Assembly (NCBI GenBank): GCA_022616665.1
Contig: JAKEFJ010000028.1
Span: 14,492-78,491 of the forward strand
Length of the DNA stretch: 64,000 nucleotides
Reading direction: 5' to 3'
DNA from: Acidobacteriota bacterium
GTDB lineage: Bacteria > Acidobacteriota > Polarisedimenticolia > Gp22-AA2 > AA152
Both the position numbers and the translations under genes were made by a program. This document shows, piece by piece, positions 1-64,000 of the stretch; the stretch's first letter is position 1; every line of letters starts with the position of its first letter. The notes beneath the pieces were generated by a model. It had not been told where the DNA came from. It saw nothing but the letters and a program-made list of their open reading frames with translations, and did no database searches.

Positions 1-9
1 TTATTCCCG

Positions 10-942
10 GTGTCAGGGCCCTTGAGATCCTTCCTTCTCCGCAGATTCCTTCTCTTCCTCCCTGTGCTACTGGGAGTCTGTACGCTCGTCTTCGCGCTCA
101 TTCATCTCATCCCCGGAGATCCGGTTCAGGTCATGTTGGGCGAGGGGGCCACCGCCGCCGACTTGGCCGATCTCCGAGCAAAACTCGGTTTAAATCAGCC
201 GCTGCTCGACCAGTACGCCCTCTTCCTGAGCCGCCTGTCCGTGGGAGATATGGGAAGCTCCTTTCGCTATCGGGAGCCGGTTCGCGCTCTTATTTTCAGC
301 CGGTATCCCGCCACCATCCTCCTGGCGGGAACCAGCATGTTGCTGGCTTGTCTCATTGCTTTCCCCGCGGGGGTCCTCGCCGCAGTCCACCGAGGAAAAT
401 CAGGCGATCGCATCGCCACGACTCTGTCCCTGCTGGGACTCTCGCTTCCCAGCTTCTGGGTCGGCCCAATCCTCATTCTGGTCTTTGCGGTCCACCTGGA
501 CTGGTTTCCCGTTTCGGGGATGGAAGAGCCCAGGGCCGTCGTCCTTCCTTCGATAGCCCTGGGGACTGCGTTGGCGGCCATTCTGACCCGGATGATTCGT
601 GCCAGCCTCGTCGAGGAGATTTCCAGCCCCTACTGCGTCGCTGCGGCGGCCAGGGGCCTCGGAAGGTGGAATGTCGTCTTGCGCCACTCGCTCAAAAACG
701 CCTTCGTTCCGGTGGTAACGGTGCTGGGGCTTCAAGCGGGGGTTCTCCTGACTGGAGCCGTAATCACCGAAACCGTGTTCGGGTGGCCCGGCCTTGGAAG
801 ACTCACGATCCAGGCTATCGAAACTCGCGACTATCCGCTGGTTCAGGGGTGCATCCTCATGATCGCTCTCACCTACTTGCTGGTAAATCTGGTGACTGAT
901 CTAGCGTACGCCGTTCTGGATCCCCGGATCCGCTATGGTTGA
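10..942 (+). CDS. Oligopeptide/dipeptide ABC transporter permease (DppB/OppB family), possibly 5'-partial at the window start
   Basis: 310-aa ORF with six TM segments. Binding-protein-dependent transport signature region (...SPYCVAAAARGLGRWNVVLRHSLKNAFVPV...). Typical DppB C-terminus (LDPRIRY). The GTG at 10 may not be the true start. Confidence 0.85.
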   Translation: MSGPLRSFLLRRFLLFLPVLLGVCTLVFALIHLIPGDPVQVMLGEGATAADLADLRAKLGLNQPLLDQYALFLSRLSVGDMGSSFRYREPVRALIFSRYPATILLAGTSMLLACLIAFPAGVLAAVHRGKSGDRIATTLSLLGLSLPSFWVGPILILVFAVHLDWFPVSGMEEPRAVVLPSIALGTALAAILTRMIRASLVEEISSPYCVAAAARGLGRWNVVLRHSLKNAFVPVVTVLGLQAGVLLTGAVITETVFGWPGLGRLTIQAIETRDYPLVQGCILMIALTYLLVNLVTDLAYAVLDPRIRYG

Positions 943-1822
943 GACCCACGGGTCACCGCGGGCGGGAGTTCTGTTTTCGCTCTCCCGCCACCTTCGGGAA
1001 GACCCTCTGGGTCTGGTCGGAATGGCGATCCTCATCCTCCTCTCCTTCCTGGCGCTTGCGGCCCCTGTGCTGGCCCCTTACTCTGTGGGGGCCCAGGACC
1101 TGAGCCAGCGTTTTGCCGCACCAACTCCCGTGCACCCTCTCGGATTGGATGAGCTGGGACGGGACATTCTCTCCCGACTCATTTTCGGCGCCCGCATCTC
1201 CCTCTTCTTGAGCTTCGTCGTCGTGTCCTCCTCCGCCTTGGTGGGACTGACGGTGGGAACGGTTGCGGGGTTCGCCGGCGGGTGGATCGACGATGTACTC
1301 ATGCGCAGCATCGATGTCCTGATGGCTTTTCCAGGCATTCTACTGGCCATTTCCCTGGTGGCCGTGCTCGGTCCGGGGCTGGGAAACCTGGTGCTGGCCC
1401 TCTGTTTGATTGGGTGGGTGGGCTACGCCCGCCTGGCACGGGCCCAGATTCTGCGTGCGAGGGAGATGGAGTATGTCCTATCAGCGCGGGCCGCGGGGGC
1501 CCGATCGGAGCGAATTCTGTTCCTCCACCTTCTTCCCAACATCTCCGGCCCAATCATCGTGCAGGCTACGGTGGGCATGGCCGGGGTCATTCTCTCGGAG
1601 GCGGGGCTGAGCTTCCTGGGACTGGGGCTCCCTCCCCCCAGCCCCAGTTGGGGGAGCATGCTGCGCAGCGGAAGCCAACATCTCTTCGACGCCCCCCATC
1701 TCATCGTCTATCCAGGAGTCGCCATCATGCTGGCTGTGTTGAGCTTCAATTTTCTGGGAGATTCCATTCGAGACTGGCTGGATCCGAAGCTGCAGAAAAG
1801 CCTGGAGTCGGGACGCGGCTAG
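935..1822 (+). CDS. Oligopeptide/dipeptide ABC transporter permease (DppC/OppC family)
   Basis: 295-aa ORF overlapping the preceding permease by 8 nt. DppC-like N-terminal region. EAA-like loop (ARAAGARSERILFLHLLPN). Confidence 0.85.
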   Translation: MVETHGSPRAGVLFSLSRHLREDPLGLVGMAILILLSFLALAAPVLAPYSVGAQDLSQRFAAPTPVHPLGLDELGRDILSRLIFGARISLFLSFVVVSSSALVGLTVGTVAGFAGGWIDDVLMRSIDVLMAFPGILLAISLVAVLGPGLGNLVLALCLIGWVGYARLARAQILRAREMEYVLSARAAGARSERILFLHLLPNISGPIIVQATVGMAGVILSEAGLSFLGLGLPPPSPSWGSMLRSGSQHLFDAPHLIVYPGVAIMLAVLSFNFLGDSIRDWLDPKLQKSLESGRG

Positions 1823-2964
1823 CGGGTTCGTGTGGGGTCTCTCGTGTCGGGAATCCGGCGGTGCATGGCCTTCCACTCCTCTGGCGGAATGGACAGGAAC
1901 ACTTCCACCACTTTGGGATCGAATTGGAGTCCGGAGTTCCGGACAATCTCCGCCCTCGCATCTTCATACCTGAGGGCTCTGCGGTAGGGTCGGTCCGAGG
2001 TCATCGCATCCAGCGTATCCACCACGGCGAAGATCCTGGCGCCCAGTGGAATTTCCTCTCTCTGCAGTCCCCGCGGGTAGCCGGACCCGTCGAACCGCTC
2101 CTGATGTGCGATCACGATGGGCAGAGATGGCTCCAAAAACTTGATTCCGGAGAGGATACGATAGCCAATTTCGGGGTGCCTTCGCATTTCTTCCCACTCT
2201 TCCGGCGTGAGTTTTCCAGGTTTGCGCAACACCGCGTCGGGGATGCCGATTTTGCCCACGTCGTGAAGCAGAGCTCCTCGTCGGATCTCCGTCAATTCTG
2301 GATCCTTCACTCCCATCCGCCGGGCAATGACCACCGTATATTCGGAGACGCGCATGGAATGGCCCTGGGTCTCAGTGTCCCGGGTATCCAGCGCTGCGGC
2401 AAGGGCCTCCAGAGTGGTTTCGTATGAGATTTGGAGCTTTTCGTAGAGCTCCTCGATCTCGCGGCGCTTGAGCACCAACTCCACGGTTCGTTCGGCAACC
2501 TTCGACTCCAGGTCACGCTGGTACTCCCGGTTCTCCAGGACCAGGCGCCTTTTTTCCAGCGCCTTTTCCACTGTCAGGCGCACTTCCTCCAGGTTGAAGG
2601 GCTTCGTCAAGTAATCATTGGCACCCATTCGCATCGCCCGCAATGCCACCTCTACGTCCACGACACCCGTGATCATCACCACCTCGACGTCCGGGTGCGC
2701 CTCTCTGACGTTTTTCAGGAGCCGGACTCCATCCATGGTGGGCATGTCGATGTCACTGAGAACCAGTGAGAATTGCTCTCGTCTCAGTAGATCCAGTGCC
2801 TCGTGTCCGTTCGAAGCCACGGCGCAATGGTATCCTTGTCCCTTGAGACCCTCGCACAGAAGGTCTCGAATGGCGGGCTCGTCGTCGACCACGAGGATTC
2901 CAGGGGGGACCCCCCAATCCAACGCGGACGGAGGGGCAGAGGGGTGACCCTTTTTGTCAGTCAC
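1819..2964 (-). CDS. Response regulator with HD-GYP phosphodiesterase domain (RpfG-like, c-di-GMP hydrolysis)
   Basis: REC domain (ILVVDDEPAIRDLL...DIDMPTMDG...TKPF) followed by an HD-GYP domain (HDVGKIGIP...HQERFDGSGYPRGL). The track ORF runs to 3216 and overlaps the polA 3' end. The start was trimmed to the GTG at 2962-2964, which has an AAGGAG Shine-Dalgarno upstream. Confidence 0.8.
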   Translation of the reverse strand: MTDKKGHPSAPPSALDWGVPPGILVVDDEPAIRDLLCEGLKGQGYHCAVASNGHEALDLLRREQFSLVLSDIDMPTMDGVRLLKNVREAHPDVEVVMITGVVDVEVALRAMRMGANDYLTKPFNLEEVRLTVEKALEKRRLVLENREYQRDLESKVAERTVELVLKRREIEELYEKLQISYETTLEALAAALDTRDTETQGHSMRVSEYTVVIARRMGVKDPELTEIRRGALLHDVGKIGIPDAVLRKPGKLTPEEWEEMRRHPEIGYRILSGIKFLEPSLPIVIAHQERFDGSGYPRGLQREEIPLGARIFAVVDTLDAMTSDRPYRRALRYEDARAEIVRNSGLQFDPKVVEVFLSIPPEEWKAMHRRIPDTRDPTRTR

Positions 2965-3073
2965 CTGAGACAAAGCGGCTCCTTTCAAAGGGCCGGGAAA
3001 GCGGCGCTCTGGATAATCTAGATCCGGCCCGGCCGGAGTCAATCGTTCTCTCGGCCTGGGGAGCGTCTTCTTT

Positions 3074-5782
3074 CTACTTTGTCTCAAGCCAACTGGCGCC
3101 CGAGCGGACCTCGGCCACCAGGGGCACGTCCAGCGGGTAGCATCCTTCCATGGACTCGCGCACCAGGATGGACGCCCGACCCACTTCGGCCTCGGGAGAC
3201 TCCAGCACCAGTTCATCGTGCACCTGAATCAAAAGGCGGCTGCGCAATGCCTCCCGCTTCAAGCGGGTGTCCAGCTGCACCATCGCCGCCTTGATCAGAT
3301 CGGCTGCGCTACCCTGCACCGTCGTGTTGACGGCCACCCGGATACCCTGGTTGCGCTGATTCATGTTCCGACTGCGAATCTCCGGCACCATGCGGATTCG
3401 CCCGAGAAGCGTGGAGACTTGGCCCTGGCGCTCGGCTGATTCGATCACCTGGTCCCGGTAGCGCCGCACACCCGGAAACCTCTGGAAGTACTCCTCGATG
3501 TACTGCTTGGCGGAGGCCAGCGACACCCCCAGTTCGCGGGAGAGACGAAACGGACCCATTCCGTAGAGAATGCCGAAATTGATGGTCTTTGCCTGATGTC
3601 TCATGGCGGGGGTGACGAGATCGGGCGCCACGCCGAAGATTTGCGCCGCTGTACGCTGATGAATGTCCTCGCCGTTTCGGAACGACCGAATCATCTCCTC
3701 ATCCTGAGTCAGATGCGCCAGAACTCGAAGCTCAATCTGAGAATAGTCTGCCGTCAGGATTCGCCATCCTTCCTGAGCGATGAAAGCCTTGCGAATCTGA
3801 CGTCCCTTCTCCGTTCGAATGGGAATGTTCTGGAGGTTCGGGTCACTGCTAGAGAGTCGGCCAGTGGCGGCCGTGGTTTGGTTGAAGGACGCGTGAACGC
3901 GGCCGGTTTCGGGGTTCACCAGACTCGGAAGGGACTCCACGTAGGTGGAAAGCAGCTTCCAGAGGCCGCGGTATTCCAGCACGGCAGCCGGAAGCGGATG
4001 AGAGGAGGCTAGGCCTTCCAGCACATCCACGCCGGTGGAGAACGACTTCTCCTTCTCGGTCTTCCGCCCTGGGGACAGGCCCAGTTTTTGGAAGAGAACC
4101 TGCCCGAGCTGTCGTGGAGACTGAATATTGAACTCCTCCCCGGCCAGGGCGTAGATTCTCACCTCAAGATCCTTCAGCTCCAGAGTCCACTGCTTCGACA
4201 GCTCGTTCAGAAATGGTGAATCGATCCGGACCCCCGTGAACTCCATCTCCGCCAGGATGGAGGTGAGGGGAAGCTCCAGCTCTCGGTAGAGTCGCTCGAG
4301 GCCATTTTTCCGTAGACGATCCTTCAAAGGCATCTCGAGCTCGAGAAGGCGTCGGCAGTCGAAGCAAGTTTTCTGTTCGCCGCCGCCCCCCATGGGAGGT
4401 GGGCCCCCGGTGGTCGCGGCAGTGGAGCTCCTCCCCAGAATGGAGGCTTCCAGTCTTTCCAGGCTGTAGTCCCTTCCCTCAGGGTCCAGCAAGTAGGCGA
4501 CGAGGGTGCTATCCAGATCGCCTCCCCGCAGTTTTTTCCCACGGCGCAGCAGGTATACCTCCAGCGACTTGAGATCGTCCGACAACTTTGAAATGGAAGG
4601 ATCCTGAAGAACGCTCTCCAATTCCTGGTGGATCTCTGCTTCCCCAAGGTCATCGGCTTGGCCTTGCGGCTCAACCTGCAAATCGGCGAAATGAACTGTC
4701 TCCGCCGATTCCCCCAAAGCCAGTCCCAACAGGCGTGCATGCATCGGCTCCGAGGCGGAGAACCAGGGGACGAGGGCCGCTTTTCTGTGGGCCAGGAGAG
4801 TCTGCCGGAACTCCTCCCATTCCCCCCTCTGTCGCAGGCGTTTTACGGGCATCGGGACGCCGAGCGGCACAGGTGCTTCTGACGCACCACTTTCCTGCGC
4901 CCCTCGCATTTCCTCCACGATTCGGTTGAATCCCAGGTCTGAAAAGAGCTGGCGCGCACGATCACCCTGCATCTCGCCTCTACGGAACTGGTCGGCCTGC
5001 CATGGCATCGGAACATCGCCGTGGATGGTCACCAACTCGCGGGATTTTCGAGCCTGATCGCCGTGCTTGAGGAGATTCTCTCGATAGGTTTTCCGAGATA
5101 TTTCCGAGGCATGCCGGAGGCACTCTTCCAGGCTGCCATAGGTCACCACGAGATCCCTCGCCCCCTTCTCGCCGATTCCGGGGACGCCGGGCACGTTGTC
5201 ACTCGAATCGCCCATCAGGGCCAGCACGTCGACCACCTGCTCCGGGTAAACCCCAAAGCTTCGCTTCACCCCTTCCCGATCCAGCAATTCGCCGCGCGAG
5301 GGGTGGAGAACCTGGACCGAGTCATTGACCAATTGAAGCAGGTCCTTGTCGGAAGACACGAGGACTACCCGGAAACCATCCTCCACCGCCTTGCGCGCCA
5401 AGGTGCCCATCAAATCGTCGGCCTCGAACCCGGCCATCTCGACCTGGGGAATCCCCAGGACGCGGCAGACTTCCTTGATGTCCGGGATTTGCTCGATCAA
5501 GTCCTCGGGAGGCGCCTGGCGATTGGCCTTGTAGGAGGGAAATGCGAGATGCCGATGAGTCGGTTCGGGACGATCGAAGGCTACGGCGATGAAGGTGGGC
5601 TTCTTGTCCTGAAGCAGTTTCCTGAGCATCTGCGTGAAGCCGAAGGTCGCATTGGTTGGACGGCCGGAGGGATCGCTCAGACCGCGGATGGCGTAGAAAG
5701 CGCGGAAAATGTTGGAAGTGCCGTCGACGAGATAGAGAACCCTTTCGGCGCCCTGCTCAGTCACGGGCCGCGGGACCCGCAT
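3074..5782 (-). CDS. polA: DNA polymerase I
   Basis: 5'-3' exonuclease N-terminus ([18 protein letters not shown]), 3'-5' exonuclease region, and polymerase motifs (RRxAKxINFGxxYG, VHDELVLE). The start is placed at the ATG 45 codons into the track ORF ([10 protein letters not shown]...), and the exact start is uncertain. Confidence 0.9.
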
Positions 5783-7106
5783 CCCCGTAACCGGAAGGAC
5801 TCGCGAGTGCCTGGTAGAAGGGAAAGCGCGAGCAGAGAGCTTGCACATCGGTCCGCGCCTTTTCGAGGATCTCGGGGGAGCCGGAGCTCTCCAATACGTC
5901 CGCGAGGAGCTCGCCAATCTGCCTCATCTCCTCCGTCCCCATGCCCCGGGTGGTGACGCACGGCGTCCCGATCCGCAGGCCGCTGGCTTTCAGAGGGGGA
6001 TTCGTATCGAATGGGATCGTGTTCTTGTTGACCGCGATGCCGGCCTCGCCGAGGATCGATTCAGCCTGCTGTCCGGTCATTCCCTTCTGAAAGACATCGG
6101 TCATGAAGAGGTGGCAGTCCGTCCCTCCCGAAACGATGCGAAAGCCTCTCCGCTGTAGGGTTTCGGCGAGCGCCCTCGCATTCTTGATCGTGGCCGCCTG
6201 AGCGCTTCTAAAGCTCTCGGAGAAAGCCTCCTGGAAGGCCACCGCCTTCGCGGCAATCATGTGCACCAGCGGCCCACCCTGGATGCCCGGGAAAACCGCG
6301 CGATCGACATCGCGAGCGAAGTTCTCGCGGCAGAGAATCATCCCGCCGCGCGGGCCACGCAGGGTTTTGTGAGTAGTCATGGTCACGAATTCGGCGAAGG
6401 GCACGGGGCTCGGGTACTCTCCTGCGGCGATGAGTCCGGCGTAATGGGCCACGTCGGCCAGAATCATTGCGCCGCACTCATCCGCGATACGCCGTATCCT
6501 GGGAAAGTCGATGACCCGCGAGTAGGCACTCGCCCCCACGACAATGAGCCGGGGATGGTGTTGCCTCGCGGAGCTTTCCATCGCGTCATAGTCCAGAAGC
6601 TCCGTGACCCGGGATACCCCATAGGGGATCACCTTGAAGTAGGTCCCTGAAAAATTCAGGGGATGTCCATGCGTCAAATGGCCTCCATGCGGAAGGCTCA
6701 TTCCCAGAACCGTGTCCCCGGGCTTGAGCACCGCGAAGTACACCGCCATGTTCGCCTGAGCTCCCGAGTGCGGCTGAACATTGGCGTGCTCCGCGCCGAA
6801 GAGCCGCTTGGCCCGATCCCGAGCCAGGGATTCAGCAATATCCGCGAAGTAGCAGCCTCCGTAGTACCGCTTCCCCGGGTACCCTTCCGCGTATTTGTTC
6901 GTGTACACGGAGCCCATCAGCTGGAGGACAGCTTGGCTCACGTAATTTTCCGAGGCGATCAGATTGAGACTCTGTTCCTGTCGCAGAATTTCGCCTTGGA
7001 GCGCGGCATGAACCTCCGGATCGGTCTCGAGCAGCGTCGTACTCACCGCCGTTTTCCTTTCATCGTTGGCGCTTCCAGGCGGGATTCGGGATGTGGATTC
7101 GTTCAA
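5757..7106 (-). CDS. glyA: Serine hydroxymethyltransferase
   Basis: Strong SHMT signature (LIASENYVS...[16 protein letters not shown]...[12 protein letters not shown]). The 3' end overlaps the polA start by about 25 nt. Confidence 0.9.
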
Positions 7107-7189
7107 GGTCGGCGGGACTCCTGTTCGGGAGGCGGCATCGTATTACATCGGCAGCCGAGGATCAAGAAGCGAGTAGGCCTCACTTGCTA

Positions 7190-7218
7190 CTTGACAATGC
7201 TAGGCTCAACTTTTATAC
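7190..7218 (+). promoter_or_regulatory. Near-consensus sigma70-type promoter (TTGACA-N17-TATACT) upstream of clpB in an AT-rich island
   Basis: TTGACA at 7190-7195, a 17-nt spacer, then TATACT at 7213-7218. A GAGGT RBS lies 7 nt before the TTG start at 7256. The island sits in the divergent glyA/clpB intergenic region and is far more AT-rich than its surroundings. Confidence 0.55.
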
Positions 7219-7255
7219 TAAGCATCGACTAAATGTTACAAATTGAGGTAACCCA

Positions 7256-9841
7256 TTGATAAATATAGACAAATTCACGAACAAGGCTACGGAGGCGATC
7301 CAGTCGGGCCAGAAGATCGCCGTATCAATGAGCCACCCAAGCGTCAATCCCGAGCATTTGGTGCTTGCTCTGATCACCCAGAGTGAAGGAGTGGTCCCCT
7401 CGTTGCTCGACCAGATGGAAGCGGATCGCAGCACCCTGGAAACCGATCTTCGCTCGATATTGCAGAAGTTTCCACGCACTTCGGGGGAGAGCAGCGAGCC
7501 CAGGATTTCCCCGGCCCTCCAGCGGGTGCTGGAGTCCGCAGTCCAAGTAGCCGCACAGTTCTCCGACGACTATGTCAGCTCGGAACACCTTTTCATTGCG
7601 GTTGTACAGTCCCCCGGCGGCCTTGGCTCACTTTTTCGCGAGCACCGGATCGACCCGCAGCGACTGCTCGCCTCCCTGAAGGCGGTGCGCGGGTCCCAGC
7701 GGGTCTCAGATCCGGATCCCGAGGGAAAATATCAGGCCCTGGTGCGCTACGGGAAGGATCTCACCGCCCTCGCGAGGCAGCGCAAACTGGATCCCGTCAT
7801 CGGCCGGGACGATGAGATTCGCCGGGTGATCCAGGTGCTCTCCCGGCGAACCAAAAACAACCCTGTCCTCATCGGCGAGCCCGGAGTCGGCAAGACCGCC
7901 ATTGTGGAGGGCCTGGCGCTGCGCATCGTGAACGGGGACGTCCCTGAAACGCTCAAGAACAAGCGCCTGATAGCCCTGGATCTCGGAGCGCTCATCGCCG
8001 GGGCCAAGTACCGCGGCGAGTTCGAGGATCGTCTCAAGGCGGTACTGAAGGAGATTCATGGGTCCGATGGCTCCGTCATTCTCTTCATCGATGAGCTCCA
8101 CACCCTCGTGGGGGCCGGCGCCGCAGAAGGGGCGATCGATGCCTCCAACATGCTCAAACCGGCATTGGCGCGCGGTGAGTTGCGCTGTGTAGGGGCGACC
8201 ACCCTCGACGAATACCGCAAACATATAGAGAAGGACGCCGCCCTGGAACGCCGCTTCCAGCCGGTGCTGGTGAGGGAGCCCTCCGTCGAGGACACGATTG
8301 CCATCCTGCGGGGGCTTAAAGAGCGCTACGAGGTGCACCACGGCGTGCGGATCCGGGACTCCGCCCTGCTCGCGGCCGCCACACTCTCCCACCGGTACAT
8401 CACCGACAGGTTCTTGCCCGACAAAGCCATCGACCTCATCGATGAGGCCGCCTCTCGCCTCCGCATCGAGATTGATTCGGTGCCCACCGAAATCGATGAA
8501 ATCCAGCGGCGCATGGTGCAAATGGAGATCGAACGGGAAGCGCTGAAAAAGGAAAAGGATCCCGCCTCTCGGGAGCGCCTGGAAAAGCTTGCGGGCGAGC
8601 TGGCCCATCTCAAAGAGAAGCGGGACCGGATGCGGGCCCACTGGGAGGCGGAGAAGAAAATCATCCAGGAGATTCGCTCGCTGAAGGAGGAATCCGAGAG
8701 TACCCGCGCCGCCGCCGAAAAGGCGGAAAGGGAGGGGGATCTGGGCAAGGCGGCACAGCTGCGCTACGGGAATCTCCAGGAGCTACAGAAGAAGTTGGAG
8801 GAAGCCAATCAGAGATTCTCAAGCCTGCAGAAAGAGCAGAAGATGCTCAAGGAAGAGGTGGACGAGGAAGACGTGGCGGAAATTGTGGCCAAGTGGACCG
8901 GCATTCCGGTTTCCCGTCTCCTGCAGGGCGACGTCGAGAGGCTGCTCGGGCTGGAAGAACGGCTATCCCGCCGTGTCGTCGCCCAGCAGGAGGCTATCCT
9001 AGCGGTTTCCAATGCCGTCCGTCGTGCCCGGGCCGGCATCCAGGACCCGAACCGGCCCATCGGTTCGTTCATATTCATCGGCCCCACCGGCGTGGGCAAA
9101 ACGGAATTGGCTCGCGCTCTGGCCGAGAACCTCTTTGACGATGAGCGCGCCATGATCCGCATCGACATGTCCGAGTATTCGGAGCGCCATTCGGTGGCTC
9201 GCCTCATCGGCGCCCCCCCCGGTTACATCGGCTACGACGAGGGGGGGCAGCTCACCGAAGCCGTGCGCCGCCGTCCCTACGCGGTCATCCTCTTCGATGA
9301 GATCGAAAAGGCCCATCCCGAGGTCTTCAATGTCTTCCTTCAGCTTCTGGATGATGGGCGGTTGACCGACGGTCAAGGGCGGGTCGTGGATTTCAGGAAC
9401 AGCCTGGTCATCCTGACCTCCAACATTCCACTTCCTCCCCCGGACCGAAGCCGCGGCGACCGGGTGGATCGGACGGTTTTGACGGAGTTACAGAAGTATT
9501 TTCGGCCGGAATTCTTGAATCGAATCGATGAAATCGTCAGGTTCCGTCCCTTGACGCTCCAGGACTTGGGCCGCATTGTGGAGATTCAACTGGCCCGAGT
9601 GGAGCACTCCCTGGCGGAGCGCAAGCTCAGCCTGTCAGTGACCGAGAGAGCCAAGGAGCACTTGGCGAAATTGGGTTATGACCCGGATTTCGGAGCCCGG
9701 CCTCTGAAGCGGGCTATCCAGAGCGCGATTCTGAATCCCCTCTCCGTGGAGCTCCTGTCGGGTAGGCTCAAGGCGGGGGACCGCGTCCAGGTGGACATCG
9801 ACCCCAAAAAGGGAGAATTCACCTTCGAGAGGACAGCATGA
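7256..9841 (+). CDS. clpB: ATP-dependent chaperone ClpB (AAA+ disaggregase)
   Basis: 861 aa. Two AAA modules ([15 protein letters not shown] and [15 protein letters not shown]), a coiled-coil middle domain, and a Clp N-domain. TTG start. Confidence 0.92.
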
Positions 9842-9950
9842 GGTCCTCCCCGACGCAGCTCGGTTTGACCCCCTTCGAACAGGCCGATAAACTTCTCGGG
9901 TCCAGTGACCCTGAGCATCATCGAAGCGACGGTCCGGCGGGAGGGATCCT

Positions 9951-10397
9951 ATGAGCACGACCCGCGATTGGGTGGGTGAAAAGCAGAGAGTGCAGGTAAA
10001 GGTGGGCCAGGCTCTCCAGAAGTCGGTTGCCGGGCCCCTTTCCCCTGAAGAGCCGATTCGCCCAGGTGGTTGGTCGCCTCCGGTGGACATTTACGAGACG
10101 GACGACCGGATCGTCCTGCGAGCCGATCTCCCGGGTATCTCCATCGAGCAGATCGAGCTGAAGATAGAGAATGAACAGTTGATTCTCAAGGGCGAGCGGT
10201 CCCAGGACTCCTCGGCTCGACGGGAGGATTTCCACCGAATCGAACGCCCGTACGGGAGGTTCCGTCGCAGCTTTGCGCTTCCCCGGTCCATCCGTCAAGC
10301 GGAAATCCGGGCGGTGCTAAACCACGGTGTGCTGGAGGTGGTCCTGCCCAAGCACGCCCAGGCACGATCCAGGCCAATCAAGGTGGAGGTGCGCTGA
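9951..10397 (+). CDS. Hsp20/alpha-crystallin family small heat-shock protein
   Basis: 148 aa. ACD core (VDIYETDDRIVLRADLPGI...GVLEVVLPK). GGAGGG RBS upstream. Confidence 0.85.
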   Translation: MSTTRDWVGEKQRVQVKVGQALQKSVAGPLSPEEPIRPGGWSPPVDIYETDDRIVLRADLPGISIEQIELKIENEQLILKGERSQDSSARREDFHRIERPYGRFRRSFALPRSIRQAEIRAVLNHGVLEVVLPKHAQARSRPIKVEVR

Positions 10398-10431
10398 AAG
10401 GCGCCCTCGACGCTTCTAGGAGAGAAATCCA

Positions 10432-11283
10432 ATGATGAACCTAGTGAAAACTGCGTTCCTCCTCGGTCTTCTCACGATGCTCATCGTGGCCGTGGGAGGC
10501 TATTTTGGCGGGAGAGGAGGGGCCGCCATGGCGCTGGTTCTCGCCGCCGGCATGAACTTCTTCTCCTATTGGTTCTCGGACAAGATCGTACTGGCAGCCA
10601 GCCGAGCCAAGCCGGTGGCCCGGGAAGCGGCACCCCGGCTCTATGCAATCGTGGAAAGGCTTTGCGGGCGAACGGGAATGCCCCTCCCGCGTCTCTACGT
10701 ACTTCCGGAGGAGGCACCCAACGCGTTTGCCACCGGGAGGAACCCGCACCACGCCGCCGTGGCGGTGACTCAGGGAATCCTGACTCTCCTGGATGACGAG
10801 GAGCTGGAGGGGGTCTTGGCGCATGAGCTGAGCCACGTCAAAAACCGCGACATCCTCATCAGCTCCGTGGCTGCCACCCTGGCCGGGGCCGTCATGTTTC
10901 TGGCCAGCATGGCGAGATGGGCCGCGCTTTTCGGAGGCGTCGGAGACCGACGCGACGGTGAGCGTGGAGGAGGGGTTCTGGGCCTGTTGGTGGGCGCGCT
11001 TTTGGCACCGATTGCTGCGATGCTGATTCAGATGGCCGTGTCGCGCTCCCGTGAGTACCAGGCTGATGCCACCGGTGCTGAGATGGTGGGTCATCCACAG
11101 GGACTGGCCCGGGCTCTGGAAAAACTTGACCGATACTCCAAGCGCGTGCCCATGCTCGCCGCGGGAGGGCCTACGACCAGCCACCTGTTCATCGTGAAGC
11201 CATTCGCCGGAGCAAGCCTGATGAATCTGTTCAGTACTCATCCTCCCATTCCGGAGAGGATCCGTCGCCTCCTGGGGCGCTGA
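10432..11283 (+). CDS. htpX: Zinc metalloprotease HtpX (M48 family)
   Basis: HEXXH motif (HELSHV). Four TM segments. Typical HtpX N-terminus and C-terminal FSTHPPI motif. Confidence 0.88.
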
Positions 11284-11951
11284 TGAAGGATTCAGAGAGG
11301 AAGAACATGGAAGATCCCGGAAGCAGGGACCCGGCTTCGTCCATCCGGGTAACGGACCGACGGCATCGCTTCGGAGCAGATGCACCGGAGGCGACTGACA
11401 CGGCCGAGCCGGCTCCCCGCTACCCGAGTCTCGTGGCGGAGCTGAAAGAAAGAGCGCTCTTAGCGGAGTCGAAGCTCGCCGAGGCGCTCAATCTGCTCCG
11501 CCGCCGCGAGGCGGAGGCGGACGACTTTCGGGCCCGGCTGCGACGCGAAATGGAGCGCCGATCGCGGACGGAGATGGAGACCTGGCTGAGGGAACTGTTG
11601 GAGGTACTGGATTCCCTGGATCGGGGAATCAGCGCCGCAAGCCCAAGCGGACCCCCGGTGTTGCGGGATGGCCTTTCGAAGGTGCGCGACCAGTTTCTCG
11701 CGATTCTCTCCCGACATGGTGTTCAGCCCATGGCCCTCATTGGAACGACCTATGATCCTCATTTGGCTGAAGCCGTCGCCCTCTCCCCCACCGTCGCTCC
11801 TGAGGATGACTCGAGGGTCCTGGAGGAGCTCCGTCCGGGCTATATCCTGGGAGGTCAGGTGTTGCGGCCCGCCCAGGTGCGTGTGGCGCGCAGCTCCATC
11901 GGCACCGTCAGCGACCCGGGTTCCGGGAAAGCTCCTGCCACCGGGGCGTGA
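11283..11951 (+). CDS. grpE: Nucleotide exchange factor GrpE
   Basis: Coiled-coil N-region and GrpE C-terminal beta-domain (HLAEAVA...GYILGGQVLRPAQVRVA). The start overlaps the htpX stop (TGATG). Confidence 0.8.
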   Translation: MKDSERKNMEDPGSRDPASSIRVTDRRHRFGADAPEATDTAEPAPRYPSLVAELKERALLAESKLAEALNLLRRREAEADDFRARLRREMERRSRTEMETWLRELLEVLDSLDRGISAASPSGPPVLRDGLSKVRDQFLAILSRHGVQPMALIGTTYDPHLAEAVALSPTVAPEDDSRVLEELRPGYILGGQVLRPAQVRVARSSIGTVSDPGSGKAPATGA

Positions 11952-13185
11952 GCAGTCCCTCTGGAAGAGTTCCCTGGGCTCGCTCGGAGGGACGAATCCC
12001 GAGAATCGCGCAGGCGAGCGGGTAGACGTTCACGGCATCGATCCTGCCAGCGCGGATTCCTCGACGAAAAGCCGGTCCCCAGCCATAGAAGATCCCCCCC
12101 ATTTCATCCTCCGTCCCGCGATAGCCGTGCACCCCTCCCCCAGGAGCCTCCCGCCTATCCTGGTTGGGACCAAGTTCGATTCCCACCGAAGCCACCAGGA
12201 CCAGGTCGCCGGTCCTTCCCCGGAAATCGTAGTGTAGCTCTGGCGGGAGGGCTCCCGACGGGTAGACTTCGAGTCCGGGAAGGCGGGAAAGGACCTTTAT
12301 CGCCTGCGCTCGATCCGAGTGATCCCTGAGATAGACATTGGCGCTTCCTCCGGATGCCAAAGTCCGGCCGGGAACGTGTCGTCGAAACAAGGCTCCCTGA
12401 GAATCCAGCCACCCCCTACGCAAGGCCATGCCGTGGTCGCTCACCAGGATCAGATTGACATTTGCCGCGGCGGGGAGAGATTCGATGCCTGCCAATAAGG
12501 AATTCAGCAGGCTGTCGAGAGTCCGGATGCTGCGCTCGATTCGGGAGGAGTCGGGTCCTGCTTCGTGCCCCACATGATCCGCGCCGGCGAGGTAAGCCAT
12601 CACCAGCCTGGGCCGGCGGGGAGGGGATCTGCGGAGCAGCTCCAGCACCTCCCTGAGCGTCTCCCGGTCTCCTCTCGGGGTGAATTCGAGCGCATGCTCC
12701 GAGGCTTCCACGCCTCCCCACTTCCCGAAAGATCCCATCCAGTTCAGGACCGCGGAGGCAAGGTGGGCCCGCTCGGCATTCACCCAGAGGGGTTCGCACG
12801 CAAGCCACTCGGGATCGTTGTCGCGGTCGTAAATTCCTCGATGGGAATCCACGAATCGGCTGTTGAGGATTCCATGCCGTTCGGGATAGCAGCCCGTCGC
12901 GAGAGTCGCGTGGACAGGAAAGGTGGATGCGGGGAAGGGCGGGTTCAAGCGAACTGCCCGAACCCCTTCTTTTTCCAAGCGCTGAAATGCGCCTCCCCTG
13001 ACCCGATCGGGATAGTCGTAGCGGACTCCATCCAGCGAGAGAATGACGAGTGTCGAACCCGTCGGTTGCCGCGGAGGCGAGCTGCCCAGCAGCAGAAGAG
13101 CGAACAAGATGCCTAAGCGAGGCAAGAGCGGAGGACGAATCGAAGTTCCCGCAGCGACGGGAGGGCTCTCAAAAAAGGTAAGCAA
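11908..13185 (-). CDS. Secreted alkaline-phosphatase-superfamily enzyme (ectonucleotide pyrophosphatase/phosphodiesterase, type I phosphodiesterase family)
   Basis: Signal peptide. Metal-ligand/nucleophile region (LSLDGVRYDY...TFPVHATLATGCYPERHGI) and a VSDHGM motif, typical of the NPP/AtaC-like family. Confidence 0.8.
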   Translation of the reverse strand: MLTFFESPPVAAGTSIRPPLLPRLGILFALLLLGSSPPRQPTGSTLVILSLDGVRYDYPDRVRGGAFQRLEKEGVRAVRLNPPFPASTFPVHATLATGCYPERHGILNSRFVDSHRGIYDRDNDPEWLACEPLWVNAERAHLASAVLNWMGSFGKWGGVEASEHALEFTPRGDRETLREVLELLRRSPPRRPRLVMAYLAGADHVGHEAGPDSSRIERSIRTLDSLLNSLLAGIESLPAAANVNLILVSDHGMALRRGWLDSQGALFRRHVPGRTLASGGSANVYLRDHSDRAQAIKVLSRLPGLEVYPSGALPPELHYDFRGRTGDLVLVASVGIELGPNQDRREAPGGGVHGYRGTEDEMGGIFYGWGPAFRRGIRAGRIDAVNVYPLACAILGIRPSERAQGTLPEGLLTPRWQELSRNPGR

Positions 13186-14215
13186 CCGCGAATCCCACCT
13201 GGGCCGACATCATCATCAGGTACATGTGGGTCCAGGATGGGTGGTTTTCGGTGGTCGCCAGCTCTTCCGGGCGCCGGATGACCAGGTACGAGGTGAAGGC
13301 TCCCCAGAGTGTCAAGATTAGGCCGACGAGGGTGAGCGTCACGGGGTTGCCGGTCAAGAGTCGTTGTCCTGGGTGCAGGGGATCGGGCAGGAAGACACCC
13401 AGCGGCATCAGCAGCCAGGGAAAAATAAAGAATGGAGTGATCACCCAGGCGGCCTTCTTCACACCGTAACGAATGGGAAGCGTAAGGCATCCGTGGGCCC
13501 GGTCGCCCTCCATGTCCGAGAAGTCCTTGGTCGTACTGGCACCCAGCAGGAACAGGAGGAAGATGGTGCCGATGTACCAGGGCTCCAGGTGAAGCACGCT
13601 GGCGACCATCGACCACCCTGCTACTTTGAGCAGGCAACCTCGGGGCACTGCGATGGTGACATTGGCCCAGAAACCGTTGCGCTTCGTCCTGCCGAACTGG
13701 GGTACCGAATAAACCAGGGTCAGCAGCAATCCCCCCAGGTAGATGAAGAAGCATTCATGCTGGCCGAACGGCGCCACGAGCTTTTCGAGGAAGCTGCGGT
13801 GCGGATAAACCACCACCAGCCAGGTGGGGATGATGGCCAGGAGGTAGAGGATGACGGAAAACCACCACGCCTCCGAGAGCCGGAGCGCTCCCGAAACCAG
13901 AGGTCTTCCAGGCTTGTTCTTCCGATCGATTTCCAGATCGTAGACTTGGTTGATTCCGTTGGAGGCTGCATTGAGCAGAGCCGCGCACATCGACCCCAGC
14001 ACCACCGTCGCCACGAGGCTAAGATCGACCCGCCGTTGCGGGTCCGGGTTATGAGCCGAGCCGAATGCAGTCAGGGCGCCTGAGACGACCCCCAGAAGTG
14101 GAGGCAAGAGGGTGAATGGCCGGGTGAAGGCCAGAAACGTTCGCCAGCGGGCGAGATGACTCTCGGATCCCCTCTTCGACGGCGTCGCTTCTCCCAGGGT
14201 ATGCGCGGGCTTCAA
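13169..14215 (-). CDS. UbiA-superfamily prenyltransferase (DGGGPS/ChlG-like Asp-rich motif)
   Basis: Multi-TM protein carrying NQVYDLEIDRKNKPGRPLVSG, the first Asp-rich motif of the UbiA family. The start overlaps the upstream gene's stop by 4 nt (TTGA). Confidence 0.8.
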   Translation of the reverse strand: MKPAHTLGEATPSKRGSESHLARWRTFLAFTRPFTLLPPLLGVVSGALTAFGSAHNPDPQRRVDLSLVATVVLGSMCAALLNAASNGINQVYDLEIDRKNKPGRPLVSGALRLSEAWWFSVILYLLAIIPTWLVVVYPHRSFLEKLVAPFGQHECFFIYLGGLLLTLVYSVPQFGRTKRNGFWANVTIAVPRGCLLKVAGWSMVASVLHLEPWYIGTIFLLFLLGASTTKDFSDMEGDRAHGCLTLPIRYGVKKAAWVITPFFIFPWLLMPLGVFLPDPLHPGQRLLTGNPVTLTLVGLILTLWGAFTSYLVIRRPEELATTENHPSWTHMYLMMMSAQVGFAVAYLF

Positions 14216-15579
14216 GGCAGATCCCCTAACAGACGGAGAAGTCCCATGGCTGCCAGTGCGCCTGCCAGGGTATTGATGAAGTTGATCGTCTCGCTTTCCA
14301 CCAGATCCAGGGGCTCCAGTGTCGCCCCGAGAAAGGACTCAAGAAAGGTCCCGAAAATCGCCGCCGCCGGAATCAGGGCAATGAAACGGGGGGGGATGAC
14401 GTGCAACAGCGCGGCAACCAGACCCACCAGAATCGCCCCCATAACCCCCGCCGCCGTTCCCAGAAGCGACACCGCCCCCGGAGTTCCTGCCGGGACTCGC
14501 CTCAAGCGGGTGACGAGGAACGGCTGCCCCGAGCCTAGCGGACCTATCTCGGAGCCCAGAGTGTCGCAGGTGGCCGTGGCCAGCGAAGCGACGAACGCCA
14601 GCCACAACGCCGCCCTTGCATCGGATGGGGAGGACCCCGCAAGGAACGCAAGGTAGGCCGCCACGGAGCAATTTGCCATCGCATGCACCGCTCCTCTGGC
14701 CCCTCCTCGCTCCTGGGCGATTCCGCGCCTTGCCTTCCCGGCGTACCCCAGCCTGGTGGCAGCGCTTCCCAGCAGAAAGAAAAACGCCAGCACGCCAAAA
14801 CCTGAAAGCCCGCCGAACGTGGTGATGGTCACCCCCACCAAAAGGCCTCCCGCGACCCCCGACCAGGAAACAGCTCCTAGCGCCCGGGCTGTCAAGGCGA
14901 AGGCAAGATTGACGGCGACTCCGATGAGGAAATTGTGCCGGAGCGCTCCCGCCGACTCTCGCCAGACGGCCGGATCGATTCGCTGCAGGGAGTAGAGCAG
15001 GCCCGCGGCCAGAAACGGAACGGAGAGGTTGTCGTTCAGCTTCAGGGACAGGCTTTCTACAATGGCGCAGGCAAGAGCGGTGCAAGAGGAGATCACAAGC
15101 ATCTGCCTGAAGGAGGGCGTGGGGATCTGTGTGGACGCAGCCACCCACCACCAAAATGCCGCCCCGCCCAGCGCTCCTGCTGCGAAAAAAACCGCCGAGC
15201 CCACCCAGGTTTTTCGCGAGTTCCACGGTAGGTGGGGCCCTCCAATCCCCTTGCCTGCCAGCGTGGCGAATCCATCGCCCAAGGCGAGGATTCCCCAGGC
15301 GCCGGCAACAACCTCCAGACGATGCGGAAAGATCAGCAGGAGCATGAGGATCGAGAAGGAGTAAAGCCATACTCCCGACCGGAGCAGCGACTCCTTTTCG
15401 GATTCACGCATCAGCGCGCCGCCGCCCAGCCGTGGAATCCAGGTGGCGTTGGAGACCACCGCGGCCACCGCCAGCAGAACGGCGGCCCACCAGGGGAGAT
15501 ATCGAAGCAGCAGGGCGAATCCGCCCATCAGCACGTGGATCGACTTGCGCCATTCCTCGGAGAAGATCCCCGCCCTCAC
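14212..15579 (-). CDS. Fusion protein: CTP-dependent polyprenol kinase-like domain (CdsA/dolichol-kinase/phytol-kinase VTE5 family) + DUF92/TMEM19 domain (phytyl-phosphate kinase VTE6 family)
   Basis: The N-half carries GDGFATLAGKGIGGPHLPWNSRKTWVGS, the CTP_transf_1 C-terminal signature. The C-half carries ATCDTLGSEIGPLGSGQPFLVTRLRRVPAGTPGAVSLLGT, the DUF92 signature. The start was trimmed to the GTG at 15577-15579, which overlaps the upstream SDR stop (GTGA). The track ORF extends to 15684. Confidence 0.7.
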   Translation of the reverse strand: MRAGIFSEEWRKSIHVLMGGFALLLRYLPWWAAVLLAVAAVVSNATWIPRLGGGALMRESEKESLLRSGVWLYSFSILMLLLIFPHRLEVVAGAWGILALGDGFATLAGKGIGGPHLPWNSRKTWVGSAVFFAAGALGGAAFWWWVAASTQIPTPSFRQMLVISSCTALACAIVESLSLKLNDNLSVPFLAAGLLYSLQRIDPAVWRESAGALRHNFLIGVAVNLAFALTARALGAVSWSGVAGGLLVGVTITTFGGLSGFGVLAFFFLLGSAATRLGYAGKARRGIAQERGGARGAVHAMANCSVAAYLAFLAGSSPSDARAALWLAFVASLATATCDTLGSEIGPLGSGQPFLVTRLRRVPAGTPGAVSLLGTAAGVMGAILVGLVAALLHVIPPRFIALIPAAAIFGTFLESFLGATLEPLDLVESETINFINTLAGALAAMGLLRLLGDLP

Positions 15580-16565
15580 GAAATCCCCTGCTGCAGGGAT
15601 TTCACCGTATCCTCCAGGCCCCGGGCGAACGGCGTGATGGAATAGCCGAGACCTTGCTGCGCCTTCCGGCTGGAATAAGCCCACTCATGACGGTAGATAT
15701 GAACCACTTCGTCGGTAATCTCGGGCTGAATTCCAGTGAGCCCGGCCCGCCAGCGCTGCACCCGACCAACCAGCCCGGCCACCCAGTAGGGGATCTTTCT
15801 CCGGGGAGCCGCTAGGGAAGTGAGCTCTTCCAGCAATGTGAAAAGCTCCTGCATGGTCCGGTTCTCCCCACCCAGAATGAAACGATCCCCATCCTTGGCA
15901 TGCCGCATCGCCTGGAGGTGACCCCGGATCACGTCACCGGCTAGCGCATAGCAGAATCGCCGATCGCCTTCTCCCAACAATCCCGGAAGCTTGCGGGACA
16001 AAAAGTCTGAAATGGTCTTGCCTACGAGGTTGCCGGCGGTCACCGGACCGGGTCCGTACACCACCCCAGGGTAGAGAATGATGAGGGGCGCGCCCCGCCG
16101 CGCCTCCTCTCGGGCCAACCGATCCGCCACAGCCTTGGTCCTCTCGTATTCGTTGTAATAAGTGCGGCCGGAGGGTTCCCAGTCCTCGTCTCCGATCGCT
16201 CCGTCGGTGGGACCCAGGGCGATGAATGAGCTGGTGTAAACGATCCGCGAGACGCCAGTCTCTTCCGCGGCCCGCAGAAGATTTCTCAGGCCGCCCACGT
16301 TGATCGCCTCGAACCGCTGTGGATCCGGATCCCACATCCGGACATGGGCGGCCGCATGAAAGACCCGATCGCAGCCCGTCATTCCCCGACGCAGCGACTC
16401 CATGTCCTGGACATCTCCGCGGACCAGGCGGACAGACGGATGCCGATCTCCTTCGCCCGGGGGATTGCGGGCCAGGATCACCGGCTCTTCCCCGGCCTCG
16501 ATCAGCTTCGCCACCAGGTTCGAGCCCAGATACCCCGTACCGCCCGTGACGAATATCGATCCCAC
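15576..16565 (-). CDS. NAD(P)-dependent extended-SDR epimerase/dehydratase/reductase (HpnA or dihydroflavonol-reductase-like)
   Basis: N-terminal GGTGYLG Rossmann motif and YxxxK catalytic motif (YNEYERTK). Confidence 0.8.
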   Translation of the reverse strand: MGSIFVTGGTGYLGSNLVAKLIEAGEEPVILARNPPGEGDRHPSVRLVRGDVQDMESLRRGMTGCDRVFHAAAHVRMWDPDPQRFEAINVGGLRNLLRAAEETGVSRIVYTSSFIALGPTDGAIGDEDWEPSGRTYYNEYERTKAVADRLAREEARRGAPLIILYPGVVYGPGPVTAGNLVGKTISDFLSRKLPGLLGEGDRRFCYALAGDVIRGHLQAMRHAKDGDRFILGGENRTMQELFTLLEELTSLAAPRRKIPYWVAGLVGRVQRWRAGLTGIQPEITDEVVHIYRHEWAYSSRKAQQGLGYSITPFARGLEDTVKSLQQGIS

Positions 16566-16566
16566 C

Positions 16567-17472
16567 CTACAACTTCTCCTTCAGGCCGTGCATGACCCCT
16601 AGGGCCTGGCGCCAGTCGCGCGGGCGGCGCCCGCTCAAGCGGATGAAGCGCGAGGTATCCAGAGCGGCATTGCGACCCGAGCCCTCCCAGAAGGAAGCAG
16701 GTCCCATGCCGCCGATCAATTCCGGCACCTTCGACGATTCCAGGAGTCGGGCCATCTCATCCACGATTTCCGAGACCAGGCAGGATCCGCCATTGCCCAG
16801 GTGGAGCACACCTTTCCAGTCGGTGCGAAGGATGGTTTGGAGAGCGGAAATGAAATCTTCCACCCAGAGAGGGGTGACCCGGCGGTCGTACCAGGGAAGG
16901 GATTCCCCGGTTCGGAGGGCGCGTTGCATCGACATCAGCGGGTCCCCCGCTTCGAAGTCTCCGCAGAGCATCGACATTCGCAAGATCAGGTGATCGGGAT
17001 TCTCCTCGGCAGCCGCTAGCTCCCCCAGGCGGCGAATCTTGCCATACTGGGTCGTCGCTTCCGGAGCCTCTTCTTCCCGGTAGGGTGCCGACGAGAATCC
17101 GGAGAAGACGTCCACCGTGGAGAGGTGAATCAACCGGGAACCCAGCTCCCGGCAGGCCCGGCTCAGGGACGCCACCCCCACTCGGTTTACTTCCTGGTAC
17201 TCCTCGGGGGCGGACTCGGCTGCGTGAGGCTCGGTCAAGGCGGCGCAGTTGATGGTCACGCTGGGTCGCGGATCAAGCCGCTCCATTTCCATCTCTAGTC
17301 GCGCGGCATCCCTGAGATCAAGCTCCTCCCGGGTCGCTGCCACGACTCGGTCGGGGAACCGACGTTGGAGCGCTGCCTCCAAGCTGCGGCCAACTCGGCC
17401 CCCCGACCCGGTGATCAGAATCATCTTGGGATCTACTTCTGGAGCCACGGCGCCTTTCTGTGAATCAGCCAC
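16567..17472 (-). CDS. SDR-family sugar-nucleotide reductase (RfbD/dTDP-4-dehydrorhamnose reductase-like)
   Basis: ILITGSGGRVG Rossmann motif and RfbD-like architecture. The true start may be the ATG at about 17424 (MILITG...). Confidence 0.7.
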   Translation of the reverse strand: MADSQKGAVAPEVDPKMILITGSGGRVGRSLEAALQRRFPDRVVAATREELDLRDAARLEMEMERLDPRPSVTINCAALTEPHAAESAPEEYQEVNRVGVASLSRACRELGSRLIHLSTVDVFSGFSSAPYREEEAPEATTQYGKIRRLGELAAAEENPDHLILRMSMLCGDFEAGDPLMSMQRALRTGESLPWYDRRVTPLWVEDFISALQTILRTDWKGVLHLGNGGSCLVSEIVDEMARLLESSKVPELIGGMGPASFWEGSGRNAALDTSRFIRLSGRRPRDWRQALGVMHGLKEKL

Positions 17473-20301
17473 TTAAAAGTTGATGGCGGGAACGCCAGGA
17501 ATGGGCGACGATCCGCTGTTGAGATCCAGGACATTACCGATCCCCTTCAGGTTGATCATCAGCCTGAATTCCTGCTGGCTCACACCCACGTAGTTCCGGT
17601 CCAGGTACTCAAAGGTGAACCCGCAACACTGGGTGTTGTAGCCGAGTGTGATTCGGTGGTCCTGGAGCTGCCTCAGCACCAGGTCGTAGTGCCCCTGGAA
17701 CCCCAGCAGCATCCGATGATCGAGCAGGGCGGTCTGGGTGAGGAGCGTGAGCTGCTGGTTCTCCACGCTGAAGGCGTCGACCGGCTTTTGGAAGAACCAG
17801 GAGAAATCCACGAATCCCCAATCCGGATTCCGATAATGGGCGCTCACATTCCCCGAGCGGACGATGTTGCGCAGAATGTCGTAAGTGGCCTTGGCGTCCA
17901 GGCTGGTGAAAAGGGTCGGATTGTACCTCAGGTTCGCGTCCACGCTGGAGAATTGGCTGGTCTCGCATCCGGAACTGGCTTGCGTCGCCCCATCCAGTAC
18001 GACACAGCTGCCCTGTATCGGAACGCCGTTGACCAGAATGGGAATGCTGCGATTGCTCAGCGGTCCCAAAAAGGAATAGGCCTGGCTCAGCGTGAACGAG
18101 GCAATCTCCACGGGGCTCAGCGTTGGTTCCTCCACCTTCGGGTTCGTGGCAGGTGCCGGAAGCTCCTGGCCTTCCGGTACCTGAGGCGTCGCAGGGTGGG
18201 TCAGGGAGAAGGCCCCGGTCTCGGGAACGCCTTGCCGTGGCGACGTTCCGGAGCGTTTGGCGAACAGTCTGGTTGTCAGCGAGTAGGATAAGAGGTTGAC
18301 GTTTCCCGACAGGACGTCCTTCTCGTCGAAACGGATGATTTCTTCGGGATTGTCAACCTTGGACTGGTACAGATAGAAAACCCTGGGCTCGAAGGTGTGC
18401 TTGAATGCTGGGGAGAACTTGTTGTTCGGCGTCAGGAAGATGCGGGAAAACTGGGGACCGATGACCTCCACGGAGCCCTGCAGACTCTTCCGGACGAAGG
18501 CCTGGTCCAGCACTTCCACGCGAGAGTCCAAGACGCCGTTCCCTTCGCCAAGATCTCCAGTTCCCGCCACGCCGTCCAGGCCGACGTCCTCCTCCTGATC
18601 CAGGAGTCCGTTCAAGTTGCGGTCCTCCGAGTCCAGGGCGCCGTTGCCGTTGAGATCCTCTCCTGGATCCAAAACGCCATTCCCATTGGCATCTTCGCGA
18701 TCGAGAGCGTCGTTGGCTTCCCCGAAATCGCCGGTCCCGGGAATCCCATCCAGCCCGGCGTCCTCGTCGTGATCCGACACCGCATTGCCGTTCAAGTCCT
18801 CCGTCAGCAGCGACCCCAGGCTCTTGGAATAGTAGGTGCTCCTCAATCCAACCGTCGGGTTCACGTCGATCCACGACGCGAGCCGCAACGGCGCGGAGAA
18901 GGTCGGGAAGATATCGACGCGCTGATAGGTGGTGGCGAACTGGCTGGTCTCCTTGTGAAAATTGTCGGCGGAGGTCTCGAAGGCGAAATACAGCGGCGAG
19001 CGGCCGAGCCGTTGCTTGCTTCCGCGCCACTCCACGGACGGCTCGATCAGGTTTGTGAAGGGCTCCTCGCAAATCACCAGCGAGGGACTGGAGCCGGAGA
19101 TGGCGACTCCGCAGACCTCTGACGGCGCCGGATAGCCGGGCAGCGGAGCGAATACTCTCTGGCTGACGTCGTAGAGCTGCTCCCGGCTTTCGGCCCGGAG
19201 GTTGAAGCTGTAATTGGACCAGTTCCGGGTGAGGTAGGCGAAGGAGAGGATGAGCGGGTTGGTGGCTGTCCGGTAGTCCCTCTGGAAGTCCAGATTGTAT
19301 TCAAAATCGCTCAGCTCGTTGAGGCTCGCCACCAGCCGGAAATCGTTGGGAAGCTCCTGCCGATGATTCAGGTTGAGGGAATAGCGATCCTCGTCCACCA
19401 CCTGGTCGTGAATGTAGGCCCCGGTGAACTGTCCCCTTCCTCCCGCCGAAGGGACGTAACGGTATTCCAACCCCTCGCCGAGCCCCGCCTTGGAGTAGTA
19501 GTCCAGGAAAAAGGTGGCATCCATGTTTCGGCGGATGGCCCAGTAGAACGCGTTGGTGAAAACGAAGCCGCGAGTCTGGGAGTAGCCGAATTCGGGAAAG
19601 AGCAACCCCGTGGCCCGGTCCTTCTTGATGGGCCACACCAAGTACGGGGAATAAAAGACCGGCAGCTTTTCCGCCCTGAAGGAGACGTGGTGGAGATAGG
19701 CATAATTGTCCAGGTGAATGGTTCCCCGCGCTACCTTGAAGGACCAGTAGGGAACCGGCTGGGTGCAGGTGGTGAACTGGGCATCGAGGATGATGTAGCG
19801 CTCCGCATCGACTTTCTGCACTTCCGCCGCCTCGAAGTAGAAGGAGGGCTCCACATACCCCCGGGCAACAAAGAAGCTGCCGGTCTGCGTCTCCAGGTTG
19901 TATTCGACTCGCTCGGCGGTCAGGCGGGTCGCGCCGCTGTCCAGCAGCACGTTTCCCTCGGCGAAGCAATCCTTGGTCGCAAGCACGTAGCGGATGATGT
20001 CGGCCTGGAGCCGAATGTCCCCATAATGAATGTCCACGTAGCCCTTCAGAACCAGCTCATCCTTGCCGAAGATGGAGCCCGCCCCGGCGGTCAGTTCCAG
20101 GACTTTCTCCCCCTCCCCGCTGGGTTGAGTGTACTTTTTCCTCTCCGGCGGGATTGGAGCGGAACCACCGGCCTCCTGGGCGAACAGGACCGCCGGAAGG
20201 GATCCGAGAAACATCGCCATGACAATGGCCGCCGCGCCGAGGCGAGGCTGAGCTGCGATCCCTGCGCGTGCCGGGGGCACGAATGGGCGGAACGCCCTCA
20301 C
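17473..20301 (-). CDS. lptD: LPS-assembly outer-membrane protein LptD (OstA/Imp) with an inserted acidic Ca-binding repeat region
   Basis: OstA-like N-terminal beta-jellyroll (GNVLLDSGATRLTAERVEYN). LptD C-domain (GLLFPEFGYSQTRGFVFTNAFYW) and a C-terminal barrel. About 100 aa of D/N/G-rich repeats at residues ~501-598. Confidence 0.8.
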   Translation of the reverse strand: MRAFRPFVPPARAGIAAQPRLGAAAIVMAMFLGSLPAVLFAQEAGGSAPIPPERKKYTQPSGEGEKVLELTAGAGSIFGKDELVLKGYVDIHYGDIRLQADIIRYVLATKDCFAEGNVLLDSGATRLTAERVEYNLETQTGSFFVARGYVEPSFYFEAAEVQKVDAERYIILDAQFTTCTQPVPYWSFKVARGTIHLDNYAYLHHVSFRAEKLPVFYSPYLVWPIKKDRATGLLFPEFGYSQTRGFVFTNAFYWAIRRNMDATFFLDYYSKAGLGEGLEYRYVPSAGGRGQFTGAYIHDQVVDEDRYSLNLNHRQELPNDFRLVASLNELSDFEYNLDFQRDYRTATNPLILSFAYLTRNWSNYSFNLRAESREQLYDVSQRVFAPLPGYPAPSEVCGVAISGSSPSLVICEEPFTNLIEPSVEWRGSKQRLGRSPLYFAFETSADNFHKETSQFATTYQRVDIFPTFSAPLRLASWIDVNPTVGLRSTYYSKSLGSLLTEDLNGNAVSDHDEDAGLDGIPGTGDFGEANDALDREDANGNGVLDPGEDLNGNGALDSEDRNLNGLLDQEEDVGLDGVAGTGDLGEGNGVLDSRVEVLDQAFVRKSLQGSVEVIGPQFSRIFLTPNNKFSPAFKHTFEPRVFYLYQSKVDNPEEIIRFDEKDVLSGNVNLLSYSLTTRLFAKRSGTSPRQGVPETGAFSLTHPATPQVPEGQELPAPATNPKVEEPTLSPVEIASFTLSQAYSFLGPLSNRSIPILVNGVPIQGSCVVLDGATQASSGCETSQFSSVDANLRYNPTLFTSLDAKATYDILRNIVRSGNVSAHYRNPDWGFVDFSWFFQKPVDAFSVENQQLTLLTQTALLDHRMLLGFQGHYDLVLRQLQDHRITLGYNTQCCGFTFEYLDRNYVGVSQQEFRLMINLKGIGNVLDLNSGSSPIPGVPAINF
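18508..18801 (-). repeat. In-frame tandem array of Dx[DN]xDGxxD-type calcium-binding motifs (thrombospondin-type-3/EF-hand-like) inside lptD
   Basis: Protein segment DLNGNAVSDHDEDAGLDGIPGTGDFGEANDALDREDANGNGVLDPGEDLNGNGALDSEDRNLNGLLDQEEDVGLDGVAGTGDLGEGNGVLD. The nucleotide sequence shows imperfect ~36-39-nt periodicity. Confidence 0.65.
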
Positions 20302-21134
20302 GAAAAGGTCATCCCGGCGTAGCCCACCACTGAGTTGGAATCGCCACTGACCTCACCCGAATGGGAGTAGCGAATCAGGCGGCCGACCCGAGCGCCAAGC
20401 TCGTGACCGGCCAGAAGCCCCGCCACGGCCGGTGCGTAGCCGCACATGGAGATCCCCTCGTGGCGCACCACTCGATAGAGCGCTTCCGCATCGACGGCTT
20501 CCATCGCCGCCACCGCCAATCGATCCTTCTTCTCCGCAACTCCGGCGGGCTCGTAATGCGTCATGTCGCTGCTGATCACAATCAGGACCTCTTCCCGGAT
20601 TTTCCGAATGGCGTCGGCCAGGCCGCCGGCCAACACCTTCAACAAATCGAGCCGAGTGGTGCCCACCACCACCGGTGTGATCCGGAGGTTCCCCGAGCGG
20701 GCTCTCAAGAAAGGCAGCTGTACCTCGAGACAGTGCTCGTACCGGTGCGCCGACTGATCCGGGATAAGATCCGCGCACGAGTCCTTCAGGGCCTTGGCCA
20801 TCTCCTCATCCACCCGGACCCGCTCACCCGGATACTCCCAGGCTCCGCGGTCCCACAAGGAAAGCGGCGGACCGAGTCCCGTATGGTTGGGGCCCAGCAG
20901 CACAACCCGATCCGGGATCCTTGCACAAGCGTAAACGGCCCCGGCCACGGCACCCGAATAAACCCATCCCGCATGCGGGGCCAAGAGCGCGATGGCACGT
21001 TGGGGTTCCTCGGCGCTGGTGTTGATGAGAAGTCTTGCCACCAGCCCTTCGAGGACTTCCGGTTCACCGGGGTAGAAGCGGCCGGCTACGGCGGGGGCGC
21101 GGACCAAAGGGCTCTCCGCAAGTGTTTGGCACAC
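20298..21134 (-). CDS. MEMO1-family protein (AmmeMemoRadiSam system protein B homolog)
   Basis: FYPGEP and APHAGWVYSGAVAGAVY motifs over a 278-aa span. The stop overlaps the lptD start by 4 nt. Confidence 0.8.
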   Translation of the reverse strand: MCQTLAESPLVRAPAVAGRFYPGEPEVLEGLVARLLINTSAEEPQRAIALLAPHAGWVYSGAVAGAVYACARIPDRVVLLGPNHTGLGPPLSLWDRGAWEYPGERVRVDEEMAKALKDSCADLIPDQSAHRYEHCLEVQLPFLRARSGNLRITPVVVGTTRLDLLKVLAGGLADAIRKIREEVLIVISSDMTHYEPAGVAEKKDRLAVAAMEAVDAEALYRVVRHEGISMCGYAPAVAGLLAGHELGARVGRLIRYSHSGEVSGDSNSVVGYAGMTFS

Positions 21135-21268
21135 AGGTAAGAGACCGTCGCGGATTATAACCCAACCGGGAATCTTCGCCGAGCCGGAATGGCCGCTATC
21201 CTATGGTAGAATTTGAGCTTGGCAAATCAGACTCCTTGTTCAGCCCGGCTGTCGCCGCTCCCTGAGGA

Positions 21269-22195
21269 ATGCGCATGCGAGTCGCTCTCGCCCAGGTGGC
21301 TCCCATCCTGGGGAATGTGGGTGCCAACCTCCGGATGCACTGCAAGACGGCCCAGGCGGCGCATCGTCAAGGGGCCGACCTGGTGGTATTCCCGGAACTC
21401 AGCCTGACCGGATATCTCTTGCAGGACCTGGTTCCTGAGGTTGCTCTTCCCGCGCGGGGCTCCCCCGAAATCCGCGAGCTGCTGGTGCTCTCCCGCCGCA
21501 TCGGCTTGGTGGTGGGCCTGGTGGAGGAGTCGGCAGATCACCGTTACTACAACAGCGTTCTCTTCCTCTGGCGAGGGAGAATCCTCCACCGCCACCGCAA
21601 GGTCTACTTGCCAACCTACGGGATGTTTGACGAAGGGCGCGATTTCGCTGCCGGTGACAGCCTGAGAGCCTTCTCCACGCCCCTCGGCCGATTCGGGATT
21701 CTGATCTGCGAGGATGCCTGGCATCCCACCTCCGCTTATCTGCTGGGACTGGACGGCGCAGACTACCTCCTGATCGTCTCCAGCGGACCGAGCCGGGGAA
21801 TCGACGCCGGGAACGAGCCGGCAAGCCACGACACATGGCGGAATCTCTGCCGAGTGACCGCCCGGTATCAAACGGTCTATGTGGCGTACGTGAATCGCGT
21901 CGGGGTGGAAGACGGAATCCATTTTGGCGGCGGCTCCTGCGTGGTGGATCCCGAAGGACAAATCATTCGCCAGGCCCCCGCCTTGAAGGAGACGATCCTT
22001 CACGCGACGCTTTCCAGAGCGCCCTTGCGGAGGGCCCGCTTGGCTTATCCGCTGCGCCGCGATGAACGACCCGATCTCTTGCTAAAGGAGCTGACCCGAT
22101 TGACCGGGGAAGGGGGCGTTCCGGAGGCGGAGAGGCCGGGGAAGAACTCCGTTCCGAAGGTGCGACCGTTTTTTGCCCGGGGGCGACTGGGATGA
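21269..22195 (+). CDS. Carbon-nitrogen hydrolase (nitrilase superfamily)
   Basis: E-K-C triad context (VVFPELSLTGY... ILICEDAWHP). 308 aa. Confidence 0.8.
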   Translation: MRMRVALAQVAPILGNVGANLRMHCKTAQAAHRQGADLVVFPELSLTGYLLQDLVPEVALPARGSPEIRELLVLSRRIGLVVGLVEESADHRYYNSVLFLWRGRILHRHRKVYLPTYGMFDEGRDFAAGDSLRAFSTPLGRFGILICEDAWHPTSAYLLGLDGADYLLIVSSGPSRGIDAGNEPASHDTWRNLCRVTARYQTVYVAYVNRVGVEDGIHFGGGSCVVDPEGQIIRQAPALKETILHATLSRAPLRRARLAYPLRRDERPDLLLKELTRLTGEGGVPEAERPGKNSVPKVRPFFARGRLG

Positions 22196-23997
22196 GAATT
22201 CTGCTCGCCTATCGCTGCCAGTACGGCGGCCGCAACGATTTCTACACTCGCCAGATGCCGGTGGGGCTGGGGAGCATCAATGCGGTCCTGAGGACCGAGG
22301 GGCACGATGCCAGGCTGGCCAACTTCAGCCGCTCGACCTGGGAGGAGGTTCGGCGCACCCTGCGGCGATTCCGCCCGCGGATTCTGGGAATCTCCCTGTT
22401 CACCTTCAATCGTGGGGCGGTCCTGAGGCTGGCCCGTGTGGCTCGACAGATTGATCCGGGAATCTTCATCGTGGCCGGCGGCCCGCACGCAACTCATTTG
22501 GCGGAGCATGTCCTCTCCCATCACCCCAGCGTCAATGCCGTGGCCATCGGAGAGGGAGAGGAAACCATGCGGGATCTGGCGCGCGCCCTGGAGGCAGGAG
22601 AAGACCTCCGGCGGATAGCGGGGCTGGCGTTTCGGGAGGGTGGGAGGATCGTGCGAACTTCACCCCGCCCGGCGGTGAGCGATCTGGATCTTCTCCCCCA
22701 CCCTGCCGCCCATTATGAAAGTTTCGGCGTCGACCGCTTCGCACAGTTCGAATTCCTCATCACCTCGCGCGGATGTCCGGCCAGATGCACGTTCTGCTCC
22801 ACACCGGAGTTTTGGGGCACGCGGCTGCGGTACCGCAGCGTCGATCACGTGCTGGACGAATTGCGCTTCCTTCAGGAACGCTTCGGGCATACCACGGTCT
22901 CCTTTCGAGATGACACTTTCACGGTGGACAAGAAGCGCACCATCGAGCTTTGTCAGCGTATCCTCGCCTCGGGGCTGCACCTGCTGTGGGATTGCCAGTC
23001 CCGGGTGAACGCCATCGACGAAGAGAGGCTTCTCTGGATGCGCCGCGCCGGCTGCCAGCACATCCAGTATGGAGTCGAATCGGGCTCCCGCTCCATCCTC
23101 GACAAGCTCAACAAGGGAATTCAGCTGGAGCAGGTGATTCGCGCCTGTGCGCTGACGCGCAAAGTGGGGATGGACCTCTCTCTCTACCTCATCACTGGCG
23201 TTCAAGGGGAGAGCGAGGAGGACACTCAGGCAACGCTCCGGCTGATCCGGCGCGTGCGGCCCCACGACGGCATCGTCTCTCCCCTGGTGGTCTATCCTGG
23301 CACGGCGCTATACGAGGAGGCCAAGCAATTGCGGGGAGTGGACGACTCCGTCTGGGAGCGGTCTCGGATGGAGGGACTCCTGGTCAGGGACGATCCGGAG
23401 AGCATCCTGGCCTATCACCGGGTGGACTCGCTGTTGAAGGAGGTGGCCGTCTCCAGCGTCTACACACTGCAGGAGCGCCGGGAGCACAAGAGAGTCGTCG
23501 GAGAGTCTGTGGCACCTACGCTGTCGTGCGGTGAGACCTTGGAAGGTCTCGGAGATCGTTCCGGCGCCGAGGCCGAGTACCTCGAGCTCCTCGAGACTCA
23601 CCCCGGCAGCCTTTGGGGCCACCTGCGCCTGGGAAATCTTGCCGAGATGGCAGGCAACTCGTCCGCGGCGGCGGATCACTATCGCCAGGCCGTGGCTGCC
23701 GTGCCCCGCTACCACCTGGCGCACTCGCTTTTTGGCTCCGCTCTGCGCCGGATGGAAAAGCGGTCGGAAGCCCTTGCGGAGTTTCGCGCGGCCCTCAAAC
23801 TATATCCTAATGATCGCATCGCGCGGCGTGGTATGGCGCTGCTTCGGCGCGGCAGGGCTGCCGGAGCAAAGAGCTTTCCTTCCTTGCGCAAGAAGCCGAG
23901 CACCGGACTCACCGGCAGCTCCACGTGGCCTTCCTTCCTTCGGCACCCGATTCCGGACGGACAATCACGCCCCCCCGAGGCCGGATCCGGCGGATGA
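22192..23997 (+). CDS. B12-binding-domain radical SAM protein with C-terminal TPR repeats
   Basis: N-terminal B12-binding-like fold. CPARCTFC (CxxxCxxC) radical SAM cluster motif. C-terminal TPR-like helices. The ATGA overlap with the upstream hydrolase indicates translational coupling. Confidence 0.8.
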   Translation: MRILLAYRCQYGGRNDFYTRQMPVGLGSINAVLRTEGHDARLANFSRSTWEEVRRTLRRFRPRILGISLFTFNRGAVLRLARVARQIDPGIFIVAGGPHATHLAEHVLSHHPSVNAVAIGEGEETMRDLARALEAGEDLRRIAGLAFREGGRIVRTSPRPAVSDLDLLPHPAAHYESFGVDRFAQFEFLITSRGCPARCTFCSTPEFWGTRLRYRSVDHVLDELRFLQERFGHTTVSFRDDTFTVDKKRTIELCQRILASGLHLLWDCQSRVNAIDEERLLWMRRAGCQHIQYGVESGSRSILDKLNKGIQLEQVIRACALTRKVGMDLSLYLITGVQGESEEDTQATLRLIRRVRPHDGIVSPLVVYPGTALYEEAKQLRGVDDSVWERSRMEGLLVRDDPESILAYHRVDSLLKEVAVSSVYTLQERREHKRVVGESVAPTLSCGETLEGLGDRSGAEAEYLELLETHPGSLWGHLRLGNLAEMAGNSSAAADHYRQAVAAVPRYHLAHSLFGSALRRMEKRSEALAEFRAALKLYPNDRIARRGMALLRRGRAAGAKSFPSLRKKPSTGLTGSSTWPSFLRHPIPDGQSRPPEAGSGG

Positions 23998-24983
23998 TGC
24001 GAAAGTCGCACAACACCCTGCTTCTCGTCGCCGCGGCCCCGGATGAAGGGGTCAGGCTGGACCGCTTTCTCAGGGAGAAAAGCGGCGTGCTCTCTCGAAC
24101 CCGGGCCCGCGATCTGCTTTCGGCAGGGGGCGTGACCATCAACGGCCGAAGGGTCAAGATCGCCTCGCGGCTATTGAGAAACGGAGACCGGGTTGAGGTC
24201 CATCCGCTTTCGGAGGACCGTCGGTCCGGCGCTCCGCCGGGGATGGAGCCCTTTCGTGTCGTCCATGAAGATGCCGCCGTCATCGTCGTGGACAAGGCAC
24301 CGGGAATCCTGGTGCAGCCCACCCCCCAGGGAGACCGGGGAACTCTCCTGGACTTGGTCTCCCGACATCTGCGCAAACGCTACCCCGAGGTGAAATCCCC
24401 TTACTTGGGCCTGCTTCACCGAATCGATCGGGAAACTTCAGGCCTGCTTCTCTTCTCCAGGCGAGGCACCGCAAACCGCATCCTGGCAGAGCAGTTCCGC
24501 GGCCACACCATTTCCCGGGAGTACCTGGCCTTGGCTCGAGGGAAGTTCGCCTCTGACTCCGGCACTATCGCCGATCCTCTGGTCCGATCTTCCCCCCTCG
24601 CCAGGCGCGCTTCCGCATCTTCCCATCGCAACGAAGGAAAAGAGGCCATCACCCATTTTCGCGTGCTGGAGCGATTCGCAGGAGCCACACTTCTCTCGAT
24701 CACCCTGGAAACGGGCAGGACACACCAGATCCGCATCCATCTGGCGGGCCGGGGCCACGCGGTGGTGGGCGACAAGGTCTACGCCTTGAGGGCTTACTCC
24801 CCCTCCAACCCGCTGCTGGACCGTTTTCCGCGGCAGGCGCTGCACGCCTGTCGACTCGGATTTACTCACCCGGGAAGTGGAGCATGGCTGGAGTTTGAGT
24901 CTCCCCTCCCTGAAGACTTAGCGGGACTGCTCCGCTCGCTCCGGCAGGGGAACAGGTCCGAACCACCCTCCTCCCTTTCCTGA
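23994..24983 (+). CDS. rluD: 23S rRNA pseudouridine synthase, RluA/RluD family (S4 domain + PseudoU_synth_2)
   Basis: S4 domain (RLDRFL...) and catalytic HRIDRETSGLLLFS motif. The start was trimmed to the MMRKSH ATG at about 23994. Confidence 0.8.
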   Translation: MMRKSHNTLLLVAAAPDEGVRLDRFLREKSGVLSRTRARDLLSAGGVTINGRRVKIASRLLRNGDRVEVHPLSEDRRSGAPPGMEPFRVVHEDAAVIVVDKAPGILVQPTPQGDRGTLLDLVSRHLRKRYPEVKSPYLGLLHRIDRETSGLLLFSRRGTANRILAEQFRGHTISREYLALARGKFASDSGTIADPLVRSSPLARRASASSHRNEGKEAITHFRVLERFAGATLLSITLETGRTHQIRIHLAGRGHAVVGDKVYALRAYSPSNPLLDRFPRQALHACRLGFTHPGSGAWLEFESPLPEDLAGLLRSLRQGNRSEPPSSLS

Positions 24984-25123
24984 GCCTTCACCGCCCGATT
25001 TACACCGGGAAAGTCCCGGGCGGCAGCGCCACTTCGATGGGGGTGATGCAGATCATGGCGCCCGGGCCGAATCGCGTGAATGATTGGGATTGGCAGCCCA
25101 GACGCAGGGGAAGGAGACCATCT

Positions 25124-26497
25124 ATGCCGGTCATCATCGAGCCGTTTCGCATCAAGGTCGTGGAACCGATTGCCTTGCTGAGCCGGGAGGAGCGGGAGCG
25201 CCACCTCGCCGCCGCCGACTATAACCTGTTCGCACTTCCCGCCGAGGCGGTGACCTTCGACCTGCTCACCGATTCGGGAACCGTCGCCATGAGCGCCGCC
25301 CAGTGGGGCGCCATGATGGTCGGGGACGAGTCGTATGCCGGCTCCCGCTCCTACTATCGATTCGAGAAGGTGGTGAAGGACCTGACCGGTTATCGGCACA
25401 TCATCCCCGTGCATCAGGGACGGGCTGCCGAGAGAATCCTCTTTCATTTGACTGTTGGGGCCGGCTCCATCCTTCCCAGCAATACCCACTTCGACACCAC
25501 CCGGGCCAATATCGAATACGGGGGCGGGCAGGCCGAGGATCTGGTCGTGGAAGAGGCCGCCCAGACCGCTTCCGAATACCCCTTCAAGGGAAACATCGAC
25601 CTGCAGCGCCTGGATGATTTCTGCCGGAGAAACATCGGCAGGATTCCTTCGGGAATGCTCACGATCACCAACAACGCCGGCGGGGGCCAGCCCGCCAGCC
25701 TGGAGAACATCCGGGGATGCTCCCGGATTCTCCGCAGCCACGGCATTCCGTTCATTCTGGACGCTTGCCGCTTCGCTGAGAATGCCTATTTCATCAAGCT
25801 CCGGGAGCCAGAACACGCCTCGCGCTCCGTGGCCGATATTGCCCGGGAGATCTTCCGTCTCGCCGACGGCTGCACTTTCAGCGGGAAGAAGGATGGCTTG
25901 GTTAACATGGGGGGATTCCTCGCCTTGAACGACGATTCTCTGGCCTCGGAGGCGAGGAACCTCCTGATTCTCACCGAGGGGTTTCCCACCTATGGCGGAT
26001 GTGCCGCCCGGGATCTCGAAGCGCTGGCCGTGGGACTTCAGGAGGTGCTGGACGAAGCCTATCTGGGGTACCGCCTGGCCACGGTCCGCTATCTGGCCGA
26101 CGGACTCACCCAATGCGGAATCCCCACGGTCCGACCCCCTGGAGGCCATGCGGTCTTCATCGATGCGCGCAAATTCCTCCCTCACATCCCCGCCCGGCAG
26201 TACCCGGGGCAGTCCCTGGCTTGCGAGCTCTATCTCTCGGGCGGCATTCGCTCCTGCGAAATCGGTAGCGTCATGTTCGGACGGCAAGACGATGCCGGTC
26301 GATTCGTGGAGCCACCCCTGGATCTGGTCCGCCTGGCGCTGCCTCGACGCGCCTATACCCAGAGCCACGTGGACCGGATTATCGAGATCGGAGGCGAAGT
26401 GGCCGTCCGCAAGGATCAAATCCGAGGTCTGGATATGACCTACTCACCCCCGTTTCTGCGCCACTTCACCGCGAGATTCCGGCCAGCCAGCCGCTGA
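25124..26497 (+). CDS. Beta-eliminating lyase: tryptophanase / tyrosine phenol-lyase family (PLP-dependent)
   Basis: Near-colinear similarity to TnaA/TPL (FRIKVVEP...DSGT.AMS..QWAAMM.GDE.Y.GSRSYY...ARFAENAYFIK...PRR.YTQSH). GGAAGGAGA RBS before the ATG at 25124. Confidence 0.85.
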   Translation: MPVIIEPFRIKVVEPIALLSREERERHLAAADYNLFALPAEAVTFDLLTDSGTVAMSAAQWGAMMVGDESYAGSRSYYRFEKVVKDLTGYRHIIPVHQGRAAERILFHLTVGAGSILPSNTHFDTTRANIEYGGGQAEDLVVEEAAQTASEYPFKGNIDLQRLDDFCRRNIGRIPSGMLTITNNAGGGQPASLENIRGCSRILRSHGIPFILDACRFAENAYFIKLREPEHASRSVADIAREIFRLADGCTFSGKKDGLVNMGGFLALNDDSLASEARNLLILTEGFPTYGGCAARDLEALAVGLQEVLDEAYLGYRLATVRYLADGLTQCGIPTVRPPGGHAVFIDARKFLPHIPARQYPGQSLACELYLSGGIRSCEIGSVMFGRQDDAGRFVEPPLDLVRLALPRRAYTQSHVDRIIEIGGEVAVRKDQIRGLDMTYSPPFLRHFTARFRPASR

Positions 26498-26619
26498 TCG
26501 CCTCCTGCTCATCGGGTGCAAGGTCGCGGCGGCGGAGGTATACTGACCTGGTCGCGCCGTCCCCTCGTCGCGACGGCGCGGCCTACCGACAAGAGAGACG
26601 CTTCCTCAGGGAGGTGCCC

Positions 26620-28557
26620 ATGAACGGGCGTCATTCCAGGATCACCCGGCCCCTCATCCGCGACAACGGGTCTCTGAGGCCCGCCTCGTGGGACGAGGCG
26701 CTGGACCGGGCAGCGGAGGGATTCCGAAAGGCGGTTGATCGCTTGGGCGGGAGCGGCTTCGGGCTATTCAGCTGCTCCAAGGCCACCAACGAAGTGAACT
26801 ATCTTGCCCAGAAGTTTGCCCGGGCGGTCCTGCAGAGCAACAACATCGACAGCTGCAACCGTACGTGACACGCCCCCAGCGTCGTCGGTCTGGCGACGGT
26901 CTTCGGGGCAGGCGGTGGCACCAGTTCGTATCGTGAGGCGGAGGAGGCGGATGTCATCATCCTGTGGGGCTCCAATGCCCGGGAAACCCACCCTATCTTC
27001 TTTCACCATGTCTTGAAAGGGGTACATCGCGGAGCGCAGCTGTACGTGGTGGATCCGCGCCGCACCACGTCGGCCGCATGGGCTCACGGATGGCTGGGGC
27101 TGGACGTCGGCTCCGATATCGCCTTGGCGAATGCCATGGCGCGGGAGATTATCCAAGCGAATCTGCACCATCAGAAGTTCATCGCTTCCGCCACCACGGG
27201 GTTCGAGGAATTCCGCTCCGCTGTGGAGAGCTACACCCTGGAGGAGGGAGAGCGTCTTACCCGCGTTCCGGCATCTCTGATACGACAGCTGGCGCACGAG
27301 TATGCTCGCGCCGGAAAGGCCCAACTTTGCTGGACCCTGGGAATCACCGAACACCACAATGCGGTGGACAACGTGCTCGCTCTCATTAACCTGGCCCTCC
27401 TCACCGGCCACGTGGGGCGTTTCGGCTCTGGGGTGAATCCCTTGCGTGGTCAGAACAATGTCCAGGGAGGGGGTGACATGGGAGCCCTCCCAAACAAGCT
27501 GCCAGGATTCCAGGACGTGGAAGATGCCGCCCTGCGAGGCAAGTTCGAAAGGGCCTGGGGCGTCAGCATACCGGCGAAGAAAGGCTGGCACTTGACCGGG
27601 ATGTTCGAGGCCATGGAGCGTGGCGAGTTGTCGAGTCTCTACGTGATCGGTGAAAACCCCGCCCAGTCCGAAGCCGATGCTCGGCACGCCAACCACCTGC
27701 TGGAGAACCTCGAGCACCTGGTGGTGCAGGACCTCTTCCTGACGCGCACCGCCGAGATGGCCCACGTCGTCTTCCCTGCCGCCTCCTCCTGGAGTGAATC
27801 GGAGGGAACCGTGACCAGCAGCGAGCGCCGGGTCCAGCGCGTGAGAAAAGCGATGAACCCCCCTGGCGAGGCCAGGCAGGACCTGGAGATCCTCGTCGAG
27901 CTGGCCCGACATCTCGGGCACGACTGGGGCCGCCCCAGCGCCGAATCCACGTGGAATGAGCTGCGCTCCCTCTCTCCGATGCACGGCGGCATGGCTTACG
28001 GGAGGCTCGAGGAGATGGGAGGCATCCAGTGGCCCTGCCCCGACGAGAGCCATCCCGGGACGCAGTACCTGCATGCCCGGCTGTGGGCGGAGCCGGTGGA
28101 GGGCCCCAAAGCTCCCTTCAGTGTCGTCCGATTCGAGCCTCCGGTGGACGAGCTTACGGAGGAGTTTCCCATCCGCCTCACCACCGGGCGACGGCTCGAT
28201 TCGTTTAACACCGGCGTGCAGACCCGCGCGTTTTCTTCCCCGCTGCGCCGGGCAGAGACCCTGGATATCTCCCCAGAGGACGGCCGGCGCTACGACGTGG
28301 CGGAGGGAGAAGTGGTGCAGGTGGCATCAAGGCGGGGCCGGGTGCTCGCTCCGATCCGCTACGACGCAGGCCTTAGGCCGGGGCTCGCCTTCATGACCTT
28401 CCATTTCCCCGATCAGGTCGAGACCAATCTCCTCACCATCGAGGCGAACGATCCCAAGTCAGGCACCGCGGAATTCAAGGCTAGCGCCATCCGCATCGAC
28501 AAAGTCGCGGCGACCGCCGGCGCCATCCTGAAAGAGAAGGCATGGACATCCGCCTGA
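26620..28557 (+). CDS. Formate dehydrogenase catalytic (molybdopterin) subunit with selenocysteine encoded by in-frame TGA at 26866-26868; lacks the N-terminal Fe-S part
   Basis: Two same-frame track ORFs (26614-26868 and 27013-28557) separated only by a TGA. The context SCNRT-U-HAPSVVGLATVFG matches the FdhF Sec site (CARV-U-HGPSVAG). MopB and molybdopterin-binding domains follow. A SECIS-like hairpin lies 15-33 nt downstream of the UGA. Confidence 0.8.
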
Positions 28558-30353
28558 GTCCGGAACAACCCACTCCCGAGGAGCAGGACGCGGTCAATTC
28601 ACTCCTCGGTCCCGAAATCTCCTCCTCTGCGGAAAAATTGGGGCGCCATCGCCTGCTGCCTGCGCTCTGGGCGGTCCAGTCGCGGGTCGGCTGGGTGAGC
28701 GAAGGGGCGTTGAACTATGTCTGTCACCGGCTGGATGTTGCCCCCGCCGATGCTTACGGCGTGGCCAGCTTTTACCGGCTGCTCTCTTTGACACCCCGCC
28801 CACTCACTCTGGCTCACATCTGCGAAGATCTGGCTTGCCGGATGAAGGGGTCCGAAGACCTTTGCCAGGAGGTGGAGAAGCACCTGGGTCCATCCGCCCC
28901 CGCCCATCAGCCAGGAATGGCCCCCTGGCAGAAAAGCGCCTGTCTGGGACAGTGCGATCGTGCACCCGCCATTCTGGTGACCCGAAGCGGAAGAATCTCA
29001 CAGGATCTGATTTTGGGTGAGGCGGATTTGGCGCAGCTGCTCGCTACCCTCAGCGGGCGATCTCTCTCTCCCCCGCCGGCGGCAGCCAAGAGCATCCCGC
29101 AGCTGGGCGAGAAGGGCCTCAGACTTCTACGCCGGGTGGGACGGATCGACCCGACGAATCTCGTCGATTATCGAGCTCAGGGAGGCTACCGAGCCCTGGC
29201 GCGGGCGCTGCAGATAGGAAGCGAGGGGGTGATTCGCGAAGTGAGGGATTCGGGGCTTCTGGGGCGCGGAGGCGCTGCATTTCCCACGGCCAGGAAATGG
29301 GAGGCGGTGGCGAAGGCCCCGAGGCGCCCGCACTACCTGGTATGCAACGCCGACGAGTCGGAACCGGGCACGTTCAAGGATCGAGTCCTGCTGGAGGAGG
29401 ACCCCTTCAACCTGATCGAGGCGATGAGCATCGCCGCCTTCGCGACCGGATGCGAGCGCGGTTACGTTTACCTTCGTGGGGAATACCCCTTGGCCAAACA
29501 GCGGCTCGAAAACGCCATGGACCAGGCGCGAGCCGCCGGGTTGCTCGGAGAGCGGATCCTCTCTGCCGAGTGTTCCTTCGAGTTGGAGATCCGAAAAGGC
29601 GCCGGTGCCTATATTTGCGGCGAGGAGACGGCGCTATTCAACTCCATCGAGGGGTTTCGGGGTGAGCCTCGCAGCAAGCCCCCCTTCCCGGTTACCGCGG
29701 GGCTCTTCGGGATGCCCACCGTCATCAACAACGTGGAGACTTTTGCCAACATCCCCGACATCGTCCTGGACGGGGGCGCTGATTTCGCCTCGCGCGGGAC
29801 CAAGGATTCGACCGGAACGCGGCTCTTTTGCCTTTCCGGCAGCGTCCTGCAGCCGGGACTCTACGAAGTACCCCTGGGAACGACTCTCGGGGCTCTGCTC
29901 GAGAGGGCCGGCGGGGTTCCTGAGAATCGGTCGCTGCGCGGCATTCTCCTGGGAGGAGCCGCGGGGAGCTTTGTGGGACCGGGCGATTCGGGGCTTCCCC
30001 TTTCCTTTGAAGCCACCCGGGCTGCCGGCGCGACACTGGGCTCCGGCGCCGTCATGGTTTTCGACGACTCGGTGGATCTCAAGGACGTGCTCCTGCGCAT
30101 CGCCGCATTCTTTCGGGAAGAGTCGTGCGGGCAGTGCGTCCCTTGCCGGGTTGGAACGATCCGGCAGGAGGAGGCTCTGCAGCGGATTCTGAGTCGAGGC
30201 GCCGCTCCCGCGAGCCGGGAGGAATTGCTGGCGTTGTCGGAGATCGCCCAGGCCATGCGTGATGCTTCCATCTGCGGGCTGGGCCAGACGGCGGGAGCGG
30301 CCGTGCAGTCAGGCCTGACTCGCTTCGTGCTTCCAGCGGGAGGAGAGGAGTGA
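28542..30353 (+). CDS. NuoE-NuoF fusion (FdsG-FdsB-like): NAD(H)-binding FMN/Fe-S flavoprotein subunit of NAD-dependent formate dehydrogenase
   Basis: N-terminal thioredoxin-like 2Fe-2S NuoE region. NuoF core (GRGGAAFPT..KW, CNADESEPGTFKDR, ESCGQCVPCR). Confidence 0.85.
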   Translation: MDIRLSPEQPTPEEQDAVNSLLGPEISSSAEKLGRHRLLPALWAVQSRVGWVSEGALNYVCHRLDVAPADAYGVASFYRLLSLTPRPLTLAHICEDLACRMKGSEDLCQEVEKHLGPSAPAHQPGMAPWQKSACLGQCDRAPAILVTRSGRISQDLILGEADLAQLLATLSGRSLSPPPAAAKSIPQLGEKGLRLLRRVGRIDPTNLVDYRAQGGYRALARALQIGSEGVIREVRDSGLLGRGGAAFPTARKWEAVAKAPRRPHYLVCNADESEPGTFKDRVLLEEDPFNLIEAMSIAAFATGCERGYVYLRGEYPLAKQRLENAMDQARAAGLLGERILSAECSFELEIRKGAGAYICGEETALFNSIEGFRGEPRSKPPFPVTAGLFGMPTVINNVETFANIPDIVLDGGADFASRGTKDSTGTRLFCLSGSVLQPGLYEVPLGTTLGALLERAGGVPENRSLRGILLGGAAGSFVGPGDSGLPLSFEATRAAGATLGSGAVMVFDDSVDLKDVLLRIAAFFREESCGQCVPCRVGTIRQEEALQRILSRGAAPASREELLALSEIAQAMRDASICGLGQTAGAAVQSGLTRFVLPAGGEE

Positions 30354-31222
30354 GTTCGAGGAAGCCGGTTCAGAACGTGGAGATCACGATTGACGGCCAA
30401 CTCCGGCAGGTGCCGCAGGAAAGCACGTTGGTCCAGGCGTGTCAGGATGCCGGGATAGACGTCCCGACTCTTTGCTTCCTGCAGGGGATGACGCCGGCGA
30501 ACGCCTGCCGAATCTGCGTGGTGGAGCTGGAGGGCTCCCGGGTGCTGGTCCCCGCCTGCTCGCGACAGGTGGAGAGGGGAATGATCGTCCATACCGAAAG
30601 CGAGCGGGTGAGGCTGGCCCGGCGCCTGGTGATGGAATTCCTGGCCTCCTCGGTGGATCTTTCCCTCTCGGAGACGGCGCAGGAGTACGCGCGGCGCTAC
30701 GGGGCGCACCCCGAGCGCTTCGAGGCGGGGGTCGGGCCTCCTCCCGCCACCGTGGCGCAGAGCGTCAAGGTGGACAACGATCTGTACGTTCGCGACTTGT
30801 CGCGCTGCATCCTCTGTTACCGCTGTGTGGATGCGTGCGGGGAAGAAGCCCAGAACACGTTTGCCATCTCCGTGGCCGGGCGCGGATTCGACGCCCGCAT
30901 CGCTACCCAATTCGATCACCCCCTACCCGACTCCGCTTGTGTCTTCTGCGGTAATTGCATCGGTGTCTGCCCTACCGGCGCGCTCATGTTCAAGAGCGAG
31001 CACGACCTGCGCAAACAGGGAAGGTGGGACGAGTCCTCCCAGGCCCTGACCGAGACCATCTGCCCCTATTGCGGAGTGGGATGCGCTCTCACTCTGCACG
31101 TCCAGGACAATCGCATCGTGAAGGTCACCTCCCCCCCGGACAACTCCGTAACCCGGGGACACCTCTGCATCAAGGGTCGTTTCGGCTTTGAGTTTGTCCA
31201 GGAGTCGGAAGAGAAGTCCTGA
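30350..31222 (+). CDS. Fe-S N-terminal portion of formate dehydrogenase alpha / NuoG-like subunit (2Fe-2S + 4Fe-4S ferredoxin domains + first MopB 4Fe-4S motif)
   Basis: N-terminal plant-type 2Fe-2S ferredoxin domain, 4Fe-4S dicluster (CILCYRCVDAC, CVFCGNCIGVCP), then CPYCGVGCAL...LCIKGRFGFEF. This is the segment that precedes the catalytic domain in FdhF/FdsA. Confidence 0.8.
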   Translation: MSSRKPVQNVEITIDGQLRQVPQESTLVQACQDAGIDVPTLCFLQGMTPANACRICVVELEGSRVLVPACSRQVERGMIVHTESERVRLARRLVMEFLASSVDLSLSETAQEYARRYGAHPERFEAGVGPPPATVAQSVKVDNDLYVRDLSRCILCYRCVDACGEEAQNTFAISVAGRGFDARIATQFDHPLPDSACVFCGNCIGVCPTGALMFKSEHDLRKQGRWDESSQALTETICPYCGVGCALTLHVQDNRIVKVTSPPDNSVTRGHLCIKGRFGFEFVQESEEKS

Positions 31223-31987
31223 TCAGATTCGGCCGGATTGCACGGGGTTCGTCAGCGTGCCGATCCCTTCAATGGTGATCTCCACCGTATCGCCGTCAGC
31301 CAGCGCTCCGATGCCCGCCGGCGTGCCGGTGGCGATGATGTCGCCCGGGAGGAGGGTCATGACACGGGAGACGAACGAAACCAGGAAGGCGGGTGAGAAA
31401 ATCAGCTCTCGAGTGCGTGAGCTCTGGCGGATGGAGCCATTGACCCTCGCCTCAATGCCGAGATCCGAGATATCCAGCTCCGTCTCGATCCAGGGGCCCA
31501 GCGGCGCAAACGTATCAAACCCCTTGGCGCGGGTGAACTGCACATCCCTGTCCTGCAGCTCCCTGGCGGTCACGTCGTTGAAGCAGGTGTAACCCAGAAT
31601 CACCTCTCCCGCGTTCGCCACCGGTAGATTCTTTGCTGTGCGACCGATGACGATCGCCAGTTCGGCCTCGTGATCCACCCGTCCCATCCCCGGTGGCAGC
31701 AGGATGGGGTCCCCCGGCGCCAGCAGCGAAGAAGGAGGCTTCAGAAAAAGGAGCGGCTCGAGTGGAAGCGGCTTGCCGCGCTCGTGGGCGTGGTCTTTGT
31801 AGTTAAGTCCAATCCCCACGATCTTGCCCGGAGCGCAGGGTGAGAGAAGCTTGGCGCCCACCAGGGGACGTGAGGGACCCTCCTGGCGGATCTCTGCGGG
31901 AAAATCGTCATGAAACGGCCAGAGGCGATCTCCGTCCAGCCTGCCGGCGATCGGTTTGCCCTGGATGAAATAACGGGCCATCCGCAT
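31223..31987 (-). CDS. Fumarylacetoacetate hydrolase (FAH) family protein
   Basis: FAH-fold motifs (IVGIGLNYKDHA, GYTCFNDVTARELQ, GDIIATGTPAGIG). Start at the ATG with a GGAGG RBS (MRMARYF...). Confidence 0.8.
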   Translation of the reverse strand: MRMARYFIQGKPIAGRLDGDRLWPFHDDFPAEIRQEGPSRPLVGAKLLSPCAPGKIVGIGLNYKDHAHERGKPLPLEPLLFLKPPSSLLAPGDPILLPPGMGRVDHEAELAIVIGRTAKNLPVANAGEVILGYTCFNDVTARELQDRDVQFTRAKGFDTFAPLGPWIETELDISDLGIEARVNGSIRQSSRTRELIFSPAFLVSFVSRVMTLLPGDIIATGTPAGIGALADGDTVEITIEGIGTLTNPVQSGRI

Positions 31988-32053
31988 GACACTGACCTCC
32001 GAGGGTGCCGCATCTATACCAGAGGCCGCGCCGCATCGCAAGAATGGCGAGGA

Positions 32054-33571
32054 TCAGGAATGGTGGTCGCGGACGAAGACGAAAAAGCATGATCCAGACG
32101 AGCCGAAGAGCCCCTCTCTCTTGCCAGGAACCACGCCGGCGAGGTGGTACCCCTTGCCGCTCCACTGCTTGAGCAGGTCTTCAATCTGCTGGGCACCGTT
32201 CCCATCCAGCCTCTCCCCCTCTACCCGGACCACTCGAAAATCCGCTTTGGCGCGCTTCCCGGTGTTCGGGGAGGATGTGGAGATTTCTCTGACAGCGCCA
32301 GATTCGGTACCGACCGCCCCTTCCTTGTTTCCGGCGGGAGCCGGTCGCGAGGTCAACGAAGGACCGCCGGAGCTGGAACCCTTGGGAGCTTTCTCTTTCG
32401 CCAGTTTTCCCTCTGCCGGAGAATCCGTAATCACCGGCGCCACCTGGGCGACGGCCTCCAATGGCTCGCCGGCCGCGGGGTCTTTTTTGACTGCTGCCTG
32501 CTCCACGCCCGGCATTTTGAGAATGACGGTTTGCGCCCCCACTTCCGTTCCCATCCTCGCCCTTTCCTTGCCAATCTCGATCTCAAGATTCAGCTCCTCG
32601 GAGATCTGGACCGGCAGTGCGGCTTCCCGAGGCGTTGGATCCGGGGGAGTACGAGAGTGAACCACCTTGACGGGGGCCGCCGCCTGGATCTTTTCCTTGG
32701 GCTGCGCCGCGCGCACGGGAGGAGAACTGGGAGGCGTGATCTGCGGGCCATCCGAAGCGCCTGGAATCAGAGAGTCCCTGGCGGCGGATTTCTCGTTCTG
32801 CGCAGGCGCCTGGTACGGTAGGACCACTCCCAGGACCCGGAACGCGAAAAAAAGCTGGTAGACACGCAGGGTGGACAGCCCAGACTCCAACGCGGCCTGC
32901 TCCATGGTGGTCGGCTTCGCCTGCAACAAACTCAGGAGCTTTTTCTCTTCTCCCCCGAGGGTCACCTCGCGCAGCGCCTCTTGATGATCTTGGGATAGGC
33001 GGTACGGGAGCCTGATTTCCCCGGCCCCCTTGCGGAGAACCGACCATTTCTGCACCTGCCTGAGCCCAGACAGGAAAATCTCTGCGGTGGAGAGGCGCAG
33101 GGTGATGACCTCTCCCGAAGGGAACGGGCCCGCTTCGAACCGGTACATCCCCTCGGTCCAGGAGAAGAGAGAGAACAGGATCTCCTTCACTTGCTCCCGA
33201 ACCCATCGCGGCAGATCTTCGGCCGGGAGGATCCCCATCTCCACCAGCACCGTTCCCAAGCGCTTCCCCGGACCCACCTGGAGAGCGGCCTCCTCCAGTT
33301 GCCGACGATGGATCACCTCTCGGGTCAACAGCATTTCGCCGAGGCGATCGTCAGGATCTCTCGACGCAGCGAACACGATGTTCCCGCCCTGCAGATAGAC
33401 CGATTTTTCCGCGCCCCCGCCGGTGAGGCGGAGCGCGCCAGTCTCCCGGTTGCGGCAAAGCTCCGCCAGGATCTCGCAAAAACCGATTTCTGCCAGGTTT
33501 CCTTCGCGGGACGGGGAAGTCTCCAGGGTCGCCCTCCAAATGGGCGATGGAACCCCTTCGAAGAGTTCCAT
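32054..33571 (-). CDS. DUF4388 (PATAN-like) N-terminal domain protein with long Pro/Ala-rich linker and DUF4177-like C-terminus
   Basis: N-terminal GNLAEIGFCEILAELCRNRETGALRL matches the DUF4388 start. A low-complexity middle follows. C-terminal FRVVRVEG...GKGYHLAGVV. The start is uncertain (MELFEG...). Confidence 0.55.
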   Translation of the reverse strand: MELFEGVPSPIWRATLETSPSREGNLAEIGFCEILAELCRNRETGALRLTGGGAEKSVYLQGGNIVFAASRDPDDRLGEMLLTREVIHRRQLEEAALQVGPGKRLGTVLVEMGILPAEDLPRWVREQVKEILFSLFSWTEGMYRFEAGPFPSGEVITLRLSTAEIFLSGLRQVQKWSVLRKGAGEIRLPYRLSQDHQEALREVTLGGEEKKLLSLLQAKPTTMEQAALESGLSTLRVYQLFFAFRVLGVVLPYQAPAQNEKSAARDSLIPGASDGPQITPPSSPPVRAAQPKEKIQAAAPVKVVHSRTPPDPTPREAALPVQISEELNLEIEIGKERARMGTEVGAQTVILKMPGVEQAAVKKDPAAGEPLEAVAQVAPVITDSPAEGKLAKEKAPKGSSSGGPSLTSRPAPAGNKEGAVGTESGAVREISTSSPNTGKRAKADFRVVRVEGERLDGNGAQQIEDLLKQWSGKGYHLAGVVPGKREGLFGSSGSCFFVFVRDHHS

Positions 33572-33881
33572 CCGCGGGCAATATAGGTTCCAGGCGGGGG
33601 AAGTCAATCCTGGAATTCCCTCTAAGCCTCTGTCTTCCAAGGAATAGGGATGTCCGCTTCCGAATTGAACCGTCACTGGGAATGACCGAGAATGGCTTGA
33701 CGCCGTTCACTTCGGTCGCTAGAGTGCCCTGGAAAACAAATTCCGTGAAACGCCTTTTCGGCAGATGCAGGAGAGCCCCTAGCACAATGAACGAATCCTC
33801 ATCGAGCCACGCACGGGTGATCCTTCGCCTGCGGCCCGCCCGTTCCAGCTGCTGAATCATGCTGATTGACTGAGAGAGGTC

Positions 33882-35147
33882 TTGCAGACTGGAGACGCAT
33901 CTTTGAAACCGCTCCGCATCGCCATTCTGGGCGCCGGGCCAATTGGACTGGAAGCGGCCCTCTACGCCGCCACCCTCGGGCACGAAGTCACGGTGCTGGA
34001 GAAGGGGCGAGTTGGCGAGAATCTCACTCGGTGGGGACATGTCACTCTGTTTTCTCCCTGGAGGATGAACCACACGCCTCTGGGGAAGCGGGTGCTTGAA
34101 GGCACCGGGGTTCGGCACTGGCCAGCCGACGAATCCTATCAAACCGGCTTTGAACTGCTTCGCAGCTACCTTCTTCCCCTGTCGGTATCCCCTCCTCTTC
34201 GCAACCGCATCCTCGAACAGCACCAGGTACTCGCCATCGGGAAGGACCATTTGCTGAAGGGAGAGAAGATCGCCAATGCCTCGAGGCTCGATTCTCCCTT
34301 CCGAATCCTGGCTCGGAACCCCTCAGGCGAGAGACTCTTCCGGGCCGACAGGATCTTGGACACCACCGGAACTTATGGCTGCCCCAACCGGCTCGGGTCC
34401 GGGGGGATCCCCGCGACCGGGGAAACTGCCGCCCACGACAGGGTTTCCTATGAGCTGGACGACCCTTTGGGCCGCGACCGCGAGCGGTACGCCGGGAAAC
34501 GCACGCTCCTGGTGGGATGCGGTTATTCGGCCGCCACTTCCATGAAGGCGATGCGCCGGCTGGCAGAGGAAGCCACCGGGACGAGCGTGCTTTGGGTCAC
34601 CCGCAGCACCGAGAATCATCCCTACCCGATTCTGCTGGACGATCCGCTTCCAGGTCGCGCTGCCCTGGTCGAGGAGGCCAATCGCATCGCTTCCGGAGGG
34701 GCCGGCGGCATCCAGCGGCTTCCCGGACGGGAGGTCGAATCGATCCGGCCGCTTGAAGATGGATCTCTGGAGGTTCATCTCGGCTCTGCCAAAGGAGAAG
34801 AGCGCCACCTCGTGGACCGGATTCTTGCGAATGTGGGATACCAGCCGGACCGAGCGCTCTACGCGGAGCTGCAGATCCACGAGTGCTATGCCTCTTCCGG
34901 CCCCATGAAGCTTGCAGCCGCTCTGTTGTCTCAGGGGACCGCGGATTGCCTTTCCGTGGGCGGCCAGGGCGCCGAGGCCCTTCTCAATCCCGAGCCCGGC
35001 TTTTTCATTCTCGGATCCAAGAGCTACGGGAGGAACTCCACCTTCCTGCTCCGCGCCGGTTTCGAGCAAGTGAGAGACGCCTTCCGGCTCATCCAGGGCC
35101 GGAGCGACCTGGATCTTTTCGTTTCCACCGAGACCATTCCGGCATGA
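33882..35147 (+). CDS. FAD/NAD(P)-binding oxidoreductase (flavin monooxygenase / pyridine nucleotide-disulfide oxidoreductase-like)
   Basis: N-terminal dinucleotide-binding motif (RIAILGAGPIGLEAAL) and a second Rossmann motif (LLVGCGYSAATS). Confidence 0.7.
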   Translation: MQTGDASLKPLRIAILGAGPIGLEAALYAATLGHEVTVLEKGRVGENLTRWGHVTLFSPWRMNHTPLGKRVLEGTGVRHWPADESYQTGFELLRSYLLPLSVSPPLRNRILEQHQVLAIGKDHLLKGEKIANASRLDSPFRILARNPSGERLFRADRILDTTGTYGCPNRLGSGGIPATGETAAHDRVSYELDDPLGRDRERYAGKRTLLVGCGYSAATSMKAMRRLAEEATGTSVLWVTRSTENHPYPILLDDPLPGRAALVEEANRIASGGAGGIQRLPGREVESIRPLEDGSLEVHLGSAKGEERHLVDRILANVGYQPDRALYAELQIHECYASSGPMKLAAALLSQGTADCLSVGGQGAEALLNPEPGFFILGSKSYGRNSTFLLRAGFEQVRDAFRLIQGRSDLDLFVSTETIPA

Positions 35148-36016
35148 CCGAGAGCCAGCCCGAGAGCTTTCCCTCGGTTCCCCTGCTGGCACTGGACACC
35201 CTTTGGTTTCAGGTAGCGGGAACGGTTTGCAATCTGCGTTGCACCCATTGTTTTATCGCCTGCTCTCCCCACAACCATAGCCACGCCATGCTCACGCTTG
35301 AGACGGTGCGCCGCTACTTGAAAGAGGCGGAAGAGCTTGGGGTGCGGGAGTATTACTTCACGGGCGGGGAGCCCTTCATGAACCGCGAGATGCTCCCGAT
35401 TCTGGAGGAGACGCTTCAGCTGGGTCCGGCCACCGTCCTTACCAATGGGTTGCTTCTCGACCCCAGACGCTGCGCAAAGCTGAAGGCGCTGGAGCGCAGC
35501 TCCGAGTACTCCCTGGACGTGCGAATCAGCGTGGACGGGTGGGGGCCCGGGGATCATGATCGAATCCGTGGGATGGGGACCTTCAACCGCGCGATGATGG
35601 GAGTGCGTCGACTCTGGGAGGCGGGGCTGAATCCCGTTCTGACCGTCACCGAGCTGGCGGAGGGGGTTGCCTCTCCCTCGGGCCGGGAGCGCTTCATGGA
35701 ACAGCTTCGCTGCGTGGGAATCTCCAAGCCGCGCTTGAAAGTTCTCTCCCTGTTCCGGATGGGAGCCGAGGAGCGCCGGGAGCGAGGTTACCAGCCCTGG
35801 GAGCGCCTGGAACCGGGCACGACGGTGGATCCGGAGAAACTGCAGTGCGGGAGCGGCCGCATGGTCACCAGCCAGGGAGTCTACGTCTGTCCCATCCTGA
35901 TCGATTTCCCCACCGCGCGGATGGGCCAGACTCTCCGTGAAACGCTGCGGCCATTCCAGCTGGCCTATCCCGCCTGCTACACCTGCCATGTGCTGGGTGT
36001 GACTTGCCGAACATGA
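35144..36016 (+). CDS. Radical SAM protein with C-terminal SPASM/twitch-like Cys cluster
   Basis: CNLRCTHCF (CxxxCxxC). Glycine-rich SAM motif (YYFTGGEPF). C-terminal Cys set (C..13..C...CYTCHVLGVTC). The ATGA overlap with the upstream gene indicates coupling. Confidence 0.75.
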   Translation: MTESQPESFPSVPLLALDTLWFQVAGTVCNLRCTHCFIACSPHNHSHAMLTLETVRRYLKEAEELGVREYYFTGGEPFMNREMLPILEETLQLGPATVLTNGLLLDPRRCAKLKALERSSEYSLDVRISVDGWGPGDHDRIRGMGTFNRAMMGVRRLWEAGLNPVLTVTELAEGVASPSGRERFMEQLRCVGISKPRLKVLSLFRMGAEERRERGYQPWERLEPGTTVDPEKLQCGSGRMVTSQGVYVCPILIDFPTARMGQTLRETLRPFQLAYPACYTCHVLGVTCRT

Positions 36017-36807
36017 GGAGCGCCGTGACAGAGAGGATTGCGGTATTCGGAGGGGTTTACAGCAACTATCTGGCCCTGGTGGCGGCCTGCCGCGACGCGC
36101 TTGCCCGGGGTGCACAGAGCCTCTATTGCCTGGGTGATTTGGGAGCCTTCGGTCCGCACCCTGAGCGGGTTTTCCCCATCCTGGAGAGCTACCGTGTCAC
36201 GACCATCCTGGGTAACTATGAAGAGTCCCTCTCCTCCGGGCGCGCCGACTGCAACTGCGGATACACCGACCCGAGGGACAACCATTTCGCTCAGATTTCC
36301 TATGACTACACCAACCGGAACACTTCGGACTCCGCCAAGAAATGGATGGCCACCCTCCCCGCAATGCTGCGTCTCGAATTCGGAGGTCGCAAGGTCCTGA
36401 TGGCCCACGGCTCTCCCCGCCGAATCAACGAATTCCTCTGGTATTCCACCTCTCCGGTCGCCTTTCTCTCCCGCATGCTCGGGGAGCATCGGACGGAACT
36501 TCTCCTGGTGACCCACACGGGGCTGCATTGGCGACGCAGCCTGCCGGGGGGCCGGGACGTGGTCAACGTGGGCGCCATCGGCCGACCTCCCAACAACGGG
36601 AGGACCGCGGTCTATTACACCCTGCTGACGCATCGAGACGGTTTGGAGGTGGAGTTCGTGCCGGTGGTTTACGATTTCGAGCGGCTGGCGCGGGAGATGA
36701 GAGCGGAGAGGCTCCCCGAAGAGTTTGTCGAGACGATCCTGACTGGTTGGTGGACGACCTGCCTGGAGATCCTTCCGGCCAAGGAAAGGGCCGCCGGCCG
36801 CTTCTGA
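36013..36807 (+). CDS. Calcineurin-like metallophosphoesterase
   Basis: Motifs GD(x)GAFGP, GNYE and HTGLHW (GDXHG/GNHE/GHTH class). The ATGA overlap with the rSAM stop indicates coupling. Confidence 0.75.
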   Translation: MRSAVTERIAVFGGVYSNYLALVAACRDALARGAQSLYCLGDLGAFGPHPERVFPILESYRVTTILGNYEESLSSGRADCNCGYTDPRDNHFAQISYDYTNRNTSDSAKKWMATLPAMLRLEFGGRKVLMAHGSPRRINEFLWYSTSPVAFLSRMLGEHRTELLLVTHTGLHWRRSLPGGRDVVNVGAIGRPPNNGRTAVYYTLLTHRDGLEVEFVPVVYDFERLAREMRAERLPEEFVETILTGWWTTCLEILPAKERAAGRF

Positions 36808-36825
36808 GCTGGCGAGGTCGAGGAG

Positions 36826-37386
36826 TTACTTGGCCCGCTCCAGGTACTTTCCCTCGGCGGTATCCACACGAATGGTCTCCCCTTCCGAGATGAACTGAGG
36901 AACCTGAACCACCAATCCGGTCTCGAGAGTGGCCGGTTTGCCGGAATTGGTGGCAGTCGCTCCCTTCAATCCGGGATCGGTTGCCACTACTTTGAGGTCG
37001 ACCGTGAGGGGCATCTCTATCCCCACGGGGTTTCCCTCATTGAGCTCCATCTGAATCTTGATGTTCGGAGTCAGATAGAAAACATTGTCTCCCAGGAGCT
37101 CCTCCGTCAGGGAAAACTGCTCGTACGATTCAGTGTTCATGAAGTGGTATCCATCGTTGTCTTTGTAGAGGAACTCCACCTCGTGCTGCTCGAGGCTGGC
37201 CCGCTCCACTCGATCTTCCGATCGGAACCGATACTCCAGGCTGTTGCCGGTCTTCAAATTGCGGAGTTTGACCTGGACCATGCCGCGCCAGTTACCCGGC
37301 GTGATGTGCTGAACCTTCATCACCCGACAGAGGTTTCCCTCATGCAGAATGGCCATTCCGGTGCGTAGTTGTGTGGCAGGGATCAT
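36826..37386 (-). CDS. efp: Elongation factor P
   Basis: The EF-P KOW domain and two OB domains are recognisable across the whole length (e.g. ...GKPATLETGLVVQVPQFI). Confidence 0.9.
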   Translation of the reverse strand: MIPATQLRTGMAILHEGNLCRVMKVQHITPGNWRGMVQVKLRNLKTGNSLEYRFRSEDRVERASLEQHEVEFLYKDNDGYHFMNTESYEQFSLTEELLGDNVFYLTPNIKIQMELNEGNPVGIEMPLTVDLKVVATDPGLKGATATNSGKPATLETGLVVQVPQFISEGETIRVDTAEGKYLERAK

Positions 37387-37507
37387 CCGGTCCCGTCTCC
37401 TGGCATCCACTCGTGGGCGAGGAAAGATGCATTATAGCGGGAGCCCCGTGATGGCGCAATGCCATTGTTGACAGGGCCCTGCAGAGGGACCTAGACTCAC
37501 CCCCGTC

Positions 37508-38359
37508 GTGAAGCAGCCCTCCAGAACCCAAGATTTTCCCATCCGGCTTTCCATCCATGCGGGCCTCACGGAGTCCCTACTGGTAGATTTTCTGCGCCTG
37601 GAGATACTGCGCACGGACCGGCGTCGCGCCGTGATTGGGGTGTCTGGAGGGATCGATTCGGCGGTGGTGCTGGCCCTGGCTGTCAGGGCCCTTGGGTCTG
37701 AGTCGGTGCTGGGTGCGGTGCTCCCCTACCGGGCGAGTCATTCTTCCGGCACCCGGGACGCGGAGAGGGTCCTTGATCTCTTTGGAGTTCGGCGCGTGGA
37801 GAAGGACATCTCCCCCATGGTGGATGCCTATTTCTCAAGCTGCCCCGCGGCGGATCGGCTTCGCCGGGGCAACAAGATGGCCCGCGAGAGGATGTCCATT
37901 CTTTACGATCTCTCCGCCTCCGAACGGGCCCTGGTCCTCGGCACGAGCAACAAGACGGAGCTGCTCTTGGGGTACGGCACCCTTCATGGGGATTTGGCCT
38001 GCGCTCTGAATCCCTTGGGAGATCTCTACAAGACTCAGGTCCGCCAGCTTGCCCGCCACCTGGGCCTTCCTTCCCGGGTCCTCCGGAAGGCCCCCAGCGC
38101 CGGCTTTTATCCCGGACAGACGGATGAAACGGAGATCGGGTTTTCCTACAGCCGCCTGGATCGCCTTCTTTACCTTCTCGTGGACCTGCGCGGCCCTCAG
38201 AAAGTGGCGGTGCGCGCCGGCTTTCCCAGGAAAATGGTCCGCCAAGTCACCGAGATGATCCGGCGCTCCCAGTATAAGCGGCGCATGCCGCTCATTGCGA
38301 AGGTCTCGCAGCGCACCATCGGAGTGGATTTCCGTTACCCCAGGGACTGGGGGACGTAG
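37508..38359 (+). CDS. nadE: NH3-dependent NAD+ synthetase
   Basis: PP-loop SGGIDS motif. A possible TTGACA-N18-TAGACT promoter lies upstream at about 37470. Confidence 0.8.
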   Translation: MKQPSRTQDFPIRLSIHAGLTESLLVDFLRLEILRTDRRRAVIGVSGGIDSAVVLALAVRALGSESVLGAVLPYRASHSSGTRDAERVLDLFGVRRVEKDISPMVDAYFSSCPAADRLRRGNKMARERMSILYDLSASERALVLGTSNKTELLLGYGTLHGDLACALNPLGDLYKTQVRQLARHLGLPSRVLRKAPSAGFYPGQTDETEIGFSYSRLDRLLYLLVDLRGPQKVAVRAGFPRKMVRQVTEMIRRSQYKRRMPLIAKVSQRTIGVDFRYPRDWGT

Positions 38360-38360
38360 C

Positions 38361-39236
38361 ATGGTGGGGAAATCGGGAACGCTCTACCTGGTGGCCACAC
38401 CCATCGGAAACCTCGAGGACATTTCGCTGCGGGGCTTGAGAGTTCTGCGGCAAGTCAATCGCATCGCTTGCGAGGATACGCGCCAAACGGCAAAGTTGCT
38501 GCGCCATTATGAAATCTCCACACCCACCCTCGCCTTTCACCAGTTCAATGAGCACCGGGTCCTCCAGGGCCTCATCCGGCGACTCCTTGCCGGAGAGGAC
38601 CTGGCGCTGGTCACCGACGGAGGAACTCCCGTCATCTCCGATCCGGGCTTCAGCCTGGTCCGGGCCGCCTCGGAAAGCGCCATCCCGGTGGTGCCTGTCC
38701 CCGGCGCATCCGCACCGCTGACCGCCCTGATTGTCTCGGGGCTCCCCTCCGATCGATTCCTTTTCCTGGGGTTCCTGCCGCATCGCAGCTCCGATAGGCA
38801 AAGGCTGTTCGAGGAGATGCGAGACCGGAAGGAGACGCTGGTGTGCTTCGATTCGCCGCACCGCGTCCGGCGTAGCCTGGAGGAGATGGCGGCAATTTTG
38901 GGAGACCGGCGCGCGGCGCTTTGCCGGGAAATGACCAAACTGCACGAGGAATTCCGCCGCGGTCGACTTCGGGATCTGGCGTCGGGCCTGGAGGGTCAGG
39001 CCGTGAGGGGGGAGATTACCCTGGTGGTGGAAGGGGCTGAAGAGATCCGGCCGGGAAGCGGCGTGGATCTGGATATTCGCAAGGCGGTGGAGGAAGAGAT
39101 CCACCGAGGGCTGTCACACCGCGACGCCGTCCGGAGCGTGGCGCAGCGCTTCTCTCTCCTACGCCGAGAGGTCTATCGGATCTCCCGTCCCGATCTTGGC
39201 AAAACCACGGCACAAGCTTCCAACGAGGAAGAATGA
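38361..39236 (+). CDS. rsmI: 16S rRNA (cytidine1402-2'-O)-methyltransferase RsmI (tetrapyrrole methylase fold)
   Basis: N-terminus LYLVATPIGNLEDISLRGLRVL...IACEDTR. The start is the ATG 2 nt after the nadE stop. Confidence 0.85.
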   Translation: MVGKSGTLYLVATPIGNLEDISLRGLRVLRQVNRIACEDTRQTAKLLRHYEISTPTLAFHQFNEHRVLQGLIRRLLAGEDLALVTDGGTPVISDPGFSLVRAASESAIPVVPVPGASAPLTALIVSGLPSDRFLFLGFLPHRSSDRQRLFEEMRDRKETLVCFDSPHRVRRSLEEMAAILGDRRAALCREMTKLHEEFRRGRLRDLASGLEGQAVRGEITLVVEGAEEIRPGSGVDLDIRKAVEEEIHRGLSHRDAVRSVAQRFSLLRREVYRISRPDLGKTTAQASNEEE

Positions 39237-39251
39237 GAACAGATCGGAATC

Positions 39252-39992
39252 TCAAGCCGGAGCGTGGGCCCCCGATTCGGGCGAAGACTCCTTGCTGCTA
39301 TGCTCGTAGCGCAGGCAGCACATCAAGCGGCCGCACATTCCGGAGATCTTCGAGGGGTTGAGGCTGAGATTCTGCTCCTTGGCCATGCGAATCGAGACCG
39401 GAGCAAACTCCTTCAGGAAGCTCGAGCAGCAGAGGTTTCGTCCGCACGGCCCATAACCGCCCTTGACGCCCGATTCATCTCGCACCCCGATCTGGCGCAT
39501 TTCGATCCGGGTATGAAAACGTTGGGCCAGATCCCGCACCAACTCCCGAAAATCCACCCTTCCCTCGGAGGTAAAGTAGAAGGTCAACTTCCGTCCGTCC
39601 AGCGTGTGATCCGCCGAGACGAGCTTCATGGGAAGGCCGCGCTGGTCCACGCGTTCCCTGCAGTAGCCCAAGGCTTCCTTCTCCCGAGCGGCATTTTTCT
39701 GGTCCATTTCTGTGTCCTGGGGAGTGGCCCGGCGGCGTACCCGCTTCATGCACCCCACTCCACAACCACCTCGGATTCGGCTGGTGGCCTCGGAGACGGT
39801 CCCGAAGCGCTCCCCGTCATCGCTGTCCACCACCACCGGCTCGTCGATTTCCAGCTCGAATCCTTCGGAGCTGAAGTGCTCCGCTTTCGCCAGATTGTGA
39901 AACCGGATTCCGACCACCGCCACTTCCCGGGCGCTTCCCACGGAACATCCGCCGCACCCGTGATCGGCGTCACCTTGTTCCAATTCCGCCAT
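39252..39992 (-). CDS. PSP1 C-terminal domain protein (RicT/YaaT-like)
   Basis: PSP1 domain with conserved Cys pairs (GGCGVGCMK, GYGPCGRNLCCSSFL, GMCGRLMCCLRYE). Confidence 0.75.
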   Translation of the reverse strand: MAELEQGDADHGCGGCSVGSAREVAVVGIRFHNLAKAEHFSSEGFELEIDEPVVVDSDDGERFGTVSEATSRIRGGCGVGCMKRVRRRATPQDTEMDQKNAAREKEALGYCRERVDQRGLPMKLVSADHTLDGRKLTFYFTSEGRVDFRELVRDLAQRFHTRIEMRQIGVRDESGVKGGYGPCGRNLCCSSFLKEFAPVSIRMAKEQNLSLNPSKISGMCGRLMCCLRYEHSSKESSPESGAHAPA

Positions 39993-40208
39993 GGCGCTTC
40001 CCCCGCTATCGCTGCTCGTGTCCGGCAACCCGCCGCCGGTTCCCTGCCGCACCGGAATTCGCGAACCGGCAGCCACCACTAGAAGTGATTCTTGTCCACG
40101 GGAGGGGCACTGTCAAGGAAGCCGTGGCGGCCTTTTCGGCTTTTCGGTTACTCTAAGTCACGTCCCGCTCCCCGGCGTCTTCCGCGGGGCGGGCTATCGA
40201 GGGCACTC

Positions 40209-40661
40209 GTGGACGACAACAAAGACCTCAAGAACCTCGCGACGCATCGCCAGGCGAGTCACAATTATTTTATTGAAGAGCGGATGGAAGCCGGGATGGT
40301 CCTCACCGGCACCGAGGTCAAATCCCTTCGTCAGGGCCGGGCCAATCTCAAGGACAGCTACGCCATCCTGCGCAAAGGAGAAGTCTGGCTGCTGAACTGC
40401 CACATCTCGCCCTATACGCATGGAAACACCCAGAACCATGACCCTTTGAGGGAGCGCAAGCTCCTGCTCCATCGAGACGAAATTCGTAGGCTCGACCGGC
40501 GACGAAAGCTCTCGGGACTCACCCTGGTTCCTCTGCGCCTGTATCTAAAGAAGGGACGGGTAAAGGTGGAGATTGCGGTGGCCAAGGGGAAAAAGCTCTA
40601 CGACAAGCGCGAAGCCATCAAGAAGCGCGACCAGGATCGCGAGAGCCGCCGGGAAGAATGA
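40209..40661 (+). CDS. smpB: SsrA-binding protein SmpB
   Basis: ATHRQASHNYFIEE...GTEVKSLR...LLLHRDEIRRL matches SmpB. GTG start chosen by alignment. Confidence 0.85.
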   Translation: MDDNKDLKNLATHRQASHNYFIEERMEAGMVLTGTEVKSLRQGRANLKDSYAILRKGEVWLLNCHISPYTHGNTQNHDPLRERKLLLHRDEIRRLDRRRKLSGLTLVPLRLYLKKGRVKVEIAVAKGKKLYDKREAIKKRDQDRESRREE

Positions 40662-42753
40662 TGGGAAGATCGGTGCGTGTCCTTTTTCGGGACGCGAGGA
40701 TCTCCTGCACCAGCCGCCGAACCTCATTGAGGTTGAAGGGCTTCTGGAGATAGGGAGTGCGTGACTCCTGCAGAAAGCTCTGGGTGTCTTGATTGGCCAC
40801 GTCTCCCGTGGTGAAGATGATCCGGCTCAGGTGCGCCGATTCGGATTCCTGCAGGTGCCGGTACAGCTCCTGGCCACTCATTCCGGGCATCTTCAGGTCC
40901 GAAATCACCACGTCGAAGGACCCAGAGGTCAGCTTGCTCAGGGCGAGGCGGCCGTTGATGGCCGTTTCGATCTGGTGGCCGTCCATCCGCAGGACGTCGT
41001 ACAAGATGTCCACGATGGAGGGTTCGTCATCCACCACCAGGATCCGGGCGGTGTCACCCGTCGGGGCCGCCGGAGGCTCGAGCGCCGGAGCGGCGCCTCT
41101 CAAGGCAGGCTTCTCCTCCATGGGAATCCCCTCTTCCACCTGCACCGGGATTTCCAGATGGAACGTGCTTCCCTCGCCGACGCGGCTCTCCGCCCAAATC
41201 CGCCCTCGATGCTCCTGGACGATTCCATAGCAGATGGAGAGCCCCAGCCCCGTCCCCTGGCCCACTTCCTTCGTGGTGAAGAAGGGGTCGAAGATGCGGG
41301 TCAAATTCTCCGGGGCTATGCCCGGACCGGTATCGCGGATCTCCAGGCGGATCCTCCCCTCCTGATGCCGGCTTCTTACCGTGAGAACTCCGGAACCTTT
41401 CCGCTCTCCCATGGCCTGCTGGGCGTTGTGGACGATGTTCATGAGGACCTGCTGGAGCTGGGAAGCGTCTGCCATGGTACGAGGCAGGCTCTTCTGCAAC
41501 TCCCGCACAATCCGAACATTGTCAACCTTGAACTGGTAGGCCTTGAGCTCCAGAACGCTCTCCAGCATGGAATTCAGGTCCACCGGGCGTTTTTGCGGTT
41601 TGTTCTTGCGTGCGAAGATCAGCAGGTTTTGGACAATCCGACGACAGCGCTCCGCCTCGGATTCAATCTTGTCCAGGCCCCGTCGCACTTCCTCGGAGAG
41701 GTCCATTCGAAGCAGCAGCTGGGAGTACCCGAGCACTCCCGCCAAGGGGTTGTTCAGCTCGTGGGCAACTCCTGAAACCAACTGGCCCACCACCGACATT
41801 TTCTCCGCCTGGACCAGCTGGTTCTGGGCTTCCTCGAGCTCCCGCGTTCGCTCCTGGACCATCTGCTCCAGCTGGAGATTCGTCTGTTCCAGCTCCTCCC
41901 GTGACTTCTGGAGCTTGAGCGTCATCTGATTGAAGCTCTTCGCCAACTCGCCGATTTCGTCTTGCGAGTCCACCCGAAGCAGCACATCCAGGTCGCCCCG
42001 GGCAATTCTCCGAGTGGCCTCCACCAGCTGATTCACCGGATCCGCGATGATCCGAACCAGGAGCACCGTCAGGAGGATTCCGATGACGATCACCGCCAGG
42101 GTGGCGAATCCCAAGGCCCTTTCCAGCCGGCGGATATTGCTGCGCATGCCTCGGGTGCTCACCCCCAGGTAGATCGACCCGATCCCCTCTCGATCTCCCG
42201 CCCGGACCGCGTCCGGTTCAGGGAGAAAGCCGATCTCCTCGCCCACGTTCACCTTTCGTTGAGTGCTCACCGAAATCTGGAGGAGGTAGAACTCCTCCCG
42301 GCGCTCCGGCTCCCGATAGAGGTACGGCTCGCCGGCCCCGGAGTGGCCTTCATTCAATCTTTGCGACTGGGCCCCTTTCAGGCTCGACAGCGGGGGCACC
42401 CGGTACCCGTCCCGGGCTCGGGTGTAAAGCGGTTGGCCGTGCTCGTCCAAGATCACCACAAAGGCCACATCCTCATCCCGCAGGATTTCCCGGGAGAGAG
42501 AAGCCAGCGACTCCTGATTCCTGGTGAACACTCCCAGCTCGGCATCGATTGCCATATTCCGGAGGAGCAGGGAGCCTTTCTGGCTAAGCTTGGTTGCTTC
42601 GTCTCGAACCTCCCGGACCAGGAAAATCCACCCCAGAGCCATCGACGTCGTGATCAGCAGCGCTGAGATGAGGAGGATGAACTTCCCCCTCAGCCCCCTG
42701 CTGAAGTTTGACAGCCTCTGGATGGCCCCGCCCAACACCCGGGATTCCCTCAT
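40618..42753 (-). CDS. Hybrid sensor histidine kinase (TM-HAMP-HisKA-HATPase + C-terminal receiver)
   Basis: H-box (VSGVAHELNNPL), N/G boxes, and a C-terminal REC domain (ILVVDDEPSIVD...DLKMPGMSG). Confidence 0.85.
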   Translation of the reverse strand: MRESRVLGGAIQRLSNFSRGLRGKFILLISALLITTSMALGWIFLVREVRDEATKLSQKGSLLLRNMAIDAELGVFTRNQESLASLSREILRDEDVAFVVILDEHGQPLYTRARDGYRVPPLSSLKGAQSQRLNEGHSGAGEPYLYREPERREEFYLLQISVSTQRKVNVGEEIGFLPEPDAVRAGDREGIGSIYLGVSTRGMRSNIRRLERALGFATLAVIVIGILLTVLLVRIIADPVNQLVEATRRIARGDLDVLLRVDSQDEIGELAKSFNQMTLKLQKSREELEQTNLQLEQMVQERTRELEEAQNQLVQAEKMSVVGQLVSGVAHELNNPLAGVLGYSQLLLRMDLSEEVRRGLDKIESEAERCRRIVQNLLIFARKNKPQKRPVDLNSMLESVLELKAYQFKVDNVRIVRELQKSLPRTMADASQLQQVLMNIVHNAQQAMGERKGSGVLTVRSRHQEGRIRLEIRDTGPGIAPENLTRIFDPFFTTKEVGQGTGLGLSICYGIVQEHRGRIWAESRVGEGSTFHLEIPVQVEEGIPMEEKPALRGAAPALEPPAAPTGDTARILVVDDEPSIVDILYDVLRMDGHQIETAINGRLALSKLTSGSFDVVISDLKMPGMSGQELYRHLQESESAHLSRIIFTTGDVANQDTQSFLQESRTPYLQKPFNLNEVRRLVQEILASRKRTRTDLPIILPGGSRDPGRAS

Positions 42754-43745
42754 CGAACGAACTCCACCTGGGACTGGAGCTTCTGTGAGATTTCCAGATG
42801 GATGGCCCGGGCGGTATTCAAATTCAGGAACAGAGATATCCGCCTGGGAAAAACCACCGACACCTCCGCGGGGGGTTTCCCCGCGAGGATTTCCAGGGCC
42901 TGCTCGGCCGACTGGGAGCCGACGTCTTCATAATCGCAGGAGAAGGAGAGCAGGGCTCCGGCCTTGACAAACGAAGGGGAGAGCCCGACGAAAGGGATGC
43001 CGTCGCGCAGGGTGAGCAGCAAGATGGAGTCCACGCTTCGCGGAGTGAATACGGTGCTGTCGGCGACCGACCAGAGCACATCCACTCTCCCCTTCAGTCC
43101 CTCGGCCTGCTGAAGGACTTCCGACTCACTGGTGACAGGAATCTCCACCAAGGTAAGCCCGCTGTCGCGCGCCGCTCGGCGGGCCTGCTCAATCTCTCCC
43201 ATGGAGTTCAGGGGGTTGAAGATGACTCCGACCCTCTTGAGGTCCGGGATGATCTCGCGCAGGCGCTGGAATTGGTGCCCGATGGGAATGTCCATGGCGG
43301 CCCCGGTGACGTTGGCAGGTCTCTTTTCTAGCAGAGATTCGGACTCTCCGGAGAACAACACCAGTGAAAAGACGACTGGGGCGCCCTTGATATGGCGGAT
43401 CACGGAGAGGGTGGCCTGGGTACCCACGGTGACCACCAGGTCGGGCTGAGATTTTTCGATGGAGCGCAGGAAGGTCTCTTCCTTCAGCGGCTCTGAAGGA
43501 AGCTCCACCTCGCGGATCTGGACGGACACTTCGCGGGAGGCAAACGTCTTTTTCAGTCCCTCCACCGCCTGGTTGTAGGGCACCAGATTGCGGCTTTTCA
43601 CGACCACAACCGTCTTGCGGGGATCGGAGCGGGCGGAGGTTCCCACCACGAGCAGGGAGAGAAAAAGCAGGAGAAAAGCCCTTCCCTTGGGAGGACGCAT
43701 CTCGGGAGCCTTTCGCGAAGTAATGGGCTCAAAGCACCTGAACAA
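42750..43745 (-). CDS. Periplasmic ABC-type substrate-binding-fold protein (PF04392 ABC_sub_bind family) partnered with the kinase
   Basis: Signal peptide plus a type-I periplasmic binding fold. A 4-nt overlap with the downstream hybrid kinase indicates an operon. Confidence 0.7.
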   Translation of the reverse strand: MFRCFEPITSRKAPEMRPPKGRAFLLLFLSLLVVGTSARSDPRKTVVVVKSRNLVPYNQAVEGLKKTFASREVSVQIREVELPSEPLKEETFLRSIEKSQPDLVVTVGTQATLSVIRHIKGAPVVFSLVLFSGESESLLEKRPANVTGAAMDIPIGHQFQRLREIIPDLKRVGVIFNPLNSMGEIEQARRAARDSGLTLVEIPVTSESEVLQQAEGLKGRVDVLWSVADSTVFTPRSVDSILLLTLRDGIPFVGLSPSFVKAGALLSFSCDYEDVGSQSAEQALEILAGKPPAEVSVVFPRRISLFLNLNTARAIHLEISQKLQSQVEFVR

Positions 43746-44013
43746 ATATATGGATAATTGTCATTTCAGCAACACGTGCTTAAACATTGTAATAAAAAAT
43801 CTTACAAGATAAGCAACATGGATATTTTGAGAAATCTGTGAAATTTTAAGTCAAGCAATCCCTGAGTCACAGGGCTTGACTGAATAGCCATCCATTATTT
43901 TGACAAGCTAACTTTGTACTTGACTGATATTCATTTTTGACTATTTATATTGTTGTTCTTGCCGCCCTACGGCAGGGCTCGCTCAGTGGCAGAGGGACTA
44001 GGGAAAAAGGGGG
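43746..44013. promoter_or_regulatory. AT-rich divergent regulatory island with repeated ACTTGACTGA[AT]AT motifs and Fur-box-like sites
   Basis: About 50% AT in a 66%-GC genome. Direct repeats cttgactgaatagcc and cttgactgatattca lie 43 nt apart. TGATATTCATTTT resembles a Fur half-site (GATAATCATT). GATAATTGTCATTT lies on the opposite side. The downstream gene is a TonB-dependent receptor. Confidence 0.4.
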
Positions 44014-46683
44014 ATGGAACCAATGCTTTCGAAGAGCCGGCTCGCTCGCACGGTTCTGGCCTTCACCCTGCTCTTCGCAGGATCGATCGCCGGGGCCCTG
44101 GCTCAGGCAAACATCACCGCCTCGATCGACGGATACGTACTCGACGACGCCGGCAATTTCATTCCCGGCGCCAGCGTCGTCCTCCTGAGCTCCAGCACCA
44201 ACACACGAAGGGAGCTCATCAGCAGCGGCGAGGGACGGTTCTCCTTCTCGGCGCTTTCCGTGGGAAGCTACATCTTGAAGGTCAATCTCATCGGGTATCC
44301 CCCCTACGAAATGCAAGAGATCCATCTCAACCCGGGCGAGAGTCGGAGCTTCGACGTCATCCTCAAACACGGAATGCAGGAAAAAGTGGTGGTCGTGGCC
44401 GAAAAGAGCCTGCTGGAGACGGATGTTACTTCCGATCGAAATGTCCTGGACGCCGGGTACATCAACAACATCCCCCTGATCGCCAGGCGCTACCAGCAGA
44501 TCCTGACCCTGTTTCCCGGTGTCAGCAACGATCAGGGCTTCAGCCTGGCGCAGTACCACATTCGTGGCAGCCGCACCACACAGAATGGGTTTCGGCTGGA
44601 CGGTGCCACGATCAACGACCCCGTGACCGGCACCTTCGGCTTGAACGTCAATCAGAATTCCATCGAGCGGTTCGAGCTGAACCGAGGCGGCTTCCAGGCC
44701 GAATACGGTGAACAGTCGGGTGGAATCGCCAACATCGTGACCAAGTCGGGCACCAATGAATTCCAGCTGTTCTATTCAGGCTTCTTTCGCAATTCCGATT
44801 TTGCCAGTAGCTTGAAGGACTACGACCAAGTAATCGCCGCAGGGGACTCCGACGGAATTTCCACCAACAACCACAACCCACGCCCCGAGACTCAGCAATG
44901 GCAGGAAGTCGCGATCGGAGGTCCTATCGTGAAGGATCGCCTCTGGTACTTCTCCTCCTTCCAGTACTGGCAGGAGGACGTGGGCTCCATCTTCAACAGC
45001 AGCATGAGCCGCGGCGATCGCTACAACTTCCAGTTCAAAGCCACCTGGCAGGTGAGCCCGGACGATGCTGTGGTTTTCAACCTGGCCACGGATCCGGCCC
45101 GTTTCAGCGACGTCCTCACCGATGCCCGCTTCGCGCCGGGCACCAATTACAACCAGACGCAGGGCGGCTATCTCTTTCAGGCCCGCGAGACCCACATCTT
45201 CAGCCCAGGAGCCTTCCTCGAAAGCCAGTTGTTCCTGCACCATCAGTACCTGACGGCACGGCCGGTGGACCCCACCTTGGGCGCCTTCACCATCACCCTT
45301 TCCGACGGGGATCCCTCCGATGGCATCGGGACGAGCAATTCCGCCCAGGCCTTTGCCGGCGCCTATCCCAACGATCAAGATCGCTCCACGATGAGAGCCC
45401 GGGTGAGTGAGGCGGTGACTCTCAAGGTGGCCTCCTCGCACACCGTGAAGGCGGGGCTGGATTATTCGTTCGTGGATTTCACCGGCGTGAATCGGTCCAA
45501 TCCGACTTTTCTGGATATTACCGACTACCTACCCCCTCCGGACTTCGAGCCGGGGGGCGCTTACTTCGGCTATGAATATTTTTTGAAGTACGACTATCTG
45601 GCACCGGAGAAGACCGACCAGAAAGACCGGGAAGTCTCGGTTTTTGCCCAGGACACCTGGACTCCCAACGCGCACTGGACGACCGATGCGGGTCTTCGGA
45701 TGGACTATCAGTCGCTCATCGGCGACAAGAACCTGGCTCCCAGGTTGGGAGTCTCCTTCGATCCCCAGGGCAAGGGGAACATGAAGATTTACGGGAACTG
45801 GGGCCGCTACTACGATAACGTCTTCGCCGATTTCGTGGACTTCGCCCGATCCGACGGTTATCAAACGACGGCGGTCTTCACGGACGATATCAACAACCCG
45901 GCGAGCTACTACGAGTCCGCTCCGTTTTACGTCTACGACTATGTGGTGGACGGACCTCTCCATTCGCCCTACCGGGACTCCATGACCCTGGGTTTCGAGA
46001 AATCGCTCCCCTGGGATCTGGCCATCGGTCTCTCGTATACCCGCTGGAAAGGAACCAACCAGCTGAGGACCACGATCACCACCGATCTGACCGGACTGAA
46101 CGTGTCGCCGGGCGCCACTGGCGCCGTGGTGTTCGACAGCCAGGGCAATTCCCGCTACTCCGGGGCGGAGCTGGTATTCCGCAAGGCCTTCAGCCACCGC
46201 TTCGAGGCCCTGGCCTCCTATACGCGGTCCCGAGTGGAGGGGGACACCGCCACCGATTTCGGCTTCGAGAAGCGCCAGGACGCACGTTCGTTGGACTTCA
46301 CCCGGCTGCGCTACGACCGTCCCAACGTGGTGAACTTCTCGGGGCTGTGGAAGCTTCCGGCCCGGCTGGATCTCACAGTCATTTACCGTTACCTGTCCGG
46401 GGCGCTTTATAGCCCCACGGTTTTCTCCCCCGGAATCGGAGTCGTGATCGATCCCAGCCAGGGGAAGAACTCCCAGCGGCAGACCCCGATTCGGAGCCTC
46501 GACATCTCCCTTTCCCGCAACTTCGCCGTCGGGCGTAGCCAGATTCGCGTGACGGGCCAGGTATTTAACCTGATGAACAACCTGAATGTGGTGGGAGTAG
46601 ACACGTTCGGCTCATCGGCAGGCCAGCCGGTGAACGTGGACTATGGGAGGATTTTCCAGGTGGGGCTAGAGTACCACTACTAG
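44014..46683 (+). CDS. TonB-dependent outer-membrane receptor with N-terminal carboxypeptidase-regulatory-like domain
   Basis: Signal peptide. CarboxypepD_reg domain (GYVLDDAGNFIPGASVVLL). Plug and 22-strand barrel with C-terminal aromatic residues (LEYHY). Confidence 0.85.
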   Translation: MEPMLSKSRLARTVLAFTLLFAGSIAGALAQANITASIDGYVLDDAGNFIPGASVVLLSSSTNTRRELISSGEGRFSFSALSVGSYILKVNLIGYPPYEMQEIHLNPGESRSFDVILKHGMQEKVVVVAEKSLLETDVTSDRNVLDAGYINNIPLIARRYQQILTLFPGVSNDQGFSLAQYHIRGSRTTQNGFRLDGATINDPVTGTFGLNVNQNSIERFELNRGGFQAEYGEQSGGIANIVTKSGTNEFQLFYSGFFRNSDFASSLKDYDQVIAAGDSDGISTNNHNPRPETQQWQEVAIGGPIVKDRLWYFSSFQYWQEDVGSIFNSSMSRGDRYNFQFKATWQVSPDDAVVFNLATDPARFSDVLTDARFAPGTNYNQTQGGYLFQARETHIFSPGAFLESQLFLHHQYLTARPVDPTLGAFTITLSDGDPSDGIGTSNSAQAFAGAYPNDQDRSTMRARVSEAVTLKVASSHTVKAGLDYSFVDFTGVNRSNPTFLDITDYLPPPDFEPGGAYFGYEYFLKYDYLAPEKTDQKDREVSVFAQDTWTPNAHWTTDAGLRMDYQSLIGDKNLAPRLGVSFDPQGKGNMKIYGNWGRYYDNVFADFVDFARSDGYQTTAVFTDDINNPASYYESAPFYVYDYVVDGPLHSPYRDSMTLGFEKSLPWDLAIGLSYTRWKGTNQLRTTITTDLTGLNVSPGATGAVVFDSQGNSRYSGAELVFRKAFSHRFEALASYTRSRVEGDTATDFGFEKRQDARSLDFTRLRYDRPNVVNFSGLWKLPARLDLTVIYRYLSGALYSPTVFSPGIGVVIDPSQGKNSQRQTPIRSLDISLSRNFAVGRSQIRVTGQVFNLMNNLNVVGVDTFGSSAGQPVNVDYGRIFQVGLEYHY

Positions 46684-46725
46684 TTCTCGACGAATCCCAA
46701 TCCCTTCGAATCCTTCGCAGCGGAG

Positions 46726-47535
46726 TTACTCGATCATCTGATCCTCGGGGCTGCTGGCGGACGCGTAGAGCTTTTTGGGGATTCGCCCGGCTTCGAAGGC
46801 CAGCCTCCCGGCCTCCACGGCCAAGCGCATCGCCCGCGCCATGCGAACCGGCTCTTTGGCGCCGGCCACGCCTGTGTTCATCAGCACCCCGTCGCACCCG
46901 ATCTCCATGGCGATAGCCGCATCCGATGCGGTTCCCACACCGGCATCCACGATGATCGGGATGTCGCGAATCTCCTGAAGGAGGATTCTGAGGTGAGTCC
47001 GGTTCTGGATTCCCAGCCCCGATCCGATGGGCGCCCCCAGCGGCATGATGGCCGCCGCTCCTAGATCGCGTAGCTTCTTCGCCGTCACCAGGTCGTCGGA
47101 TGTGTAAGGTAGAACCGTGAATCCCTCGGCGACCAGAATGCGAGTCGCCTGGAGCAAGCCCTCGAGGTCCGGGAACAACGTCTTCGCATCTCCGATCACT
47201 TCGAGCTTGATAAGGGATGAAAGGCCGGCCTCGCGGGCGAGGCGGGCCGTACGGACCGCCTCCTCGGCCGAGGTGCAGCCCGCGGTGTTGGGGAGGAGCG
47301 TATAGCGGCGGGGATCGATGAAATCCAGGAGCGAGCCATGGCCTCTCTTCGAGACATCCACCCGCCGCACCGCAACGGTGACGATTTCGGTGCCGGAGGC
47401 TTCCAGGGCCTCTTGCATCAGCTGCTCGGAAGGATATTTTCCCGTTCCAAGAAGAAGGCGGGAGCCGAAGCTGGAGTGGCCCAGGTGAAGTCTCCCGGTT
47501 CCGGCGTTCTTCCCATCGGCCGTTTCGGATTTCAT
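46726..47535 (-). CDS. thiG: Thiazole synthase
   Basis: ThiG signature LLGTGKY...LPNTAGC...[11 protein letters not shown]. Confidence 0.9.
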
Positions 47536-47732
47536 CCACCCCCCACGAACCGCACCAACTCGATGCGATCTCCCTCCGACAGCTGCGTCTGTGAATGAAG
47601 GCTGCGCGGGATTATTTCGCGATTCCGCTCCACCGCAATTCTCCCCTCGGGAAGCTCCAGGAGGCGCAGGAGATTCGTGACGGTGCTCCCTTCCGGAACT
47701 TCCCTCGGTTCTCCGTTGACGACGATCGTCAT
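47532..47732 (-). CDS. thiS: Sulfur-carrier protein ThiS
   Basis: 66 aa ending in GG, with a beta-grasp pattern (MTIVVNGE...VRFVGGG). The stop overlaps the thiG start. Confidence 0.75.
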
Positions 47733-48385
47733 CCCCCCGGCCCCTCCGCGTTCGCCACCAGCCATTTCAACTCCACTCGTTCCTCCTTCAGGGTGGCGTT
47801 GAGCAGAACCGCGGCGCTGCCTTCCCCGACGGGCGGAATCAACACGCTGCTGCGAAAAAATCCCTGGCCGTCGGTCTTGCCCTCAGTCAGCAAGTGGGGC
47901 TTCTCCACAGGAGTCAACAGACTCACAGCGATGCTGACGTTTTTCACAGGGAGGGAGGAGAGATCGCCCCGGGCCCGCACAACGAGATCGTGGCGGGTCC
48001 CTGCGGCGAATTGCATCGGGTTCTCGAGAATAACCTGAAGCGCCTCCGATGCCAGCTCCCGAGAAAGGTAATCCAGAACGACCTCCTCGAATCCACGATC
48101 GGAAATGATGCCTTCACCGAAAGCCTTCATCCCCCCAGGGTCGTGGCGGCCCTGTCGCACGTTGAGGATCATGCGTTGATGCTGGGCCTCCAGACGCGCC
48201 GTCAGGGCTTTCGGATCGGGTCCGGAGGGAAGCAGGTCCTCGTAGGAACTGCGGTGGGAGGCGAGAATCTCACCGCCCAAATAGATCAGGGATTCGATGG
48301 TGGGATTGCCGATTCCCTTGTCCTCGGTCTGGACATGGTAAATCCGGCCGTTTTGCTCTACGTCGGTGTTGTAACCGGTGATCAA
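47729..48385 (-). CDS. Hypothetical protein translationally coupled to thiS-thiG
   Basis: 218-aa ORF with a TTG start and GGAGGAGAG RBS. Its stop overlaps the thiS start. No family recognised, and no ThiF-like Rossmann motif. Confidence 0.5.
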
Positions 48386-48520
48386 GACTCTCCTCCCCGA
48401 CGGGGAAGAATAGCACGATCCACGAGGTTCGCTGAATCGCTCGGTGGGGGTGCGGGACGGTCAGGTGGGACAAGCAGAAAGGCGGATTGCGATGCCAGCT
48501 CGCCAGGGATCCGGATTCCT

Positions 48521-49882
48521 TCAGCGCAGACCGTATTCTCGTATTTTTCGCTGGAGAGTCCGAACCCCGATCTCAAGAATCCTGGCGGCACGAGTTCGGT
48601 TGCCATCCGTGTTGGCCAGCGTCTTCTGGATCAGCTCCCGTTCCATTTCTCTCAAGGTCATCCCGGCTTCCACGCTGGGGAAAATGGCCTCCAACGCCTG
48701 CTCTCCGCGAATCGCCGGCGGAAGATCCGCCGCTTCAATCCGCTGTCCCGGAAGCGTCACCACCAGGCTCTCCAGGAGGTTTTTCAGCTCGCGTACGTTT
48801 CCCGGCCAGGGGTAGCTCCTCAACAGAAATAGGACCTCGGGGGCAATTTCCGGAATGGGCACGCCATTGGTCCGGGACAGAGAATCCAGAAAAAATCGGA
48901 CGAGCTCCGAAAGATCGGCGGCTCTCTCCCTCAGTGGGGGAACTTGAAGTGTGATGACCTGAAGTCGAAAATAGAGGTCCTCTCGGAATCTGCCCTGCCT
49001 GATTTTCTGCTGGAGCGACGCGTTGGTAGCGGCGAGTACCCGGACATCGATCCGGATGTTCCGGCTCCCGCCCAAGCGCATGAATTCGCGCTCTTCCAGC
49101 ACCCGGAGGAGCTTCACCTGAGTTTGGGGGTCCATCTCACCCACCTCGTCCAGAAAGATGGTGCCTCCCTCCGCCATCTCGAATTTTCCGCGGACGCGCT
49201 CCACGGCGCCCGTAAATGCCCCGCGTTCGTGCCCGAAGAGCTCGCTCTCGATGAGGTTGGCGGGAATGGCGGAGCAGTTGATGGCAAGGAACGGGCGATG
49301 ACGCCGAGGACTGTTGAAGTGGATGGCTTTCGCCACCAGCTCCTTTCCCACGCCGCTTTCTCCCAGGATCAACACCGTGCTGCTGGCGGGTGCGACCTGG
49401 GATATCCGTTGGACGACCCCCTTCATGGCTGGTGAGTGCTGAACGATGCTGGTCAAGGCATATCGCTGGGTGAGTGCGGTCTGGAGGTGGGTGAGCCGGT
49501 CGGCCAAATCCCTTCTTTCAAGAATCCTTCCCACGCGGCTCTTCAGATCGTAAGGGTCCACCGGTTTCGTCAGGTAATCCTCGGCACCACCCTTCAGGGC
49601 ACGCACCGCCTGCTCGGTGCGGCCCGACTGGACCAGCGCCAAAAGCGGGACTCGGGGAGCCGATTCCCTGATTCGCCCCAGGAGCTTGCGGGTTGTCAGG
49701 CCCGCCACTCCCAGAGCGACCACCACCAGGTCGTATTCCTGGCGTGCCATCAGCGCAAGGGCCCGCTTAAGGGTGAGAACCGCCGTGACCTGGTAGCCAT
49801 CCCTTCCCAGTTCCCGAAGGGCCTCCGCCCCCGACTCCTCGTCAGGATCCAGCACCAGGATGCGTCGCGCTTCAGGGTTCAT
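48521..49882 (-). CDS. Sigma-54-dependent response regulator (NtrC family: REC-AAA+-Fis HTH)
   Basis: REC domain, Walker A (GESGVGKE), GAFTGA loop (ERGAFTGA), and C-terminal HTH. Confidence 0.88.
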
Positions 49883-50108
49883 GAGAACAGGATTATATGG
49901 GTCGGGCCGTTCTCCCCGCAAGGGGAACTGCGCTATTTTGACCGACTTTAACAATGCCTTGATCCGGCCAACCTGGCCGAGTTAGCGCCTCCGAGTTTCT
50001 CGGCAGCCCGGATGGCGCCGGGTCAGCTATCGCCTAACACTATGAATTGCAGCGGCTTAGAAGTTAAGGAGGGGAAATCATCGAGACAGGTCCCGAATCT
50101 GGGGTAGC

Positions 50109-50124
50109 TGGCAGACGGATTGCT
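50109..50124 (+). promoter_or_regulatory. Candidate sigma54 (-24/-12) promoter TGGCAG-N5-TTGCT
   Basis: tggcagacggattgct has the GG and GC elements at the canonical 10-nt spacing. It lies 35 nt upstream of the ATG at 50159 and is divergent from the NtrC-family activator gene. Confidence 0.5.
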
Positions 50125-50158
50125 CCCGTTGAGGGCAAGACTGTCCTGAGGAGGCGAA

Positions 50159-50347
50159 ATGAAAAAGGGAACCCCGAAGCGCCCCGTGCCCGTTACCAGC
50201 ATCGTCGAGTTCGCCTACGACAACACCAGCTACCAGATCGACCCCGAGCGACGGAAGGTTTACCGGAAGTGGATTGAGGTCGAGAGCGCGCGGACTTATC
50301 TCATCATGAGCGCCTGGTCCGCTCTCAACGTCAAGAAAGCCGTCTGA
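50159..50347 (+). CDS. Small hypothetical protein (62 aa)
   Basis: Strong RBS (GAGGAGG, 5 nt before the ATG). Positioned right after the candidate sigma54 promoter. Basic N-terminus, no recognisable family. Confidence 0.5.
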   Translation: MKKGTPKRPVPVTSIVEFAYDNTSYQIDPERRKVYRKWIEVESARTYLIMSAWSALNVKKAV

Positions 50348-50378
50348 CCGCTCTCTCCACCGTAACAAGCGCTGCCGG

Positions 50379-51728
50379 CTACCCGGGGATCCGGATGAAA
50401 TCCACTTCGGGGAAGGGATGGGCCGGCTTCGCCAGCAGATACCCTTGTGCGAAGCGAATTCCGATCTCCCGGACAGTGCGCAGATCCTCCGCCTCTTCGA
50501 TCCCCTCGGCAATCACCGTGATCCCCGTGGTTCTTGAAAACTTGCAAATCGTCGACAGAAGCTCCCGCTTGATGTCATTGGCGTGCACGCCGCGTGTCAG
50601 GCTCATATCGATTTTCATGAAATCAGGGCGAATCTCAGCGATCGTCTTCAGACCCGAGTACGCAGAGCCCACGTCGTCCATCGCCAGCTGGAATCCCTGA
50701 TTCTGGAAATAGCGCAGCGCCTGGCGAAACAGCGGGAAGTCCTTGACGGCTGCATGCTCCGTGATCTCCAGAACAATCCGATCCGGCGTGACTCCGGTTT
50801 CCTTCAAGAGCCTTCCGTCCATCTGGGCGCGCATCTCCGGGTCATAGACCGATTCCGGCTCGATATTGAGAAACAGTAGCTGCCCCGGCTCCAGAGCTTT
50901 CAAGTTTTCCATCGCCTTGCTCCGGCAGAGCCGTTCCAGTGCCCACACCTCCTCGCAGGCATACGCGACCCTGAAAAGGTGCTCCGGATTCTGGAAGTCA
51001 CTTCGCTCGGGACGGGAAAGTGCTTCGTACCCGAGGATGAGGCGTCCTTCCAGGTCCACCACCGGTTGGTAGACCGTGGAGATGCTCCCGAGCCGCAGCA
51101 GTTCCCGGAGTTGTCGCGTCTCCTTCCTGGCCTCCCGCCGCTGCTGATGGATCGCATCCAGGAAAGCCGCATCCAGAGTCTGGTAAACGCTGTGCTCGAT
51201 CCGATGGGCGTCACCGCCGCCCTGAAGGATGGCGCAACCCATGGAGAGCTCCAGTTTCTGTGTCCCCAGATCGGAGAGACGGCGGGTCAGGAAGGGGCGC
51301 AGGTGGGATTCGATGCGGCGGCGGACTTTATCCATGTCCGCATACGTCATCACCTTCTGGTCCCGGGGAGGGGCCAGGAGGATGACAAAAGCGTTTCCGC
51401 TGATGATCAGCTCCGAGACGACATCCTCATCCCTTAGAACCACCGGTTTCATCTGCTTGAGAAACCGGGCCAGGTCTCGAATCAGTGCGTCGAACGCCTC
51501 CCAGCCGAGAATCTGCTCGATCCACTGATTCTGGATGACGTTCAGGGTAATGAGACCCAGCGCGCTCCGGCGCTTCAGCTCCCGGCGAATTCGGCCCAGG
51601 AACAACGGCAGCGTGGGCAGATCCGTGACCTGGTCATAGAGCAGGTGGGAAATCAGCCGCGGGCTCTTCTTCCCCAATCGGGAAGACTTCCGCTCCGGTG
51701 GACACACGACTTTAGCCCGAGAGGACAT
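50379..51728 (-). CDS. Degenerate GGDEF + EAL domain protein (c-di-GMP phosphodiesterase)
   Basis: EAL domain motifs (YQPVVDL, EALSRP, ELEITE, DDVGSAYSGL, EGIE). The upstream GGDEF-like region lacks the GG[DE]EF motif. Confidence 0.85.
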   Translation of the reverse strand: MSSRAKVVCPPERKSSRLGKKSPRLISHLLYDQVTDLPTLPLFLGRIRRELKRRSALGLITLNVIQNQWIEQILGWEAFDALIRDLARFLKQMKPVVLRDEDVVSELIISGNAFVILLAPPRDQKVMTYADMDKVRRRIESHLRPFLTRRLSDLGTQKLELSMGCAILQGGGDAHRIEHSVYQTLDAAFLDAIHQQRREARKETRQLRELLRLGSISTVYQPVVDLEGRLILGYEALSRPERSDFQNPEHLFRVAYACEEVWALERLCRSKAMENLKALEPGQLLFLNIEPESVYDPEMRAQMDGRLLKETGVTPDRIVLEITEHAAVKDFPLFRQALRYFQNQGFQLAMDDVGSAYSGLKTIAEIRPDFMKIDMSLTRGVHANDIKRELLSTICKFSRTTGITVIAEGIEEAEDLRTVREIGIRFAQGYLLAKPAHPFPEVDFIRIPG

Positions 51729-51744
51729 CAGCTACTCCCCTGCC

Positions 51745-53037
51745 TCAGGCAGCTCCGCCACTCTCGTTACCGAGGAGCGTCTCCTCCCCCGCTTCGGAGA
51801 GGAATTTCGGCTCGGCTTTGAGGACTTTGTTCCTGCCCGCGCGCTTGGCGCGGTAAAGCGCCTCGTCCGCCGCTCCCACGAGTTCCGACTGGGTACGGCC
51901 GTCATCGGGGAAAGCGGCGACGCCTCCGCTGAGGGTCACCTTGCCGATGGGGTCCCCTTCGTCGTCGTGAAAGACATGCCGGGCCAGGGCGTCTCGAACC
52001 TTCTCCGCAGCGAGCAGGGCGCCATCTTTGGGTGTCCCGGGGAGGATCAGGAGGAACTCTTCTCCGCCCCAGCGGGCGGAAATGTCCCCCTCCCGAATGG
52101 TCTTCCGGATGACTTCAGCAGTCTCCTTCAAGACCCGATCTCCGGTGAGGTGTCCATGCGTGTCGTTGAGTTTCTTGAAATGATCCAGATCGAAGATAAA
52201 CAAGGAAACTGGGGAATGCAGCACTTCCGATTTGTGGATGGCTTCACCCAGCAGCTCTTGAAGATAGCGCTTGGTGATGAGCCCCGTCAGGCCATCGGAA
52301 TTGGCCTTGCTCCTCTGCTCATCCATCAGCCGGCGGTTCATCAAGGACATGGCTCCCAGATCGGCAATCATCGAGAGCAGCCGCTTTTCGAATTTGGGAT
52401 GGCGGGAGATCCCACCCACCGAAATGACACCCTGGGTCTCCTGGTTGTTTCCCAGCATCGGGGCGCAAAGATCGACTTTGAACCGGAAATGACCCGGGGC
52501 GTCAAGGTTGGCCCCGCCCGAGCGCATTTCCCGAACGAAATCCTCCTGATCCATCGTCGTCTTCATCTGGGCAACCCACCCGATCTTCCCCTCGCCGATG
52601 GGAACCTCTCGAGAAGTCCCCAACTCCCTGGGGGCGCTTTTCGCCTCCTTCAGGATCAGCATCCCGGGAACGTTGGGGTCGGTGAGAAAAATCAGGATCT
52701 GACTCGGAAGGAAGATTTTGTCCGCGATCTTCAGGAGTTGCTTCGGCAGAAGTGAAGCGTCCATTTTCCCATCCAGCTCCCGGGTGAAATCTGTGAGGAG
52801 CTGGAAGAATTCCGAAAAGGTCTGGTTCTCCTGCTCCACGCGAGCCTTGGCCCGCTGGGACTCGCGGTACGCCTCCAAATCCACATACCCACCGGAGTCG
52901 GAGGAAAGACCGCGGCGAGCCGTCCCTTCGGAACGGCCCATTCGAGACAGGAGGTATCCCAGTAGGAAGGCGAAGACCCCGACTCCCCCCAGGGGCCAGA
53001 GCATAACCTCGCGAAGGATCGATGGAGCGTCGTTCAT
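51745..53037 (-). CDS. GAF-domain diguanylate cyclase (GGDEF)
   Basis: N-terminal TM segment, a GAF-like middle, and a GGDEF domain (RWGGEEFLLIL, I-site-like context). Confidence 0.85.
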   Translation of the reverse strand: MNDAPSILREVMLWPLGGVGVFAFLLGYLLSRMGRSEGTARRGLSSDSGGYVDLEAYRESQRAKARVEQENQTFSEFFQLLTDFTRELDGKMDASLLPKQLLKIADKIFLPSQILIFLTDPNVPGMLILKEAKSAPRELGTSREVPIGEGKIGWVAQMKTTMDQEDFVREMRSGGANLDAPGHFRFKVDLCAPMLGNNQETQGVISVGGISRHPKFEKRLLSMIADLGAMSLMNRRLMDEQRSKANSDGLTGLITKRYLQELLGEAIHKSEVLHSPVSLFIFDLDHFKKLNDTHGHLTGDRVLKETAEVIRKTIREGDISARWGGEEFLLILPGTPKDGALLAAEKVRDALARHVFHDDEGDPIGKVTLSGGVAAFPDDGRTQSELVGAADEALYRAKRAGRNKVLKAEPKFLSEAGEETLLGNESGGAA

Positions 53038-53327
53038 AGGGCTCCAGGATTATCAGGTGAGTTCCCGCCCCGCCCGCGAATCCTGCGCAGGGAGTTGGAA
53101 GGTTTCGAGCAAGAACCGGGCCACGGAGCTCCGAATTCGTCACGAAAATAACGACCCCGGTCGCGACACCGGCTCGTCGAGGTGCCTCAGCCGATCCCTC
53201 GCCTTGTCAATCGCTTGGAGAGCGAGTGAAACGACCTTTCTAGTGCCGGATGTTCCCATCGTCGCCTCGATTTCGGGCCCGTCGGGATCGGTCTGGCCGT
53301 AATTCGACACTCCGGGCGTGACAATTT

Positions 53328-54530
53328 TTGGCCCTCATCCCGTTGACCCTGATGGAGGGGATCGGCTATAAGATTCAAGTTCCCGTAGCTCTTAACGCCG
53401 CCACCGGAGAGACCCTGATGCCCCTGGGGAATCCGACCACGGAAAGTGCTCTCCAATCCCTTCTCGAGGTGGGCAAGAAGGCGAGGGCCTTCGTCTCCAT
53501 GCCCGTGGTCGAGGGGATTACGCCTCGCGTTCTCCTGGATCCACAGCATTCCAGCCCTTGTGAGACGACGGAAGGGATTCCTCGCAGGCACGGCGTGTTT
53601 CGGCTGGATGAGATTGGGCTCCCCCTCCTGGATCACGACATCCTCTATGGGGACGCCTGTTTCGAGGGAATTCTGATCAAGCACGGCCGCGTCTTCCTCT
53701 TGCGGGAGCACCTGGAGAGGTTGTGGCGTTCGGCCGGCGAGCTCGGCATCGAGCTTCCCTACGACCGCCTGGCCCTCACCCTTCACTTGCTCGAGACAAT
53801 TCGGCAGGTGGATTTCGAGCCTCAGGACAACTCGTACATCCGGCTCGTGGTGAGTCGGGGCCTGGGAGATTTGGGAATCAATCCGGGGAAGTGCGTGGGG
53901 AGCAGCCTCTTCGCCCTGGTCTCGACCATTCGGCTCTATCCCAAGGAGGCCTATGAGCGTGGAATTCCCTTGGGGATTGCCAGAACCATCCGTCGGCCGG
54001 GCCCTTCCATTCTCGATCCTCGGATCAAGAGCAACAACTATCTCAACAACGTCCTCGCTCTCAGAGAAGGGTGTAACGGCACCTCTCACGTTGAATGCGT
54101 CATGCTGAACCAGGATGGATTCGTGGCAGAGGCCACGGTCGACAACATCTTCGTCGTCCTCAAGGAAGAAGGATGGCAGAAAGATGCCTCGAAGGTCCGA
54201 GTCATCACACCCTCGGGAACTTTCTGTCTGAACGGGATTACTCGAATGACCATCCTGACGCTCTCCCGGGAGCTGGGTTATTCCACGGAAGAATCCCCAA
54301 CTCTCCTGCCATTGGACTTGGTGGGAGAGAACCGTGAGGTCTTCATGACCGGAACCGGCGCATTCGTCATGCCCATCACCAGCGTGGCTGGCCACCGGGT
54401 CGGTGACGGCAAACCCGGTGAGATCACGCGGATCTTGTTGGGGCGTATTACCGAAACAATGGCGGAGCCGAACTGCGGCCTCGACCTCGGCGCTGGCATC
54501 AACGAGGTGCGCCGCTACCTGGGTGTGTGA
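53328..54530 (+). CDS. Class IV (D-amino acid/branched-chain) aminotransferase-fold protein; start uncertain (possibly 53418 or about 53499)
   Basis: YGDACFEGI and Lys-region motifs of PLP fold-type IV. The track ORF has a ~60-90-aa N-terminal extension. A TTGACC-N18-TATAAG promoter-like site at 53343-53372 suggests a later start. Confidence 0.7.
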   Translation: MALIPLTLMEGIGYKIQVPVALNAATGETLMPLGNPTTESALQSLLEVGKKARAFVSMPVVEGITPRVLLDPQHSSPCETTEGIPRRHGVFRLDEIGLPLLDHDILYGDACFEGILIKHGRVFLLREHLERLWRSAGELGIELPYDRLALTLHLLETIRQVDFEPQDNSYIRLVVSRGLGDLGINPGKCVGSSLFALVSTIRLYPKEAYERGIPLGIARTIRRPGPSILDPRIKSNNYLNNVLALREGCNGTSHVECVMLNQDGFVAEATVDNIFVVLKEEGWQKDASKVRVITPSGTFCLNGITRMTILTLSRELGYSTEESPTLLPLDLVGENREVFMTGTGAFVMPITSVAGHRVGDGKPGEITRILLGRITETMAEPNCGLDLGAGINEVRRYLGV

Positions 54531-55486
54531 ATCTCCTCACTGCCTGCCACGCCAAAACCGTGCCAACGAAACCTCGCCTCTCACTGCGTCATTTGGCCAC
54601 CCCGAAGTCTGGTGTCGTGACCGTCGTCATCACCCTTGGACTTCTGGGAGTCCAGGACAATCAGGCAGTTTCCCGCCATCGGGTGCAGGACGACGTAGGG
54701 CGCCAGGTGGTGGTGCCGGTGAATCCCCGGCGAATCGTATCGCTCGCTCCCAGCGTGACCCAGATGCTTTTCGATCTGGGCGCTGGAGAACGTGTGGTTG
54801 GGGTTACGGATCAGTGCGACGATCCGCCGCCGGCCCGCTCTCTGCCGAGAGTAGGGGGAATGGTGAAGCCCGACTGGGAGTCGGTGGTGCGCTTACGTCC
54901 CGATCTGGTCGTGGCCAGCACCTCGGGCAATGACGCTTCGCTGGTGGCTCAGTCGGAGGAACTTGGACTTCCCCTCTACTTCATGGATGCCGGAGATCTG
55001 AAGGGACTACTGAATTCCTTGACTCATTTGGCCGGACTGGTAGGGGCCGCACCTCGAGGAGACGTTCTGCGCCGGTCTCTCGAGGGGAGAATCAAGGCCC
55101 TTCAGGGGCATGCGTGGACCGGGCATCGACCCAGGATCCTCTTCCTCGTTTGGATTGATCCGCCGGTCGTGCCCGGATCGGGGACCTTTCTCAATGATGC
55201 CCTGCGGCTCGCCGGATTGGACTCGGTGACCGCCGATGCCCCGGCCGGATGGCCGACCTACGATCTGGAGTCCATCCTGGAACAGCGCCCTGAATGGATC
55301 GTGGCCGCGAGGCATAACGCTTCCGCCCTGGCGGCCCTTGCCGGCAAGCCGGGATGGAAGGATCTGGAGGCGGTCCGATCCGGGCGAATGGTGACCGTGA
55401 GCGAAGACATTGAGCGGCCTTCCCCAGGGGTCGTGGATGCCCTGGAGGAGCTACAGAAGAAAATTCAAGGGAAGGCGCCGGAGTAG
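54527..55486 (+). CDS. Periplasmic binding protein of ABC transporter (BtuF/FecB-like, cluster A-2)
   Basis: VVSLAPSVTQMLFDLGAGERVVGV matches the cobalamin/siderophore binding-protein N-lobe. Confidence 0.75.
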   Translation: MNLLTACHAKTVPTKPRLSLRHLATPKSGVVTVVITLGLLGVQDNQAVSRHRVQDDVGRQVVVPVNPRRIVSLAPSVTQMLFDLGAGERVVGVTDQCDDPPPARSLPRVGGMVKPDWESVVRLRPDLVVASTSGNDASLVAQSEELGLPLYFMDAGDLKGLLNSLTHLAGLVGAAPRGDVLRRSLEGRIKALQGHAWTGHRPRILFLVWIDPPVVPGSGTFLNDALRLAGLDSVTADAPAGWPTYDLESILEQRPEWIVAARHNASALAALAGKPGWKDLEAVRSGRMVTVSEDIERPSPGVVDALEELQKKIQGKAPE

Positions 55487-55487
55487 C

Positions 55488-55513
55488 GACCGCGCGGGAA
55501 AGCCCGCGCGGTC
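55488..55513 (+). terminator. Perfect 11-bp GC-rich hairpin immediately after the binding-protein stop (terminator-like, weak U-tract)
   Basis: gaccgcgcggg-aaag-cccgcgcggtc followed by TTGGGGGG. Confidence 0.4.
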
Positions 55514-55703
55514 TTGGGGGGATCGCCCGCCGCCCCTCCCATCCGTCATCAAGGGCGGCGGTGAAGGGGCTTACTCTTCGACCCCTCCACTTTCGAAGTA
55601 TTCGACCAATTCTGGTTTCGGTCAACGACCGAATTCCTGTGGTGCTTCATGCGTGCAGCAGACTTCAGGGACGTAAACCCCTCGACTCTTCACGGGAGCA
55701 ATC

Positions 55704-57173
55704 GTGGACGATTCTCAAGGTAAGCCGGAGGACAAGACGATCCCCCCCATCCTAGGGTTCGGGGCCTTCGCGCTTCGTCCGGAGATCCTCTCGACACTGG
55801 AAACCATTGGATACACAGAGCCCACCCAGGTTCAGCTGCAGGCCATTCCCCTTGCCATGGCGGGTAAGGACCTAATCGTCCAATCCCGAACCGGCACCGG
55901 GAAGACAGCGGCCTTCGGAATTCGAATTGCAGAGGCGGTGGATCGTCAATCCCCTGCAGTCCAGGCTCTGGTGCTCACCCCGGCCAGGGAGTTAACCCTG
56001 CAAGTCACTGCGGAAGTGTCCCGAATCGGGGCAGGGCGGGCCCTGAGGTGCGTCGCGGTCTATGGCGGCCGGCCGATTGACAGGCAAATCGAGGAGCTGC
56101 GGCAGGGGGCGCAGACGGTGGTCGGAACCCCGGGTCGAATTCTAGACCACCTGCGAAGAGGCACGCTCCGCCTGGACTCTCTAAAGATTCTGGTTCTGGA
56201 CGAAGCGGATCTCATGCTGGATATGGGATTCGAAAAGGAGATGCGGCAAATCCTGGAACATCTCCCCCCGCGGCGTCAGACGCTGCTCTTCTCCGCTACG
56301 ATTCCACGCGCCATCGAAGCCATGGCCCAGAAGTACCTCTCTAACCCGGAGAAGCTTCTTCTCAGTGAAGACTACGTCTACGTCAAGGAGGTTTCTCACG
56401 AGTACTACATCACCAACCGGATGCAGAAGGAGCGAAATCTCTGCAATCTTCTTGAATTCGAGGACCCTCCAGCGTCGATGATTTTCTGCAACACCAGGGA
56501 AGAGACTCGCGTTGTAGCCAACTACCTGGGACGAAAGGGACTTCCTGTGGCGATGCTCTCCAGCGATCTGAGCCAAGCCCGGCGGGAAAAGGTGATGGCC
56601 CGCTTTCGCAGGAGGGAGCTCAGGCATCTGGTGGCCACCGACGTCGCGGCCCGCGGCATCGACATCGAAGGGCTGACCCACGTCTTCATCTTTTCCGCCC
56701 CGAGCTCCCCGGATCAGTACGTGCACCGAGCCGGGCGAACCGGGCGCATAGGCAAATCCGGCAAAGCCATCTCCCTGGTGGCCGCCCAGGACCTGGTGAA
56801 CTTCAACAAACTGGTCCGGGTGAACAACCTCGAATTGATCGAGAAGAACTTCCCCTCCCATCAGGAAGTCGCGGCCCGGAAATCGGAGCACTTGCTGAAG
56901 CGGCTCAGGGATTCCGCTCAATCGACCGCGCCCGAGGACCTGCTGGAATTGGAGCCCGTGGCGCGACACATTGCGGACGAACCCGACCGGGACACCCTCG
57001 TGGCAATGCTGTTGCAGGAGCATTTCTGCCTGCCGCCGGTCGACCTCGACTCGTTACCCGAGGAGGGAGCTGCAACTTCCCAGCCGACGGCACAAGGCTC
57101 GGGCATGGGGAGCTCCGGAGCCGGAAGCCGTCGCAGACGCCGGCGAAGGCGTCCGGGGGGTGGGTCTCAGTGA
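55704..57173 (+). CDS. DEAD-box ATP-dependent RNA helicase
   Basis: Q-motif, Walker A (SRTGTGKT), DEAD, SAT and HRAGRTGR motifs. Arg/Gly-rich C-terminal tail. Confidence 0.9.
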   Translation: MDDSQGKPEDKTIPPILGFGAFALRPEILSTLETIGYTEPTQVQLQAIPLAMAGKDLIVQSRTGTGKTAAFGIRIAEAVDRQSPAVQALVLTPARELTLQVTAEVSRIGAGRALRCVAVYGGRPIDRQIEELRQGAQTVVGTPGRILDHLRRGTLRLDSLKILVLDEADLMLDMGFEKEMRQILEHLPPRRQTLLFSATIPRAIEAMAQKYLSNPEKLLLSEDYVYVKEVSHEYYITNRMQKERNLCNLLEFEDPPASMIFCNTREETRVVANYLGRKGLPVAMLSSDLSQARREKVMARFRRRELRHLVATDVAARGIDIEGLTHVFIFSAPSSPDQYVHRAGRTGRIGKSGKAISLVAAQDLVNFNKLVRVNNLELIEKNFPSHQEVAARKSEHLLKRLRDSAQSTAPEDLLELEPVARHIADEPDRDTLVAMLLQEHFCLPPVDLDSLPEEGAATSQPTAQGSGMGSSGAGSRRRRRRRRPGGGSQ

Positions 57174-57613
57174 ACGGTGGAAGTGCTCTCGGAGGGTTCG
57201 TCCCGATCCAGCAAGGCGCGCCGGCCCGCGAATCCATCGGGAATGCGGTGCCAGTGGCCTATCCGCGGCTCGCCGAATTTCCAGCAGAGAAAGACAATCT
57301 CGTTTCCCAGGAGACAGGGAAAATCGATCAGACCCGCCTCGGGGCCGTTCACCACGCACCCGTGTGACTGGATCGCCTGAATGGTGCCATTGATTTCCTG
57401 CAGGAGGCGCGGCGCAATGCCCCGATCCTCCAGGTGCCGCGAAAGCTCCGAATCTCCTGGCTTCAAGCCGGATTCATCGGCGGCAGCTTCAACCTCGTTT
57501 CGAATCAAGCCGAAGGTCTGGAGCATTTGATCCACCAGCGGCCTGATCTTGTCCAAGACCTCTTGAGCTTCCTGAACCGTGAACAATTTGGGCTCGACGA
57601 CCGGTGAACTCAT
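57167..57613 (-). CDS. DUF2203 family protein
   Basis: 148 aa with the LIDFP...LCWKFGE...WH pattern characteristic of DUF2203. Confidence 0.55.
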   Translation of the reverse strand: MSSPVVEPKLFTVQEAQEVLDKIRPLVDQMLQTFGLIRNEVEAAADESGLKPGDSELSRHLEDRGIAPRLLQEINGTIQAIQSHGCVVNGPEAGLIDFPCLLGNEIVFLCWKFGEPRIGHWHRIPDGFAGRRALLDRDEPSESTSTVH

Positions 57614-57685
57614 GACATTCTCCCCGCGTGACGAGTTTAGTCGAGACCCGGACGGCGTTCAACCGCAAGCGGACCCGGCCCAGAA

Positions 57686-58678
57686 TTGCTTACCATGGAA
57701 TTGAGGAGGATCCCTCCGGGGTGGTCTTGCCTCGCGGCCCTGCTGATCACCCTCACGGCCGTGGCGGCGGGACTCTCGCGCGGCCTACGTACTTCGGAGT
57801 TACTGGGCGCTGCCCCGGGAGTCTTTCTACTGCTTTGGGGCTACTTTGCCCTGTCCGATGCCCGTATCCAGAGCCTTCTGACCCAGTGGTGCCGAATCTC
57901 GGGCGCTCGAACCGTCGCTCTCGCCTCTTGTCTCATGCTCCCCTATCTCGCCTACTCCCTGCCACTTCGCTGCTTTTCTGCGAAGGGATTCCTGGCGCTG
58001 CTTCTGTACGTGAATCTACCGGTATGGGCCCTTGCGGCCCGCCGAAAGGGGGGAGATTCGCCGGTCACCGATTTTGCCGCGCTCCTGCTCATCTGGCTTC
58101 CCTTGGAGCTTGGAGTCTTGCCCCCGCTATGGCTTTGGCCTCCCGGACAGCCGGGCCACTTTCTGGATGGCCTGCTGGGAGTCGTGCTGGCGGTTTACTG
58201 CTTTCAGGTGGTCCGCTCCCTTCCGGGCATTGGCTACTGTCTGATTCCTCGAGGCAGGGACTGGCTTCTGGCCGGAGCCGGTGTTCTCCTGTTTCTCCCC
58301 CTGGCGCTCGGCTTGGGAGCGTTCACCGGCTTCCTGCGATTCTCCCCGCATGTCCCCGAATCTCCTGCAATCCTGGCCCGCATCCTAGGGATATTCCTGG
58401 TCACCGGCGTTCCGGAGGAGCTTCTCTTTCGCGGGCTGCTCCAGAACTTACTGCTCCGCTGGACAGGTCGGGACACCCTCTCCCTCGGTCTAACTGCCGC
58501 CGTGTTTGGATTGGCGCACCTGAACGTCGGTGCCCACCCCGACTGGCGTCTGGCTCTGCTGGCGACCCTGGCTGGCATCCTGTACGGCTGGCTCTTCCGC
58601 GTCTCAGGCAGTCTCATGGCGCCCTCGCTCGCTCATACCTTCGTCAACTCGCTCTGGACGTTCTTGTTTCGCGGCTAG
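57686..58678 (+). CDS. CPBP-family intramembrane metalloprotease (CAAX protease/Abi)
   Basis: Multi-TM protein with EELLFRG and FGLAHL motifs. Confidence 0.8.
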   Translation: MLTMELRRIPPGWSCLAALLITLTAVAAGLSRGLRTSELLGAAPGVFLLLWGYFALSDARIQSLLTQWCRISGARTVALASCLMLPYLAYSLPLRCFSAKGFLALLLYVNLPVWALAARRKGGDSPVTDFAALLLIWLPLELGVLPPLWLWPPGQPGHFLDGLLGVVLAVYCFQVVRSLPGIGYCLIPRGRDWLLAGAGVLLFLPLALGLGAFTGFLRFSPHVPESPAILARILGIFLVTGVPEELLFRGLLQNLLLRWTGRDTLSLGLTAAVFGLAHLNVGAHPDWRLALLATLAGILYGWLFRVSGSLMAPSLAHTFVNSLWTFLFRG

Positions 58679-58762
58679 CGGAGGGTTGCGACCTCGCGCG
58701 GGCCGCGTATAATCACCCGCGAGCGCTCGCGTTGCAGCGCCGGAGGACGGGTCGCACCGAAG

Positions 58763-59590
58763 ATGAATCGCAAAGTCATCATCAATGCCGATGAAATGGG
58801 AATCGATGAGCCCCGCAGCCATGGAATTCTGGAGGCACATGAAAAAGGAGTCGTGACCAGCGCCTCCATCATGGCCAATAGCCCCCTTCTGGAATCACTG
58901 GCGGGCCTGCTTCGCGGGCACTCGGGGTTGGGCGTGGGAGTCCACCTCAATCTGACTGAGGGCTCCCCGATTCTGTCCCATCCCCACACTCTGGCGGATC
59001 GTCAAGGCCATTTTTTCGAGAAAGCAGAGGCCCGTCGCAGGCTCATGGAAGGGCGGCTAGATCTGGAGGAGATCCGCTCCGAATTCGACCTCCAGATCCG
59101 GCGTGTCAAGGACGCCGGCATCGAGCCCACCCATTTGGACTCGCTCCACCATATCCACGTCTACCCCGGGGTCATGACCGCCCTCTGCTGGGCTGCAAAC
59201 CGCCACGGGATCGAAAAGGTGCGACTCCCGCGGGAGCCGGTTCCGTTGCCAGGGTCCGTGCCGTCGCAGATCTACTGGGAGCTGGTCCGATACCAGGGAC
59301 TGGTCAGCAAGGCTTCTGAAGTGCTGTTTGCAGAAGGCATGAAGACTTCCGATCACTTCCGGGGCATCGCCTTCTCCGGCGGAATTCACGTCGACCGATT
59401 CCTGGACGTGCTTGCCAGACTTCCGGAAGGGACGACGGAGGTCATGGTCCGGCCCGGAAAGCGGGAACCCGGGGGGAAGGGTTTTGTTTCCGAGGATAGG
59501 GAGCGGGAGCTGCGAATCCTCACCGATCCGGAGACTCGCTCCGCGATCGCGAAATACGGAATCGAGTTGATCAGCTATCGGAAGCTCTGA
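58763..59590 (+). CDS. YdjC/ChbG-family carbohydrate deacetylase
   Basis: N-terminal NADEMGID and HLDSLHH motifs of the YdjC family. Confidence 0.8.
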   Translation: MNRKVIINADEMGIDEPRSHGILEAHEKGVVTSASIMANSPLLESLAGLLRGHSGLGVGVHLNLTEGSPILSHPHTLADRQGHFFEKAEARRRLMEGRLDLEEIRSEFDLQIRRVKDAGIEPTHLDSLHHIHVYPGVMTALCWAANRHGIEKVRLPREPVPLPGSVPSQIYWELVRYQGLVSKASEVLFAEGMKTSDHFRGIAFSGGIHVDRFLDVLARLPEGTTEVMVRPGKREPGGKGFVSEDRERELRILTDPETRSAIAKYGIELISYRKL

Positions 59591-59599
59591 GAGAGCTCT

Positions 59600-61951
59600 T
59601 CAGTCCGAATCGTCCTCCCCGAAACTCCACCACCAATGGCGCCTGGCGTGCTTTTCGCAACGCTGGACGGGCTCGGTCCCCTCAATGAAGAGCTCCTCGA
59701 TTGTCTCCCTGCACTTCCAGGTGGCCAGCTGGCCCGTTTCAGGATCCACCTTTTCGCGAACCATCCCACCAGGCTCCGAAAAATCCGCTTTAGTCACACT
59801 CCCGGAACCCATCATGAAATCCACCCAAATGGGAAGGGCCGCCTGCGCTCCTGTGAGACCGAGAGCTCGGTTGTCGTCGTAACCGACCCACACCAGCGCC
59901 AAGACTTCGGGCGTATATCCGGCGAACCAGGCGTCGCGCAAGTCGTCGGTGGTGCCCGTCTTCCCTGCGGCCACCCCAGAAAAGCCCAGGGATGCAGCGG
60001 ACGATGCAGTCCCCCGGGAGAGCACTCCTTTGAGCAGGTCGGTGATCAAATATGCGGCCTGAGGAGAGAGGACCCTGGTGCTGGGCGACTCCTGGGGTTC
60101 CAAAGAACGGCCAAGGCGATCGGTTACGGCCCGAATGGCGCGGACAGGATTGCGAATTCCCCCTGAAGCCAGGGTGGTATAGGCGGCGGCCATTTCCAGG
60201 GGAGTGACTTCCGCGGTGCCCAGCGCCAGCGAGGGAACCTGCGGCAGCGGGCTCTCAACACCGCAGCGCCGCGCCAGCGTACTGACATGGTCCAATCCCA
60301 CCTGGGTGGCAGCTCGGATGGTCGCCACGTTGATCGACTCTTCCAAAGCCCTGCGCGTCGTCACGGTCCCGTGAAATTCGTGGTCGTAATTTTGCGGCGA
60401 GTAGGGTTTGCCCCCGGAGACAAGCTGCAGCGGCGAATCGTCCAGCGGCGTGGCCGCGCTGAATGAAAAGCTCGGGTCGAACTGGGCTCGATCGAAGCCG
60501 GCCAGATAAACGAAGGGCTTGAAGAGAGATCCCGGCTGGCGGTGAGCCTGATAGGTCCGATTGAACTGGCTCACACGATAATCCCGCCCCCCGACCAAGG
60601 CCAAAATGGACCCGTCGGAAACCCGCAGCGCCACCAGGGCACCTTGAAGGGATCCGGCAGGGTTTTTCCGAAGCACCGGGTAGCCGCGCTCGAGTCGCTC
60701 CAGACCTGCGCCTAGCGCTTCCTCGGCCTGTTCCTGCAGGTCCGGGTCCACCGTGCTGAAGATCCTCAGTCCCGCACCGGAAGGGGGAGAGTCGGGAAAG
60801 ACCCGCCGGACCTCTTCCTCCAAAAAGTCGACCAAGTAAGGCGCACGGTAGTTGACTGAGCGCTGGCGGGTAACGCCCAGGTCCTTCGACTTCGCCGCCA
60901 GGTGGGCCTTCTCCTTGAGATCCCCGGTTTCCACCATGGACTTCAGCACGCGATTTCGCCGGGCCAAGGCGGCCTGCGGATGCCGGTAGGGGTTGTACAT
61001 TCCCGGACTGCTGATCATCCCCGCCAGGAGCGCGGATTCGTTGAGCGTCAGCTCCGACGGGCGCTTGCGGAAATAGAATCGAGCGGCTTCACCCATCCCA
61101 CTGACCGCCACCGGCCCGCGCTGCCCCATGTAAACCTCGTTGAGGTACGCTTCCAGAATCTGATTCTTGGTGTAGCGCGCTTCCAGCATCACCGCCGCGG
61201 CCGTTTCCAGCGCCTTGCTGATGAGATCCCGCTTCCGATTCGCGTACAGGTTCTTGGCCAGCTGCTGCGTGATCGTGCTCCCCCCCTGAACCGCCCGTCT
61301 CTTGGAGACATCGACCCACAAAGCCCTGGCGACACCGCGCGGATCCACGCCCGCATGATGGAAATAATTCCGGTCTTCCACCGACAGGACGGCCCGGCGC
61401 AGCTCCACTGGAAACTGCTCGAGGGAATACCAGGTTCTCTCCTCCTGGAGCTCCTGGTAAAACGTCGCGATCAGCTCGGGCTCGATTCGCACCTTCTCCA
61501 GGTGCCTCCCGGTGTCCAGGCTGGTGATGCGTCGAATCTGGTTGCCGCGGAATTGCAGCCGGACTCGATCGCCCGGAAATTTCCCCTCGGGATAGTCGAA
61601 CTCCCGCAGCGCGAGGCGCAGTTCCTTTCCCGCGAGGACGAATTCACCGGGCCGGGTGGGCCCCTTATCGACCCTGCGGTACCCCAACCGGGCCAGGCGC
61701 GCCAACAGCGAATAGGCCGGCACTTCCTGCCCCTCGGCCAGCTCCATGATGTCCGAGTAGAGGCGTGAGGGGAACTGCTCCTGGCGCGCCTCGAACCGCC
61801 GCGTGACATCCAGATAGATGAGCCCCAGGGTGATGAGGGCAACCACAGCCAGGCCGAGCAGGAGGCGAAACAGCACCCCCCTCCCAGCTCCCCACCTCGG
61901 GCGGGCTCTTTGCGGACGGGATGCCCGTTCCTTGGTAGCTGAATCACCCAT
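59600..61951 (-). CDS. Class A penicillin-binding protein (PBP1A-like; glycosyltransferase GT51 + transpeptidase)
   Basis: GT51 motifs (EDRNYFHHAGVD, GGSTITQQLAKN), SxxK (SLFKP), and KTG (KTGTT). Start trimmed to MGDSATKER. Confidence 0.88.
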   Translation of the reverse strand: MGDSATKERASRPQRARPRWGAGRGVLFRLLLGLAVVALITLGLIYLDVTRRFEARQEQFPSRLYSDIMELAEGQEVPAYSLLARLARLGYRRVDKGPTRPGEFVLAGKELRLALREFDYPEGKFPGDRVRLQFRGNQIRRITSLDTGRHLEKVRIEPELIATFYQELQEERTWYSLEQFPVELRRAVLSVEDRNYFHHAGVDPRGVARALWVDVSKRRAVQGGSTITQQLAKNLYANRKRDLISKALETAAAVMLEARYTKNQILEAYLNEVYMGQRGPVAVSGMGEAARFYFRKRPSELTLNESALLAGMISSPGMYNPYRHPQAALARRNRVLKSMVETGDLKEKAHLAAKSKDLGVTRQRSVNYRAPYLVDFLEEEVRRVFPDSPPSGAGLRIFSTVDPDLQEQAEEALGAGLERLERGYPVLRKNPAGSLQGALVALRVSDGSILALVGGRDYRVSQFNRTYQAHRQPGSLFKPFVYLAGFDRAQFDPSFSFSAATPLDDSPLQLVSGGKPYSPQNYDHEFHGTVTTRRALEESINVATIRAATQVGLDHVSTLARRCGVESPLPQVPSLALGTAEVTPLEMAAAYTTLASGGIRNPVRAIRAVTDRLGRSLEPQESPSTRVLSPQAAYLITDLLKGVLSRGTASSAASLGFSGVAAGKTGTTDDLRDAWFAGYTPEVLALVWVGYDDNRALGLTGAQAALPIWVDFMMGSGSVTKADFSEPGGMVREKVDPETGQLATWKCRETIEELFIEGTEPVQRCEKHARRHWWWSFGEDDSD

Positions 61952-62150
61952 GAACGGCACCTCCCAAGGCGTCAAAGGAGGCCAGCGCGCGCTGCCGGAT
62001 GCGGGCAGATTTCCCACAGAGAGTGAACGCGAGCGGGGGCATTCCACACGGGAAATCTCGATTTTGTAAACCGCTTGCAAAGGCCTGAGACCGCTTCATA
62101 TTGAGTCCAGAGATTCGGCTTATCGGCAATTCAGTCACGGAGGATTTCTC

Positions 62151-62543
62151 ATGAACACTAAGAGGATACCGATTGCTTTGTTGAGCGCCTTCTGCCTGAC
62201 CGCCGGGATCACGCTGGCTGGCGCGGCGCCGGCCGCTCGAAAGTCGGTGGCCCCGGCCGTGGCCCACAGCTTCCATAAGATCACGATCGTAGCCGTCGAC
62301 GGGAAAATCACCCCCGACGTGGTCCGGGTCCGGCGAGGAGATCTGGTTCGCCTCACATTCCTTTCCAAGGATGCGACCTACGGAGTCTATATTCCGGTCC
62401 TCAAGTTGAAGGGGAAAGCGACTCCGGAGCGACCGGTGACTTTCGAGTTCGCCGCGAGCTCCGAGGGTGAATACGAAATGCGCTGCACGAAGTACTGGGG
62501 TTTCAAGCACTGGTCGGAGAACGGCAAGATCGTGGTGGAGTAG
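62151..62543 (+). CDS. Secreted cupredoxin-like domain protein
   Basis: Signal peptide plus ~100-aa beta-sandwich-like sequence resembling Cupredoxin_1 (HKITIVAVDGKITPDVVRVRRGD). Confidence 0.55.
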   Translation: MNTKRIPIALLSAFCLTAGITLAGAAPAARKSVAPAVAHSFHKITIVAVDGKITPDVVRVRRGDLVRLTFLSKDATYGVYIPVLKLKGKATPERPVTFEFAASSEGEYEMRCTKYWGFKHWSENGKIVVE

Positions 62544-62551
62544 GCCCGGAT

Positions 62552-64000
62552 TCACCTGCCAACCTCTTTCTCCACCTGATTCACCAGGCGCTGGACGTCC
62601 ACAACTCTCCCGGCGATGACCACGCGATCCACTGCCCGCAAGAGCCGAAGTTGCTTGAGGGGATCGCCGCGCACGATGAGCAGATCGGCCCGCTTGCCGA
62701 CTTCCACCGTCCCCTGGTCCTCTAGAACTCCGAGCAGTCGAGCGCTCTCCTGAGTTGCGGAGCGGATCGCCTCGAGAGGCGACAGACCACCCTGGTTCAA
62801 CAGCTCGATCTCGGTGTGAAGATTGCCGTGAAAGGTGAATCCGCTCCCGGCGTCGCTCCCCGCCGCCAATGAAACCCCCGCCTCGTGCAGGCGCCCGATC
62901 TCCTCCAGGGATATTTGCATGCGACGTCTGCCGGCCGCCGCCATGGCCTGCCGTTTGGAATTATGGGCAAAATCCTCGAGGTTCAACGCCAGAACATGGC
63001 GCTGAAAGGGCGTGAGGCGGAGGCGCAACGATGGATCATCGCTCAGATCAGAGATCATCGGACCGTAAGTTTCGCCCACCTCCGCCGAGAGAGTGGGCAC
63101 GATGGTGATGTGCCGGGCGAGGATCTCAGGGACGAGACCTGAGGTTGAGTAGAGGGTGTCGGGAACTCCCAGGGGATCCCAGCTGCCCGGCATGTGCTCG
63201 AGGCTGTCCACCCCGGCAGTGACCGCAATTTTCAGGTCCACCGCCGTGGCCGCCGCCACGTGGGCTGCAACGGGGAGACCACGCTCATGTGCGGCTTCCA
63301 CGATGGAACGGACTACCTCAGGCTTCATGCAGGGAATTGCACTCTGATTCACCGTTCGGCTGGTCACCGCGATCTTGATGACCTCCGCACCACCCAGTGC
63401 CAGCTCCTCGACGCGCTCGCGTCCCTCTACTGGAGAGGCTATCTCAATCGCCTGGGGGGCACCATAACCCCCCGGGGCAGTCAGCATCGGGCCGGCATAG
63501 ATGAGACGCGCTCCCAGCGTGGGCTCCTCCTGCAGCTGCTTCGTCAGTTTCCTTCCTATCTCCAAAGGCATGTGCATGTCGCGGACCTGCGTCACACCTC
63601 CCAGCAGCTCCGCGCGGAGGCTGCGTCGAAATACCTCTTCTGCCTGGGACTGACGGCGAGCAAATGTGAAGCTGACCACGCCACTAGTGCGCAGATGGAC
63701 ATGGGCATCGATCAAACCGGGGAGAATCGTCTCGCCTCGAGCGTGCACCACCTCGGATCCGCGAGGTCTTGGAAAGCTCCCCGCCTTGCCGATTTTCTTG
63801 ATGCGGTCTCCCTCCACCAGGACCCAGACGTGAGGAATTGGGGGGTTCCCGGTACCATCGACGAGAGCTCCCCCTTTGATCAGGACCGTACGCGACTCGG
63901 CGGAGGAAAAGCCCGCAGGGATCGGGGCAAGCAGAGCGATTAGACTCAGAATGACAGCGGCTGCCGGGGGACGGAGTAGCCCGTCTGGGCCCGCTGGTCC
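62552..64000 (-). CDS. Amidohydrolase-family metal-dependent hydrolase, 5'-truncated by window end
   Basis: HVH metal-binding motif (LIDAHVHL) and C-terminal motifs (GSDAG, GKRADLLIV). The reading frame stays open to the window end with a signal-peptide-like sequence and no start codon inside the window. Confidence 0.8.
   Translation of the reverse strand, partial: GPAGPDGLLRPPAAAVILSLIALLAPIPAGFSSAESRTVLIKGGALVDGTGNPPIPHVWVLVEGDRIKKIGKAGSFPRPRGSEVVHARGETILPGLIDAHVHLRTSGVVSFTFARRQSQAEEVFRRSLRAELLGGVTQVRDMHMPLEIGRKLTKQLQEEPTLGARLIYAGPMLTAPGGYGAPQAIEIASPVEGRERVEELALGGAEVIKIAVTSRTVNQSAIPCMKPEVVRSIVEAAHERGLPVAAHVAAATAVDLKIAVTAGVDSLEHMPGSWDPLGVPDTLYSTSGLVPEILARHITIVPTLSAEVGETYGPMISDLSDDPSLRLRLTPFQRHVLALNLEDFAHNSKRQAMAAAGRRRMQISLEEIGRLHEAGVSLAAGSDAGSGFTFHGNLHTEIELLNQGGLSPLEAIRSATQESARLLGVLEDQGTVEVGKRADLLIVRGDPLKQLRLLRAVDRVVIAGRVVDVQRLVNQVEKEVGR

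Follow-up and report, generated by a model that had tools for sequence, protein, structure and literature searches.

The three adjacent genes considered here, located on the forward strand of a 64,000-nucleotide stretch of DNA from a soil member of the Acidobacteriota (hereafter the window, meaning the whole of the stretch analysed), raise the question of whether the alpha subunit of an NAD-linked formate dehydrogenase can be encoded as two separate proteins, with the genes for its two halves in swapped order around that of a third protein. NAD-linked metal formate dehydrogenases have been intensively studied as catalysts of CO2 reduction, and a 2026 review recognised MeFDH1, CnFdsDABG and RcFdsABGD as the three NAD-linked systems studied in detail, both Fds enzymes being of the Cys-Mo type with the catalytic FdsA present as a single subunit (PMC13397495). 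No description of a split alpha layout was found in the full-text literature searched, in which the described enzymes are unsplit; absence from that literature is not proof.

Gene layout and reading frames

Translation of the + strand confirmed, almost to the base, the three open reading frames on which the original prediction was founded. These consisted of a catalytic MopB subunit (ORF1; 26620..28557), with 645 codons including a UGA, MopB domains I-IV, Sec83-His84 and no Fe-S domain; a 603-residue NuoE-NuoF fusion (ORF2; 28542..30353), assigned as a diaphorase from Pfam, NCBIfam and PDB matches; and a 290-residue Fe-S subunit (ORF3; 30350..31222) ending in a MopB [4Fe-4S] FS0 domain. The first corresponds to approximately the C-terminal 70% of canonical FdsA and the last to the N-terminal 30%. 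A correction was required for the catalytic start, previously taken as the GTG at 26614 that appears as an alternative in the list of reading frames: the ATG at 26620 is the more likely start, as judged from the upstream Shine-Dalgarno sequence GGGAGG and from homologues that align from that methionine.

The catalytic frame was open across the TGA at 26866-26868 as far as the stop at 28555-28557, and overlapped the fusion gene by 16 nt (28542-28557); the fusion and Fe-S genes overlapped by 4 nt (GTGA, 30350-30353). The overlapping junctions are thus as first described, although the co-translation read from them is better termed translational coupling, and such coupling is strongly conserved only at the NuoEF to Fe-S junction: the 4-nt overlap was kept in 62 of 84 related loci, and the junction between the catalytic and NuoEF genes was tight in 44 of 67. 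Nothing informative emerged when 26300-31500 was scanned for promoters and terminators. Neighbouring genes in the window were functionally unrelated, encoding a CN-hydrolase, a B12/radical-SAM-TPR protein, an RluD-like protein, a beta-eliminating lyase, a FAH-family protein and a DUF4388 protein, among others.

Catalytic subunit and selenocysteine

Pfam assigned PF00384 (1.5e-66) and PF01568 to the catalytic ORF, and the same scan found no PF04879, the FS0 domain. Among NCBIfam profiles TIGR01591 (Fdh-alpha) was far ahead, at 648 bits compared with 416 for NasC, its positions 51-672 aligning with catalytic residues 5-626. With the first 50 profile positions missing, the score of 648.2 bits fell just under the TIGR01591 cut-off of 666.25; the addition of the 55.8 bits recorded for the Fe-S protein yields approximately 704, as a rough sum only. 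The top PDB matches were HDCR FdhF 7QV7_S (4e-152), E. coli FdhH 1AA6 and FdsA 6TG9_A (306-931), the alignments to 7QV7_S and 1AA6_A beginning at chain residues 62 and 61, past their FS0 domains, and the translation contained the active-site signature of formate dehydrogenases, U83-H84 plus a PLRGQNNVQG motif. By these PDB matches the catalytic part was slightly closer to FdhF-type enzymes than to FdsA, a likeness given which it may be of mosaic origin.

Of 67 related loci, 66 have a TGA that aligns with the in-frame UGA (26866..26868, + strand), which is read as selenocysteine within the motif SCNRT-U-HAPSV, and the homology extends to both sides of this codon. A SECIS-like hairpin (26872..26909, + strand) lies 14 nt past the UGA, with a core stem of 26880-26886 / 26892-26898 and an apical loop GGUCU at 26887-26891. 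The hairpin that RNAfold predicted for the window was recovered in most of 37 related loci; its GGUCU loop never varied, and substitutions in the stem (U-A / U-G / C-G) preserved pairing. No Rfam SECIS or other RNA family was matched in a gathering-threshold scan of the whole window or in a permissive scan of 26500-27200, so the SECIS call rests on folding and conservation; it also leans on a likeness to the E. coli fdhF SECIS. The combination by which bacterial selenoproteins are recognised, namely a UGA in frame at the position of the catalytic residue with a hairpin after it, is nonetheless present. No tRNA gene, and hence no tRNA-Sec, was located inside the 64-kb window, and the maturation gene fdhD was likewise absent from it; fdhD lay within the flank of 34 of the 84 loci.

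NuoE-NuoF fusion

ORF2 was resolved by Pfam into PF01257 (NuoE, residues 35-148), PF01512 (NuoF, 234-405), an SLBB domain and PF10589 (515-595), and scored 444 bits against the NCBIfam NuoF profile TIGR01959. Ligand motifs visible in the translation were, in the NuoE part, CX4C...CX3C and, in the NuoF part, GAGAYICGEETAL and ESCGQCVPC...ICGLG; the predicted cofactor sites comprise a NuoE-type [2Fe-2S] cluster, an FMN/NAD(H) site and the NuoF [4Fe-4S] cluster. Relevant PDB matches included FdsB 6VW7_B (6e-104), 6TG9_B and the MeFDH1 beta subunit 7E5Z_B (6e-87), the last of which matched only the NuoF part.

Since the top PDB matches of the fusion (~1e-112 to 1e-114) were the bifurcating B subunits 9BOV_B, 7T2R_B, 7Q4V_B and 8A6T_B, the possibility had to be weighed that the operon encodes a flavin-based electron-bifurcating formate dehydrogenase of the Bfu/HydABC type, serving NAD+ and ferredoxin together. 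As seen in HydABC structures, however, bifurcating HydB/BfuB subunits are characterised by two additional domains, a 2x[4Fe-4S] domain at the C-terminus and a [2Fe-2S] domain at the N-terminus, and complexes of this type (e.g. HylABC-FdhF2) have a separate HydC. ORF2, in which NuoE is fused rather than separate, has neither of these additions: Pfam detected no extra ferredoxin or Fer4 domains, and the fusion ends at PF10589, 515-595 of its 603 residues. Moreover, the alignments to the bifurcating subunits span only the shared NuoF core. Bifurcation was therefore judged highly improbable, and a plain NAD(H)-linked diaphorase is preferred.

Fe-S subunit

The domains of ORF3 were PF13510 (Fer2_4), PF22117 (Fer4_Nqo3/2x4Fe-4S) and, at 234-284, PF04879, predicting a HoxU-like [2Fe-2S] cluster and two [4Fe-4S] clusters followed by the FS0 [4Fe-4S] cluster with Lys275. 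An AlphaFold2 model built on a 17-sequence alignment (pLDDT 54.8, pTM 0.45) was too poor for a fold search, and sequence alignment to solved structures was therefore used in its place, the best structural match being R. capsulatus FdsA 6TG9_A residues 24-303 (2e-44). In an alignment with 17 homologues, 16 cysteines and K275 were invariant, and all 17 homologues terminated 5-12 residues past GRFG(W/F)xFV. The best 120 homologues were all stand-alone proteins devoid of PF00384, and nearly all were about 280-330 residues long.

Pfam found no PF10588, the domain of the His-ligated [4Fe-4S] cluster, in ORF3, and the corresponding motif, HX3CX2CX5C, occurred in none of 117 split-type proteins as opposed to 15 of 24 fused relatives. 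Its position in the split family is taken by a conserved FLASSVDLS segment, and the alignments argue firmly that the family has lost this cluster.

Position of the cut

The profile, FdsA and fused-homologue alignments agreed on a split after the LCIKGRFG segment, as originally proposed. Positions 1-52 of TIGR01591 corresponded to ORF3 residues 236-287 and positions 51-672 to ORF1 residues 5-626; the recommended alignment to R. capsulatus FdsA matched residues 24-303 to ORF3 and 306-931 to ORF1, locating the cut between FdsA residues 303 and 306; and positions 9-280 and 281-901 of the fused homologue P0213 equated with ORF3 12-287 and ORF1 7-628 respectively. Relative to fused homologues, Fe-S residue 287 and catalytic residue 7 are by alignment consecutive, with nothing lost or duplicated.

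The seam between the HoxU and FdhF modules lies at around FdsA residue 250 (PMC7171172). By alignment the cut is some 50 residues past it, and the clean split at a domain boundary claimed at the outset consequently holds for the Pfam boundary but not for the evolutionary module seam, with the result that the proximal cluster and its bridging lysine would act in trans. As to the comparators first chosen, FdsA was apt, but E. coli FdhF has no 2Fe-2S module and MeFDH1-alpha is the right second.

The only FS0 domain at each of 85 loci lay at the C-terminus of the Fe-S protein, and a second, sought upstream of the catalytic gene, was found in none of them. The alternative that the reading frame at 30350 serves an unrelated complex therefore fails: it carries the sole FS0, the very piece missing from the catalytic ORF.

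Distribution and conservation

Some 60 further species-level genomes, as well as independent metagenome contigs, had the same layout, which spans dozens of species and about nine phyla, Acidobacteriota, Chloroflexota, Eremiobacterota, Dormibacterota, Actinomycetota and Planctomycetota among them, so that the search of related genomes advised in the original prediction revealed a widespread arrangement rather than a peculiarity of the source genome. The encoded order first noted, C-terminal part, NuoE-NuoF fusion and N-terminal part, was observed in loci L001-L004 and in nearly all of L005-L084 with enough upstream DNA (84 loci). Protein identity was 60-70% across phyla. A formate-THF ligase gene adjoined the operon in L001-L003.

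An error of assembly or sequencing, or the decay of a pseudogene, might be suspected behind the split, given the metagenomic provenance of the material. The source is itself a metagenome-assembled genome (the 100% identical P0001 is labelled "MAG: Acidobacteria bacterium"), as is each of the 80 GTDB loci returned and each named match, and the UGA interrupts the catalytic gene in the output of gene callers. Assemblies made independently from many samples and phyla, the closed chromosomes OZ242259 and OY970335 among them, nevertheless showed identical boundaries, order and overlaps; the cofactor ligands were invariant, and the proteins kept the identity across phyla given above. Conservation of the layout across dozens of species effectively excludes chance or assembly error, the rearrangement or misassembly that had been named as a possible refutation, and leaves this explanation a negligible probability. 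Because the layout recurs so widely, the split, swapped arrangement is, on sequence grounds, a real enzyme architecture.

Several candidates for independent split lineages were rejected. Homologues of ~295-390 residues in the 50%-cluster library were discounted, P0257 and P0265 being contig-end fragments; P0184 and P0155 were frameshifted gene calls, and P0200 was a fused form truncated at its own Sec codon.

The frequency of the 4-nt overlap shows that tight coupling links the NuoEF gene to that of the Fe-S protein. By way of contrast, the catalytic gene was unlinked from both in several Chloroflexia loci, with other genes inserted, and no catalytic gene was present within 7 kb in L012, L038 and L076, so operon coupling is not obligatory. 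Together with a 146-bit match of the Fe-S protein to the NCBIfam HoxU profile and the alignment of the fusion with 5XF9_A (residues 189-541), a chain of an NAD-reducing hydrogenase, these observations would suit a self-standing HoxFU-like diaphorase for some other partner or partners, with the MopB protein as a mere neighbour or interchangeable client. Yet a MopB-specific FS0 domain only makes sense beside a MopB protein that has none, which is exactly the condition of the catalytic protein; among the ~67 loci whose upstream sequence is long enough, about 60 have the catalytic gene next to NuoEF; and no hydrogenase or other catalytic genes were seen beside the operon in the window or in L001-L004. 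An independent diaphorase was accordingly considered improbable, and the reading of all three proteins as one enzyme is retained.

Proposed enzyme and its origin

The three genes probably specify a single cytoplasmic NAD(H)-linked, Mo- or W-dependent Sec formate dehydrogenase of the FdsABG/MeFDH1 kind, in which the alpha subunit has been fissioned and its halves swapped; its physical assembly, activity, NAD specificity, metal and physiological direction we infer from the sequence. The site of formate oxidation would be the Sec-ligated Mo/W-bis-MGD centre in the catalytic protein of 645 residues, and electrons would exit via the pterin to the FS0 [4Fe-4S] cluster. This cluster and the bridging Lys275, the counterpart of FdhH Lys44, would reside on the last 55 residues of the 290-residue Fe-S protein, the FS0 domain docking in trans on the catalytic subunit where it is normally covalently joined. 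The reverse direction would constitute CO2 reduction. Such an arrangement, in which the canonical single alpha chain is represented by two separate ORFs, is as non-canonical for a Sec-dependent formate dehydrogenase as was first supposed: the family pairs a 645-residue Sec catalytic module that has no Fe-S cluster with a separate wire subunit, and the electron step from pterin to FS0 would cross a protein interface. It may thereby serve as a natural experiment on the modularity of complex-I-related enzymes and as a simpler catalytic module for engineering.

The ancestral order would have been NuoE-NuoF-alpha, as in fdsGBA, from which a tandem duplication to [EF][N.C][EF][N.C] with subsequent loss of the outer pieces would yield [C][EF][N], a permutation-by-duplication route acting on an operon. 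For the Fe-S part, members of the family were 58-100% identical to the window protein and no fused form exceeded 46%; for the catalytic part, the values were 66-72% within the family and at most 45% to fused forms. This identity gap points to a single origin of the split followed by horizontal spread.

The swapped order may also be adaptive: with the UGA at codon 83 of the leading gene, instead of around codon 375 of one with 900 codons, a failed Sec insertion would waste only an 82-residue peptide. Early failure would then release no cofactor-laden Fe-S fragment able to poison the diaphorase and, at tight junctions such as those of the window (16 and 4 nt), translation of NuoEF and the Fe-S protein would be coupled to UGA read-through, so that selenium supply would gate expression of the entire complex. 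The joint proposition, that the order is adaptive for a selenoprotein and that FS0 in trans represents an unrecognised detachable catalytic module among MopB enzymes, is speculative and unlikely.

Among soil phyla that are dominant and for the most part uncultured, the split enzyme seems to be the usual cytoplasmic formate dehydrogenase. Since gene callers divide the operon into four generically named pieces, metabolic surveys can easily overlook or miscount it. The soil phyla named for it are Acidobacteriota, Chloroflexota, Eremiobacterota, Dormibacterota and Thermoleophilia.

Comparison with known systems

With enzymes of the FdsABG/MeFDH1 type the window proteins share a MopB domain with its active-site residues, a NuoF-like FMN/NAD(H) and [4Fe-4S] protein and a NuoE-like [2Fe-2S] domain; they differ in having neither a one-chain alpha subunit nor the His-ligated [4Fe-4S] cluster. 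The tungsten enzyme MeFDH1/FoDH1 of Methylorubrum extorquens (Fdh1A-Fdh1B; 7E5Z, 7VW6, 8J83) is likewise a cytoplasmic NAD-linked metal formate dehydrogenase, and its beta subunit is, like ORF2, a NuoE-NuoF fusion. Residues 71-341 of its alpha subunit align to the window Fe-S protein (4e-40) and residues 372-982 to the catalytic protein (3e-125). That alpha subunit is, however, one 989-residue chain with Cys ligation, whereas in the window alpha is two proteins cut after FS0, in swapped order and with Sec, and the family has no His-ligated cluster. The N-terminus of MeFDH1 alpha (residues 1-289) has been described as HoxU-like, its C-terminus as FdhF-like, and its beta subunit as similar to Nqo1/2 (PMC10869683).

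In the case of FdsABG(D) from Rhodobacter capsulatus and Cupriavidus necator (6TG9, 6TGA, 6VW7), the electron path, bis-MGD, A1 (FS0), A2, A3, [2Fe-2S], FdsB [4Fe-4S] and FMN, would be expected in the window enzyme also, and the catalytic protein aligns with FdsA residues 306-931 (1e-127). The fds genes are ordered fdsGBACD, that is NuoE-NuoF-alpha (PMC7171172). FdsG is a protein distinct from FdsB, and FdsA forms a single 958-residue Cys-Mo chain, whereas in the window NuoE and NuoF are fused, alpha is split and Sec is employed. Cluster A4 of RcFdsA (His117, Cys121, Cys124, Cys130), which lies at the dimer interface, is absent from the window family, and no gene resembling that for the FdsD subunit was seen in the window operon.

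The HoxFU diaphorase of Hydrogenophilus thermoluteolus (5XF9) follows the same modular logic: a large NADH-binding flavoprotein (5XF9_A, 591 residues), HoxF being a NuoE-like/NuoF-like fusion, is followed by a separate HoxU-type Fe-S protein that exchanges electrons with a separate catalytic subunit. HoxU (238 residues), however, has no FS0 and is partnered by a [NiFe] hydrogenase, whereas the HoxU-like protein of the window has an appended FS0 and a Sec-formate dehydrogenase as its partner. In the FdhF/FDH-H monomers (E. coli FdhH, HDCR FdhF) FS0 forms the N-terminus of the MopB chain, unlike the catalytic ORF of the window with its lack of PF04879; we know of no described MopB enzyme in which FS0 is supplied in trans. 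A precedent for a formate-dehydrogenase-like MopB unit working as two polypeptides is nevertheless provided by FwdB/FwdD of formylmethanofuran dehydrogenase, although the two fissions fall at opposite ends of the unit: in FwdB/FwdD it is the C-terminal domain IV that is removed and FS0 stays with the catalytic chain, whereas in the window family it is the N-terminal FS0 that is detached.

Operon Organisation

Three genes succeed one another on the + strand between 26.6 and 31.2 kb of the window. The first, coding for the MopB catalytic protein, runs in a single frame from ATG 26620, preceded by GGGAGG, to a stop at 28555–28557 (the ORF listing gave GTG 26614 as an alternative start), and contains a sole in-frame TGA (26866–26868) within the motif SCNRT-U-HAPSV. 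Pfam assigned Molybdopterin (PF00384) and Molydop_binding (PF01568) domains to its product, and detected no Fe-S domain in it. There follow a 603 aa NuoE-NuoF fusion (NuoEF; 28542–30353, +) with PF01257, PF01512, SLBB and PF10589 domains, and a 290 aa Fe-S protein (30350–31222, +), the Pfam domains of which, Fer2_4 [2Fe-2S], an Nqo3-type 2×[4Fe-4S] ferredoxin domain and Molybdop_Fe4S4 (PF04879, FS0; residues 234–284), bear out the original prediction that this ORF is a separate N-terminal Fe-S module. The usual place of FS0 is at the start of the MopB catalytic subunit. Successive genes overlap by 16 nt (catalytic/NuoEF) and 4 nt (NuoEF/Fe-S; GTGA), and those bordering the operon are unrelated: a beta-eliminating lyase upstream and, one base past the last stop, a convergent FAH-family gene.

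The operon region is flanked by two radical-SAM proteins, one (22192–23997, +) carrying a B12-binding domain at its N-terminus and TPR repeats at its C-terminus, and the other (34883–36016, +) with a Fer4_12 domain. The longest ORF of the latter overlaps the preceding FAD/NAD oxidoreductase-like ORF (33882–35147) by ~265 nt, which makes a later true start probable. At 32054–33676 (−) lies the gene for a DUF4388 protein, and neither tRNA or tmRNA genes (ARAGORN) nor Rfam families at the gathering threshold were detected in the whole 64 kb window (1–64000).

Position of the Split

The proposal that the alpha subunit had been cleanly split was confirmed by comparisons in which the coordinates of both halves meet at one point. 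FdsA of R. capsulatus (6TG9) matched the Fe-S protein over residues 24–303 and the catalytic protein over residues 306–931; TIGR01591, the NCBIfam model for the formate dehydrogenase alpha subunit, lay with positions 1–52 on the former and 51–672 on the latter; and Fe-S residue 287 and catalytic residue 7 corresponded to positions 280 and 281 of the fused homologue P0213. No residue was lost or doubled at the split, and the new termini amount to only ~3 and ~6 residues.

HoxU-like sequence makes up the first 250 residues of the R. capsulatus enzyme (RcFDH), and the other 700, including FS0 cluster A1, are FdhF-like (PMC7171172), a construction shared by MeFDH1, the tungsten formate dehydrogenase of Methylorubrum extorquens (PMC10869683). 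The cut is located ~50 residues beyond this HoxU|FdhF module seam, a position that excludes an ancestral unfused HoxU + FdhF pair and marks the split as a secondary fission within the FdhF module. Given the same position, the proximal cluster, together with invariant Lys275 of the Fe-S protein (C-x-K-G), the counterpart of FdhH Lys44, would have to act in trans on the pterin.

Conservation across Genomes

The best 120 of at least 8000 homologues of the Fe-S protein were examined; none carried a MopB catalytic domain, the length was almost always ~280–330 aa, and all proteins in a 17-sequence alignment ended 5–12 residues past GRFG(W/F)xFV. The order catalytic, NuoEF, Fe-S was also present on independent metagenome contigs from an Actinobacteria population (L001–L003) and on a 650-kb contig (L004), in each of which the catalytic gene had been called as two pieces because of the UGA. 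The search for the same split in related genomes that had been suggested at the outset, conducted on one genome per GTDB species, yielded >547 confirmed matches, and the order recurred across phyla. The best 80 of these belonged to Acidobacteriota (Terriglobia, Bryobacterales, Thermoanaerobaculia), Chloroflexota, Eremiobacterota, Dormibacterota, Actinomycetota (Solirubrobacterales, Gaiellales, Thermoleophilia), Planctomycetota, Verrucomicrobiia, Binatia and Myxococcales, and all carriers among the matches listed were MAGs.

By tblastn, the three genes were located in this order on one strand in essentially all loci with enough upstream DNA. TGA occupied the aligned active-site codon in 66/67 loci, the catalytic/NuoEF gap was ≤20 nt in 44/67, the 4-nt NuoEF/Fe-S overlap recurred in 62/84, and a single FS0 domain per locus was invariably located at the Fe-S protein C-terminus (85/85). 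A hairpin 14 nt past the UGA, with an invariant GGUCU loop and stem changes that preserve pairing, was present across loci. The split layout is a conserved family and no accident.

In Chloroflexia loci L045, L042, L069, L070, L073, L074, L081 and L026, 0.8–4.3 kb of other DNA separates the catalytic gene from the NuoEF/Fe-S pair, and the operon is therefore broken, with gene order still kept; the intervening DNA holds a subtilisin-like (S8) peptidase gene in L045 (2923–4836, −) and a 143 aa ORF in L042 (4129–4975). In L012, L038 and L076, NuoEF and the Fe-S gene (with FS0) were present, and inspection of the 7 kb upstream revealed no catalytic MopB gene, nor was there one downstream in L012 and L076, with their full 7-kb downstream flanks; the respective genomes must encode the FS0-less partner at another site.

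The operon was also recorded on two contigs, one assigned by binning to DPANN archaea (L043, DATLRQ010000161, labelled Micrarchaeaceae archaeon), the other to CPR bacteria (L067, DATKQX010000050, labelled Saccharimonadales), and their 62–67% identity to the Acidobacteria protein makes mis-binning most likely. Catalytic or NuoEF tblastn matches fell in several frames in L005, L018, L026, L066, L068 and L076 (nearly all of these belong to the MFD MAG series), which looks like assembly indel errors, not biology; L005, the sole locus without an aligned TGA, is among them.

Origin of the Split

The NuoEF to Fe-S portion retains both the NuoE-NuoF-alpha order of fdsGBA and hoxFU, which is the ancestral order, and its tight coupling, the catalytic piece alone having moved to the front. 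Were [EF][N.C] (NuoEF and the fused alpha subunit, with Fe-S part N and catalytic part C) duplicated in tandem and the outer segments then lost, [C][EF][N] would result directly. Complete members were 58–100% identical to the window's Fe-S protein, as against 46% at most for the nearest fused forms, and catalytic parts were 66–72% identical across phyla, as against 45% at most, a gap that fits a single fission event and subsequent horizontal spread. P0127, a 1405 aa polypeptide from the 50%-cluster library, carries two tandem Fe-S module + MopB copies (residues 2–814 and 828–1401), neither with Cys or Sec at the active-site position, and represents a natural tandem duplication of an FdhA/NuoG-like unit; it is distant from the split-type family (31–37% identity).

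Proposed Function and Comparison with Known Enzymes

TIGR01591 was by far the best MopB model for the catalytic protein (648 bits versus 416 for NasC; NCBIfam), and the only reason for its falling slightly short of the cut-off (666 bits) is that the first 50 positions reside on the Fe-S protein, which scores 55.8 bits. The closest solved structures were formate dehydrogenases (HDCR FdhF, Methanospirillum Fdh, E. coli FdhH, FdsA and MeFDH1), and fdhD, a formate-dehydrogenase-specific maturation gene, was present in the flanks of 34/84 loci. A formate-THF ligase gene lies next to the operon in L001–L003, and there are hints that the Actinobacteria operon is tied to folate C1 or glycine metabolism, with no such link in the Acidobacteria window. 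Beside the operon in L001 (548–3156 and 8035–8496) are genes for formate-THF ligase, a GCV_T-family protein, FdhD and a MobA-like NTP_transf_3 protein.

The three proteins most likely constitute a heterotrimeric formate:NAD+ oxidoreductase that could in principle run in both directions, in which electrons would pass from Sec-Mo/W-bisMGD through FS0 (in trans), two [4Fe-4S], [2Fe-2S], the NuoF [4Fe-4S] and FMN to NAD+. Domain content and conservation are established by the data, while assembly and activity of this heterotrimer we infer; the AlphaFold model was poor. No extra ferredoxin domains were detected by Pfam in the NuoEF fusion, which argues against a Bfu-type bifurcating enzyme, and a fused NuoE-NuoF beta subunit is already known from MeFDH1 (7E5Z_B).

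The 16 invariant Cys of the Fe-S protein account for one [2Fe-2S] and three [4Fe-4S]. RcFDH has in addition cluster A4, a [4Fe-4S] located away from the main electron path at the dimer interface, with ligands His117, Cys121, Cys124 and Cys130, whereas the split-type family has lost this His-ligated cluster: PF10588 had no Pfam match in the window's three proteins, the HX3CX2CX5C motif occurred in 0/117 split-type proteins but 15/24 fused relatives, and a conserved FLASSVDLS stands in its place in the 17-sequence alignment.

A limited literature search that included structural and review papers found no description of the split-type architecture, and public annotation of its pieces is generic ("2Fe-2S iron-sulfur cluster-binding protein", "YjgC"). 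According to a 2026 review, the only NAD-dependent formate dehydrogenases studied in detail are MeFDH1, CnFdsDABG and RcFdsABGD, both Fds enzymes being Cys-Mo with FdsA as a single catalytic subunit (PMC13397495). The chemistry of the split type is not exotic; it is an overlooked, widespread architecture of subunits in which the trans-acting FS0 domain is the unusual element. Compared with FdsA-type enzymes it lacks two defining features, the single alpha chain and the His-ligated cluster, and should otherwise work like them.

Follow-up and report, generated by a model that had tools for sequence, protein, structure and literature searches.

An in-frame UGA codon in an Acidobacteriota formate dehydrogenase gene is probably read as selenocysteine through a bacterial SECIS hairpin

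Comparison with described formate dehydrogenases

No bacterial selenoprotein is more widespread than FdhA, the catalytic subunit of formate dehydrogenase (FDH) (PMC1794560). The closest described system is FDH3 of Actinomycetospora chiangmaiensis DSM 45062, which is composed of FdhA3 (640 aa, with selenocysteine U80), FdhB3 (614 aa), and FdhC3 (316 aa) (PMC7176365). Formate removal by this organism is selenium-dependent, and its proteome contained all three FDH3 subunits (Rohwerder et al. 2020, PMC7176365). A SECIS element has been predicted downstream of the UGA codon in FDH3 too (PMC7176365). The Sec residue of FdhA3 is not conserved in the enzymes of Methylorubrum extorquens AM1 and C. necator H16 (PMC7176365 supplement).

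The stretch of DNA analyzed here, referred to as the window, comprises 64,000 nucleotides from an Acidobacteriota bacterium and contains an operon, fdhABC, of FDH3-type architecture. All features located below lie on its plus strand. The overlapping genes encode subunits of 645 aa (with U83), 603 aa, and 290 aa. Like FDH3, the set combines a Sec subunit without an N-terminal Fe-S domain, a NuoE/NuoF fusion, and a separate Fe-S subunit resembling the N-terminus of FdsA-type proteins. The host phylum differs from that of FDH3, and the likeness to FdhA3 (WP_084681743.1) is one of published architecture.

The FdsABG(D) enzymes of R. capsulatus and C. necator and FDH1 of Methylorubrum extorquens, which are cytoplasmic NAD-dependent Mo/W FDHs, possess the same cofactor modules. 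FdhB of the window resembles FdsB with an additional NuoE-like N-terminal domain, as in the beta subunit of FDH1. However, FdsABG(D) and FDH1 contain one fused alpha subunit of about 950–990 aa, whereas the alpha subunit in the window is split after the Fe4S4 domain. In the window operon, the N-terminal piece of the alpha subunit (FdhC) is encoded last, and the active-site residue is predicted to be Sec.

E. coli fdhF shares with the window gene the sequence context C-x-R-x-U-H-x-P-S-V-x-G-L around the Sec residue. Unlike FdhA of the window, E. coli FDH-H includes the Fe4S4 domain in the same polypeptide, and it is part of the formate-hydrogenlyase complex instead of pairing with a NuoEF-type diaphorase.

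Reading frame and gene structure of fdhA

The fdhA gene (26620–28557) encodes the 645-aa catalytic Mo/W-bis-PGD subunit, as identified by Pfam, TIGR01591, and PDB matches, with Sec predicted at residue 83. It starts with an ATG at 26620. A Shine-Dalgarno sequence GGAGG, read from the sequence, is located at 26610–26614, 5 nt upstream of the start codon. The gene runs as a single frame to the stop codon ending at 28557 and contains an in-frame TGA at 26866–26868. A previous sequence-only reading stated that this TGA splits an FDH gene into two open reading frames of the same frame, and both points are confirmed by the sequence and its translation. The upstream frame (26614/26620–26868) and the downstream frame (27013–28557) join as ...DSCNRT-*-HAPSVVGLATVFGAGGG. 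The apparent stop at 26866–26868 very probably encodes the active-site selenocysteine of FdhA (U83), with Sec insertion predicted to be directed by a hairpin signal in the mRNA. The predicted tryptic peptide across the Sec site is T-U-HAPSVVGLATVFGAGGGTSSYR.

The deposited gene calls begin at the same ATG (26620) but divide fdhA into an 82-aa piece (26620–26868) and a 503-aa piece (27046–28557). The 59 codons in between (26869–27045) are left outside the calls. Taken literally, the record describes two separate genes, one for an 82-aa peptide and one for a 503-aa protein. This description, which follows from the gene calls of the record, would discard the active-site Sec/Cys-His motif together with 59 conserved codons for which the alignment to solved FDH structures is gap-free. 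Moreover, full-length homologues with Cys at this site are single polypeptides of 635–660 aa. Two independent genes have next to no probability.

Both halves of fdhA are intact. The GC content at third codon positions (GC3) is 0.82 on the 5′ side of the TGA and 0.79 on the 3′ side, and the read-through product aligns over 97–98% of the full-length Cys homologues. The sequence-only reading had raised a pseudogene or a sequencing error as the alternative to selenocysteine; with both halves intact and aligned in this way, that alternative is unlikely.

TGA serves as the stop codon of 32 of the 43 genes in the window. UGA is therefore not reassigned genome-wide, and read-through of fdhA must be site-specific. 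Low-level suppression of UGA occurs in bacteria, and the codon might in principle be read independently of SelB and a SECIS element, either by genome-wide reassignment to Trp or Gly or by near-cognate suppression that inserts Cys or Trp. Besides conflicting with the use of TGA as a regular stop, such reading would leave the conserved hairpin described below without a role and would not fit the linkage of sel genes to fdhA in relatives. It is highly improbable.

Subunits of the fdhABC operon

FdhA contains the Pfam domains Molybdopterin (1.5e-66) and Molydop_binding (1.6e-22). Its matches in the PDB include FdhF of the HDCR complex (7qv7_S, 4e-152), E. coli FDH-H (1aa6, 8e-135), and residues 306–931 of R. 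capsulatus FdsA. The U83-H84 pair and the segment PLRGQNNVQG, which harbors the conserved Arg, line up with the FDH structures 7qv7_S and 7bkb_D. The sequence-only reading had also recognized SCNRT-U-HAPSVVG as the active-site Sec context of FdhF, in agreement with this alignment of the codon to the Sec/Cys-His pair of solved enzymes. With the two domains, the Sec/Cys-His pair, and the Arg, FdhA is by sequence an alpha subunit of the Mo/W-bis-PGD FDHs.

FdhA does not contain an N-terminal Fe4S4 domain. It matches positions 51–672 of the TIGR01591 Fdh-alpha model with 648.2 bits, a score below the curated cut-off of 666.25 bits. Positions 1–52 of the model are matched by the C-terminus of FdhC with 55.8 bits. 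Thus, FdhA represents a split form of the family, for which the Fe4S4 domain is supplied in trans.

The start of fdhB (28542–30353) overlaps the stop codon of fdhA. Its 603-aa product is a NuoE/NuoF fusion with a 2Fe-2S cluster, an FMN/NADH site, and a 4Fe-4S cluster, composed of the Pfam domains 2Fe-2S_thioredx, Complex1_51K, SLBB, and NADH_4Fe-4S. FdhB matches C. necator FdsB (6vw7_B, 6.5e-104), R. capsulatus FdsB, and the beta subunit of M. extorquens FDH1 in the PDB. The third gene, fdhC (30350–31222), encodes a 290-aa Fe-S subunit with 2Fe-2S and 4Fe-4S clusters, as assigned from Pfam, TIGR01591, and the FdsA alignment. FdhC consists of Fer2_4, Fer4_Nqo3, and a C-terminal Molybdop_Fe4S4 domain (residues 234–284) and aligns with residues 24–303 of R. 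capsulatus FdsA. The gene order fdhA-fdhB-fdhC is kept in 64 of the 69 related loci that have enough downstream sequence. The fdhD gene is found on the same contig, and fdhB, fdhC, and fdhD are all intact.

The domain composition suggests that fdhABC encodes a three-subunit cytoplasmic formate dehydrogenase of the NAD-linked type, with NAD as the probable electron acceptor. By homology, Sec83 would ligate the metal, and His84 and the Arg of PLRGQNNVQG would complete the site. The electrons of formate would then reach the Fe4S4 cluster in the FdhC C-terminus and travel along the Fe-S chain of FdhC to the FMN of FdhB and finally to NAD+. The reverse route, towards CO2, may also operate. The window additionally carries outer-membrane genes, among them those for LptD and a TonB-dependent receptor, in keeping with a host phylum other than that of FDH3.

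The UGA codon in related loci

The nearest relatives of the window FdhA are from Acidobacteriota, and the best match in a scan of species-representative genomes is 72% identical. The homologous codon is TGA in all 80 closest genomic loci. These loci belong to at least eight phyla, including Acidobacteriota, Actinomycetota, Chloroflexota, Dormibacterota, Eremiobacterota, and Methylomirabilota. Five more distant homologues have TGC (Cys) at this codon, and full-length actinobacterial homologues (four sequences) read SCNRT-C-HAPS, also with TGC. Hence, fdhA has an in-frame UGA at a codon where homologues have Cys. A metagenomic relative (L081) has CGA at the Sec codon position.

Dozens among the top 120 protein matches of FdhA are truncations of 511–561 aa that begin just past the Sec site. 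This pattern is as expected of gene callers that stop at a conserved TGA.

One base change from TGC or TGT would suffice to create a TGA in a Cys-type FDH gene by nonsense mutation or sequencing error, and the CGA of L081 illustrates that this position is open to variation or misreading. The presence of TGA in 80 of 80 independent assemblies from many phyla effectively refutes this origin. In addition, the window has a Sec-specific hairpin and a GGU codon that are not shared by the five Cys-type genes examined. A mutated or misread Cys codon is extremely improbable. The sequence-only reading had named Cys orthologs without a hairpin as an outcome that would contradict selenocysteine; this is not what is seen among close orthologs, as all 80 carry both the TGA and the conserved hairpin.

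The hairpin downstream of the UGA codon

Bacterial SECIS elements have been described to contain a stem of 6–8 bp and a conserved loop G about 20 nt past the UGA (PMC4605307), with G23 and U24 placed in the loop (PMC8659212). In this numbering, the U of UGA is nucleotide 1. The fdhA hairpin fits both rules, with a stem of 6–7 bp and G23/U24 about 20 nt past the UGA.

The core hairpin (26881–26897), defined by pairing, covariation, and a covariance model, starts 13 nt past the TGA. Its 6-bp stem pairs 26881–26886 with 26892–26897 (nucleotides 16–21 with 27–32) and is capped by the apical loop GGUCU at 26887–26891 (G22, G23, U24, C25, and U26). A seventh pair between C26880 and G26898 (15:33) is possible in the window. 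The six stem positions are paired in 480 of 480 cells across the 80 relatives. A compensatory swap of CG to GC, giving G18-C30, is present at synonymous sites in four loci. Pair 20:28 is U-G, C-G, or U-A, and never C-A, across the relatives. None of 500 shuffles reached the observed covariation score. In the loop, G22, G23, and C25 are invariant in the 80 relatives and U24 is at least 90% conserved. U17 is invariant yet paired in all 80 distinct sequences, with A31 in 66 and with G31 in 14.

Synonymous sites in the region are strongly constrained. The four-fold synonymous sites of codons +5 to +9 have an entropy of 0–0.34 bits, compared with a gene-wide mean of 1.40. Entropy falls below 0.3 bits at only 4 of the 246 four-fold sites of fdhA, and at least three of these belong to codons +5 to +8 of the hairpin. 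GGU, rather than GGC, is retained in 78 of 81 sequences, whereas four of the five Cys-type genes have GGC.

A covariance model trained on the relatives, with the window left out, matches 26878–26900 with 42.5 bits (E about 1e-10). This is the only significant match in the 64 kb, and the window hairpin equals the family consensus at 23 of 23 positions. At the corresponding site of Cys-type genes, the score of this model does not exceed 15.9 bits, and the conserved hairpin was not found in the five such genes examined.

The sequence-only reading had drawn the hairpin as CGUCG-GUCUGG-CGACG. This sequence is present at 26883–26898 and can pair, but the conserved register lies 3 nt away. The window sequence alone is able to fold in both registers. 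The former register, 26883–26887 with 26894–26898 (nucleotides 18–22 with 29–33), was rejected as the conserved structure, as it is paired in 87.8% of cells across the 80 relatives versus 100% and is also broken by the compensatory C18G/G30C change.

A lower helix between 26872–26876 and 26905–26909 may tentatively be drawn around the core (26872–26909) from the minimum-free-energy fold; it is 88.5% paired across the relatives, and its pair 9:42 is unpaired in 38 of 80. Folding of the single sequence, in a context of 62% GC, was no better than that of shuffles, with Z scores of +0.50 and +0.32 and with 141 of 200 and 118 of 200 shuffles folding as well or better. The single-sequence fold was therefore left out of the evidence, and only the comparative data reveal that the signal exceeds chance by a wide margin.

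The sequence-only reading had pointed to SECIS models as a check. No Rfam family reached its gathering score in the window, and none, including the curated SECIS families, matched 26700–27100 at E values up to 10. Bacterial SECIS elements differ greatly from one another in sequence, and they are not defined by a match to Rfam.

The hairpin shares with the E. coli fdhF SECIS element the distance from the UGA and the identically numbered loop bases G23 and U24 (PMC8659212). In the E. coli element, the loop is 4 nt long and U17 is bulged (PMC8659212), whereas the window hairpin has the loop GGUCU and a U17 that is paired within a continuous stem of 6–7 bp. Assignment to the E. coli fdhF subtype was rejected, as U17 is paired in all 80 sequences rather than bulged. 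The first four bases of the window loop are those of the E. coli loop, GGUC. The SECIS element of Moorella thermoacetica fdhA is the RNA that was co-crystallized with the winged-helix domains of SelB. It presumably has a perfect stem free of bulges and a GGUCU loop, as in the window, with a different stem sequence and enzyme context.

Together, the comparative data support the assignment of 26881–26897 as a bacterial SECIS element that is maintained by selection. During translation, the mRNA just 3′ of the UGA would fold into the hairpin of 6–7 bp with its apical GGUCU loop. [quoted passage not shown]

Selenocysteine machinery

Searches of the window and of the 81.6 kb read (positions 6647–88255) of the 93,650-bp source contig yielded no selA, selB, selD, or tRNA-Sec. 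ARAGORN detected no tRNA in the window or flanks, and Pfam searches of 30 window ORFs returned no SelA, SelB, or SelD domains. Likewise, tblastn with E. coli SelA, SelB, and SelD sequences as probes gave no match in the window or contig flanks; the same probes did detect sel genes in six related loci. In five of these loci, selD, tRNA-Sec(UCA), selA, and selB all lie within 10 kb upstream of fdhA. The sixth has selD, alone of the set, beside fdhA.

The absence of sel genes from the sequence read would also be expected of a fresh relic, in which the gene and its SECIS element were inherited intact but the genome has lost its Sec machinery; UGA would then end translation, and no enzyme would be produced. 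Bacteria are known to lose the Sec trait (PMC1794560). However, no sel genes are located within 10 kb of fdhA in 74 of the 80 loci, and their absence from the source contig is thus uninformative. The gene shows no other lesions; its frame is open before and after the TGA, and its extent of alignment and GC3 values are those given above. The full match of the hairpin to its consensus and the intact fdhB, fdhC, and fdhD also argue against decay. A relic is unlikely, and a functional selenocysteine codon remains the preferred reading.

Distribution and significance

The locus is a typical case of the selenoprotein found most often in bacteria, and its enzyme type has already been described (PMC7176365). 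The analysis corrects the record by restoring one selenoprotein gene that is now split into two fragments, with the intervening codons unannotated. Many homologues in public protein sets seem to be miscalled in the same way. The re-annotation is correct but raises no new question. Provided that the enzyme is produced, this soil bacterium needs selenium for formate oxidation or CO2 reduction through a soluble complex of the NAD-linked type.

Across at least eight phyla, the 17 nt of the SECIS core hardly vary, whereas the FdhA proteins are only about 70% identical. FdhA identity is 72.4% within phyla versus 69.7% between phyla. The operon adjoins selD, tRNA-Sec, selA, and selB in some Chloroflexota and Solirubrobacterales genomes. 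Given the near-invariant SECIS element, the small gap in identity, and the linkage to sel genes, it is conceivable, though doubtful, that fdhABC is a horizontally mobile cassette for selenium-dependent formate oxidation in soil bacteria, with the SECIS element kept constant to suit the SelB of any host.

A single in-frame TGA in fdhA

The catalytic subunit gene fdhA (26620-28557, plus strand) lies in frame 1, which is uninterrupted from 26380 to 28557 except for a TGA read directly at 26866-26868. The translated junction is ...NNIDSCNRT-*-HAPSVVGLATVFGAGGGTSSY... Mechanical ORF calls at 26614-26868 and 27013-28557 share a common frame, and translation thus bears out the sequence-only reading of a formate dehydrogenase gene split by a TGA, with both ORFs in one frame. 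A GGAGG motif is located 5 nt 5' of the ATG at 26620, where the deposited gene call also begins. Given this frame and start, the read-through FdhA product would comprise 645 residues, the 83rd being the special one.

The deposited gene calls (GCA_973789875.1) divide fdhA into two ORFs, of 82 and 503 aa, and the 59 codons at 26869-27045 have no gene call in that record. Two separate genes at this locus, as the calls describe, would throw the active site away. Dozens among the top 120 database homologues are N-terminal truncations of 511-561 aa, consistent with the same mis-call as in the window record.

Conservation of the TGA

The protein search returned two populations of FdhA homologues. The close homologues (72-91% identity, 511-561 aa) start just after the TGA site. 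The full-length homologues (635-660 aa, 62-67% identity) are mostly from Actinobacteria and carry the motif SCNRT-C-HAPS. A genome scan with one genome per species yielded 80 loci that are 68-73% identical and belong to Acidobacteriota, Actinomycetota, Chloroflexota, Dormibacterota, Eremiobacterota, Methylomirabilota, Armatimonadota, and MAGs labelled Spirochaetia. Orthologs with Cys and no hairpin, the case that the sequence-only reading had set against itself, were looked for among them; all 80 loci have TGA at the homologous codon, and five of five Cys-type control genes have TGC. This conservation refutes a nonsense mutation or sequencing error as the origin of the TGA.

TGA is the ordinary stop in 32 of the 43 window genes, so UGA is not reassigned genome-wide. 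Read-through of the UGA by some other mechanism conflicts with this use of TGA in most window genes, and would also leave a conserved hairpin without a role.

The probable SECIS hairpin

Single-sequence folding of the window hairpin is no better than that of shuffled sequence (z = +0.5 and +0.3), and no Rfam model matches it. The evidence that we judge decisive for the predicted hairpin is comparative. With the U of UGA numbered 1, the stem joins nucleotides 16-21 to 27-32, paired in 480 of 480 cells across 80 distinct sequences, and encloses a loop of G22, G23, U24, C25, and U26. Pair 17:31 is U-A or U-G, and pair 20:28 is U-G, C-G, or U-A but never C-A. In four loci pair 18:30 is G-C instead of C-G, by two synonymous changes (GUC to GUG and GCG to GCC). 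The string CGUCG-GUCUGG-CGACG previously proposed as the hairpin is present at 26883-26898 as described, but its register is 3 nt off the conserved stem; in that register 87.8% of cells pair, and the compensatory change at 18:30 disrupts it. With the register corrected by 3 nt, the earlier Sec/SECIS interpretation is supported.

The hairpin also constrains synonymous sites. Mean third-position entropy is 1.40 bits over the 246 four-fold-degenerate fdhA sites with a conserved amino acid. Only four of them fall below 0.3 bits, at least three of these in codons +5 to +8 (0.28, 0, 0.26, and 0); codon +9 has 0.34, and the flanking codons +2, +3, +10, and +11 have 1.55-1.79. The hairpin Gly codon is GGU in 78 of 81 Sec-type sequences; four of the five Cys-type genes have GGC, one of these four encoding the identical SVVGL peptide. 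A 23-nt covariance model built from the 80 relatives, with the window left out, matches 26878-26900 with a perfect consensus (42.5 bits, E ~1e-10), its only significant match in the 64 kb. At the homologous place, no Cys-type gene scores above 15.9 bits.

In L081, a farmland-soil metagenome relative with 72% identity (protein-search match P0006, a full-length call), the Sec position reads CGA (Arg; L081:413-415), yet the SECIS core is complete (L081:425-447; 36.7 bits with the covariance model). This CGA may reflect a base-call error; otherwise it is a very recent change from Sec to Arg that probably inactivates the enzyme.

U17 (26882) is invariant in 81 sequences and is base-paired with A31 or G31 rather than bulged. 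In the E. coli fdhF SECIS, by contrast, U17 is bulged and is a SelB contact. With its GGUCU loop capping an unbroken stem, the hairpin presumably resembles the Moorella thermoacetica fdhA SECIS. In bacterial SECIS elements, a stem of 6-8 bp carries a loop in which a G ~20 nt downstream of the UGA is conserved (PMC4605307), and G23 and U24 lie within the loop (PMC8659212). The hairpin geometry matches this published description.

Formate dehydrogenase subunits

The read-through FdhA protein contains the Pfam Molybdopterin and Molydop_binding domains. It aligns with formate dehydrogenases of solved structure, among them FdhF of the hydrogen-dependent CO2 reductase (7qv7_S, E = 4e-152) and E. coli FDH-H (1aa6, E = 8e-135), and its match to positions 51-672 of NCBIfam TIGR01591 (formate dehydrogenase alpha) scores 648 bits, where the cut-off is 666. 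FdhA lacks the N-terminal Fe4S4 domain. This domain (TIGR01591 positions 1-52; Pfam Molybdop_Fe4S4) forms the C-terminus of FdhC, encoded by the third gene of the operon (30350-31222). Residues 24-303 of R. capsulatus FdsA match FdhC and residues 306-931 align with FdhA; the usual ~950-aa alpha subunit is therefore split after the Fe4S4 domain, with its N-terminal part encoded last. The middle gene, fdhB (28542-30353), encodes a NuoE/NuoF fusion resembling the FdsB and FDH1-beta diaphorase subunits. Of the 69 related loci whose sequence extends far enough downstream, 64 keep the A-B-C order, as do Cys-type actinobacterial loci.

Among bacterial selenoproteins FdhA is the most widespread; one survey found it in 89% of Sec-using genomes (PMC1794560). 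FDH3 of Actinomycetospora chiangmaiensis is a split three-subunit Sec enzyme composed of FdhA3 (640 aa, U80), FdhB3 (614 aa), and FdhC3 (316 aa); its SECIS was predicted, formate removal was selenium-dependent, and the subunits were found in the proteome (PMC7176365). The window enzyme is of this split, three-subunit, Sec-containing type, but its host differs. The nearest relatives of the window FdhA are from Acidobacteriota.

UGA-83 is most likely translated by standard bacterial Sec recoding. [quoted passage not shown] By homology, Sec83 is predicted to be a metal ligand of the Mo/W-bis-PGD site, beside His84 and a conserved Arg. Electrons would pass through the FdhC Fe4S4 cluster and the Fe-S chain to the FMN of FdhB and then to NAD+.

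Selenocysteine machinery and genomic neighbourhood

The window contains no tRNA by ARAGORN, Pfam finds no SelA, SelB, or SelD on 30 window ORFs, and positions 6647-88255 of the record for the source contig CCZKAS010000209.1 (93,650 bp; assembly GCA_973789875.1) contain no sel genes or tRNA-Sec. That fdhA is a relic in a genome that has lost the Sec trait is nevertheless very improbable, as fdhA, the hairpin, and the partner genes are without decay. An fdhD gene (FdhD-NarQ sulfurtransferase) is located in the flanking stretch of the same contig (L089:14250-15122), ~2.4-3.3 kb past the window 3' end and ~38 kb downstream of the fdh operon, which suggests that the genome keeps formate dehydrogenase maturation machinery.

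In five related loci, tRNA-Sec(UCA) flanked by selD, selA, and selB lies within 10 kb directly upstream of the Sec-type fdhA (L013:69-4507, L035:385-4507, L054:1182-6063, L070:249-4054, and L072:6192-9869); a sixth contains selD only (L068:789-1802). The five loci are from Chloroflexota or Solirubrobacterales MAGs, where the enzyme and the decoding machinery form one physical cluster. fdhA is already known to be linked to sel genes (PMC1794560).

Mean FdhA identity in the 80 loci is 72.4% within phyla, barely above the 69.7% between phyla, and 12 of the 80 proteins have their nearest neighbour in another phylum. Together with a 17-nt SECIS core that is almost invariant across these loci, the values hint at horizontal spread of the fdh operon.

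The same strand carries a gene for a beta-eliminating lyase of the tryptophanase/tyrosine phenol-lyase family (25037-26497), whose end is 122 nt upstream of fdhA; it has no evident functional link to the operon. Heat-shock and chaperone genes unrelated to fdhA encode ClpB, Hsp20, an M48 peptidase, and GrpE (7256-11951), and GroES/GroEL, likewise unrelated, just past the window 5' end (flanking stretch L088:6085-8090).
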